A stretch of DNA of 64,000 nt, from NCBI GenBank assembly GCA_965153355.1, contig OZ231126.1:23932001-23996000 (forward strand), read 5' to 3'. A program made the translations under genes and the position numbers. Under the pieces are notes generated by a model that ran no database searches, had not been told where the DNA came from, and saw nothing but the letters and a program-made list of their open reading frames with translations. Origin of the DNA: Flaccisagitta enflata (taxonomy: Eukaryota). How positions within the stretch are numbered: position 1 is the stretch's first letter; the number at the start of each line of letters is the position of its first letter. This document shows positions 1 to 64,000 of this stretch, in pieces.

Positions 1-22
1 CTTTGGGGCCGCCTGCCCAAAA

Positions 23-32
23 GGAGAAAAAG

Positions 33-63
<31 letters not shown>

Positions 64-274
64 GAGAAAAAAAAAAAGAAAGAAAGAAATAAAGAAAGAA
101 AGAAAGAAAGAAAGCAAGTAAGCAAGCAAGAAAGCAAGCGAGCGAGCTAGAAAGAGAGATAGGAAGACAGAGAGAGAAAGAAAGAAAGAAAGAAAGTAAG
201 AAAGAAAGAAAGAAAGAAAGAACGAAAGAAAGAAAGAAAGAAAGAAAAAAGGAAATAAAGAAAGAAAGAAAGAG

Positions 275-362
<88 letters not shown>

Positions 363-364
363 AA

Positions 365-396
<32 letters not shown>

Positions 397-435
397 GAGA
401 AAGATAAAAAGAGAGAAGGAAAAAGAGAAAAAAAA
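23..435. repeat. A-rich / (GAAA)n tetranucleotide microsatellite
   Basis: Directly visible gaaa tandem array with poly-A runs. Confidence 0.95.
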
Positions 436-561
436 GCTAGCAAAGGAAGATTCATGTTGATATTGTTACAACGTAGACACCGTGGGTAAACAGCGGAGAG
501 AAAGAGAGAGAAAAAAGGACCCATAATTGTCAAGATTATTCCCTCCCCTTCTACTTTTTAT

Positions 562-744
<183 letters not shown>

Positions 745-898
745 ATCAGAAAGTAACGAATGGGCGCAAAAAGCAAATCATTTATTCATTCGTCAGACAT
801 TGATGACCACTGCAGAAATGATGGCCACCAGTGCGTAGTGAAGCTTCTTAGCTTCTTTGTTACGGCAGATACTACCAACATCACACACATTTTGTCTC

Positions 899-950
<52 letters not shown>

Positions 951-1546
951 CTCTGGCAGTGACTCTCTCGAGTACGTCGCCGCCGCCGCAGCATGAATTT
1001 GGAGGTTCTGCTGCGGCTTCTCTGCCCCGATGCTGCTGTTGCAGCTGCTGCAGTAACAGCATTACAACGACGCCGTTGCTACATCAAGGCTCTAAAACAC
1101 TGAGAGGGAGAAAAAGAGAAGAAGGAGCAAAAGAGAAGAAGGAGCAAAATAGAGAGAAAGAACGAAAGAATGAAACAGAAAAGCGGCGCGATATATATGA
1201 GGAGGAAAACTACGAGAAAGAGTGGAAAAGGGGATTAGAGGGAGGAAGACGAGGAGTGGTTGGAGGAAGAAGCGGAGGAGGAGGAGAGGGTGAAGGAGGA
1301 GAAGGAGGAGGATAAGTAGAATCATCCTCCTCCTCATCCTGAAAAAAAGGAGAGAGAGAAACAGTGAATTTCAGCTGCAATGAAAAAAAAAGATGGCGTC
1401 GGCCTGGAAATAAAACAACAATCTGACGAAGAAGTTTTTGTTTTCGCCGAAATTATGATTTATAGATATTTTTGCCTTCATCTTATGTCTTTTTTTTTTT
1501 TTTTTTGTGCGCAACTGGATGATTTCTTGACTGTCCTCTCTTTTCC

Positions 1547-1571
1547 ATGACGATGACGATGATGATGATGG

Positions 1572-1665
<94 letters not shown>

Positions 1666-1709
1666 AATGGGGATGATGATGATGATGGTGACGATGATGA
1701 TGATGATGA
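1547..1709. repeat. (GAT)n trinucleotide microsatellite
   Basis: Directly visible; source of the poly-M/S/H ORFs. Confidence 0.95.
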
Positions 1710-1823
1710 TCGGTGCTGATCATGCTGCCGATGATTACCACCGAGATAATCTAGTTCCCCAGTGGCTTTCATCCTATAACTTCCTTCTTTAGATGTCTAA
1801 TCTTCCTTTTACCCATGGGACGC

Positions 1824-1865
<42 letters not shown>

Positions 1866-2068
1866 CTTCCTTGTCTCATCTTCGTTTTCTCATTTCGCTG
1901 CCACCGGAAGTCCACGCCCACAATCCGAAGGAAGGAAAAGCGACAAAATTAAAAAGAAGAAAAAAAAGAAGAAAAAAAGGAGAAAAACGTCTGAATAGTG
2001 CCTAAAAAGAAAGAAAGTGAAAATAAAGGAAAAGCGAGAAGAAAACGAAAACGAAAAAATAACCAAAA

Positions 2069-2069
2069 C

Positions 2070-2158
<89 letters not shown>

Positions 2159-2198
2159 GCAATAACAACAACAACAACAACATCAAAAACAACAACAA
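2069..2198. repeat. (AAC)n microsatellite; others at 12160-12252, 12831-12971, 26135-26438, 52915-53440
   Basis: Directly visible. Confidence 0.95.
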
Positions 2199-3229
2199 TG
2201 GAAAAGATGACAAAAACGACAACGGCAATCACAACGACCTTAGTCAATTTAAGTCGACATCTGAGCGGACGGGTCAACCCCTAACGTGGGTGCATGCCCT
2301 GCTGTGTACGACGACGATATCAGAAATTGAAACAAAAAAAGAAAAAAAAAACACTGTTTTAATAAGATTAAAACGCTACAAACGTTACGACAATCATTCG
2401 TGTATAATCCAAACTCACCTTATTCGCTTTGATCTCCGAGCGTTATGGGTGAGTACCCGATCCTTTAAAAAAATGAACTGCAAAAACGACTAAGAAATTG
2501 ACCATTTACCATGTCTATCGTATATAAGTATACCACAGTAGTCATTGTGTCACTTATGCTGCTGGACACGCCAACAAAGCAATATGCCCATACTGCTCGT
2601 CATTATGAATCATCACAAATTCATGATAGAGTAACCATTTTAAAGTGAAGTGACAATGTCCTTTTTTGTAACCCCATGTTGTTGCTTGTTTCCCCATAAT
2701 CTAATCTGATGTTACCTGGTTTTGTCAGATTACGACTTGCGCTGAGGCTCGCATGGTTCAGCTATTATCCGTGCTCAGTTTGAACATGACCATCTTTCGT
2801 ATGTATCTCTTGACTAAATACCTATTTACCTTATTATTTCAGCCAATGCATTGTTTGCCTTTGAAGTGGCGCTCCCAGTAGTTGTGTGACACAGTTTCAA
2901 TGCAAATGTTGGAATTATTTTCTCTTTTTTTATTTGTCTCATATCAATCTGAATCAAGTTGTTCGCGGTAGACTTAGCGTCTTATTTCATAGAGAAAAGA
3001 AATACATCACGTTTCTTGAGTTGCTCTATTTCATGGCAATACGCCGTCGCGTCATCGATTACAATCATCCGGATGCCGCATGACATTAATCCATTCATCC
3101 ACATGACATGATTCATAGACATCGTCTTCCACCTGTCAACAAGTCACTTGACTGCCAGTTGGATTTCCTTTTGATTTCCCTTTTGAGACTGGAATCCGAT
3201 TCATTAAACCCAATCTCAATTAGGATAGG

Positions 3230-3323
<94 letters not shown>

Positions 3324-3454
3324 AGACGAAGACAAAGAGACAGATAGACACAGATAGAGATAGAGTAAGCGGTAAGAGAGCCATGGAGACAGACAGACAG
3401 ACAATGCGACATATAGGAAAACAAAGAGAATGACAGACAGAAAGACAGATCAAA

Positions 3455-3539
<85 letters not shown>

Positions 3540-4214
3540 GCCAAATATATGTAGACAGAAGCACACAAAGATGTATCCATCGCACAGAAGATGAGGAGTA
3601 ATGGAGCAAAGGTAATAACCCTATCGAATGTCCTCGAAAGAGTAAAAAGAAATGAATTCTTGACAAGAAAATTGGCGGCATTGGACCGATTTGAGCTCTT
3701 AATGATTAAACCGTAAATCGATCATGATGAAGTTGAAAACTAAATGGAGGAAGCTGATTTATGTATATTGTCATGATTTGAAACACACGGCGATAGGTTT
3801 TGAACAATTAGAAATTAATCAACGGCTCCTTAAAGAAAATAAGGCCAAATTGGCTAATATGGACGGTCTTTGGATCGTTTTGCGTATGCCTCACATAACA
3901 ACCGACAGACGGACGTTAAAAGTAGGATGCATGGGCGCAAGAAATCACAACACTCAGTTTTGTAACCGTCCACAAACGTTTTCAGTTGCATATGAAGTAC
4001 TTGATATGTTATGACGTTTCACAACAAAAAAGGCTTCCTCAGTCAACAAAAACGCCCAAATACTGAATGCAGGACAGATGGACGGATTGGCAAACAGACG
4101 AACAAACGTAGCGTTCATTAGAGAGCGATTTATGTTGGGGACAGAAACTGGCAAGATAATGTCAATGTAACCATTGCAATTCTTTTCAGACAATTAGTGA
4201 CAAAGTAAAGATTA

Positions 4215-4348
4215 CCGTATCTCCTCTAATTAGCGCCCCTGCTCTGATTAGCGCCCCCCCTCTTTTGAGGAAAAGAAGTTGTCTTCATTAGCGGAAATTG
4301 CTGTCCTTGAAAGCGCCCCTGGTCGAACAGCAGCTAGCGAAGGGGGAG
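4215..4348 (+). mobile_element. Left end of a Tc1/mariner(pogo)-like MITE, truncated or interrupted
   Basis: TA|CCGTATCTCCTCTAATTAGCGCCC terminus with repeated TTAGCGCCCC motifs; a related end lies at 25137; no right TIR found. Confidence 0.5.
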
Positions 4349-4964
4349 CACCGTCCGTTCAAACTACCGCCAGGTGGTTTTTAGTATTACTCTGAATTTT
4401 CCGCTTGTTTTTATTCAGGATGGACTTCCTGAACTAGGATCCAACTTCAAAGAAATCTTTCTTGTGGCGCCTTTTGAAAAAAAATCAAAAATTGATAATT
4501 TTTCATCCTGTATTGCACCCAGATTTTAGAGGATAGTTAGAAAACCTTTTTAGATGGCATATTTGAATACCTGATGAAATTTCCTTTCGTTTGATAGGTC
4601 GCACTATATATTTTTCAAAAGAGATCAAATTTATAATTTGTTAGCCACCGTTAATTTTTGTAACGGTGGCTTGAAAATTAAAAATCTTATTTTTTTTAAA
4701 AATTATATAGTGCGACCTATCAAATGAAAGGAAAATTTATCAGGAATTCAGATATGCTATCTAAAAAGATCTTCTAACAGCCCTAAAAATTCTGACTTCA
4801 AAATAATTGAAAAAACAACCAATTTTGGATTTTTTTCAAAAGGCGCCACAAGAAAGATTTTTTTGAAGCTGGATTCTTGTTCAGGAGGTTCATATTGAGC
4901 GTAATCAAGTGGAAAATCCAGAGTAACACTGAAAACCACCTGGCGGTAGTTTGAACGGATGGTG
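4349..4964. mobile_element. Foldback MITE with CAC...GTG termini and 4-bp TSD (Chapaev/CMC-like)
   Basis: CACCGTCCGTTCAAACTACCGCCAGGTGG ... CCACCTGGCGGTAGTTTGAACGGATGGTG; the whole ~616 bp is an imperfect palindrome centred near 4655; GGAG on both sides (4345-4348, 4965-4968). Confidence 0.8.
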
Positions 4965-5102
4965 GGAGGAAGTTCATGGACCACTCTTTTACCCGGGACC
5001 TCTCCATCAGTTTGAACTGCCATCATACATCACAATTACAATATTAAGATTTTCAAATTTTCATGATGCTCAGACCAGATCTTCATCGGGCCGCCAACCC
5101 CC

Positions 5103-5932
5103 CACCACGTAATCTGGGGTGAGATTAAACCCCGAGGGTTGCTCGGGGTTGCTCAGGGTTTGCTCAGGGTTGCTCGGGGTAGCTCGGGGTTGCTTGGGGT
5201 TGCATTACTAGAAACAATGACTACACTCTGAACAATGCTTCACTACATGACAAACAATAAAATCGAGGAGGGCACTCAAGGCTGAATCCTCATCTGAAAA
5301 TGCTGCCAAGCCACTCAAGGCAGAATCGGACTAGAGTGGTTGCAATTTTTACTGCTTATTGTAATTAAAGTGGTTTATGAGTGAATTTCAAAAAAAAAGT
5401 TTTCTTGGGCCCTGATTGATATTTTATTTGCATTACTTTTTTTGTCATATTATCTTTTAACACAATCTAGTATTGTCAATTTTTGAAAATCATAAAATCA
5501 AAATTCCCAAAATTTAAGTTTTTGATTTATTTCAAATAATAATTTAATTTGTTTAATATCTGAAAATATCAAAGCAGAAAATGAAAAAATATAGATCTCT
5601 TTTATTTCTAGACTTTTTTTCATGATCAATTTTTATGTCCTTAAAAAACTTTAAAAATCCCCAAGAAGAAATGAAAATAAAAAAACATTCCAGTTAAAAA
5701 TGAATGTTCTGCTTCATTTCACTCCTCAAGTCAGAATTCTAACTAAAGTGGTTTCAGTTTTAACTAGTCCAAAATTTGGCCTAAAATGGTTCCCCCATAA
5801 AATCAACCCCGAGCAGCCCCGAGCAACCTCGGGCAACCCTGAGCAACCCCGAGCAACCCCAAGCAAAATCCAAGCGATTCCAAGCAACCTCGGGGTTCAA
5901 TCTCACGGTTATATGTTACAGATTACCTGGTG
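5103..5932. mobile_element. MITE with CAC...GTG termini and subterminal 10-bp (GGGGTTGCTC) arrays
   Basis: CACCACGTAATCTG / CAGATTACCTGGTG termini; inner IR GTGAGATTAAACCCCGAGG / CCTCGGGGTTCAATCTCAC; inverted 10-mer arrays at ~5135-5200 and ~5805-5890; inserted in a C-run, so TSD length is ambiguous. Confidence 0.7.
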
Positions 5933-6534
5933 CCCCCCCCCCATCCTACAATGATAAAAAAAAGCTACCAAACCTTGCTTCCAAGAAGCTTCTATTGAAT
6001 CATTTTTAAATCGTGAATGCCATGATACTTGGCAAATCCCAATCTCTCTCTCTCTCTCTCTCTCTCTTCTTTGCCCGCCCTCTCCTGTTGCCCGTGCACA
6101 GAAACACGGTAGCCAGCGCAGTCGTCCTTACTTTATTATGACAGTTACGACATCGTCAGATTAACACAACATAAAACCGCCACTTTTACGATCGGACGAC
6201 TTTTTTAAAGACCGATCAAAAACTCAAGTTTCTCCTCCTCTCGCTCTTGCTTTGCTTGGCTTAGCTGCCTTCGCTTAGAAAGGGAGAAAGTCATGAAACC
6301 ACCAATTTCATTTTGATTATAACGTGATCAAATTTGGGATGGAAAGAGGGCGGGAAGGGAGGCGAAAAAGAAAGCGCGGATGGAGGATTGGACATTTATG
6401 ATTGATGTTGTATTGCGATTTGTGAATAGGTAAATCTGATATTGAAATGAAACCAAAACGGGCAAAACATACAGCACAATTTCACCCAAGTAGGTCAAGG
6501 ACATACAAGGACATACATGGATAAACATATATCA

Positions 6535-8260
6535 GCACTCGGAAAGAGCGCTAACTAACAAGTACACAGAGCGCTAACTAACAAGTACACAAAGACTTGA
6601 CTTGGCTGTTCTTTCACATTGGACATAGTTTGACCTTAAGTGTTGTTTGATATTCCATGTCTGAAAGATTGTTGTGCTTTGGACTATAATCGAAATTAGC
6701 ACAGTCGCCAAATCTAACTAGCTGGTAAAATTTTCTCGTGATAAACCTATCGTCATTCATGTTGATGATAACATTATGCCATACTTGCTTTCCTGGTCTG
6801 AAATGACCGAGATTGTTGCCAAAATTCAACTTGGAAAGTCTTCCTCGGGTGTGTGTAAACCTGAGCATATTTTTCATGGCTCTCCCACTCTCATTTGCCA
6901 TCTTCATCTTCTATTTAACGGATTAATCATGCATGGCTATGTGCCCACTGACTTTCTTAAAGGGACCATAACGCCGATCGTGAAAAACTCGCAAGGTGAT
7001 CTGACTGATCCTTCCAACTACAGAGGAATCACATTAAGTTGCCTCCCTGCTAAGCTTTTCGAGTTTGCTATTCAGCTTAAAACAGCCCATTTATTGGAAA
7101 CTGACAACTTACAATTCGGTTTCAAACGAAAAACAAGCACAAATCACGCATTATATTCCTTGAAAACCACTGTTGATCATTTCAATCGAAAAGGATCAAG
7201 CGTATATGTTGCCTTTCTAGATTGCACTAAGGCGTTTGATCGCATCTCTCATTATGGCCTTTTCTCGAAACTCATTCAACGACAGATTCCATTATGCATT
7301 CTAATGTGCCTTATCTACTGGTATCTTAACATGACCTGTAACGTTAGATGGGAAAATGCGCGTAGCAGAGATTTTCGCGTTCCACTCGGAATCAAACAAG
7401 GAGGAATTAACTCTCCCGACTTTTTTGGCTGTTATATAGACGAAATAGCCTCAATTCTTCGAAATGCTGACGTCGGATGCCACTTATACGGCATTTTTCT
7501 TGCAATGATTTTGTTCGCCGACGACCTCTGTCTAATGGCACCAACAAGAAAAGCTCTGGAAAAGATGATCCATCTTTGTGAAAAGTATTGTAACGAATAT
7601 GGGCTTGCTTTCAATGCATTGAAGTCTAAGATATTAGTGTTTTCAAAAGCTAAAGTTGATCATGGCAATCTCGGCCAAATTACCTTAAATGGTAAAGTTA
7701 TTCAATACGTTGAAGATGTCACGTACCTCGGCGCGACCATTGTCAACAACAAAGGATTCGCCTTTTCACCATCAACTGACCTCTCAAAGTTTTATCGCGC
7801 ATCAAACTCAATCTTGAGAGCAACGACTAAACCGAGCGAGGAAGTAATGTTGCAGCTACTTTACTCATGCTGCATCCCCATTCTGACATACGCTTCTGCG
7901 GTTAAAGATTTCTCTTCTCGCCAATTACAAAATTGTACTACGGCTGTTAATGACGCGTTGAGACTGATCTTTGGATTCAACAGATGGGAAAGCGTCAGAA
8001 CTCTTAGAGAATCGTTTGGGTACAAATCTCTGGTTGATTTATTTCATAGAGCCAAAAACAAATTCGATTCCTCACTTCGTTCACATCATAACCCCATCAT
8101 TTCTCATTTAGCAAGAAATCTTGTGTTAGAGCAAGAATAATCTGCGTCGCCTCTTTGTGTCTCTATTGTAGTCATAGATATATTGCGGTGTAATTTCTTT
8201 AATAGCTGTTTGTTTGTGTATGCTTCTGTCGCTAATATTGATGACGAATTAAAAGAGCAT
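6535..8260 (+). mobile_element. Non-LTR retrotransposon (RTE-X/RTE-like LINE) lacking the endonuclease domain
   Basis: RT ORF, short 3'UTR with ATTAAA-like signal near 8248 and AT-rich tail; candidate TSD ATATATCA at 6527-6534 and 8261-8268; the 5' boundary is uncertain (may instead be ~6757). Confidence 0.75.
6776..8140 (+). CDS. LINE reverse transcriptase (C-terminal part of ORF2), 454 aa, uninterrupted
   Basis: Motifs NYRGITL, QFGF, FLDCTKAFDRI, GIKQGGINSP, ILFADDL, FNALKS, YLG; GCHLYG before FADD and C(C)IPILTYA are RTE-X-like; no APE domain upstream (in-frame TAG at 6719). Confidence 0.92.
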   Translation: MPYLLSWSEMTEIVAKIQLGKSSSGVCKPEHIFHGSPTLICHLHLLFNGLIMHGYVPTDFLKGTITPIVKNSQGDLTDPSNYRGITLSCLPAKLFEFAIQLKTAHLLETDNLQFGFKRKTSTNHALYSLKTTVDHFNRKGSSVYVAFLDCTKAFDRISHYGLFSKLIQRQIPLCILMCLIYWYLNMTCNVRWENARSRDFRVPLGIKQGGINSPDFFGCYIDEIASILRNADVGCHLYGIFLAMILFADDLCLMAPTRKALEKMIHLCEKYCNEYGLAFNALKSKILVFSKAKVDHGNLGQITLNGKVIQYVEDVTYLGATIVNNKGFAFSPSTDLSKFYRASNSILRATTKPSEEVMLQLLYSCCIPILTYASAVKDFSSRQLQNCTTAVNDALRLIFGFNRWESVRTLRESFGYKSLVDLFHRAKNKFDSSLRSHHNPIISHLARNLVLEQE

Positions 8261-8290
8261 ATATATCAAAAATATGTATAGGGTGGAATA

Positions 8291-9172
8291 TCATTTCACC
8301 CTTTCTCTGTGTTTTAGCATTTGTCACTTGAGAGTATTTCTGTGACCAAAGACAGATTTACAGACGTCGCATTGCATTGGAAAGGGTTTTCTCCCGTGTG
8401 CGTCTTCATGCGTGATTGTCTCTCGTCTCTTCTTGAGAATACAGATTTACATACAGTATATAGATGAGGTTTTTTCTCCAGTAGTCTTCTCATGTGTCAC
8501 TTTTGGCTTTAGCAAAATCCGATTTACCTATGTGACATTGATATTGCTTTTTGGGCTGCAGCCCCGAAGTGGACAAAGTCCTGTAGAACACAGAGGATCT
8601 GTCCATCCGTAAGTACGTCAATTTGTCCATCCTCAGGGCTTTATCTCCTTTGGGGCCTTTTGTCAAATAGCCCAAATCCAAGCAATATGGCCAAAATCTA
8701 TGCAAAGTGGCCCAAATCCAAGCAAATTGGCTCAAATCTGGTCAGAATCTGAATATCAGAGGCCATTTTACTTGGATTTGGGCCATTATGCTTAGATTTG
8801 GGTCAGATTGCTTGGATTTGGGCTATTTGGCAGAATTTGGGTCAGAATAGGCCCCAAAGGAGACAAATTCTCAAGGGGGATGGATGAACGGACAGACAGA
8901 TGGACCAACGGACGTATGTACATGCGGACGGATGTATAGATGGACAGATTCCCCCTGTGTTCTACAGGACTTTGTCCTCTTCGGGGCCGCTGCCCTGCTC
9001 CCCCTCAACTTTAATCACACACTACTCAAGCAGGGCACGGGTACCGCTGACCACTTACTGCCTTTGGGCTGCTATTTTCCCGTATGAGTGTGCACGTACG
9101 ATTTGAGCTTATGATTGTAAACGAAAGCGTATAGACACGTTACGTTTTAATGGTTTCTTGTCGCTATGCATG
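8291..9172 (-). pseudogene. Degenerate C2H2 (Kruppel-type) zinc-finger array, about 4 fingers
   Basis: Minus-strand fragments MHSDKKPLK.NV, YAFVYNHKLKSYVHTHTGK|KQYQCHIGKSDF, TGEK.HLYTVCKSVFSRRD, MKTHTGENPFQC, DVCKSVFGHRNTLK*QMLKH; stops, frameshifts and an insertion at 8550-9074. Confidence 0.75.
8550..9074 (+). mobile_element. HINE/Helentron-like non-autonomous element, family B (GGGCAGCGGCCCC type)
   Basis: Inserted in a T-run with no TSD; ~45-bp inverted repeat (8553-8598 vs 8950-8995); central ~21-bp degenerate tandem repeats; GACG/GACA microsatellite; 3' GGGTACCGCTGACC tail shared with the copies at 24063 and 60650. Confidence 0.65.
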
Positions 9173-9445
9173 AATATTGCACTTTTTACCAGAAAATCAA
9201 CCAATAATGTCTATCTCAGCTTGACATTTTATGCTGTCATGAAAAATTTGCTAAAAAAAGTGGCACATTTTAGTATTCGCTGTGGCTGTGGCTGTGATCC
9301 TAAGATTCTGTCCGCTTGATTTTCTCTATCTATCCCTCTCTGTCTCCGTCTGTCTTTCTGTCTGCCTGTCTGTCTTTCTGTTTTTGTCTCTGAATTTTGA
9401 CTGTACATATGCCTGCCTGCCTGCCTATCTGTCCGACTGACAGTC

Positions 9446-9487
<42 letters not shown>

Positions 9488-9576
9488 GTCATCGTCAATG
9501 CCGTTCATTTTTTGTCCGTCAATGATTGACTCTTTCCTAAGCTGAGCTTTTGGCTTTTTTGGAAATTCTGAATGGG

Positions 9577-9686
<110 letters not shown>

Positions 9687-9846
9687 TAGTCGCAGTGGCG
9701 GCGGGATTTTGTGTGTTTGCTCTGATCATCCTTTGATTTATTGCGCGAGATTTACAAGGAAGGCAAAATGACGGCCTAAGCAGACTCGAAGGACGCAGTT
9801 ATGCAAAAAAGGATACGACTCAATAGGCGAAAAGATATGAGAGAGA

Positions 9847-9940
<94 letters not shown>

Positions 9941-10435
9941 AGACAGAGACAGAGAGAGAGCAGACAGAGCGCAGGCAGACAGAGAGACAGAGACAAAAAT
10001 AGACTGACAGACACTCGGAAGGACAGAAAGCAAGCGTTCTTTTTAGACAGAGCAACACACCTTTGCAAGTCTCTGAGCAAACAATTTGGCTACTTTACGT
10101 TACAAAATTGACCATGGGGGGCATTCTTTTTTTTCAGCAAAATTTGATGTGATTGCGTATATTTGTTGATTCAGGAAGAAGTTACTTTCAAGAAAAAACT
10201 TTTGATTGGTCGATAACGTTGATGAGGTAACAAATGGACAGTTGACTAATGAGTTGTTATCACTGAATGAGCAATCTAATAAATAACAGATGTAATGACC
10301 ACTGTGTTGGACCACCACCGTTACGGTTGGCCATTACGCGATATAACGACTTATTAAATGAAACGTAAAGATAATGTGTCGGCCATAAAGATTTCAATAA
10401 ACATCCTAGTCATCAAAGTTTTGTCTTCATCATTC

Positions 10436-10501
<66 letters not shown>

Positions 10502-11516
10502 CGCCGTCATGAATAGATTAAACGCGGTACATCGAAGAAGAAGCGAAATTAAATGCTGGCTCAGCATCGAAGCCCGCCAGTGTGTTGGACTGGTAAATCC
10601 AAGTTGAGAGTTTCAACCAAAGGAAGAGGAAAGAAATGACCGCCGTCTTCGTTGCCGCCTCTGCCGGTTACAGCGCCGGTGATTCTACAAGCTCGTCGGT
10701 TCCGGTGAAACCGCCGTCTTTCTCGCCGGTTGCTATTACAGTCTCAGTCGCCGCTAATTACAACGCCGATACCGACACCGCGTCTACAAGCGCTGTTAAC
10801 TACTCTACCAGTGCAACCATCTCGTTCTCTGTCAAACAAACATCGCATTCACGACCGTCGTCACCACGTTCAACACCATTTTGGTCCGATAAAACTTCGC
10901 TGACGGCGATACAACTGCGAGTGTCACTCAACAGTTATCTTCACTTTCTAAAAAAAAAACACTCACCATCGTTACTATTCTCTATATCAGCAATACCTCC
11001 TCTAGCCTCTTTATGTATTTACAGCGCTGCCAACTCAATTTCCCTCACTCATCAGCCACTGTCACTTGCTTTTAAAATGATGCGATTGGCACCCGAATTG
11101 CCATTGAAATCGTCGCTGTTTCACTCTCTGTGTTCATCACCACTTCTTCACAAGTACTACTCCCTTCACCACAACCACCATTGAAGCTTTTGTCGCGCAT
11201 CACGGTTAGCGTACACTGCATTATTACAGTCCCTTCACTGTGACCGTCATTGGCGCCTCCATCACCATCTCATCCAACGTTACAAGCCGACAAGTTTCCT
11301 CAATTGAACGAAATCGTGTCTGACTAACAATGAAACAGCTCCCAATCAGGTCACCCGTCAGTTGCGAATCGATGAAACAAGAGTTGCAATTACTTTACTG
11401 TTGATATCATTTATTTTCTTCGACTCTTACCATTAGTCGGTTTGCAATGGCATGGCACCAAACTGCCAATTGTATCAGCACTTTAGTATCCCCTTTCTTA
11501 ACCGTATGTTGTTATA

Positions 11517-12124
11517 ACAGGATGAGCAAAAAATTTTGCACAAACATATGAGTATAGAAACAGCACTTCTAGGTGCTTTGAAAAGATGAAATTTGGATAA
11601 TAACCCAACAATCTAATTCTATTGCACACTAGTAAGGTCTGTCATTCACTTGTCTTATTGCTGTTCCCATAAGAAGGCATCAAAGTTGAACCGCATAGTC
11701 AGATTTTGCAAGAATTTTACCAGCAAAATTTGAAGAGATGGAAACTCTACTTTGTCTAGGGTTTTTCTCATGCATGGCGTCCCCTGCTAGTGGTTTCATA
11801 CAAAATATGTTACCTTGATGTCAGATAGTCATAACAACTGATGAATGGGTCAGGGGGATTAGAATCATCCAACAAAATGAAAAAAAAAAACGATGCCACT
11901 TGATCAGAGGAACAGTCAAAATCATGGCACATAGACTAAAAGTGACCATTATAATAATTCATTTTCTAGACCTCATCTATTGCCTATAGCCATGAGTATT
12001 GGCTCATTAGTATTCTAAATTACTGAAATTAGGTATTTGATTCATATTATGATCATATTTGCCCTGCGTTGCACTATTTCTCCATGCTTTATGTGAGTTG
12101 TGCAAAATTTTTTGCTCACCCTGT
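11517..12124. mobile_element. Tc1/mariner-like MITE
   Basis: ACAGGATGAGCAAAAAATTTTGCACAA / TTGTGCAAAATTTTTTGCTCACCCTGT TIRs, TA on both sides. Confidence 0.75.
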
Positions 12125-12160
12125 TAACGTATTTTTGAATTGTTACTGCTGTTTTTGTCG

Positions 12161-12252
<92 letters not shown>

Positions 12253-12253
12253 G

Positions 12254-12356
12254 CACCTCTATAACTGGCTGTGTCCGTTGGTCTGTCTGTCAGTCGGTAA
12301 CGCATTCGTTCGAAGATCCACACGGCGAATCTTATTGGCCTACTTGGCCTTGGTTT
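12254..12356 (+). mobile_element. Short HINE-like fragment
   Basis: GCACCTCTATAACTGGCTGTGTCC start (inverse of 39039-39062), GTCT microsatellite, GGCC..GGCC-TTGGTT end. Confidence 0.5.
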
Positions 12357-12830
12357 AATATGGAAAAGGACTAAGCATTATTTCAAAGAAATAAAAGTTC
12401 TTTAGTTTGTAAACAAAAGATATGCAGACCTTCAAAATGGAACATGATTTATCACTATCCAACTCATAAATTTCTCCATCTCCTTTTTTTTCTCGCGGTC
12501 ATACATATTTTTCCATTGAAAGAAAATAATGAAAATAATATCCCGACAGAAATTTATGGCATGCAACGTGATGACTTGAGAGCAGCAACAATGCAAATGC
12601 GACGACGACGATAATCGTGCCTATCAGTGGTGACAGCATTGCAACAATGCAACGATGAAGGTGGTAACTCTCAGCGGCGACAGCGTTGCAACAATGTGTC
12701 GCTGACAATGGTGGTGTTCCTCAGTGGTGAAAATGCGATGACAATGTACAATTCAACTCAATAGTGTTTATTTCAAAGGCATAATCCGGCGACAATGGCG
12801 ATTCTCATATCTCCTAGTGGCGGCAATAAT

Positions 12831-12971
<141 letters not shown>

Positions 12972-13560
12972 GTGGGGGCGCTTCTCGGCGGCGAAAATGC
13001 GGCATCGATGGTAATATTCGACGGCGACGACGAGGCGACCATCGAATGGTCGCTCTCACCAACGACTTTTGCCCATAACTCATAAAATGCAGTAATTCAT
13101 CAACAACTTTGAGACCTCAGGACGGATGTATAGATGGCATTAGTTCTTGTTCTTTGTCCCTTTTCTTTTTAGTTTTTAACCAAAGTCCACTGCGTTTCGT
13201 CAGTTTGTTTCCGAGTTATCATGACTGAATTAATCTGTAGTTGTTTCCCCGGATAGCTACGGACACAGTTTGTCTATTAGCTCGTCGAATGTCTGAATTT
13301 TTAACCTAACGTAAATACTAGACTTTCAATTAAAGAATGCAAATAATGCCTCCGGTCTGAGTCTCTTTCCATACCCCTAGTAGGTATTACCCCTACTATC
13401 TAATAATCTTCATTCTGTCTTATCAGTTTACTTGAATATGCTTTCCGAATTAGCTTTAGTTGCAGGGGTGATGTTTTTGTGTTTTTATCGTGTCGATTTA
13501 ATATTTTTTGTTGCAATACGTAAATGAGCTTCTCTACAATTGTCGTCCATCACTAAGAAT

Positions 13561-13659
<99 letters not shown>

Positions 13660-13885
13660 CCTTTATCTCACACAGAAGCACACTCTCCCAATGAAGAAAA
13701 GAATTATAACACAGTGGTATTCTTTGCCACGCCCTCTCTCCTCTTCACATTAAGTCTCACCCCTTTTGCAGCCCCAAATCGCCCCCACGCTTGATCGGCC
13801 GCCCCACAATCCTTACCGGGTTCGGACTCTGCGGGGTCATTTGTTGGTCAGGGCTGCGTCGGCGTGCGCTCGAAAGCGGATAGCT

Positions 13886-14230
13886 GGCGACCAAAGGCGG
13901 AGTAATAGGCGACCAAAGGAAGGGTAGTGGGCGACCAAAGTAAGGGTATTGGGCCATCAGGGAAAGAAAGTGGGCGACCAATAGTATTTTACGCCACTAA
14001 AGTTTGGTTAGCTAATGACTCGGGGTAAGATTGCAAACTCAGAGTAACAGGCAAACAGAGGCACGTTGATAAGCAAAATTGGATGTAAAGCGACTAATGG
14101 AAAGTGGTCGGCGACCAAAGGATGATAGACGGCGACCAAAGGCGAATGAGCGGCGACTAAAAGAGGATGGCCGGCAACCAAAGGAGGTTAAAAGGCGACC
14201 AAAGGCGGATGGGCCGCAAGCAAAGGCGGA
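13886..14230. repeat. Irregular array of about 9 GGCGACCAAAG motifs
   Basis: Visible degenerate repeats with 21-22 bp spacing in two clusters. Confidence 0.7.
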
Positions 14231-14313
14231 TGGCCGGCGTTAATGGTTGTATCTGTACATAAAAACCGGCGACTGGTTGTCCCTCCAAGAATGAAGCCCT
14301 TCTGAATCATTTG

Positions 14314-14380
<67 letters not shown>

Positions 14381-14739
14381 CTTTGAGCGCCGAAGAGCTA
14401 AAATTGATGCAAGGGTTAATGGAATCCAAGACTCTGTTATGAAAATGAGTTTGGTTAAGAAGATCTCTTTCTTTATTCATTTCTTCTGTATATTTTTTCT
14501 GGGCCACACTCAGACTCAAAGATCTTTGAATATGTATTTCTAGAATATAGAAGGTCCTGGTTTTGTCTGACTCCGGGTGTTTTCTGAATCATCCACTAAT
14601 GTCTACTACGCCGTGAACTAAACATGAAGTCTTAGTTACTTAAGGCACTAAGGCCACATGGTGTTCAAGACCTGTTTATTTATTTCATCTCCCTTTAACA
14701 AGCCGTTCAGGAGGATATTTCCGATAGGAACTTGAATAA

Positions 14740-15329
14740 CCTTGGGGGAAAAAATGGCGGATTTTTAAACCTTTCTTTTGAACAAAAATATAAGAAAAAT
14801 GGATTAAAATTGATGATGCCTATAAAGCCCTACGAAAGATCTTTCATTTGAGTCGTGTCTGGTATCCACAGCTTTATTGGTTTAGAAATGACATATGTTT
14901 GAAGAAAAATATCACCAATTGAAAAAGGGCAAATATTGTCTTTTTTCCATTAGCAATTTTTGTCTCAAATGTTATTCTTAATAATGCTATTCAGAATTGT
15001 CACAGCTACTTGATTTCCATGAGCAAATTAAAGAGCTTCGAATTTTCTTCAAAATGGCGCCAAGAACGAATTTTTTACTCAATGCGTTTAGTTTCTATCT
15101 TACAACAAACAGAAAACTTGCAAATCCTGTAGTGAATTCTCAAATTCATGATAACCTGTGTTCATCCCTATGCCATTTATAAACAGATAAAGCTAGGACA
15201 ACCAGCAACGTCTCATTTGAAAGATCTTTCGCAGAGCTTAAAAATGGTCACCAATTTTTTTATAGTTTTTCTCAATTTAAGGTAGATGAAATTAGTTTTC
15301 CAAAATCCGCCATTTTTATACCCCCAAGG
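14740..15329. mobile_element. piggyBac-like foldback MITE, nested in a smaller IR element (~14710-15417)
   Basis: CCTTGGGGGAAAAAATGGCGGATTTT / AAAATCCGCCATTTTTATACCCCCAAGG; flanks ATAA and TTAA; outer IR GAGGATATTTCCGATA / TATCGTGAATATCCTTC. Confidence 0.7.
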
Positions 15330-15556
15330 TTAAGACTTAAGTAAGTCTCAACTTTCAGGTAAAAATTTCTTACTTGAGACTTACTTAGGACTTACTCAAG
15401 TATCGTGAATATCCTTCAGTTCCATCTTGCATTCAGTGCAAACCAACTGACTTCAGCCCCGCCTCAAAACCCACCAAATCACGACAACAAGATTCAATCT
15501 AGAAAAACCTCGGTCTCTTTATGTCCCTATGTCTGTATTTCTGTTTCAGTCTTTGT

Positions 15557-15650
<94 letters not shown>

Positions 15651-15938
15651 CTCAGCTGCCACCAAAGCAAAGAATATTTTTTGCTTCGAAATGAAATTTT
15701 CCACGTGGCAGATAATGAGTTTATCAGATTACCACGCCTAAAGCTTCTCTCTCTCTCTTTCTCGGATCGCCCCACTGCTCCTGGGAGACGCCGATCCTCT
15801 CTTTTTTTATTTACTATTCGCTGATTTTGCATTTTTTGCTCTTTTGTTCTCCATTGTTCTGCTTTTTTTGTGTGTGTACGCTCCCATGTGACGTGGTGGC
15901 GCGCTTTACTTTCTTTTTTTCTTTCATATTTTTTTATA

Positions 15939-16113
15939 TTAGTGGTTCATACACTTTCGCTGATAATGCTCAATTGCGCACCGGTGCCACGGTCCGCTGG
16001 CAGACCAATTTATTCATTAGTGCCAGGCCTGGTTAGAAGATAATTCGTTGCTGCGGTTGGTTAATGTCGGGGCTTTTGATGAATAGGTGTTTTTTCCAAA
16101 TTCTTTTTTATTT
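15939..16113 (+). repeat. 175-bp direct repeat, copy 1 (copy 2 at 17486-17660)
   Basis: Near-identical sequence TTAGTGGTTCATACAC...CCAAATTCTTTTTTATTT, about 2 mismatches. Confidence 0.93.
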
Positions 16114-17482
16114 AAGTCATTCTAAGTCCTTCTAAGTCATTCTAAGTCATTCTTAGTCATTCTAAGTCACTTTAAGTCATTTTTTGACTTTTGAAGTTTT
16201 TGTTGTTTTATGTCATTTTAAGTCATTTTAAGTCATTCTAAGTTATTCAAAGTCATTCTAAGTCATCCTAAGTCATCTTAAGTCATTCTAAGTCATTCTT
16301 AGTCACTCAAAGTCATTTTTTGACTTTTGAAGTTTTTGTCATTTTACACCATTTAAATTTATTTCAAGTCATCTCAATTCATTTTAAGTCATTCTTAGTA
16401 ATTCTAAATCATTTTAAGTCTGGTTTGAGTCTGGTTAAGTCTGGTTAAAGTCTGGTTTAAATCTGGTTTAAGTCTGGTTTAAGTCTGGTTTAGGTCAGGT
16501 TTAAGTCTGGTTTATGTCTGATTCTGGTCTGGTTTATGTCTGGTTTAAGTCTGGTTTTAGTCTAGTATAAGTTTGGCTTAAGAGTTAAGTCATTCTTAGT
16601 CATTCTGAGTCACTAGAAGTCATTCTGAGTCACTAGAAGTCATTCTGAGTCACTAGAAGTCATTCTGAGTCACTATAAGTCAGTCCGAGTCTGTAAGGTT
16701 TAGCATTTTTTCGCCGTTTTATGTCTTTTCAAGTCATTTTAAGTCATTTTTAGTCATTCTTAGTCATTCTAAGTCATTCTAAGTCAATTTAGGTCATTTT
16801 TTTTTGTGATTGCAGTTTTTGTCATTTTTTGTCATTTTAAATCATTTTAAGTCATTTTTAGTCATTCTAAGTTATTCTTTGTCATTCTGAGTCACTATAA
16901 GTCATTCTGAGTCACTATTGGTCATTCCATTTTGCATCATTTTAAGTCTGGTTTAAATCTGATTTAAGTTTGGTTAAGGTCTGGTTTAAGTTTGGTTAAG
17001 ATCTAGTTTAAGTCTGGTTTAAGTCTGGTTTAAGTCTAGTCTGGTTTGAGTCTAGTTTGAGTCTAATTTGAGTCTAGTTTTAGTCTGGCTTGAGTCTGGC
17101 TTAAGTCTGGCTTGAGTCTGGCTTGAGTCTGGCTTGAGTCTGGCTTGAGTCTGGCTTGAGTCTGGCTTGAGTCTGGTTTGAGTCTGGTTTGAGTCTGGTT
17201 TGAGTCTGGTTTGAGTCTGGTTTGAGTCTGGTTTGAGTCTGGTTTGAGTCTAGTTAAAGTCTGGTTTAAGTCTGGTTTAAGTCTGGTTTAAGTCTGGTTT
17301 AAGTCTGGTTTAAGTCTGGTTTAAGTCTGGTTTAAGTCTGGTTTAAGTCTGGTTTAAGTCTGGTTTAAGTCTGGTTTAAGTCTGGTTTAAGTCTGGCTTA
17401 AGTCAATAAAGTGATACAATAAGGAGTCAGGTTAATTCAGTTACCATCATCTCGCACGCGACTTAAAGGTGTTGGCCTTGTT
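16111..17482 (+). mobile_element. 5'-truncated HINE-like element filled with 10-bp satellites (CTAAGTCATT, TTAAGTCTGG)
   Basis: Alternating decamer arrays; ends CGCGACT...GGCCTTGTT like the family A 3' ends. Confidence 0.7.
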
Positions 17483-18247
17483 ATGTTAGTGGTTCATACA
17501 CTTTCGCTGATAATGCTCAATTGCGCACCGGTGCCACGGTCCGCTGGCCGACCAATTCATTCATTAGTGCCAGGCCTGGTTAGAAGATAATTCGTTGCTG
17601 CGGTTGGTTAATGTCGGGGCTTTTGATGAATAGGTGTTTTTTCCAAATTCTTTTTTATTTTCTTCGTTCTTTTCCTTTGCATATAAAAGCCATCTAGTAA
17701 TTAGTTTTACCATTTCTTAAGCCAATCAATTCACATTCTTATCAAGTGACTAACCAACAAAATTACAGGTGCAACTCGCTGTATCCTTACCTTCACCCAT
17801 AATCTCTGTTTCATACTATCAATTGCTCCTTGTTCTGAGGAAGGAGATTTGCAGCAAGTAAAAATACTTACTTACAAAAGAATTACATGAAAAAATAGAA
17901 ATACGAGGGAACATGCAGGTTGCATGTACATGAGACAGATCTACATAAAAACAGACGATGACAGAATGGAGAGAGAAGCAAGCAAAAGGAGACAGTCAGA
18001 CAGATAGAAAAAATAAGTGGAAAGAGCATCACCACTGCAGGAGACAAACTTACTACGTAGAAACCGGGAAAGAAATTATGGGTTTGAGACAAAAGACAAG
18101 AAATTTCTCTGAGCTTGAGTTGGCAGGCGACGAGAAAGGGCGAGATCGAGAATTTGGCTGCAACGAATTATGATGCCAAAAACAAAAAAGACAGAAAATG
18201 GAGGGTGAAAAAAAAATGATAAGAATATGGGAATATGGTTCAAAGAT

Positions 18248-18304
<57 letters not shown>

Positions 18305-18311
18305 ACACACA

Positions 18312-18388
<77 letters not shown>

Positions 18389-19392
18389 AAAAAAACGCAG
18401 AAAAAACACACTCAAAACACACACACAAAACACTCACAGAGAGGGTGAGGGGCGGAAAGAAATCCTACATTCACTTTACAAACTGAGTGAAACGAGCTTG
18501 CGTGACAGTGAATAAATTCTTTTCTACATTGAATAAAAAACCCATACCAAAAATTTAATCCATGTCCACATTATGATCTAGAGAGGGAAAAGAGAAAAAA
18601 ATGAGAAAGGGGAAAAATCTTCAGTCACGTTCTCTGAACCCATAAAATCTTTCAATGGGAAAAAAAAACTTGTTCATTCTTTTATTTCTTTTTCTTCATT
18701 CTTTCTATTTTCCTTATTTTCAATAAAAAAAAATGCAACTGAAACCTCAAGCTTTTTGTTTCTGTTTTTCATTTATCCAAATGATACCACTTGTACTGGT
18801 CTTGATTTCTATTTTTTACTCGTGCGCAGACGCACACACAATCCGTTTCTTTAGTTTTCACAGCATTTTTCATTCCCATCTAGTCTTGATCTTGCGATTC
18901 GCTTCATCCATGCTTCCATGCTGTCTTTTATTTTACAGCAGTTTCAAGTTTAAGTCTTTTAAGAACCAGTCTGTTCTCAAGTTTTATCTTATTATAAAAC
19001 AGTTATTGATTATCATACTATTTTAGTCGCGGACCCCAATGGATATAATTTTATACTTTTCAGGCTATCCGCAGATATGGCTTTTTTACATACCTGATCT
19101 TGTACTGTCCTATCTGTAACAAATTAGTACTACTATCTTAGAAAAAAAAAAAATCTTCCGCCCTGTAATAAAAACATATTCATTTGCATGAAAACAGATA
19201 TAAATCAGTTGCAAATCAAGGAATAAGTAGCATAACATCCTTTTGACTGAATCAGGACCGTTATTTGTTGGCAAAGCGATTTGTAGAGCTTCTTGATGTA
19301 TTCTGAAATGATTGGTCTCCAGATCTTTCTCACTATCTTTTTACATCTATTCTTCCGCTATATTTACACTCATAGCTGCCAAAAGACTCATC

Positions 19393-19652
19393 AAATCATA
19401 AAAGAATTGGTGACCAAAATGAAGCCCTTCAAATTTGCAAGCAGTCTACGCAAACTGCACCTGTCTAGCTCAATGTGTTTAGAAGAAATTTAAAAAACAG
19501 CGAAGTGATCTCATTTAAAACTTGTGTAGAAATGGCGGAAGCAAAATTGAAGTTGAATAACTTTTAATCAAATAGAGCTAGAGGGTTGCGGGTTGCGTAG
19601 ATCTCTTGCAAATTTGAAGGGCTTCAATTATGTCACCAATTTTTTGATAATT
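19393..19652. repeat. ~80-bp imperfect inverted repeat (degenerate foldback element)
   Basis: AATTGGTGACCAAAATGAAGCCCTTCAAATTTGCAAG vs CTTGCAAATTTGAAGGGCTTCAATTATGTCACCAATT. Confidence 0.75.
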
Positions 19653-19944
19653 GGTTGATTCAAACCTAGGATATACATGAAAATGTACCGGAAGATTTTT
19701 TTTTTCTAAGATGGTACTACCCCAATTCCTAACATTTTTTCCTACGCTCCCGCCTTCTCCTGCCTCCGTTATTCCATTTCCAAATTTCCGCCCAGACATT
19801 CGCACTTTTTGCCCATCATTTGCGATTTCACTTTGAAATTTCACTGTTCACAGTATCGTACCAGTCCAGATCGTCCTTTTGCTTGCCAATAAATACCTGT
19901 TCTCTCTTCTACCATATATGTTTCTGTTAAATATTTCCACCCAG

Positions 19945-20190
19945 TCTTCTGCTATTCCACTCTTCCGATTTTCCGCTATTCCGCTATTCCGCTATTACGC
20001 ATACCTGTTATTCCGCAGATCTGCTATTCTGCCATTCCGCTATTCCGCATATATCTGTTACTCCACAGTTCCGCTATTTCGTATTTATGCTATTCCGACA
20101 TTCCGCTATTCCGCACATCTCTTATTTCGCAGTTCCGCTATTCCACTACTTCGCTATTGCGCTACTACGCTATTCCGCTACTCCGCAGTT
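19945..20190. repeat. Degenerate 8-bp (CCGCTATT)n minisatellite
   Basis: Directly visible. Confidence 0.85.
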
Positions 20191-20289
20191 GCGCTGGTGG
20201 CGTCGAGATTTCATCCCAATTTCCGCTCACGTTCCAAACTTGTTTTCTCAATTTTTCTTTCTGGCAGTTCTTTATTAGTCGCCGCCCTC

Positions 20290-21185
20290 GATGGCGGCCA
20301 CCGTGGCGTCTGTGGAGTAGTGGCGGTGGCGTCGGTGAGATGGTGGAGGTGGTAGGTGGTCGTATCTGTGAAGTGGTGGCGTCTGTGGAGTGGTGGCAGT
20401 GGCGTCGGTAAAGTGGTGGCATCAATGAAGTCGTGGTGGTGGTAGGAGGTAGTATCTGAGAACTGAGTTTGAAGTGATGGCGTCTGCAAAGTGGGGGCAG
20501 TGCTGTCTGTTGAGTGGTGGTGGTGGTGGTGTCGGCCAAGTGGTGGCGGTGGCGTCTCTGAGGTGGTGGAGGTGCTAGGTGGTGGTATCTGTGGAGTAGT
20601 GGCAGTAGTCGTGGCAGTGGCGTCGGTAAAGTGGTGGCATCAATGAAGTCGTGGTGGTGGTAGGAGGTAGTATCTGAGAACTGAGTTTGAAGCGATGGCG
20701 TCTGCGAAGTGGGAGCAGTGCTGTCTGTTGAGTGGTGGTGGTGGAAAGTGGTTGTGACTGTGAAGTGGTGACATCTGTGAAGTGGTTGTAGTGGTCTCTG
20801 TGAAGTGGTGGCGGTGGTAGGCGGTGATGTCTGTTAAGGAGTAGAGGTTAGCTTGGAGGAGGAGGTTAGGGGCGCCTAAGTCGTTGTTACGGAGGACAGT
20901 GGTGTTGTCTGCAAAGTAGTGGCGGAAGAGGTGGTGATACGCCGTAGTGGCGGTGGTAGGTGGTAGTGTCCATAAAGTAGAGGCGCTAAAGGGTGGTGGC
21001 TTTTTGACATGCTGGCGCCGGGCAGTGGTGTCATCAGTGAACTGATGGCGGTGGAGGGCGGTGGGTGGTGTCTGTGAATTGTGACGGCGCAATGGTGGAT
21101 GGAAGTGTCCGTGATGTAGAGGTGGCAGAGGATGGTGGCGTCTTCAACATTGGATGTTGGGACGTTGGCGTCCGAGTTGGCGTCT
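20290..21185. repeat. G-rich GTGGTGGCG-type degenerate repeat containing a 219-bp tandem duplication
   Basis: 20327-20526 is repeated at about 20547-20745. Confidence 0.8.
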
Positions 21186-21464
21186 TACCAATAATGACGG
21201 TGAAAGTTGGTGGGTATTGGTAATGTAGGACCGTGGTATCACTAATTCACCGTACTGGATGTGGAGAAGATTGATTCAGGTGGGGATATGGGCTTATAAA
21301 AGATTGAAGGGAGGGGATTAACTGAGGGGTAAAAATCGATAAAGAGGAAGTATAAATGTACAAATACTAGTAGGACAGTTGATACTTTGTATATGAGTAT
21401 TCCGCTAATAACGAAGCTAATTTACAAAGATTTTGTACATGCTCACTCAAAGAGTTATCATTCA

Positions 21465-21569
<105 letters not shown>

Positions 21570-22091
21570 ATTCTCTCTCTCTCCCTTATCTTTCCCTTTC
21601 TCACTCACCCTAACTCTCTCCTTTTACCTCCTTTTATTTTTTCCCTCACCATCGTCATCATCATCATCGTCCGTCCCTCCGCCGCATTTTTTCATCTCAT
21701 GGAAATATCTGGTTGTCGGTTTTCTTCCTCATTTTTCATGGTGTTCGGCCGGTTCTTTTTTGCCTTTGAGCCCGCCTTTGCCTTGACAGTTCCATTTTCT
21801 CTGATGAATGAAGAAGAATTGAGTTCTGCCACATTCTAATTACAAAACTTCCGCGATGCATGTGCCAGCTCTCCATCACGCCTGCGTGTACGTGAGTGTC
21901 TACGTGGGCTCGCTTGTGTGTGCAACGAGAAAGAGACTAAGGACTTCTTTTTTACTTACCTCCCCTAACGGCCTAACTGAACTTTTTCCACTTATCCCGA
22001 TACCCAACTCCTCTCTATATGTTTTCCATTAAGTGTGTGCCGGCTGGATCACTATTTCTCCTTTCTTTTCGTCTCTGTCTCTGTCTCTCTC

Positions 22092-22178
<87 letters not shown>

Positions 22179-24062
22179 TTAGTTTCCACTCACGTTATAC
22201 TGCAGTAACACAGAACACAGACTGCACGAACATTCCTTTATTCATATACAAACAATTCAGTCGCTGCCTCCTTGGTCACTCGGTTATTGAATTAAGAATT
22301 TTATGAAGCAGTAGTCATGAACTAATAAGATAGGAGAAAAAAGAAAGTGGAAGCCAGATTTGTTAATTCTATTTCAAAATCAAAGACGGTTCATTTCCCA
22401 TCAGTCTTGCGTGATTGGTCATGTGAACAAACAGACGAACAACGTAAATTTCAAAGACGCCAAATCACCTCAAAAAGTAGAAACTGGACAAATTTCACTT
22501 ATACATTCAAGTTCCAGTGGAATCGCAATAAAATCCCCAAACCCCACACTTCTTATTTTCGATTTTCAGTTCCCTTTCCTCCATTTTCCTTCTTTCTTTA
22601 GAATTTCCTCCATTCTGTCTAATTTCTTTTTTTCCCTCGCTTTAGACTCGGCATTCGACTCCCAGCCCTTTTTTGTGAAAGAATTCTAAAAGAATTTTTG
22701 AGAATCATTAACAGAACAAAAAAGCGCTGACGAATGAAGGTCTTGAGGGGGGAGAAGAGGAAAGTCGCGTGGAGGGAGAAAAGTTTGCGAAAGTGGGAGT
22801 CACATAGAATGCCCTTCATATACGTAATGATTCAAGTATGGCATGATTACCCTCGAGAAGGATTTAAGCAAATTGCACCTTTCTGCAAATTTATATAGTC
22901 GACTGGAGGAGTATACTTACTAAGAATAAAAAAAAAATCGAGCCACCCTGAAAACATCGTCCAAGTTCAACCTCCTTAATTTCGCAATGGTTGATACACA
23001 GCATCCCTAGTCGCGAGTTGGCGAGCTGGGGCAATGATGTGGGAAGCCAGTAACGCATTTTGGCAGAAGCAGTCACGAAAAATTTACCTAGCGCGACTAA
23101 AACGCGGGGTCACAATATCGATGTGGACAGGTGGGTAGGGGCATTCAAACACCATCCATACCCACCTTCAGCTCATGCTCACACACAGAGAATCATAACT
23201 GCAGCATCATACACTTTTTGACTCGATCACCACAGACGAATGGACGGATCAACGGACTAATGCCATTAGTAGTGGACCAACAGATGGATAAAGCCTCTTA
23301 TAGTTAAAAAGTTGAGTGTGGTCCGCGACAAAAAAAAAAAACTAGATTTCTGTTCTGACATTTTTCTTCTTTTTTTTTTGCCCTAACTACGCTCTACATC
23401 CTCTACATCTCGGAAGTACATGATTCGAAGCCCTCATTTGCATATTGCAGCTTATTGTCAAAACGAACGTTAGACAAACATTGTTTTTTAGAGACAGTCT
23501 GCTTTTGCATACAAAATGTGCGCGTGCACCGATGTGATCTTTGGTACGATAGATTCAGTCTTTTCAATCATCCGTTGTTTAAACGTTTGTACATCGTGTG
23601 GGCATCTTCCGCGATGGACTTTTATTCCAAGACTAAATTGGCTATCCGAGAGACGGGTCAACATGCCTTTTATCTACACTGTGACAGGCGCGCGAATCGA
23701 GAAATCATGAATTCTGCTTGGTTCCATCTTGTAGAGAATTAAAAATACTTCATTTTCACCTTTGTTTTCCTATCATTTATTTCATTCTTGCGTTTTACAG
23801 AATATGTATGACAAATAGTGCCATATCTTCCGGCGCTGAAATCTGCTCTATTTGGCAATCAGGAATTTGAGTACTGAACTTCAATCTTATGTCATTTCTA
23901 AACGAATTGAGCTAAAAATCTCTGCTTGGTCTATATTTGTAGAGTTTTTGAAGCTCTTTTACATGCTCATGGATTTTAAGCAAAAAGCATGAGTGGTTTA
24001 CATGTTATTGAGAAATATTGAGCGTCTAATTTTTATTTTTGCCATTGTTAGAAAGTAAATTA

Positions 24063-24738
24063 AATAGTCGCAAAAGCGTCAGATGGTCAGCGGTACCCGT
24101 TGCCCCTTTGTGAGTGTATGTGAGGGTGTGGTGGTAATAGGGGCAGCGGCCCCGAAGGGGCCAATGACCTATGCTGTTTTTATTTGAGCTTCAAGGCTGG
24201 AATTAGGGCCTGGAGGCTGGGATTTGGGCCTTGAGACCAGAATTTGGGCCTTGAGACCAGAATTTGGGCCTTGGGACCAGGATTTGGGTCTCAAGACCAG
24301 GAATTGGGCCTCAAGGCTGGGATTTGAGCCTCGAGGTTGGGATTTGAACCTCGAGGGACAGGGATTTGAGCCTCGAGGATTTTGAACCTCGAGGGACTGG
24401 GATTTGAGCATTGAGATTTTGAGCTAGGCTGGGGTTTGAGTCTCGAGGCTAGGATTTGAGCCTTGAGGCTGAGATTTGAGCCTCCAGGCTGGGATTTGAG
24501 CCTCCAGGCTGGGATTTGAGCCTCCAGGCTGGGATTTTAGCCTCCAGGCTGGGATTTGAGCCTCCAGGCTGGGATTTGAGCTTCCAGACTAGAATTTGGG
24601 CCTCAAGACTAGGATTTGGGCCTAAGGGGGGGGGGACGGAGAAAAAGAAGGAGGAGAAGGAGGAGGCGAAGAAGGAGAAATTTCCCCTATGTGTAAAAGC
24701 ATAGGTCATCGGCCCCTTCGGGGCCGCTGCCCAAAAAA
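24063..24738 (-). mobile_element. HINE-like family B element with a 20-bp central minisatellite (GGGATTTGAGCCTCCAGGCT)
   Basis: Same termini and internal IR (GGGCAGCGGCCCCGAAGGGGCC) as 8550-9074, opposite orientation. Confidence 0.72.
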
Positions 24739-24898
24739 GGATGGTTTTACCAGCTATGCCCACTTACACATGAAACCACTCAGCTGCAAAGAATCACTAG
24801 AATTCAAAATTACATCAAATGGATTGTGGTTGACTCTTCAAAAAAAATTTAGAAAATTAAAAAGATAAAAAGAATAATTCAAAAAAAAAATTAAGGTA

Positions 24899-25074
24899 CA
24901 GTAAAACCCCGCCTCATTGGTCCCATTGGGACTAAAGATTTTTCACCTTTATCTCGGGATAGTTTTTAAAGAGAGGTGAAATCACATTAAAAACTACCAT
25001 TTGGGACTTTAAAATATTCACCTTTATTGATGGAGAACCTTTAAAAGCGAGGTTGTTATTGCGGGGTTCCACTG
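24899..25074. mobile_element. Tc1/mariner (Tigger-like) MITE
   Basis: TA|CAGTAAAACCCCGC ... GCGGGGTTCCACTG|TA. Confidence 0.75.
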
Positions 25075-25136
25075 TATCAACAGCTAAGCCCACTGACGCA
25101 TGATACCTCTCATTTATCATCCATAATGATTCATTA

Positions 25137-25426
25137 CCGTATTTCCCCTAATTAGCGCCCGGGGCGCTTTCAAAATTGCAAAATGACATTGCCTTTTTCA
25201 CCTTCTAAATAGCGCCCCCTTGTAGCATGCAAGACTAAAGAAAATTACTGAAAATTAAAGTAAAACAGAAGATTTAGGGTAGGGAAAGATAAAAATATGT
25301 GATTTCAACAGAAAAATCCACACATGAAGTTATTAAGAAACAAAAAATAAAGATAATTTTTGTATTGATTATGTGTATCTATAATTTTCACTAGAATGAA
25401 AAACTTAGGTGTGAGGGGATTTTTTT
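25137..25426 (+). mobile_element. One-ended pogo-like MITE fragment flanked by 62-bp direct repeats (25075-25136, 25427-25488)
   Basis: TA|CCGTATTTCCCCTAATTAGCGCCC left end, no right TIR; identical 62-bp flanks. Confidence 0.7.
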
Positions 25427-25637
25427 TATCAACAGCTAAGCCCACTGACGCATGATACCTCTCATTTATCATCCATAATGATTCATTATATCTATCGTAT
25501 TCAAAGGAGATTCTTAGCCAATCCTTGCAAGTAGTAGCAAGAATTTCCTAACAAGGCTGGATACCCGACCATTGGGTAGGGACAGAAATCATATTCTGTG
25601 TCTGTGTTTCTGCCTCTCTCAATTTCTGTTTTCCTCT

Positions 25638-25679
<42 letters not shown>

Positions 25680-26132
25680 CTCCTCTGAGTCAACACACCC
25701 TCGGGATTTTCCTCACGTGAATCTTGGCTCTGCGATTTTTCATGTTTTCGTCTCCCTCTGCGCCACCCCCTTCAAAGAAGATTATGGGCCGTCATTAGGA
25801 GGAGGCGTGATAAGCAGAATGAAGAGAAAAGAAAGGAGACAAAGAAGAAAGAAGAAAAAAGAAAGATGAAATAGAAGGAATTGGTTAGGAAAGGAATGAA
25901 AGAATAAGCAGAAAGAGAAGAAAAAGAATAAGAACTATAACAAGAAGATGATGAAAAAGAAGAAGAAGAAGATAACAGAAAAAGAAAAGAAAAAGAAGGA
26001 GAAGAAGAAGAGGAAGAAGAAGAAGCAGAAGAAGAAGAAGAAGAAGAAGAAGAAGAAGAAGAAGAAGAAGAAGAAGAAGAAGAAGAAGAAGAAGAAGAAG
26101 GAGAAGACAACAACATCAACAACAACTTTAAC

Positions 26133-26240
<108 letters not shown>

Positions 26241-26255
26241 AAACAACAACAACAA

Positions 26256-26383
<128 letters not shown>

Positions 26384-26396
26384 TCACCAACAACAA

Positions 26397-26437
<41 letters not shown>

Positions 26438-26865
26438 TCAAATGAAGGCGATATAATGCCAAAAAAGGTGGCAGTGGGAAGGGGAGAGAAATCTGAGAGA
26501 AATTTGAGAGAAGACAAAATAAATGATCCACGCTTCCAAAAAAGGGAAAAAACGAAGAGACAAAAGAATGTGTCATCGCTGATGACGTGTTACCCCCTTG
26601 GATGGATTATGGCGAAATGAGGCTTTAAGCTCAACTCATTTACTTTTCAGGAATATATTATTTCCTATCTTATCAAATGATTTGTTTCGAAATTATTTTA
26701 CTTAAGTAATAGTGATTATAAGTAACAGGGATTACCGGTTGAACCAGGGGTTATTAGTTGTCGCGGTGACGCCATCAAGTTTCAAAACAAAGAGGTAGTT
26801 CGTTGCAGAAATTCTTTTACCATTCCTTTCATACCACCCTCCCCCCCCCATATCATCCTTTTAGG

Positions 26866-26970
<105 letters not shown>

Positions 26971-27139
26971 CGTCTTCACGGGATCGTGGCCTCATTTTGT
27001 GCTTCTGAAACTCTCTGCCCATTAAGTTATTTGAAAACAAGAAATGTTGCCAGAATAACTGGATTATACTCAAACAGAGGCGTAGACCAACGATGGATTA
27101 ATCTTTATGCGGCGGCGGGGAGATCACAAACCTAATTTG

Positions 27140-27215
<76 letters not shown>

Positions 27216-27224
27216 ACGACAGAC

Positions 27225-27262
<38 letters not shown>

Positions 27263-27888
27263 GGCAGAGACAGAGACAGAGACAGAGACAGTCAGAAACA
27301 GATAGACAGACAATCAGACAATCGAACAGAAAAAGAGAGAAGCGGAGGATGAGGTAGCTGCAGTTATGCCATTTTTTGCCGGATATCTAATTTCCAAAAT
27401 ATTTCTTTACGATGCATGATCATTACGCTACGCGAGTTGCCTTATTGCCATATCATTCTTTTGCGCTTTCTCCTTTTGGAATGAGGCGACACTGATGATT
27501 TGATTTTGCCCATCTGAATTTCTTGCCCGACAGCAAGTCATCAAAAAAAAAAAAAAGATCTTTTTCATCATTTTCCTTTTAATTTGTTTTTGGAAGGTCA
27601 ATTAGGCCCTTTCCTATACTCTACCCTTCAGAAACGATCATGAAACAAAGATGTTTCATTCCACTAAAAAGAAAACAAAATAAAACGGGCATGACCCTCT
27701 CCTTTCTTGTGCCAGAGAACAGACAGATTTAGGTAACGCTGTAAGACTTCAAACTGAAAAAAATTTCTCAAAGCAAACAAAGAATAGAATGGAATAGAAA
27801 GTTCTAGGAAAGCAGAAGCTGGAGGAAAGGAAAGCAAAAAAAGCTTAAGTAGAGCGAAAAAAGCTAGACAAAAGCGGAATAGAAATCG

Positions 27889-27928
<40 letters not shown>

Positions 27929-28409
27929 CTGAAGTCAAGAAAGCGAACAAAATCTCATCTTCGGGCGAATTTTGTGAGTCAAATAATGTTGGAAAAATTC
28001 GGCATTGAAGAAAATTCCAAGGGTCCTTTTAACCCTCTAACTCATAACTCACGTTTCTCCAAAAAATCAAGTTTACTCCACTTAAATTTGAACCGAGAAA
28101 TTGGGGTCATTTTTACGCGGGGGAAAATTTGAATTTGAATACGCGCGAGAGACTCGCCAAGAAAAAAAAAACAGTATTCATTTTTTCTATTTTTTTCTAT
28201 TTTTCTTTTTTCCCTTTTTTGCACCATTTCTGTCTTTGTTCCTGACTTTAAAAGAGTCATTGTCCATCCGTCCGACTGTCCTTCGGTTCGTCTGTCCATA
28301 ATGAGGGAAGTTGGACGCCCCAGCCCACCCGTCCACAATGATATTATAACCTTGCATTATTTGTCTGTATCTTTTGTTCCTTTGTTATAACATGAAAACC
28401 TGAAAATTC

Positions 28410-28687
28410 AACTGATTCATTCAATCATTCGTTCGTTCGTTCATTCATTCATTCATTCATTCATTCATTTATTCATTTAATCATTCATTTATTTATTCAT
28501 TCACTTCGTCCGTTCATTCATTTTTTCATTCATTCATTCATTCATTCATTCATTCATTCATTCATTCATTCATTCATTCATTCATTCATTCACTCATTCA
28601 TTCATTCGTTCATTCATTCATTCATTCATTCATTCATTCATTCATACGTTCGAACTATCTGGACTATCTGTGTTTCCTATCTTTCAT

Positions 28688-28774
<87 letters not shown>

Positions 28775-28780
28775 CCTTTT
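28410..28780. repeat. (ATTC)n followed by (CTTT)n microsatellites
   Basis: Directly visible. Confidence 0.92.
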
Positions 28781-28879
28781 CACTCCATCGCCGTCGGCCG
28801 AAAGGTCGCGTGAAATTTTGCGTTAATGACTGATATGCGAAGGTCAAAGTCCTTCCATCGTTTCGGGTCGAAAAGCATA

Positions 28880-29090
28880 CAAACGCGAGTAGAGAGAGTG
28901 CATGCGCGTGCACACGCAAAACGCGAGTAGAGAGCGTGCAAAACGCATGCACACGCAAACCGCGAGTAGAAAGCGTGGAAAACGCATACGCGTGCAAAAC
29001 GCATGCACACGCAAATCGCGAGTAGAGAGCGTGCATACCGCATACACACGCAAAACGCATGCACGTGCAACGCGTGCATGCGCGTGCATA
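28880..29090. repeat. CpG-rich ~39-bp minisatellite (AAACGCGAGTAGAGAGCGTGCAAAACGCATGCACACGCA)
   Basis: About 5 degenerate tandem units. Confidence 0.8.
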
Positions 29091-29479
29091 ACAAACTCAA
29101 GGCGCGGTTACACGCAAAATATGAGCAGACGAAAACACGAGACCACAAAAGACGAGAAAGAATACACACACAAACATGATCGTGGGCAGATTCGGTGATT
29201 CATGCCGTCGCGCGATCGCCAAAAAAACATGGCAAAAGAACCGAATACTCGAATTGTCATGTCTGAAATTCAAATCTGGTAAAAGATCATTTTTTTAACG
29301 AAACAAAGCGGCGGAAACCAAAACCTGGATCAATTCAAAATCAGTTAAAACTGGAGCCACAAATGAAAACAACACCAGCACGACAGCACAATAATCCTAA
29401 GAAACAAACATTAACTGTTCTCCGTCTTCAGTATAATCATGAGCATCAGAGCTACGTCTACAATCGTGAAAACGAAACA

Positions 29480-29621
29480 TTTTTAGTCGCGGACACGCGA
29501 CTCTATAAGCCACTTTTCTCTTCGTCGGTCGGTCCGTCCATCGGTCACAAAGTCACTTTTCGAGGTTTTCCGCTCCTGCCCACCCGTTCGCGACTTATGC
29601 TGCCGTGTATACGGCCTTGTT
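29480..29621 (+). mobile_element. HINE/DINE-1-like element, family A; other copies at 37741-37933(-), 51760-51990(+), 54363-54546(+), 54888-55031(-), 62185-62317(+), degenerate ~23090-23335(-) and ~50980-51152(-)
   Basis: TTTTAGTCGCG-gaca-CGCGACT 5' subTIR plus inverted repeat, GTCG/GTCC microsatellite, 3' CGCGACT plus GCCGTGTATACGGC hairpin plus CTTGTT; T-run insertion sites, no TSD. Confidence 0.75.
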
Positions 29622-29741
29622 TTTTCGAACCACAAAAACTACGATTTTGAGTGAGACCCGTCGCTCAAAATTTTTGACTCCCAAAGGAAAAATCAGCATA
29701 AAATGTATATCGTCATTCAGAAAATGACATTTGAGGTATGC

Positions 29742-29878
<137 letters not shown>

Positions 29879-31399
29879 TTTCCTCCCAAGGCGCTGCATG
29901 CGTGATCAGGCTTTTTATTCCATTCCATTTCGGGAAATTCCTTTTTTCTTTTTTTCTTTGAGTCTCCCACGGAATGCTTTGATATTCAACAAAGAAAAGA
30001 AAACGTCAGAAAAAGTAAGAAATTTTTCAAAAGAAATTCCCGTCTCTCATTGGTCGCCCAAACTACCGACTATCGAACCAATGAGAATCCTCGGAGATAT
30101 TTTCCCCTGGTGACGCATTTCTCATCCGACGCGGACTCTCAAAAGCCAAGAACAGGTGGAAAATGGAAACTGAGAAATGATTTTTCATGATGGATTTTCT
30201 TTTTTTGTGATGGAAAGCAGAAAAACCACATTTATTCACCGATTCATTTTCCCTCCTATCTTACCGTTCCTTCACTTTTTCCTTTCTCCTTTTACCTTAC
30301 GTACCTCTTCTATCATTTTCTGAATCTTCTCCTTCTGCTTTGTATGCTTCTTACTTTTCTCCTTTCTCCTAAATTTTCCTTCTCTTCATCTTCTTATTGT
30401 TTCCTCCTTTCTTTGTGACATTTTCTTTCTTCCTTTACCATGCGTACTTCTTCTTTCAATTTCTAGAATCTTCTCCTTCTGCTTTGTAAACTTCTTTCTT
30501 TATTCTTTCTTCTAAATTTCTTTCATCTATTATCTATTTCTTCCTTTTAATCTTCTTCCTGTACTTCTCTCCTTTACCTGTGACTTTGTTTCACTTCACT
30601 GTCGATAGCAACGGGAACGATTATCATGTGGCGTAAGTGGCGATGGTTCGTTACTTATGAAAATTATAAAACGATGGCATTGACACGTCGCAAATGGCAG
30701 TTTTGTGGCAGCGCAGAAGTGGCAAAAAGATATGCAAATGAAGGGTAAGACGTTGGCTGATTGCGGTTGGTGGCGGTGATTTGTGGCGGGTGGCCTCCTG
30801 TGTCGGTGGTTTGTGGCGGATGGCGGTCGGCGGTGGTGGTTTGCGGCGGTAGGCGGTGGTAGTTATTGGCGGTTGGCGGTCGGCGGTGGTGTTTGTGGCG
30901 GGCGGCTGTCGGTGGCGGTGGTTTGTGGTTGTTAGATGAGTTTTTGGGTTTGTGAAAAATAGATTTGTTTCTCTCTGAGGTTTCCATCTCCTTTTCCGTC
31001 TGTTGGCGTCGACAAAAAAGAACGTTTGCGCGCAAATCTGACAGAAATAATCTCAGTTTCCGCTTTAATCAGAAGTTGGCGTGTATTTGAGCGTAGTGCT
31101 TGTAATAGCAGGCTAATTGATAGTAGAACGACTACCAGACATCCCAAAATTCCGAATTCATATACAGCAGTAATATGCCATTTTCCATTGACGACCCTAC
31201 CTGGTCGCGTTACGCATCCGGTCTGCACAAAGGGACAAGTGGTCATTCAGCCTTGCATTTGGGGCCCGCGCCCGGGGGCCGCTTTAAGTAATCAGCTCGC
31301 AACACGCACATCAGAAATCAATAAGCAATATGCAAATGAGCTTTTTGCGTTAAAGCCGTAAAAGTTTGGGTAGATTTACTACACGCGCGCACGCACGCG

Positions 31400-31541
<142 letters not shown>

Positions 31542-31716
31542 GCATAGTGTGGGACGGTGGAAACGGAGATGATGGTAATGGTGATAAAGTATCGAGTTGC
31601 GTAATGCCACCGTAATCGGCCAAGTCATCGAGGCCACCGCGGTCAAGCCGGTCAAGGCTGGAGGTCGGTGATTAAACTCTTCCCTTCTCTCCTCTTTACT
31701 TCCGGTACATCAATTC

Positions 31717-31776
<60 letters not shown>

Positions 31777-32720
31777 TCTCTTCTATTATGCCTCGTCTCC
31801 CTCGTCTCCCTCCTCTCCTCCTTTTCCCCTCATCTTCGTCCACTGGATTCCTTTTCTTTCACTTTCTCTTCCCTCTTAACCACTGTCATCCTGATCGGTG
31901 GGATTGTGTAAAACGATCTCAAGCCCATGGAATTCAAGTTTGTGTTGATTCTTATTCTTCATATCTTATCATGGTAACTTATCATAACTTATGCGTTTTG
32001 GGCAGGTAATGAAGGGGGCCTAGGAATTATGATAAGCTAAATTGGTTTCATAATTCTGATAATCAACTGATTCCATGAAAACCCAATAACGAGCGTTCCT
32101 ACGCCCTGTCCATCTCCTCTCTTTTCTCTTTCGTTTTTGTTCATTTACCTCTGCACATCCATCACTACAAATAAATTCCTCCAACTGATTCTCCCTCCTG
32201 TCCTTCCTTTCTGCTCCTCCTCTTCCGTCAGTCTAGACAAGAGTTCAATGAGAGGCAATTGATTTTCTCGACGGGGTGCCACGCGTAGCCTGAGGGAAGG
32301 GGAGAAGCAGAGGGGGGGGGGGTAGGGCAAACCGCGTAGCCGTCGAAAATCGTGACTTCTCGTGATGATCCATCTCATATTATATTTCTGGAGGTTTGTG
32401 ACGTTTCTTGTCAATTTCCAAGATTAAATCCCTTTCATCATTTGGTAATAAAAGGCGTTTTCATTTTTGTTTTGTAAGCATAAACACTCATTTCTTCTTG
32501 GCCCCTTGTGTTGTTTTGTCTGTCTAATGTCTATCATCCTGTTGGCTTGATTGTACATCTCTCTTTTCATTTCGCTGTCTTTCTCTTAAACCGTCGAAAA
32601 GAGATAGAAAAAGTCGGCACTGAAAAAGCTTTACTTCAAAAAAGTGCAACCAAAAACCAAAGAGTGAATCCAATGCGACGAGTGAATCGAAGTTCGATTT
32701 GTCTTTGTCACGACGCTTCT

Positions 32721-32880
32721 GATCACATGATCGATGAGACAGATCACGTGAAGGATTCCGATGCTCACGTGACCCAAGCCGACGATCAGGTGATCATCGG
32801 AAGCGATCACGTGATCAGTTGGAAGCGGTCATGTGATCATCGGAAGCGATCATGTGATATTCGGAAGCGGTCACGTGATC
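32721..32880. repeat. Eight 21-bp-spaced units centred on E-box-like TCA(C/T/G)(G/A)TGA cores
   Basis: Cores at 32721, 32742, 32763, 32784, 32805, 32827, 32848, 32869. Confidence 0.8.
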
Positions 32881-33914
32881 AATCGGCCAGACTCAAAGTC
32901 ACGCCGACGACTGTCTGGACGCGGAGATGAAAATGAGGCGCAAAACCGCGATGGACAAATCCATGAGAATCGAGAATTGGCTTTCGATGTATACACACAT
33001 CAGACTTAGGTCCGGCCAAAACCGCGATGGACAAATCCATGAAAATTGGCTTTCAATGTGAATGCATGATAGGTTTAAAATCAGTGCATTGCCAGCTAAA
33101 ACAGTGATTGAAATTGACATTCAATGTACGCACACTTTGGTCATCAAAGAGAGCAGCTTCAGACAAAACCATGATGGATAAATTCGCTTTTAATTCAAGA
33201 GCAGGTTAGCCTACAGTAAGCAAGACAAGCCACGGAGAAACATTTGCTCTTTTCCGGGAAAAACGAAGCTTCTGAAAAGAAAGAAAAAAACCACACAGCT
33301 AAACGGTTTTACTACCCAGAGCAAAAGTCTTCGTCCACCTGAGCTAAAAACTGATTTAATAAAAAGATATGGTTAAATTAATTCATATCATTGTTAAAAT
33401 ACTTCATCTAACTTCCTGCCAGGGCAACACTTTCTTCTATGGGTCACTGTGATGATTTATGAGGCTTCTGAAGGTAATCTATCAGGCCTTGTCACATAAC
33501 ATCATGTGCAATTTTATGTCAGTTTCTTTATAGTTGTAGGTTATCTTTTAGATCATCTTGATCCAAGAATTCTTTGGGGATTTATGTTGTAGTGAATTGT
33601 ACTAGTACCCCCTGAACTTTTTTCAGCCACCAGTGTTTGTTCAGTCAATTTTTTCATGTCCAGACAAGCAAGTGTATAGGACGCAGTGAAATTAAAGTAA
33701 GAGGAATTTACCCAGAGGTCAGAGTTGCCGTTTGCTTTAATATTTTTGCTTAGGTTGATGCTTGTTTTGTTTGTTTTTTGTACTTAAATGTGTAAACTTA
33801 CATGAGGAAATCGATCTGTCACTGTCAAATGACAAAGATGCTATAAGATTGAAGGAAATTTGATTCTGATGAGACTAAAAAGGTAAAGAAATAGGGTCAA
33901 TCTTTTCCCTAACT

Positions 33915-34063
33915 GCTCACTGAAAATTTTAAATTTGCATAAAAAATCCAAATATCATCAAAATAAGAACATAGCGCCCTCAGTTTATGTCTTAGGAATC
34001 GCGCTATGTTCTGGTTTTGTTGATATTTTGATTTTCTATGCAAATTTAAAATTTTCAATGAGC
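33915..34063. repeat. ~150-bp imperfect palindrome (hairpin)
   Basis: GCTCACTGAAAATTTTAAATTTGCATA...TATGCAAATTTAAAATTTTCAATGAGC; inner arms AGAACATAGCGC / GCGCTATGTTCT. Confidence 0.8.
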
Positions 34064-34796
34064 CATGGTACATTGACAAAATAAGTTATTTATTGTATTT
34101 CACATATTTTTTCAGCTGTAAAATAAAGGATTGGAATTTAAAACTGGCATATGCAAGTCAATTCATGCAAAATATGGCTGTTGACAGTTTAATTGAAAAC
34201 ATAAAAACAAAAATTGTCATTAAATTTCATTTTATAAATTTCATGACTTATCTATCTCGGGTAGCGAATTCTATGGTAATTTTCAGTGCGTCATAGCAAG
34301 ACAGATAACATAAAAAAATCTCTCAATTCATTTCATGAATTTCAAAAATGACAAACCAACTTTAAATTGCTTTCATTTCTAAATGCTTTGAGCTACCAGA
34401 ATGAGATTGAACTCATATGAAAGAGTTTTTGATACTGTTTTCAGATCTCACCAATTTTTTTTTCAACCTATAATAGGCTATCCATGCTTTTATGTGGACA
34501 AAGACTGATGCTCTAGGTAGTATATGTTGTCGTATCGACACGCAAAGTATCGAATTTATCCACATTTAAAACACATGACGCATTACCTAGGTGGCCGCCT
34601 ATACCACCCGCAAAAGACTGTATGTGACCTTTGGTACCAGGGGTACCATTGAACTACTCAGCTTTGATTGTCCGCTTGTCGCGTTGGTTCGTCCAACTCC
34701 CCGCGCCCATGAGACTAAAGTCTAAGATCTTCTAACGGAAAACTCCTAAACATTTCTGTAACCGCAACTGACGTGCTCCATGATCTTTCGCATGTC

Positions 34797-35534
34797 AAAC
34801 AAGGCCGGATACACGGGCCAAGACGGTGCGCCGGTCGTTTTATATTCTTAGACCTATCCCTAGCTCCATCAGACCTATCCCTAGCTCTAAAAGACCTATC
34901 TCTAGCTCTATCAGTCCTATCCCGAGCTCTATCAAGCCTATCCTATCCCCAATTCTATCATACCTGTGCCGAGCTCTATTAGACCTATCCCAAGCTCTAT
35001 TAGACCTATCCTGAGCTCTATCAGACCTATCCCTAGCTCTAAAAGACCTATCTCTAGCTCTATCAGTCCTATCCCGAGCTCTATCAAGCCTATCCTATCC
35101 CCAATTCTATCATACCTATGCCGAGCTCTATTAGACCTATCACAAGCTCTATCAGACCCATCCCCTGCTCTATCAGACCTATCCCCACACCTATCCGACC
35201 TATCACTAGACCTATCCGACCTATCCCCAGCTCCATCAGACCTAACCGTTGCTGATTATTTTAGTGAACGACAAGTATCATCATTGATGAACAGTTTTCA
35301 ATTGATTTCAAACATTTTCAACGATTTTTCATTCGAGCGTGACCGACGGATGGACGGACGGACAGAGCCTCTTATAGAGTTGCTATGGCGCATCTGGGAA
35401 TTATCCTAGCATTTTTTCTGAATCTTTTCCAGTGATTTTTGCTTCTTTTTGAGATTTTCAACTCGAGCGTTACCGACCAACCGACCGACCGACAGACAGA
35501 GCTAGTTATAGAGGTGCTATGGCGCACCTAAAAA
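34797..35534 (-). mobile_element. HINE-like element with a 21-bp central minisatellite (CTATCAGACCTATCCCTAGCT)
   Basis: AACAAGGCCGGATACACGG(G)CC hairpin end, GACC/GACG microsatellite, AGAGGTGCTATGGCGCACCTAAAAA end. Confidence 0.72.
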
Positions 35535-35672
35535 TGGCGAGAGCAAGGGTGTTTTTTATTCTTTTTATTTTTTTTGTCTCTGCTTTCATAAACCATCCAC
35601 AAATCAATGATACGTTCATTTCTGTTTGTCGATTTGTTCGCTAGCTTTCTGTTTGTCGATTTGTTCGTTAGC

Positions 35673-35761
<89 letters not shown>

Positions 35762-35841
35762 CGTGCAGGCGTGCGTGCGTGTGTGTGTGTGTGTGTGCTC
35801 TTAGTGTTAAGACCATTCTTTTACAAGAGATCCAGCTGCGG

Positions 35842-36319
35842 TCAAGCTGGTTTCATCCACATGTAAGCCTCCGAGAGAATATACCAATCAGATTCACCAG
35901 GGCGACCTTCCCTGTTGAGCCCTATTGAAGGATTACGTTGTTGTGGACACGTCAAACAAATAAAGGCAGCATCCGGTCCCAGCCACCATCCCACACCCCT
36001 TTCAGCAGCATTTCCCCAGTTCACGCCACTGATTTTTCTATCCCACGTTTGAAAAGCCTGCTTATTACTATGTTTCCACACTGGCAACTTCCCAAAATTT
36101 TTTTCGTTGATCAGTTCGCCAAGTTGATATGGAAGTTCCGCAATTTCTGGCCCGACGGTGAAGTTGTCCCATTCAGCTTCGCCAAAAGTCCCCGCCTTTA
36201 AATCCGCAATCTTATCACCCCAATCATCATGAATTCGATCGTATTTCACGCGGACTTTCAACGTCCATCTCCCCTTCGATGATATTCTATGCATCTTCTC
36301 TAGACCGAGCCAAAAAAAT
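35842..36319 (-). CDS. Terminal exon of fibrinogen-related-domain (FReD/FREP-like) gene
   Basis: Acceptor ttatcaaacAG; reads FFWLGLEKMHRIS...GEAEWDNFTVGPE...FQTWDR...GVGWW...EAYMWMKPA*, matching the FReD motifs FWLGLEKIH, AEYDNFxVGPE, FSTxDR, GWW, MxIRP. Confidence 0.88.
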
Positions 36320-36608
36320 CTGTTTGATAAGAAAGCAGGCCAAAAGAAATGGATTTAATTCATTTCGCCGAAATACAACAAAAGATCTTTATCGAAATTT
36401 GATGAATGCTAGAAGAATGATTTCTCCCTACAGTAGAGAGTGTGAGACTACGTATGAAAAGAAAACAGGCAGGCACTACTCCATTAAAATTGCGTACTAC
36501 AATTAGAAGCTAATAATTGTTGTTGTCATTACCCAATATCCATATCCTAAGGGGTTAGCAAACCGGTAGCTAGGCCATATACGTCCTACTTCACTTCTTT
36601 TGTCAGTG

Positions 36609-36798
<190 letters not shown>

Positions 36799-36849
36799 CG
36801 TAATGACTCTTTAATCAAGAACAATGTAGCTTTTATACTTCCTTGTGGC

Positions 36850-37421
36850 CAGGCCCGGCCAGAGGGGGGGGTCACCCCCCTCTAAGAAGGGGGGCCCAGG
36901 AAGGCCCCTGAAATGAGAGAGAAATTAAAAAAAAGAAAAAGAAAAGAAAAAAAAGAAGAAAGGAGAAAAAAAAAAGAAGAAGAAAAGAAAAAGAAATGAA
37001 AAAAAAAAAGAAAAGAAAAGAAAATAGAAAAAGAAATAGAGAAAAAAAAGTTTATTTAGTCTATTCAGACAGCCCAGTTAAACAAATTTTGATATGATCA
37101 GCTTTTACCGTTGGACTTTATTAACGCCGGCTCAATGCTACAATTCCATGTCTCATTTTAAAGATACAGTGGATAGTGTTTTTAAATGAGCCCCTAATTC
37201 GACTATTATAAATGTGACAAACAATTCTAATGGGTAGTTATTGTGATCTGGATGAAATTGATGGTATTGAAAGTAAATAAAATATAAAATTAAAGGTATT
37301 ATGTAGAATCTACATAACATGTAGATAAAGATATTTTAGAGATAATGTATGAAGAGGGGGGTTAGGGGGGCCCAGGCAAGGGGGTCAAAGGGGGGGCCCG
37401 CCATTTTTCTGACCGGGCCTG
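36850..37421. mobile_element. hAT-like MITE in the FReD gene intron
   Basis: TIRs CAGGCCCGGCCAGA / TCTGACCGGGCCTG; perfect 8-bp TSD CTTGTGGC (36842-36849, 37422-37429). Confidence 0.9.
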
Positions 37422-37450
37422 CTTGTGGCTATCTCTATCTCTTTTAAAGG

Positions 37451-37619
<169 letters not shown>

Positions 37620-37946
37620 TGTGTGTCTGTGTGTCTGTGTGCTCAATATGACTCTTTAATCAAGAACAATGAAGCTTTTTTACTTCCTTGTGGCTATCTC
37701 TTTTGGAGGTTTCAGAAAAAAAATGCCGTTCTTAAAAAGTCAACAAGGCCGGATACGACGGCTACCATAGTCGCGTGCAGGTGGGCAGGGGTAGTGATGG
37801 AGAAGGTCACTGGGGCGTTTGGGCAGCAGCAGTAAGCACAAAAAGCTTTAAAACACCGAAAAAGTAAAAGGGGGACCAACCGACCGACCGACCGACATAG
37901 CGGGATGTTGAGTCGTGTACACGCAATTAAAAAGTGTAATCCTCAC

Positions 37947-38079
37947 CTATCACTAGGAGTTCCGAATCCGTCCTTGAATTCGATCCATCGTTGTTTACTT
38001 TCAATATCGCCATCTTTGCCCCATACGTGTTTTAACGTTGTTATTGACTGGGGTATTCTTCCTGGTGTCGAGGTGGTCC
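37947..38079 (-). CDS. Internal exon of the FReD gene
   Basis: AG...GT(GAGG) boundaries; encodes TTSTPGRIPQSITTLKHVWGKDGDIESKQRWIEFKDGFGTPSD (WxEYKxGFG motif); phase-2 end joins the 36319 exon in frame; acceptor position less certain. Confidence 0.8.
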
Positions 38080-38494
38080 CTGTTCAAGCAAAACTCCGCT
38101 GGCTGTGGTAAAGATTTATACATTGTGCTTTTAAAATAGTTATTTATTAAAGTTACTATATCCGTGGATTTTTTTGCTATCTTTAAAATAGAAAAAGAAT
38201 AAACCCATTTTCAATGCAGATTTTACTAAGTTATATTGACTAATTTGGGATTCCATATTGTTTATTCTTGCCAAATTTCCTTCCATTTGATGGGTTTCAC
38301 TCTATACTTTTGTATTAAGATTTGAAATAACATTTTTTTTGTCACCGCTACATATAGTACTAAGTTCGTAATGGTGGCTCCGAAATTGAAAATTCTATTT
38401 CCGCATTGAACCATATTGTGCGATTTATCAATTGAAAAGAAATTTGCAAGGATTAACAATATTTCTTCAACTAGGCGGATATTAAGTCGGGATG

Positions 38495-38845
38495 GCAGAA
38501 TTTAGTCCAAAAGAGCAGATTTGTGGTTTGGGGGGCGGGCTTGAGGCCTTGAGGCCTGAATTGATTTGAGGCCTAGAGGGCAGATTTGAGGTCTGGAGGG
38601 CGGATTTGAGGTCTTGAGAGCAGAATTTAGCTCTCAAGGGCTAAATTGAGGTCTGAAAGGGCTTATTTGAGGGCTCAGAGGGCCAAAATCAGGCCTAAGA
38701 CTGCAGACTTGAGGCTCCAATGGCCAAGGGGGGGGGGACGGAAGGACGGAAGGATGAACGTACGGAAGGACGGATGGACGGACGTCTCGAAATCTCCCCC
38801 TGTGTCCTACAGGACATCGGCCCTTTGGGGCCGCTGCCCAAAAAA
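38495..38845 (-). mobile_element. Truncated HINE-like family B copy
   Basis: GATTTGAGG repeats, GACG microsatellite, CCCTTTGGGGCCGCTGCCCAAAAAA end (the same end is at 1-22). Confidence 0.6.
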
Positions 38846-39217
38846 CGAGTCTTCACAACTCTGCATTAAAAATATATAAAGAAACCCTTTCTTGAATCTT
38901 CTCTCTGTCTCCCCGTTTCTCAGCTCTACGTCCCGCCCTGAGGAGACCCGCCTGTGAGACCCCAAATCAGACTTCCAGTACTTGAATCATGGATCATTGA
39001 ACGAACTCGTTACCCAACCGACCGACCAACCGACAGATGGACACAGCCAGTTATAGAGGTGCTTTGTCGCACCTAAAAAGCATGAAAAGCATATTTCTAG
39101 TCGGCCTAGAGTCTGATGAACTTTCATCTGTCCATACTCCATACACACTACTATATAATATAATGGTGGGCAAATCAAGCTCTATATTAGACATCTGGCA
39201 AAATACGTACTGCTGTA

Positions 39218-42200
39218 GACTGTTAGGAATAGGCCCGGCCGTGGGCGGCGACCAACGGCAGATTATGGCACTTTCTCAGGAGCCTTGCTATTTTGTTTTC
39301 TGAACCAAAACTGGTGCAGAGACCCCCAAAAGGCCAAGAAATGGTTTGATTACCAGAAAAAAAACCAAAGTGGCCCTAGATTACATCTAAATGTACATTT
39401 TTTTACTTGTTTATGCTATCAACAACTATGAAAAGAAATATAAGGAAAAAGTGTTGAAATTGGCTAAAATTGATTTTAAAAATTCCTGACCGCGTAGAAG
39501 TTTCTCTAAAGTGGCTAAATCATCTCTAACATCAATTCTGAGCATAATTAAGCCCTTTTTTGAACCTCAAATAACCTACTTAGTCTGTATTGGATGAATT
39601 TTAACAGCCAGAACTGCGTAATAGAATCACATATTTCACACTGTTTAGGCTCAAAATCCTCAAAAATCTGTATTTGACCCAACAAATTGTTATTTTATTG
39701 CATCAGCAATGGCCCTCCAATGAAGATCCACAAAAAAAATCAACTCAATAACTCAAACCCTTTGCCCTTCAAGGAAAAAACACATGTACCCAAATCTGGT
39801 CTCTGCTCGCTTCCTAACATCCTTATAAGAAGCAACCCTGTACTTAGTTAACTTTGTTAGGTCATTATCTGCTAATGGAGAATAGTTTTTGAGGAAAATA
39901 AGTGCTTATTTGAAAGATCTTTTCGAGTACTTTCATCTGAAAAAAAGAGCTAACTACTATCTCTCTCCGATAAAAAGTTATTGGCTCTCAAAGATGACAC
40001 CTTCTGGAAGCCTCCGATTTTCAAGATTGTCAAAAAATGGCTATAATGGGCCTATTTCAAGCCCTAAAAATACCTTAAAGCATTTAGTTTTTGGCCCAAA
40101 TTTGATTTTTTATCACACGGGAGAATTAGCTAATTCCATTGATAAATAAGCAAAAAATCAAGAAATTCATATTTTGATTAATTTTCCCTCTAATAAGACT
40201 GTTAGGAATAGGCCCGGCTGTGGGCGGCGACCAACGGCAGATTATGGCACTTTCTCAGGAGCCTTGCTATTTTGTTTTCTGAACCAAAACTGGTACAGAG
40301 ACCCCCAAAAGGCCAGGAAATGGTTTGATTACCAGAAAAAAACCAAAGTGGCCCTAGATTACATCTAAATGTACATTTTTTTACTTGTTTATGCTATCAA
40401 CAACTATGAAAAGAAATATAAGGAAAAAGTGTTGAAATTGGCTAAAATTGATTTTAAAAATTCCTGACCGCGTAGAAGTTTCTCCAAAGTGGCTAAATCA
40501 TCTCTAACATCAATTCTGAGCATAATTAAGCCCTTTTTTGAACCTCAAATAACCTACTTAGTCTGTATTGGATGAATTTTAACAGCCAGAACTGCGTAAT
40601 AGAATCACATATTTCACACTGTTTAGGCTCAAAATCCTCAAAAATCTGTATTTGACCCAACAAATTGTTATTTTATTGCATCAGCAATGGCCCTCCAATG
40701 AAGATCCAAAAAAAAAATCAACTCAATAACTCAAACCCTTTGCCCTTCAAGGAAAAAACACATGTACCCAAATCTGGTCTCTGCTCCCTTCCTAACATCC
40801 TTATAAGAAGCAACCCTGTACTTAGTTAACTTTGTTAGGTCATTATCTGCTAATGGAGAGTAGTTTTTGAGGAAAGTCAGTGCTTATTTGAAAGATCTTT
40901 TCGAGTACTTTCATCTGAAAAAAAGAGCTAACTACTATCTCTCTCCGATAAAAAGTTATTGGCTCTCAAAGATGACACCTTCTGGAAGCCTCCGATTTTC
41001 AAGATTGTCAAAAAATGGCTATAATGGGCCTATTTCAAGCCCTAAAAATACCTTAAAGCATTTAGTTTTTGGCCCAAATTTGATTTTTTATCACACGGGA
41101 GAATTAGCTAATTCCATTGATAAATAAGCAAAAAATCAAGAAATTCATATTTTGATTAATTTTCCCTCTAATAAGACTGTTAGGAATAGGCCCGGCTGTG
41201 GGCGGCGACCAACGGCAGATTATGGCACTTTCTCAGGAGCCTTGCTATTTTGTTTTCTGAACCAAAACTGGTGCAGAGACCCCCAAAAGGCCAAGAAATG
41301 GTTTGATTACCAGAAAAAAACCAAAGTGGCCCTAGATTACATCTAAATGTACATTTTTTTACTTGTTTATGCTATCAACAACTATGAAAAGAAATATAAG
41401 GAAAAAGTGTTGAAATTGGCTAAAATTGATTTTAAAAATTCCTGACCGCGTAGAAGTTTCTCCAAAGTGGCTAAATCATCTCTAACATCAATTCTGAGCA
41501 TAATTAAGCCCTTTTTTGAACCTCAAATAACCTACTTAGTCTGTATTGGATGAATTTTAACAGCCAGAACTGCGTAATAGAATCACATATTTCACACTGT
41601 TTAGGCTCAAAATCCTCAAAAATCTGTATTTGACCCAACAAATTGTTATTTTATTGCATCAGCAATGGCCCTCCAATGAAGATCCAAACAAAAAATCAAC
41701 TCAATAACTCAAACCCTTTGCCCTTCAAGGAAAAAACACATGTACCCAAATCTGGTCTCTGCTCCCTTCCTAACATCCTTATAAGAAGCAACCCTGTACT
41801 TAGTTAACTTTGTTAGGTCATTATCTGCTAATGGAGAGTAGTTTTTGAGGAAAGTCAGTGCTTATTTGAAAGATCTTTTCGAGTACTTTCATCTGAAAAA
41901 AAGAGCTAACTACTATCTCTCTCCGATAAAAAGTTATTGGCTCTCAAAGATGACACCTTCTGGAAGCCTCCGATTTTCAAGATTGTCAAAAAATGGCTAT
42001 AATGGGCCTATTTCAAGCCCTAAAAATACCTTAAAGCATTTAGTTTTTGGCCCAAATTTGATTTTTTATCACACGGGAGAATTAGAAATAGCTAATTCCA
42101 TTGATAAATAAGAAAAAAATCAAGAAATTCATATTTTGATTAATTTTCCCTCTAATAAGACTGTTAGGAATAGGCCCGGCTGTGGGCGGCGACCAACGGC

Positions 42201-45200
42201 AGATTATGGCACTTTCTCAGGAGCCTTGCTATTTTGTTTTCTGAACCAAAACTGGTACAGAGACCCCCAAAAGGCCAGGAAATGGTTTGATTACCAGAAA
42301 AAAACCAAAGTGGCCCTAGATTACATCTAAATGTACATTTTTTTACTTGTTTATGCTATCAACAACTATGAAAAGAAATATAAGGAAAAAGTGTTGAAAT
42401 TGGCTAAAATTGATTTTAAAAATTCCTGACCGCGTAGAAGTTTCTCCAAAGTGGCTAAATCATCTCTAACATCAATTCTGAGCATAATTAAGCCCTTTTT
42501 TGAACCTCAAATAACCTACTTAGTCTGTATTGGATGAATTTTAACAGCCAGAACTGCGTAATAGAATCACATATTTCACACTGTTTAGGCTCAAAATCCT
42601 CAAAAATCTGTATTTGACCCAACAAATTGTTATTTTATTGCATCAGCAATGGCCCTCCAATGAAGATCCAAACAAAAAATCAACTCAATAACTCAAACCC
42701 TTTGCCCTTCAAGGAAAAAACACATGTACCCAAATCTGGTCTCTGCTCCCTTCCTAACATCCTTATAAGAAGCAACCCTGTACTTAGTTAACTTTGTTAG
42801 GTCATTATCTGCTAATGGAGAGTAGTTTTTGAGGAAAGTCAGTGCTTATTTGAAAGATCTTTTCGAGTACTTTCATCTGAAAAAAAGAGCTAACTACTAT
42901 CTCTCTCCGATAAAAAGTTATTGGCTCTCAAAGATGACACCTTCTGGAAGCCTCCGATTTTCAAGATTGTCAAAAAATGGCTATAATGGGCCTATTTCAA
43001 GCCCTAAAAATACCTTAAAGCATTTAGTTTTTGGCCCAAATTTGATTTTTTATCACACGGGAGAATTAGAAATAGCTAATTCCATTGATAAATAAGAAAA
43101 AAATCAAGAAATTCATATTTTGATTAATTTTCCCTCTAATAAGACTGTTAGGAATAGGCCCGGCTGTGGGCGGCGACCAACGGCAGATTATGGCACTTTC
43201 TCAGGAGCCTTGCTATTTTGTTTTCTGAACCAAAACTGGTACAGAGACCCCCAAAAGGCCAGGAAATGGTTTGATTACCAGAAAAAAACCAAAGTGGCCC
43301 TAGATTACATCTAAATGTACATTTTTTTACTTGTTTATGCTATCAACAACTATGAAAAGAAATATAAGGAAAAAGTGTTGAAATTGGCTAAAATTGATTT
43401 TAAAAATTCCTGACCGCGTAGAAGTTTCTCCAAAGTGGCTAAATCATCTCTAACATCAATTCTGAGCATAATTAAGCCCTTTTTTGAACCTCAAATAACC
43501 TACTTAGTCTGTATTGGATGAATTTTAACAGCCAGAACTGCGTAATAGAATCACATATTTCACACTGTTTAGGCTCAAAATCCTCAAAAATCTGTATTTG
43601 ACCCAACAAATTGTTATTTTATTGCATCAGCAATGGCCCTCCAATGAAGATCCACAAAAAAAATCAACTCAATAACTCAAACCCTTTGCCCTTCAAGGAA
43701 AAAACACATGTACCCAAATCTGGTCTCTGCTCGCTTCCTAACATCCTTATAAGAAGCAACCCTGTACTTAGTTAACTTTGTTAGGTCATTATCTGCTAAT
43801 GGAGAGTAGTTTTTGAGGAAAGTCAGTGCTTATTTGAAAGATCTTTTCGAGTACTTTCATCTGAAAAAAAGAGCTAACTACTATCTCTCTCCGATAAAAA
43901 GTTATTGGCTCTCAAAGATGACACCTTCTGGAAGCCTCCGATTTTCAAGATTGTCAAAAAATGGCTATAATGGGCCTATTTCAAGCCCTAAAAATACCTT
44001 AAAGCATTTAGTTTTTGGCCCAAATTTGATTTTTTATCACACGGGAGAATTAGAAATAGCTAATTCCATTGATAAATAAGAAAAAAATCAAGAAATTCAT
44101 ATTTTGATTAATTTTCCCTCTAATAAGACTGTTAGGAATAGGCCCGGCTGTGGGCGGCGACCAACGGCAGATTATGGCACTTTCTCAGGAGCCTTGCTAT
44201 TTTGTTTTCTGAACCAAAACTGGTACAGAGACCCCCAAAAGGCCAGGAAATGGTTTGATTACCAGAAAAAAACCAAAGTGGCCCTAGATTACATCTAAAT
44301 GTACATTTTTTTACTTGTTTATGCTATCAACAACTATGAAAAGAAATATAAGGAAAAAGTGTTGAAATTGGCTAAAATTGATTTTAAAAATTCCTGACCG
44401 CGTAGAAGTTTCTCCAAAGTGGCTAAATCATCTCTAACATCAATTCTGAGCATAATTAAGCCCTTTTTTGAACCTCAAATAACCTACTTAGTCTGTATTG
44501 GATGAATTTTAACAGCCAGAACTGCGTAATAGAATCACATATTTCACACTGTTTAGGCTCAAAATCCTCAAAAATCTGTATTTGACCCAACAAATTGTTA
44601 TTTTATTGCATCAGCAATGGCCCTCCAATGAAGATCCACAAAAAAAATCAACTCAATAACTCAAACCCTTTGCCCTTCAAGGAAAAAACACATGTACCCA
44701 AATCTGGTCTCTGCTCCCTTCCTAACATCCTTATAAGAAGCAACCCTGTACTTAGTTAACTTTGTTAGGTCATTATCTGCTAATGGAGAGTAGTTTTTGA
44801 GGAAAGTCAGTGCTTATTTGAAAGATCTTTTTGAGTACTTTCATCTGAAAAAAAGAGCTAACTACTATCTCTCTCCGATAAAAAGTTATTGGCTCTCAAA
44901 GATGACACCTTCTGGAAGCCTCCGATTTTCAAGATTGTCAAAAATGGCTATAATGGGCCTATTTCAAGCCCTAAAAATACCTTAAAGCATTTAGTTTTTG
45001 GCCCAAATTTGATTTTTTATCACACGGGAGAATTAGCTAATTCCATTGATAAATAAGCAAAAAATCAAGAAATTCATATTTTGATTAATTTTCCCTCTAA
45101 TAAGACTGTTAGGAATAGGCCCGGCTGTGGGCGGCGACCAACGGCAGATTATGGCACTTTCTCAGGAGCCTTGCTATTTTGTTTTCTGAACCAAAACTGG

Positions 45201-48200
45201 TACAGAGACCCCCAAAAGGCCAGGAAATGGTTTGATTACCAGAAAAAAACCAAAGTGGCCCTAGATTACATCTAAATGTACATTTTTTTACTTGTTTATG
45301 CTATCAACAACTATGAAAAGAAATATAAGGAAAAAGTGTTGAAATTGGCTAAAATTGATTTTAAAAATTCCTGACCGCGTAGAAGTTTCTCCAAAGTGGC
45401 TAAATCATCTCTAACATCAATTCTGAGCATAATTAAGCCCTTTTTTGAACCTCAAATAACCTACTTAGTCTGTATTGGATGAATTTTAACAGCCAGAACT
45501 GCGTAATAGAATCACATATTTCACACTGTTTAGGCTCAAAATCCTCAAAAATCTGTATTTGACCCAACAAATTGTTATTTTATTGCATCAGCAATGGCCC
45601 TCCAATGAAGATCCAAACAAAAAATCAACTCAATAACTCAAACCCTTTGCCCTTCAAGGAAAAAACACATGTACCCAAATCTGGTCTCTGCTCCCTTCCT
45701 AACATCCTTATAAGAAGCAACCCTGTACTTAGTTAACTTTGTTAGGTCATTATCTGCTAATGGAGAGTAGTTTTTGAGGAAAGTCAGTGCTTATTTGAAA
45801 GATCTTTTCGAGTACTTTCATCTGAAAAAAAGAGCTAACTACTATCTCTCTCCGATAAAAAGTTATTGGCTCTCAAAGATGACACCTTCTGGAAGCCTCC
45901 GATTTTCAAGATTGTCAAAAAATGGCTATAATGGGCCTATTTCAAGCCCTAAAAATACCTTAAAGCATTTAGTTTTTGGCCCAAATTTGATTTTTTATCA
46001 CACGGGAGAATTAGAAATAGCTAATTCCATTGATAAATAAGAAAAAAATCAAGAAATTCATATTTTGATTAATTTTCCCTCTAATAAGACTGTTAGGAAT
46101 AGGCCCGGCTGTGGGCGGCGACCAACGGCAGATTATGGCACTTTCTCAGGAGCCTTGCTATTTTGTTTTCTGAACCAAAACTGGTACAGAGACCCCCAAA
46201 AGGCCAGGAAATGGTTTGATTACCAGAAAAAAACCAAAGTGGCCCTAGATTACATCTAAATGTACATTTTTTTACTTGTTTATGCTATCAACAACTATGA
46301 AAAGAAATATAAGGAAAAAGTGTTGAAATTGGCTAAAATTGATTTTAAAAATTCCTGACCGCGTAGAAGTTTCTCCAAAGTGGCTAAATCATCTCTAACA
46401 TCAATTCTGAGCATAATTAAGCCCTTTTTTGAACCTCAAATAACCTACTTAGTCTGTATTGGATGAATTTTAACAGCCAGAACTGCGTAATAGAATCACA
46501 TATTTCACACTGTTTAGGCTCAAAATCCTCAAAAATCTGTATTTGACCCAACAAATTGTTATTTTATTGCATCAGCAATGGCCCTCCAATGAAGATCCAC
46601 AAAAAAAATCAACTCAATAACTCAAACCCTTTGCCCTTCAAGGAAAAAACACATGTACCCAAATCTGGTCTCTGCTCCCTTCCTAACATCCTTATAAGAA
46701 GCAACCCTGTACTTAGTTAACTTTGTTAGGTCATTATCTGCTAATGGAGAGTAGTTTTTGAGGAAAGTCAGTGCTTATTTGAAAGATCTTTTCGAGTACT
46801 TTCATCTGAAAAAAAGAGCTAACTACTATCTCTCTCCGATAAAAAGTTATTGGCTCTCAAAGATGACACCTTCTGGAAGCCTCCGATTTTCAAGATTGTC
46901 AAAAAATGGCTATAATGGGCCTATTTCAAGCCCTAAAAATACCTTAAAGCATTTAGTTTTTGGCCCAAATTTGATTTTTTATCACACGGGAGAATTAGAA
47001 ATAGCTAATTCCATTGATAAATAAGAAAAAAATCAAGAAATTCATATTTTGATTAATTTTCCCTCTAATAAGACTGTTAGGAATAGGCCCGGCTGTGGGC
47101 GGCGACCAACGGCAGATTATGGCACTTTCTCAGGAGCCTTGCTATTTTGTTTTCTGAACCAAAACTGGTACAGAGACCCCCAAAAGGCCAGGAAATGGTT
47201 TGATTACCAGAAAAAAACCAAAGTGGCCCTAGATTACATCTAAATGTACATTTTTTTACTTGTTTATGCTATCAACAACTATGAAAAGAAATATAAGGAA
47301 AAAGTGTTGAAATTGGCTAAAATTGATTTTAAAAATTCCTGACCGCGTAGAAGTTTCTCCAAAGTGGCTAAATCATCTCTAACATCAATTCTGAGCATAA
47401 TTAAGCCCTTTTTTGAACCTCAAATAACCTACTTAGTCTGTATTGGATGAATTTTAACAGCCAGAACTGCGTAATAGAATCACATATTTCACACTGTTTA
47501 GGCTCAAAATCCTCAAAAATCTGTATTTGACCCAACAAATTGTTATTTTATTGCATCAGCAATGGCCCTCCAATGAAGATCCACAAAAAAATCAACTCAA
47601 TAACTCAAACCCTTTGCCCTTCAAGGAAAAAACACATGTACCCAAATCTGGTCTCTGCTCGCTTCCTAACATCCTTATAAGAAGCAACCCTGTACTTAGT
47701 TAACTTTGTTAGGTCATTATCTGCTAATGGAGAATAGTTTTTGAGGAAAATCAGTGCTTATTTGAAAGATCTTTTCGAGTACTTTCATCTGAAAAAAAGA
47801 GCTAACTACTATCTCTCTCCGATAAAAAGTTATTGGCTCTCAAAGATGACACCTTCTGGAAGCCTCCGATTTTCAAGATTGTCAAAAAATGGCTATAATG
47901 GGCCTATTTCAAGCCCTAAAAATACCTTAAAGCATTTAGTTTTTGGCCCAAATTTGATTTTTTATCACAGGGAAGAATTAGAAATAGCTAATTCCATTGA
48001 TAAATAAGAAAAAAATCAAGAAATTCATATTTTGATTAATTTTCCCTCTAATAAGACTGTTAGGAATAGGCCCGGCTGTGGGCGGCGACCAACGGCAGAT
48101 TATGGCACTTTCTCAGGAGCCTTGCTATTTTGTTTTCTGAACCAAAACTGGTACAGAGACCCCCAAAAGGCCAGGAAATGGTTTGATTACCAGAAAAAAA

Positions 48201-49642
48201 CCAAAGTGGCCCTAGATTACATCTAAATGTACATTTTTTTACTTGTTTATGCTATCAACAACTATGAAAAGAAATATAAGGAAAAAGTGTTGAAATTGGC
48301 TAAAATTGATTTTAAAAATTCCTGACCGCGTAGAAGTTTCTCTAAAGTGGCTAAATCATCTCTAACATCAATTCTGAGCATAATTAAGCCCTTTTTTGAA
48401 CCTCAAATAACCTATTTAGTCTGTATTGGATGAATTTTAACAGCCAAAACTGCTTAATAGAATCACATATTTCACACTGTTTAGGCTCAAAATCCTCAAA
48501 AATCTGTATTTGACCCAACAAATTGTTATTTTATTGCATCAGCAATGGCCCTCCAATGAAGATCCACAAAAAAAATCAACTCAATAACTCAAACCCTTTG
48601 CCCTTCAAGGAAAAAACACATGTACCCAAATCTGGTCTCTGCTCGCTTCCTAACATCCTTATAAGAAGCAACCCTGTACTTAGTTAACTTTGTTAGGTCA
48701 TTATCTGCTAATGGAGAATAGTTTTTGAGGAAAATCAGTGCTTATTTGAAAGATCTTTTCGAGCACTTTCATCTGAAAAAAAGAGCTAACTACTATCTCT
48801 CTCCGATAAAAAGTTATTGGCTCTCAAAGATGACACCTTCTGGAAGCCTCCGATTTTCAAGATTGTCAAAAAATGGCTATAATGGGCCTATTTCAAGCCC
48901 TAAAAATACCTTAAAGCATTTAGTTTTTGGCCCAAATTTGATTTTTTATCACACGAGAGAATTAGAAATAGCTAATTCCATTGATAAATAAGAAAAAAAT
49001 CAAGAAATTCATATTTTGATTAATTTTCCCTCTAATAAGACTGTTAGGAATAGGCCCGGCTGTGGGCGGCGACCAACGGCAGATTATGGCACTTTCTCAG
49101 GAGCCTTGCTATTTTGTTTTCTGAACCAAAACTGGTACAGAGACCCCCAAAAGGCCAGGAAATGGTTTGATTACCAGAAAAAAACCAAAGTGGCCCTAGA
49201 TTACATCTAAATGTACATTTTTTTACTTGTTTATGCTATCAACAACTATGAAAAGAAATATAAGGAAAAAGTGTTGAAATTGGCTAAAATTGATTTTAAA
49301 AATTCCTGACCGCGTAGAAGTTTCTCTAAAGTGGCTAAATCATCTCTAACATCAATTCTGAGCATAATTAAGCCCTTTTTTGAACCTCAAATAACCTATT
49401 TAGTCTGTATTGGATGAATTTTAACAGCCAAAACTGCTTAATAGAATCACATATTTCACACTGTTTAGGCTCAAAATCCTCAAAAATCTGTATTTGACCC
49501 AACAAATTGTTATTTTATTGCATCAGCAATGGCCCTCCAATGAAGATCCACAAAAAAAATCAACTCAATAACTCAAACCCTTTGCCCTTCAAGGAAAAAA
49601 CACATGTACCCAAATCTGGTCTCTGCTCGCTTCCTAACATCC
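39218..49642. mobile_element. Composite DNA-transposon tandem array: 11 x ~604-bp long direct repeat plus 10 x ~374-380-bp spacer (KolobokP-like architecture, non-autonomous)
   Basis: Repeat starts at 39218, 40197, 41175, 42159, 43143, 44127, 45104, 46088, 47072, 48055, 49039; each repeat runs GACTGTTAGGAA...TTCCTAACATCC; TGTA at 39214-39217 and 49643-49646. Confidence 0.85.
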
Positions 49643-49660
49643 TGTAAGTTCATCAATAAC

Positions 49661-49843
49661 CTGATCCCTGCATGATCTTCTTTTTTATTTCCTCGAGACG
49701 TTCTCCCGTCCTCGCTTCCGTTTCATTCATTCGATCTTCCAGTTGATTCAAACGTTCTTGAAGTCCATCAAAACGTTCCTTCATCTGACTGTTGGTCTCG
49801 TTCAACCGAATCTCCATGGATCCAAACCGATCTTCAAGTTGTC
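49661..49843 (-). CDS. Coiled-coil exon of the FReD gene
   Basis: (CT)n-AG acceptor; GQLEDRFGSMEIRLNETNSQMKERFDGLQERLNQLEDRMNETEARTGERLEEIK heptad pattern; phase 1-1 if the donor is CAG|GTTATT, which joins the 38079 exon in frame; donor uncertain. Confidence 0.72.
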
Positions 49844-49929
<86 letters not shown>

Positions 49930-50045
49930 CAGCTCGTAAACAAGCTCCTCCGCGTATACGTGTACGTGCGCGTGTACGTGTGTGCGTACCTCAGGACGTA
50001 TGCGTGTGTAAATGAATAAAAGGGACTCGTACCATGGTGCGCTAC

Positions 50046-50253
50046 CTATATGTGCTTCCACGCGGTCAAAGTGCTTTGTCACGGTCTCAGTAAAATTGGC
50101 GAATTTCCTTTCAAACTTGGCTGTCCATTCGTTAAGATCCACTTGTGCCGGGAAAATGCTTTGCACGACTGCAAACGACTGACCACCAAGGTCCCGCTTC
50201 GAGCGTCCATCCACGACGTTGTCTGCATGGATTTTTTGGTGGATTGATTTGAT
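50046..50253 (-). CDS. Upstream exon of the FReD gene (5' boundary unknown)
   Basis: ...DGRSKRDLGGQSFAVVQSIFPAQVDLNEWTAKFERKFANFTETVTKHFDRVEAHI; RSKR furin-like site; donor ATAG|GTAGCG joins the next exon in frame; in-frame TGA at 50254-50256 just upstream. Confidence 0.6.
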
Positions 50254-52952
50254 TCAGTAGAATCTTGGTGATGAGGTGGTATTGGGTTGATAATTGCTGT
50301 TTTGGCGATGGGATTTATGTAGGTGAATAGGTGGTGATGAGGAGGTGATTTGGGGATGATAGGTACTCTGTAATGGTTGTAGGATCTGGCGCTCTGTGTA
50401 GTAGACCTTAGTGATCACAAGTCTTTCCGCTTCCAGCATTTCAAGAAGCGCCCTTGAATGTCAGTGTGAGGGACTGTCGGTCTGTCCGTTCATCCGACCA
50501 TGCATATTCTTCTTTAACGAGACGAATCTCTACCCTTAGCGTGAATTTTGTGCTGTCTGTATTGCGTGGGGGTAACATGTTAATCGACATTAATTAGTAA
50601 CGACACCCTCTTTGAGCTAGTATTACAATGAATCGATCACATGATGATAATGCAAACATCCATAACATTCGTAAGAAAGGCAAACCTTTTTGGAGATTCG
50701 GTGCCAGTCTACGGCCGTGATTCTTTTCCTGTTCGTACGCTTGACGGTCTTCTCTGTTTGATCTTCAAACGGCTAACGGCAACAACCAAAGATTAGAAGA
50801 TTAGAAGAATTCAAGCTGAGTGCGTTAGCAGAACAATGACAGTCAGCTAATGGTTGACGAATTCAAAGCATGACGGACACACGGATACAACCTTATGAAA
50901 TGGAAAAGCTTAAGCTGAGGTGCTTTCTCGGGATATATGTATGTGGCCACATGCTCATTTAAACTGAACCAAAAATAAACAACACGGGGTTACCAATACA
51001 ATATCATGGCGGACGGAGGGTGGGGCAGGAGCAGAAAAGCGCGTTTTTACACATTTTTCTACCGGAGCATTATGGGGGTATGGACAGACGGACAGATGGA
51101 CAGAGAGACGAATTGACCAAGTTTCACATTGAGTCGCGGACGCGTTTAAAAACGAATCCCGATGATTTTATTTATTACCTATGGTAGAATGAAATCAAAA
51201 CGAAAATCAACGCGAATGCTCGCATTTTCGTTAAGATCGAAGTTTCCACGAGAATTTTACAACACGGAAGTTTTCTGGAGGCTTCTTGTTTGTTTGTTAT
51301 TGTTATTGTTATTGTTATTGTTATTGTTGTTACGGTTTCTTAGCAACGAGTGACAAAACAGGCTATGCGGCGCTTAATAACAGGTGAGTCATTAGCCATC
51401 TAATAAAGCAAAATTAAAAGAAAGTTCTCTATCAAAAGGACACAGCTCAAAACTATGTTGACTGATGATTTACATCAAACATTTAGCCTTGGGATTTCTA
51501 TTATGTTTGGCCGCCACCTTCTTCATATTCATAAATGGATGGTTTCATGCTACATTCCTCTGATATAGAACTTTCCTATGACGTGGTAAAAAGTGGTTGT
51601 TAAGCTATATAGCTATTTGTCATTTCCTAATGCATGTACTACTTCCGATCTCTATCCGATGTCCGCTCTTGTACCTTTTATACTGAATATGGTTTTTAAG
51701 CGATCTCACTGAAATCATTTCAGACGAGGGAAATAGGTATCCTGTGAAATATACTTTTTGGTCGCGTGCTATGTCCGTCTGTACGTCCATCCATCCGTCC
51801 ATCCATTGGTTGGTTGTTCTTTTGGTTTGTCGGTTGATTGGTTGGTTCTCTTTTGTTTGTTTTTTTTTTTGCGTATATGAGCTTTCTAAGCTCTTCGCTC
51901 CCGCCCAAATGCCCTTGTGACTGCTCCATCACTGCCCCTGCCCAGTGCCCATCCGCACACGACAGCTATAGTCATGTATCTGGCCTCATTTACTGGCTAC
52001 TGAAAGCTTACAGAAACGAAATTGGTCAACTTACACTTGGTAATTGTGTTTGTTTGGTTCCAGAGATATGCTTTTCAAAGTCCTTAAAACTCAACTTTTC
52101 AATCTCTCAAAAAGCCAATCTTAAATATGTTTCAACTTTGATGATAAAGAATGTTTGGTCTCTCGGCGAAGCTTTTGGCCATAAATTAAGAGCGAATTAA
52201 GAGGTGGAGAGGTTGTCTGGGGCAACTTTGATTTATTTCGCGTTGAAAGAGCGTCTTTTCAAGCCCTGATTCTTTATCTGTCCGAATCTATTCCACTCAA
52301 CTGATTGCCGATCTTTAAAATCAATAAATCACGAAAAGAAAAAGAAAAAAGAAAAAAGAAAAGGAGTGAAAAGAAAAATATTGAATTCATGCAAAATTAG
52401 TTATGTAAAGAAGGAGAAACTTTCAATTTTTCAAACTGTCTTCGAATGTTCAAAAGAAATAAAAAAAGGTCTTGGACTTTTTATACTAAGGATAGCAATG
52501 TAAACGAAAAAAAATTTTTTTCTCTAAACCCCTAATGACCGGTATGAGTCGATGCAGTATTGCAAGGGCTTTCATTTGATACCTCGTAACACACATTTTT
52601 TGGTATTTTATGTCGTCGTGACTAAAAAGTTGTAAAATTGCCCTATTGGGTGTTTCTGTCTACTTTTTTCTCAATCACCATCACTCTCTTCTTGGGCTAA
52701 TCAATGGACAAGATATGCCAAAGAAGACCTGAAATATTGTTTTTATTGGGGGAAAAGGTAAAATACCCATTTTTATGAAAAAAAGGCATTAAACAAGTGC
52801 TTTAACAGCAATCTTGAACAACTAATGGGAAAAGGCCCAACCATGAAAAACGCCAAATTCATATGACAAGCATGTAAAATTGGTTGATGACTACACTGAT
52901 GCTGATTGTCTTTCCTGTTGTTGTTGTTGTTATTTTTGTTGTTGTTATTGTT

Positions 52953-53041
<89 letters not shown>

Positions 53042-53123
53042 CATTTTTGTTGTTTTTCTGTCATTGTTTTTGTGGTTGTTGTTATTGCCGTTGTTGTTGT
53101 TGTTACTTACGTTATTACTGCTT

Positions 53124-53230
<107 letters not shown>

Positions 53231-53602
53231 ATTGTTGTTGTTGTTGTTGTTATTGTTGTGGTTGTTGTCAGTGTTGCTATAAAATTTTTGTTTTTGCTGT
53301 TGTATTCATTGTTGTTAATCTCGTTGTTGTTTTGATTGTTGTTTTACTTGTTCTTGTTATTGTTCTTATTGATGTTGTTTGCATTGCTGTCATTGTTTTT
53401 TGCATTGTTGTTCTCGTTGTTGATGTTGTTGTTGTTTTTTTTTCTTGCAGTTGTGTTCGGTGCTTTGATTTCAGAGTCTTGTTACTTTTGCCATTGATTT
53501 GATCCTTCTTGACTGCGCACAAAACATTTAATACGCGAACACTAGAAATCGGTATCTCCGTTATTATCCATTTTGGAACCCCAGCCAGGAGTGTTTTTTT
53601 CC

Positions 53603-53993
<391 letters not shown>

Positions 53994-55646
53994 GTAATAT
54001 TGCGTCCGAGTCTTTCTCTTTCTCTTTCTCTTTCTCTCTCTCTCAGGGCAGGTCATAGACGATCCCGCTTTGAAAGGGCTGGTCGCTCGCTAAGATTGTT
54101 CGCTCACTCCGCTCACTCGCTCTGCTTTGCTCACTCCGCTCAAAATGGCGCCAAGCGCGATCTTTCATCTTTTTTTGTTTAGAAATGACATTCCTACAAA
54201 ATTGGGTGTGAAGTTGAAGTAATTTCTTAAGTTTATTCAAACTTTATCTAACTTTGCAAGCTTGTTACTTAGTTGTTTTTCAACCGATTTAGACGAAATT
54301 CATGATGAAAAGAAAGATTCTTTTGTGTTCTTCAAAATGGCGCCAAGCGCGATCTTCTGTCCTTTTTTAATCGCATGCACGCGACTCTACAACCCGCTTT
54401 GTCGGTTGGTCGGTTGGTTACACTTTATTTTTTTGCAATTTTATTTCTTTGTCCTTACTGCTCCTGCCCAAATGGTCTGGTGACCTCAAACATGGCCCCT
54501 GCCTACCCACATGCGACTTCGGTAACCGTGTATCCGGCCTTGTTTATTTAGAAATGACATTCTTCCAAAGTTGGGGGAGAATTATCAAAAATTTACTCAA
54601 ACTTCATCTGACTTTGGGCACTTGTTTCCCAGTTGTTTTGTCACCAATTTAGATAAAATTCAGGTTGAAAAGAAAGAATTTTATGTGTTCTTCAAAATGG
54701 CGCCAATCGTGATCTTTTATCTTTTTTCGTTTAGAATTAGTGTGCATACCAAGATAAAGGGGTATTTTAGCTTTTATGCTTGTGAGATGATAATCTTTTA
54801 CGAGCAAAATCTGAGATGCGCGACATTGAAATTGCGTCCTAACTCCCTTCCCCGACCTCGGGGACGTAAATTTAAATATTTAGAAAGAACAAGGCCGGAT
54901 ACGGCCAATACCAGTCGCGGATGGGTGGGCAGGGGCGGAAATGCATGTTTCTCCACTTTTCGACTCATGCTCACGGACCGACGGACGGACGGACAAAGCC
55001 TCGTATAGAGTCGCTTGTCCGCGACTAAAAACACTCCAGAGTGGAGTAGCCAATTGGATAGTATCGGTGTAACTGACCTTGTTGATTTTTGACTAAGTCA
55101 TAGGCTGTTTCTTTTTTTTATCGCGTCAACGCGCGTTGTCATGGAGTGAAAATGAAAACAGATTTGAATTGGTCATACTCTGGGGATATGACATGCAGCT
55201 CACGTTACCTCACGTCGCCAAAGTTGAGCCATAACAACCCTTTATTTTAAACTTCCTTAATTCTTTTATTTTTTACTCAAATTTTTTGGAGAAAAAAAAT
55301 CACCCAGACATGATTTTGGCCAAAAATGAATGATATTCATTGCATTTGAACAATATTCTTCCATATTTGTCGCGTGGGATCTATTCTCACGCAGGGAGAA
55401 AATTCCGACATAGCATTTTCTCTCGCTCTTTCGAGGAACAAACCTAAGTTGACTTTCCTACTAAGGAGATAATAAAGTTTCTAATTTTTTTATTTCCTAG
55501 AGAAATATTAAGACATGACTCACAAAAACTTTCATTGAAATCTAAAAGAGAGCTTCAAATTTATGCTTCGCTGACACTGGCCATAATTACCTCTGCCCAC
55601 TCGCGTGTTGTTGAGTTTTTCATGCATCTGTCCATGTTAATCAAAT

Positions 55647-56245
55647 AACACCTCTCACATAATTAGGCGAACTGGTTGAATGATCAAAATTGATAGAAAT
55701 ATAGCATTCATTGGCCTGAAATTTGTCATAAAGAAAGCTAAAATATAGTACTTTCACAAACCAGGGCAAAGTTTTGAACCTGGGGAAATGCGTGGCTCTC
55801 GGGAAGTGATATGGCAAAAATGCAGTTAAAGATTTTGACTGATTTTGACATGGAAATTTTTGATGATAAGAGAACATAAACCTCCTTAAATTTTACCGTT
55901 AAAAATGCAAGAAAACATCAAATCTCGGGTTCTTATATCACTGACATATAAAAATGAGTCAACAGTACCAAGATACAGTCAGTGACAGCTGTGAAAGGTC
56001 ACAAAACCCCTTGTCAAATAGAATGGTTTTAGCAAGAAATTTGGAGCTGAAGAAAACCTAAAATTTGCATGATATCATTTGGTGATGCTATTTGCAGCTC
56101 TTGGTTGACGTAATTTGGACTTTTTTTGTAGAACCCTCATGGAAATAATTAATATTTTCCTTAACCTAAAATCCTGTTTTGGACTTTAAAAACACAATTA
56201 TAGACAAGTTCTGATCCCAGTTCGCCTAATTTTGTGAGAGGCGTT
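55647..56245. mobile_element. MITE with ~28-bp TIRs
   Basis: AACACCTCTCACATAATTAGGCGAACTGG / CCAGTTCGCCTAATTTTGTGAGAGGCGTT; TSD ambiguous. Confidence 0.72.
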
Positions 56246-56377
56246 AATCAATTCAAACTCAATTGAAGTAAACAATGAAACTTATTTGTGCATTTTTAGT
56301 CGCGCTATGTGACTAAACACATTGGTTGATTGGTTGGTGCCCTTTTAGGCTGCAGCTTCAAAGGGGTGGATGACCTA

Positions 56378-56550
56378 CAGTTAAACCCCGCTCTTACGGA
56401 TTTCAAGGGACTAACAAGTTTTATCTGTTATAGGCATAAGTCTGTTATTGACAACATAAGAAATGAAAGAAAATTGAAGGGAACATGAATTTATATCTGT
56501 TACAGGCGGAATTCCGTTAATGGCGGGTCCGTTAGAGCGAGGTTCAACTG
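56378..56550. mobile_element. Tc1/mariner (Tigger-like) MITE
   Basis: TA|CAGTTAAACCCCGCTCTTACGGA ... TCCGTTAGAGCGAGGTTCAACTG|TA. Confidence 0.85.
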
Positions 56551-56937
56551 TATGCTTTCACAAATAAAAGGAATTTTGTCTTTCGCCTCCTCCTTCTTCT
56601 TCATCCTTCCCCCCTATCCCTTGTTCAAGGAGAAGGAGAAAATTTTTCATAGGCAGTAGCCCCAAAGAGGTTGATGACCAATGCTTTCATACATATGGGA
56701 ATTTTCACTTTCCTTTCCTCCTCTTCCTTCTCTGTCCCTCCCCCCTCCCCCCCCCCCCGTTCCCAGCTTAAAGGAGACGAAGAACAGAATTTTTCATGGC
56801 CAGCGGCCCTAAAGGGGTCAATGACTTGTGATTTCACACATAATGGGAATTTTCTCCTTCTTCTTGTCTTCCTTCTTCATCCCCCCTTGTCCCAGGGGAA
56901 GAAGAAAGAGAAAGTATCTCAAATGTGTGAGAGCATA

Positions 56938-60570
<3,633 letters not shown>

Positions 60571-60969
60571 TAGGTCATTGACCCCTTTGAGGCTGCTACT
60601 AGGCTCCTTCCCTTAATTTTAATCAGGAAACTATCTTTAAGCAAGGCACAGGTACCGCTGACCATCTTAAGCTTTTGCAACTATTCTTTCTTAGGCGTTT
60701 TTAGCGGTTTTAGCTAAGTGCTCCTGCCGAAACGCCCTTTTCTATCCCTGCCCCTGCCCACCCATATGTGACTTTGGTATCATCTATTCAAGAATCAATA
60801 CTGCACTTAATGATTGGGTGGCTTTTTAGCATTTTAACTCATTTTTACCCAAAATTACTGTGAAAAGTAACAAAGCATGAGTAAAAAAATTTTCTAATTT
60901 TCTAATTTTCTATTTTTTAAATGAAAATGCAAAGCCAAAGAAAATGACGGCGAAAGTAGCCATTAATGG

Positions 60970-61016
<47 letters not shown>

Positions 61017-61493
61017 CTTTCCTCTCATTCCGTGCCGGTACATAAAGAGACTGGCAAATTAACGCGACAAGTGCCATTTTACGACATCTGATTGGTTCCC
61101 ATTTTGGGACAATCGAAGGCCAGTAATGGATTGTGATTGGTCGGTAGTTGAGGTGAAGGCGGTCTCAAGACGGTGATGGATGATAGTCTGAGATGTAGGC
61201 TTAAGATGAAACGAGATCGGCGGTTCTGATTTATCGATCCAGTTCAACCCAAGTTGACTTGAGAGAGACTTAAGAAAGACTCCGAATGTGGAGAGGGCAG
61301 AAGAGAAGGCAAGGCATGTGAAAGCAAAATGGAAAAGGGAAATCAAGGGAAGGGAAAGGAAGAGCAGAGGTGGAACTGGTCCAACCGTCCGTCCAATTGC
61401 CCAAAGTAAGCGGTACCCTCATCATCATGGTTGGCCGAAGATGTGAGAGTAGAGTGGCTACATCCAGAGGGGGTGATATGGTTTAGTGATTAA

Positions 61494-62111
61494 TAGCCTG
61501 TACTGAAATGACTAAAACCCAAAAAATCAAAATTCTACGAGCAGTTCATGTTGTGGAGCTGTCTTGGGCTTCTATTGTCATCATTTTCAGCTTTAAAAGT
61601 TTACATCTTGGTTTCCGCGCCTTACCTTGAACTTCCCATGGGTCAAAAGGAAACTAAAAATTTCAAATTGTTCAAATCAAAATTTTGACTGCAGATTTGA
61701 AATCTGCATGAAAAACTGTCTGTTGAAAGTGCTTTTCTTTTTTCAAAATTCCTTCGGGATCATTATCAAAATCCACGCTAAAGATTTTTAAAGAAGGTAA
61801 GTTCAATGATTTCACAAAGAACTGGTAAGGTATGTTTCGCGATATTTGACAGCACTTTTGACCAACTTCTAATTGGAATATCAAGAAAAGGAAAACACTT
61901 TCAATTGATAGTTTTTTCAGAATTGGAATTTTAGAACTTTGAAATTTTGGATTTCCTATAGGGGAAGGATTTATAGAAGGTAAGGCGCGGCCACCTAAAA
62001 GTAGAATTTCAAAGCCAATATCGATTTCAATAGAAGCCTGAGAAAGTCCCACAACATTATTTGCTCGTAGAATGTTAATTTTATTGCTTATTGTCATTTA
62101 GGTACAGGCTA
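61494..62111. mobile_element. hAT-like MITE
   Basis: TIRs TAGCCTGTACTGAAATGAC / GTCATTTAGGTACAGGCTA; 8-bp TSD GTGATTAA (61486-61493, 62112-62119). Confidence 0.88.
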
Positions 62112-62854
62112 GTGATTAAGTTTAACTTGATTGTATGAATTACATACTCAATAATCATCGTGAAGTCCTCTAAAATAAACTAGTTTCAGTCGCGGAGACG
62201 CGACTCTGTAAGCCACTTTTCGGTCGGTCCGTTGGTCGGTCCGTCCGTCCGTCACAAAATCACTTTTCGAGGTTTTACGCTCCTGCCTACCCGTCCGCGA
62301 CGTACACGGCCTTGTTTGGAAGCGATTAAAATCAATAGTGATGACCCACGCTAAGCTAGCTTAAGCTAAATATCTTGAACCACAGGTTTTGACAGTCCCA
62401 AGCAGCCACGGTAACCTAGTTATATGCATATACTTCCGCAACAACGATAGCTCAAGAAATTTATGTGCTCCGATGAACATGAAAAAGATGATCTATCCAG
62501 GATGTGACAAAAGAACAATGAAAAGAGATGAAAAGACGGAGCCCAGGCTTAGCCCCGAGCAACATCGCCGGATAAGAGGGAGGAGTTAAAACGAAAACGC
62601 TTTCGTTGACCCATATAGCAGATAAAAAAAAAACTTATTTCGAAACAATACTGGCAGTAAAACATGTTCAGGATGATGCCAGGAAAAAAGCGTATGAGTA
62701 TTATCAAAAACGAAATAGGAAGATGCAAGGATCTGCGGTCTTTAGCTTTACAAAACAACTTTATCTATCAACTGATTTATAAGGTGGCAATGGTGACCAT
62801 CGAATTTGGATTCTGGATGTTTCGAGTTGTTAAATTGCCTCTCAAACACTAATG

Positions 62855-62947
<93 letters not shown>

Positions 62948-63119
62948 ACGCCATGTCACGTCAGGTCCATTCCTGTCATAATTCTCGACGCCCACCCTTT
63001 TAAAGCAACTTTCACATTTTCACTCTTGTGTAGCCGTAGGGAGTACATAGCAGTAGATCTGTCTAGACTTGAGATAACGGCAAGCATTGTGGAGACATTG
63101 AACGAAGGGCATATTCTGG

Positions 63120-63487
63120 CAGACTAACCAAAGATGCTTAATTCATGATAGCTGGCTGCCATGGAAACACATTTTGTATTCTCGTTATATCAATATTTTG
63201 AGAGATTTTGCTGAACATTGTTAAAATAGTACAACTTTCCCACAGTATGTTCTGTAAAAATATTCCTCGTTTGGCTGTTGCTAGAGCGTATCCATGTGTG
63301 ACAACCCCTAGCAACCGCTAAACGAGCTTGCATACTCTCAGAACCATACTGTGGGAAAGTTGTAGCAAATTTTTGCCAATATTCTAAAAAATCTCTCAAA
63401 ATATTGATACTTTTGCGAGAATACATGGCAATGTGTTTCCATGGCAACCAGCTATCATGGGCAATAAAGCATCCCCTTATTAGTCTA
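63120..63487. mobile_element. Foldback MITE with YAG termini
   Basis: AGACTAA..CATGATAGCTGGCTGCCATGGAAACACATT vs AATGTGTTTCCATGGCAACCAGCTATCATG..TTAGTCT; internal arms are also inverted. Confidence 0.75.
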
Positions 63488-63656
63488 TGTTTGAAATATC
63501 ACTCCCCTGGCTTCATTTATTTTTCTACAATGCTTGCCCCCGTTATCTCAGGTTTAGACGAGATCTACTGTACTATACTGCTGTAGACGCAAGACTACTT
63601 GTCCGTGCCCGACCGCGCGAGGATATGGGTGTTTGTGTTTAAGTGTGTGTTTGTGT

Positions 63657-63891
<235 letters not shown>

Positions 63892-64000
63892 GGGTCATTT
63901 CTGTCACTATGTAGGTCTGTATTCACCCGTTGTGTTATTCTATTCTATATCTATCCCTGTAGCGGATTTGTTTTCGTCGGTCTGTCTTTCAGTCTCTCTC

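Follow-up and report, generated by a model that had tools for sequence, protein, structure and literature searches.

The window, a 64-kb stretch of DNA analysed as a whole, contains a 10.4-kb tandem array (39214-49646) made of 11 modules (LTDR, 603-605 bp) and 10 spacers (INT, 373-380 bp). A repeat search of the window recovered 11 in-register copies with a start-to-start spacing of 977-984 bp. The window also carries a reverse-transcriptase ORF, whose relatives are up to 96% identical and lie nearly all in metagenome assemblies, and a fibrinogen-like ORF. Taxonomic leads from these two were weak, Arthropoda or Chordata for the former and nothing usable for the latter. The features of the array are as follows.

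39214..39217, + strand: left target-site duplication copy TGTA (4 bp), by flank reading and exact search
39218..39822, + strand: LTDR module 1 (605 bp), ends GACTGTTAGGAA / TTCCTAACATCC; most divergent edge unit, 5-8 differences from the others
39823..40196, + strand: INT spacer 1 (374 bp), without the 6-bp TAGAAA insertion
40197..40800, + strand: LTDR module 2 (604 bp)
40801..41174, + strand: INT spacer 2 (374 bp)
41175..41778, + strand: LTDR module 3 (604 bp)
41779..42158, + strand: INT spacer 3 (380 bp)
42159..42762, + strand: LTDR module 4 (604 bp)
42763..43142, + strand: INT spacer 4 (380 bp)
43143..43746, + strand: LTDR module 5 (604 bp)
43747..44126, + strand: INT spacer 5 (380 bp), ends TTATAAGAAG / reverse complement TTATTAGAGG, an 8/10 inverted repeat
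44127..44730, + strand: LTDR module 6 (604 bp)
44731..45103, + strand: INT spacer 6 (373 bp), short type as spacers 1 and 2
45104..45707, + strand: LTDR module 7 (604 bp), identical in sequence to module 4
45708..46087, + strand: INT spacer 7 (380 bp)
46088..46691, + strand: LTDR module 8 (604 bp), identical in sequence to module 6
46692..47071, + strand: INT spacer 8 (380 bp)
47072..47674, + strand: LTDR module 9 (603 bp)
47675..48054, + strand: INT spacer 9 (380 bp)
48055..48658, + strand: LTDR module 10 (604 bp), identical in sequence to module 11
48659..49038, + strand: INT spacer 10 (380 bp)
49039..49642, + strand: LTDR module 11 (604 bp), right terminal module
49643..49646, + strand: right target-site duplication copy TGTA (4 bp), by flank reading and exact search

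Array anatomy and boundaries

According to the original prediction, the array starts and stops exactly on a module of ~604 bp, and the repeat and exact searches confirmed this base for base. The module left end, GACTGTTAGGAA, occurs 11 times, at the module starts listed above (39218 to 49039), and the right end, TTCCTAACATCC, also occurs 11 times, with ends running from 39822 to 49642. In order, the modules measure 605, 604 (seven times), 603, 604 and 604 bp and the spacers 374, 374, 380, 380, 380, 373, 380, 380, 380 and 380 bp. The layout is that of a composite, (LTDR-INT)10-LTDR, with a complete module at both edges and an LTDR shared between adjoining units.

The array is bordered by ...CTGC TGTA|GACTG on the left and CATCC|TGTA AGTTC on the right, while all ten internal junctions read ATAA|GACTG and CATCC|TTAT. 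These boundaries are good to +/-1 bp, because homology to the internal units could reach one base further on each side (A on the left, T on the right). At this one locus, the target-site duplication TGTA surrounds only the whole array and the internal modules have ATAA/TTAT instead, as had been proposed. The 12-bp imperfect inverted ends with purine-purine termini that had been ascribed to each module were likewise recovered: GACTGTTAGGAA and GGATGTTAGGAA match at 10/12 positions, nine of them contiguous, and the termini are 5'-GA ... CC-3' (that is, 5'-RR ... YY-3') in 11/11 modules. The spacer ends also form an inverted repeat (8/10 in spacer 5), and the symmetry of the internal junctions, extended by these INT ends, comes to 18/22.

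As a control for chance, 604-bp intervals were placed at random 2,000,000 times in the window outside the array. End matches of 10/12 positions or more arose in 3.9e-4 of placements and 4-bp flank identity in 7.5e-3; not one of the 2,000,000 combined the two. A Helitron-like rolling-circle origin was considered and dropped, as the array has inverted-repeat ends and a duplication of 4 bp; nor do the module ends appear to carry the Helitron end signature.

A blastn search of the window with module and spacer (word size 7, E<=1) returned 31 HSPs. Ten of these lay beyond the array, none of them longer than 34 bp or with E below 0.003, and the rest of the 64-kb window held no other copy of either. 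The array flanks gave no match to the array interior, and the window contained no paralogous empty site for them. The suggestion that the spacer does not resemble the host flanks is thus upheld by both the window search and the flank comparison. Motifs resembling the inverted ends occur five times outside the array with at most one mismatch, which is the level expected by chance.

Within the repeat unit we found no transposase, His-Me nuclease or coding remnant. The longest ORF is 89 aa; its one match is a further copy of this repeat, and the INT therefore bears no vestige of a transposase or nuclease. The window also gave no hits in scans for Rfam families or tRNAs, and the module therefore shows no sign of being SINE-type or tRNA-derived.

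The repeat family outside the window

The family is present in many marine metagenomes. In run X1, which may be the assembly's own sample, summed contig depth was ~182,000 for the module, ~127,000 for the spacer and ~100 for unique flank. Per unique-depth equivalent this corresponds to roughly 1,800 copies of the module and 1,260 of the spacer, where summed contig depth is a rough measure and not a copy number. The module:spacer ratio, likewise of summed contig depths and not copy numbers, was 1.43 in X1, 1.37 in X3, 1.13 in X2 and 1.08 in X5, and values near 1.1-1.4 suggest that multimers dominate in the family. Contigs that span the passage from spacer end to module start occur in metagenomes X2 (record 9) and X5 (record 24). 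In the source organism we put the family at roughly 10^3 copies, for the most part in tandems of module plus spacer, and it therefore behaves there as a macrosatellite of ~984 bp. The operational attributes of a satellite are all seen: a head-to-tail monomer of 977-984 bp, 10.6 units at this locus, homogenisation and abundance.

Among 1.84 billion proteins, the 89-aa spacer ORF had a sole representative match, P0122 (161 aa). This is a diverged copy that runs through the same INT-LTDR junction as the array, with 145/161 identity. Since the spacer is about as abundant as the module and its junction recurs in P0122, it is part of the element and not host DNA. This bears directly on a model in which two independent 604-bp MITEs inserted ~380 bp apart in host DNA and were then amplified by unequal exchange, a documented source of tandem transposon arrays in the part of the literature drawn on here (McGurk & Barbash 2018). 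Such a history predicts a duplication for each module, but the left flank TGTA does not pair with the spacer start TTAT, nor the spacer end ATAA with the right flank TGTA. It also requires a spacer of local host DNA, whereas the spacer stands ~1,260-fold over unique depth and meets the module at the same junction in the diverged P0122. Already contradicted by the unpaired flanks and the high-copy spacer, this model is extremely improbable.

A second protein, P0124, is 88 aa long and comes from a 1,180-bp contig. It begins with 32 unrelated residues, after which homology starts exactly at TVRNRP, equivalent to module base 2. At the level of translated sequence, this indicates that the module 5' terminus is a real element end in another copy with a different left flank. 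For the 3' boundary, a protein search with a 57-aa ORF crossing it gave no candidate in other copies. In X3, record 16 has 69 unaligned bases to the left of 39217, which could be diverged INT. Among the best-supported rows of the list of loose ends at module boundaries, all lie in hyper-abundant flank repeats. Exact matching of three queries (5' end, 3' end and a conserved stretch from the interior) against the metagenome_contigs, genome_contigs and viral_contigs collections returned 0 hits.

We also considered that the array, or its copy number, could be an assembly artefact, as the support for its sequence here comes from short contigs. Against this, a 183-bp X1 contig (record 2) at a single-copy depth of 95.7 spans the left junction without mismatch, and tandem-junction contigs are found in unrelated metagenomes. 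X3 has zero depth over the unique flank bins, and contig gaps there prove nothing. The units moreover differ in a structured way, with three spacer length classes, unit-specific substitutions and the identical module pairs M4=M7, M6=M8 and M10=M11. An artefact is therefore very unlikely.

Unit-to-unit variation and array growth

Variation within the array is low. Variable columns number 12/605 in the modules and 16/380 in the spacers, six of the latter being one 6-bp indel, and mean pairwise differences are 4.1/605 and 3.3/380, respectively (0.7-0.9%). The most divergent units are those at the edges (M1, M10/M11, S1, S9 and S10), while the central units are nearly identical. We also scored the sites at which the X1 family majority differs from unit 1. 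At 11/13 such module positions and 4/7 spacer positions (15 in total), every array unit carries the minority state. All four combinations are present at 61/105 informative site pairs, which represent only ~8 independent sites because many of them are linked.

The array units share common ancestry and have recombined. The 15 common minority states, the divergent edges and the recombining site pairs together fit local growth by unequal crossover. Column 290 departs from this picture, with T in the terminal modules M1, M10 and M11 and the family-majority C in M2-M9. This pattern is not predicted by simple expansion of one monomer, and conversion from other copies, or another route, is therefore invoked. 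S6 and S9 also carry one family-majority state each.

These departures are compatible with input from other copies, and hence with a different order of events, in which transposition through the outermost ends moved a whole pre-formed multimer or rolling-circle concatemer, or in which a solo LTDR was lengthened through integration of LTDR-INT circles or ectopic conversion from another array. Integration of a circle (a 'translocatable unit') is among the possible routes to multimers named in the available account of the KolobokP elements discussed below (PMC9587614). On the other side, divergent edges around a near-identical centre are the pattern expected of in-place unequal exchange, and fifteen minority states are common to all units, although transposition of a homogeneous multimer remains compatible with both observations. 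We regard these routes as distinctly unlikely, and growth in place after insertion remains the reading that we prefer.

Relationship to KolobokP and significance

Duplications of 4 bp are not peculiar to Kolobok. The combination of features at this locus is closest to KolobokP, as described in the available text of Kojima & Bao (2022, Mob DNA 13:24, PMC9587614). There, the inverted ends of LTDRs span 11-18 bp and may be perfect or imperfect, and the LTDR termini are 5'-RR...YY-3'. Target duplications of 3-5 bp usually surround solo LTDRs as well as (LTDR-INT)n-LTDR multimers, and the authors call the layout 'unlike any other DNA transposons'. The statements of the original prediction about Kolobok and KolobokP (RR termini, 4-bp duplications, direct repeats with short inverted ends) agree with this source. 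Like two non-autonomous families, KolobokP-4N1_CorFlu along with KolobokP-7N2_CorFlu, this array has modules in direct repeat that bear short imperfect inverted ends of their own and RR...YY termini; like KolobokP multimers, it has a single short duplication around the whole, LTDRs common to adjoining units and a non-coding internal region.

There are differences, as far as that source describes the lineage (PMC9587614). The LTDR of 603-605 bp falls between the two length classes of ~450 and ~660 bp. With an INT of ~380 bp the implied monomer is 1,588 bp, compared with 2.4-2.6 kb in both CorFlu families; the non-autonomous KolobokP families of C. gigas span 1.7-3.3 kb (1,738-3,261 bp). The INT ends are inverted (TTAT...ATAA, 8/10 over 10 bp), whereas KolobokP-1_MeMe has an INT that begins and finishes with TATA. 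The family's depth ratio of 1.1-1.4 suggests an excess of multimers, while in most KolobokP families solo LTDRs equal or outnumber them. Finally, the duplication is TGTA, unlike the 4-bp TTAA of classical Kolobok. This does not count against KolobokP, because its target preference is reported as not strong.

Several of these differences could instead point to a composite or tandem array of another, or undescribed, superfamily with 4-bp duplications, in which a KolobokP-like layout arose independently. The 604-bp LTDR matches neither KolobokP class given in the available text, the duplication is not TTAA, and the INT's own 8/10 inverted ends have no counterpart in that part of the KolobokP description (PMC9587614). 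Nevertheless, the array matches KolobokP, whose layout is the one called unique (PMC9587614), in its RR/YY termini, in inverted ends whose 12 bp lie inside the span of 11-18 bp, in a 4-bp duplication, and in having end-bearing LTDRs and multimers. We consider an independent origin unlikely.

We consider it probable that the array represents one insertion of a composite DNA transposon of KolobokP architecture, non-autonomous and non-coding, which was then enlarged by exchange. The structural core of this reading, one composite, non-coding DNA-transposon insertion with a single 4-bp duplication, had been put forward in the original prediction and holds. The element is most likely new, and a non-autonomous member of an already published KolobokP-like type. 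We infer the Kolobok superfamily from architecture alone, together with mobilisation in trans and the order of insertion before expansion. The transposase of an autonomous relative, supplied in trans, would have acted on the outermost module ends, and a monomer (LTDR-INT-LTDR) or short multimer would have been pasted into TGTA, duplicating those 4 bp. Between LTDRs, gene conversion and unequal exchange, the latter with a sister chromatid or another allele, could then have produced the homogenised (LTDR-INT)10-LTDR, with the outer duplication kept intact during growth and the internal modules presumably never gaining duplications of their own.

Comparable arrays are described elsewhere, in sources again drawn on in part. 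CgiSat13 and CgiSat16 of Crassostrea gigas are long-monomer tandem repeats tied to Kolobok by repeat annotation; their monomer is 2,414 bp, compared with 0.98 kb here, and the likeness is one of description only (PMC8268682). Tandem arrays of TRIM/LTR retrotransposons share the (repeat-internal)n-repeat form, one duplication and exchange between terminal direct repeats (PMC9587614). These are retroelements, however, whose LTRs lack inverted ends beyond TG...CA, whereas the modules here have 12-bp inverted ends and a 4-bp duplication of DNA-transposon type. In the hobo and Bari1 arrays of Drosophila a DNA transposon likewise became a tandem array growing by unequal exchange, but their starting point is a pair of insertions that both have a duplication (McGurk & Barbash 2018), whereas the present array has a single outer duplication and a spacer that belongs to the element. 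In an analogy taken from PMC9587614, bacterial composite transposons and IS26 pseudo-composite or translocatable units also have two direct end-bearing modules bracketing a passenger, with either the module or the whole being mobile. Bacterial composite modules encode transposase; those of the array are non-coding.

Novelty as implied by the original prediction was overstated, as (LTDR-INT)n-LTDR multimers with flanking target duplications are an explicit feature of KolobokP in the text available (PMC9587614). The transposon-to-macrosatellite route was not new either, Kolobok-annotated 2.4-kb satellites being already part of the Pacific oyster satellitome as described (PMC8268682). The array mainly confirms a published pattern and is a clear, not a new, case of a transposon giving satellite-like DNA. 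What the present analysis adds is the high abundance of the family, its spread in marine metagenomes, the P0122 junction, the P0124 terminus and the local-growth signatures of the array.

A more far-reaching reading, which we consider unlikely, is that the element is a composite of KolobokP type, or a convergent one, whose internal region is the smallest yet seen, and that it now forms a ~984-bp macrosatellite with about a thousand units in an abundant animal of the marine plankton. That host would possibly lie outside the seven phyla known to carry KolobokP, which in the available account has not been found in arthropods or vertebrates (PMC9587614). Arrays would still be moved whole by their outermost ends, and the inverted INT ends would mark a circle-based or inside-out step.

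The locus offers a clean, young and base-resolved case of a cut-and-paste transposon seeding satellite-like DNA. Its value as an example lies in a single insertion footprint whose outer duplication is intact, in eleven near-identical units of which those at the edges diverge, and in a family of about a thousand copies. Should its host fall outside the range so far published for KolobokP, or should whole arrays turn out to be mobile, the locus would broaden a lineage that was not described until 2022. In that case its short monomer and many copies would make it a tractable system for the origin of multimers, whether by unequal crossover, nuclease-induced repair or circle integration.

Array anatomy and boundaries

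The array at window 39214-49646, which the original prediction laid out as (LTDR-INT)10-LTDR, is real and its location is exact. A repeat search of the window recovered 11 in-register copies at a spacing of 977-984 bp, and an exact search found 11 occurrences each of the 12-mers GACTGTTAGGAA and TTCCTAACATCC, which bound 11 modules (the LTDRs, M1-M11) of 603-605 bp with 10 spacers (INT, S1-S10) of 373-380 bp between them. There is no further copy of module or spacer elsewhere in the 64-kb window. The unit contains no ORF longer than 89 aa, and scans of it returned no Rfam family and no tRNA.

The flanks, read at every junction, are as had been described. The sequence before the first module ends ...TACTGC-TGTA and that after the last module begins TGTA-AGTTC, and all internal modules have ATAA on the 5′ side and TTAT on the 3′ side. 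Outer and inner junctions have one further base in common per side (A on the left, T on the right), and the module boundaries are therefore defined only to ±1 bp. The imperfect 12-bp inverted ends attributed to the module were also borne out, with 10 of the 12 positions matched (9 of them contiguous) and termini of 5′-GA and CC-3′. As a chance control, 2,000,000 random 604-bp placements were made in the rest of the microsatellite-rich window. Inverted ends matching at 10/12 or more positions arose at a rate of 3.9e-4 and 4-base flank identity at 7.5e-3; the two together were seen in 0 of the 2,000,000 placements.

The ends of the spacer are inverted, not direct (TTATAAGAAG versus TTATTAGAGG, 8/10 matched, chance approximately 0.0016).

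Spacer inverted ends
Window 43747-43756 and 44117-44126: inverted ends of one spacer, with equivalent ends in every spacer

Counting spacer ends and module ends together, the internal junctions are symmetric over 22 bp (18/22), a symmetry that is absent from the outer host flanks.

Copies of the family beyond the window

In a sequence-run index, the stretch was present in 24 runs from 16 studies among those listed. One run of organism A (the source label of the sequencing runs) contained 0.73 of the sampled words, and the other listed runs, mostly marine, seawater or estuary metagenomes, contained 0.21-0.36. Contigs of four runs (X1, X3 and the metagenomes X2 and X5) were aligned to window 38800-40196. 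Depth in X1 was 81-125 over the unique flank bins, and averaged ~182,000 over the module and ~127,000 over the spacer, or roughly 1,800 and 1,260 unique-depth equivalents; these abundances come from summed contig depth rather than copy number and are good only to 'order 10^3'. The module-to-spacer depth ratio was 1.43 in X1, 1.37 in X3, 1.13 in X2 and 1.08 in X5. On these figures the spacer comes close to the module in abundance, which points to a family made up chiefly of module-plus-spacer tandems and argues against the spacer being host DNA.

Contigs in two metagenomes (X2 record 9 and X5 record 24) bridge the spacer end to the module start. In X1, the left junction of the array is covered by a 183-bp contig at single-copy depth, although, as X1 could be the sample behind the assembly, this support is not independent. 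The independent junction contigs, together with structured differences among the units, make it unlikely that the array is an assembly artefact, with the number of modules still provisional.

Other copies were sought indirectly, through protein-space searches with ORFs of the array. Among 1.84 billion proteins, the 89-aa spacer ORF had exactly one representative match, the 161-aa entry P0122, which crosses the same junction from spacer into module and is identical at 145/161 residues. A diverged copy has thus kept the INT-LTDR link. Two proteins matched the 72-aa junction ORF. The match to one of these, P0125, is internal to the module. In the second, P0124, 32 residues are unlike both the spacer and the array flank in the window, and homology begins exactly at TVRNRP, that is, at module base 2. 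On sequence grounds, P0124 appears to be an independent copy with a different left flank and an identical 5′ terminus. The ORF crossing the 3′ end had no match in the protein search, and exact-pattern scans of metagenome, prokaryote-genome and viral collections gave 0 matches.

These data bear on a model of double insertion followed by expansion (McGurk & Barbash 2018), under which each founding module should have its own duplication and the spacer should come from the host. Neither expectation holds. The terminal modules lack duplications of their own, and the high abundance of the spacer and the junction kept in P0122 argue against a host origin. Comparison of the spacer with the host flanks gave no resemblance, as originally noted.

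One X3 contig joins 39522 to 39811 (module 1 coordinates), skipping 288 bp. With a shorter side of 20 letters, and with the sequence between both sides absent from the data, the joint hints weakly at what could be an internally deleted module derivative elsewhere in organism A.

Sequence surrounding the array

In the left flank, window 38800-38846 and 38988-39081 reach about 10^7 in summed contig depth in organism A runs, where the unique sequence next to them is at about 10^2, and A-rich loose ends extend past 38844 and 39079-39080. Both stretches have a (GGAC/GGAA)n or (CCGA)n-like microsatellite before them and a short A run at the end, and they resemble the 3′ tails of extremely abundant SINE-like retroposons. 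Pieces related to them, recognised by similar ORF translations, occur for example around 8850-9080, 24450-24860 and 54800-55100. Microsatellite load is extreme across the window, as in (GT)95 at 37451-37641 and (GA)40 at 49846-49926, and the long open frames are mostly translated di-, tri- or tetranucleotide repeats.

Open frames in the surroundings
Window 6722-8140, forward strand: 472-aa open frame with a reverse-transcriptase domain (RVT_1, E = 5e-26)
Window 35842-36354, reverse strand: frame with a weak match to the fibrinogen C-terminal domain (E = 2e-4, not reaching the Pfam cut-off), 3 kb to the left of the array
Window 49653-50253, reverse strand: two open frames directly right of the array, one of which is a clear coiled coil and stops 10 bp from the array

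The array may lie in an intron or just downstream of a gene. The 472-aa frame is probably a non-LTR retrotransposon; its relatives reach 96% identity and are nearly all in metagenome assemblies, in keeping with a host that is common in environmental samples.

Unit variation and proposed relationship to KolobokP

Modules vary at 12 of 605 columns and spacers at 16 of 380, six of the latter being a single TAGAAA indel, with mean pairwise differences of 4.1 per 605 and 3.3 per 380. Divergence is highest in the edge units (M1; M10 and M11, which are identical to each other; S1, S9 and S10), and the central units are near-identical or identical (M4=M7, M6=M8, S3=S4=S5=S7=S8). Divergent edges around a uniform centre are the pattern expected of unequal exchange homogenising the middle of an array. 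All four combinations occur at 61 of the 105 informative site pairs (many of the sites are linked, which leaves about eight independent sites), and the units have therefore recombined or been converted.

Column 290, with T in M1, M10 and M11 and the family-majority C in M2-M9, does not fit simple expansion from a single monomer. This pattern hints at input from other copies, and it is possible that the 11 modules arose by whole-multimer transposition, circle integration or ectopic conversion. The X1 family majority differs from unit 1, the left edge unit, at 20 positions (13 module, 7 spacer). At 11 of these module and 4 of these spacer positions every unit in the window has the minority state, and the eleven units therefore go back to one founder that differed from most of the family.

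The available part of Kojima & Bao 2022 (PMC9587614) describes KolobokP, a Kolobok-superfamily lineage, as having a layout 'unlike any other DNA transposons'. There, LTDRs measure around 450 or around 660 bp, each with inverted ends of its own (11-18 bp, perfect or imperfect) and 5′-RR...YY-3′ termini; duplications of 3-5 bp usually surround solo LTDRs as well as (LTDR-INT)n-LTDR multimers, and there is no strong target preference. The proteins that define the lineage are a DDD/E transposase and an I-PpoI-like nuclease. Non-autonomous families in C. gigas measure 1.7-3.3 kb, the lineage spans seven animal phyla with none found in arthropods or vertebrates, and the multimer routes proposed are unequal crossover, LTDR-INT circle integration and nuclease-induced unequal repair. 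Like these elements, ours combines the composite layout with inverted ends, RR/YY termini and a 4-bp duplication; unlike them, its 604-bp LTDR falls between both published length classes, its INT of about 380 bp implies a 1,588-bp monomer, and its INT has inverted instead of direct ends. The Kolobok assignment is putative, and the same layout may belong to a different or undescribed superfamily.

We somewhat favour the explanation that the array is a new non-autonomous KolobokP-like family, an element of which would have inserted a single time at TGTA and then expanded in place through unequal exchange. The structural side of the original interpretation stands, but its novelty was overstated, as the multimer layout and Kolobok satellites had already been published. 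The available part of a C. gigas satellitome table labels CgiSat13 and CgiSat16 (2,414-bp monomers) as DNA/Kolobok; the link between Kolobok and long-monomer satellites is thus already in print. Kolobok does not appear once in a 2025 review of satellites that derive from transposons. In a marine organism that is itself abundant, the family already acts as a ~1-kb macrosatellite, and its interest would rise if the host lay outside the known KolobokP range, or if the arrays were mobile as units.
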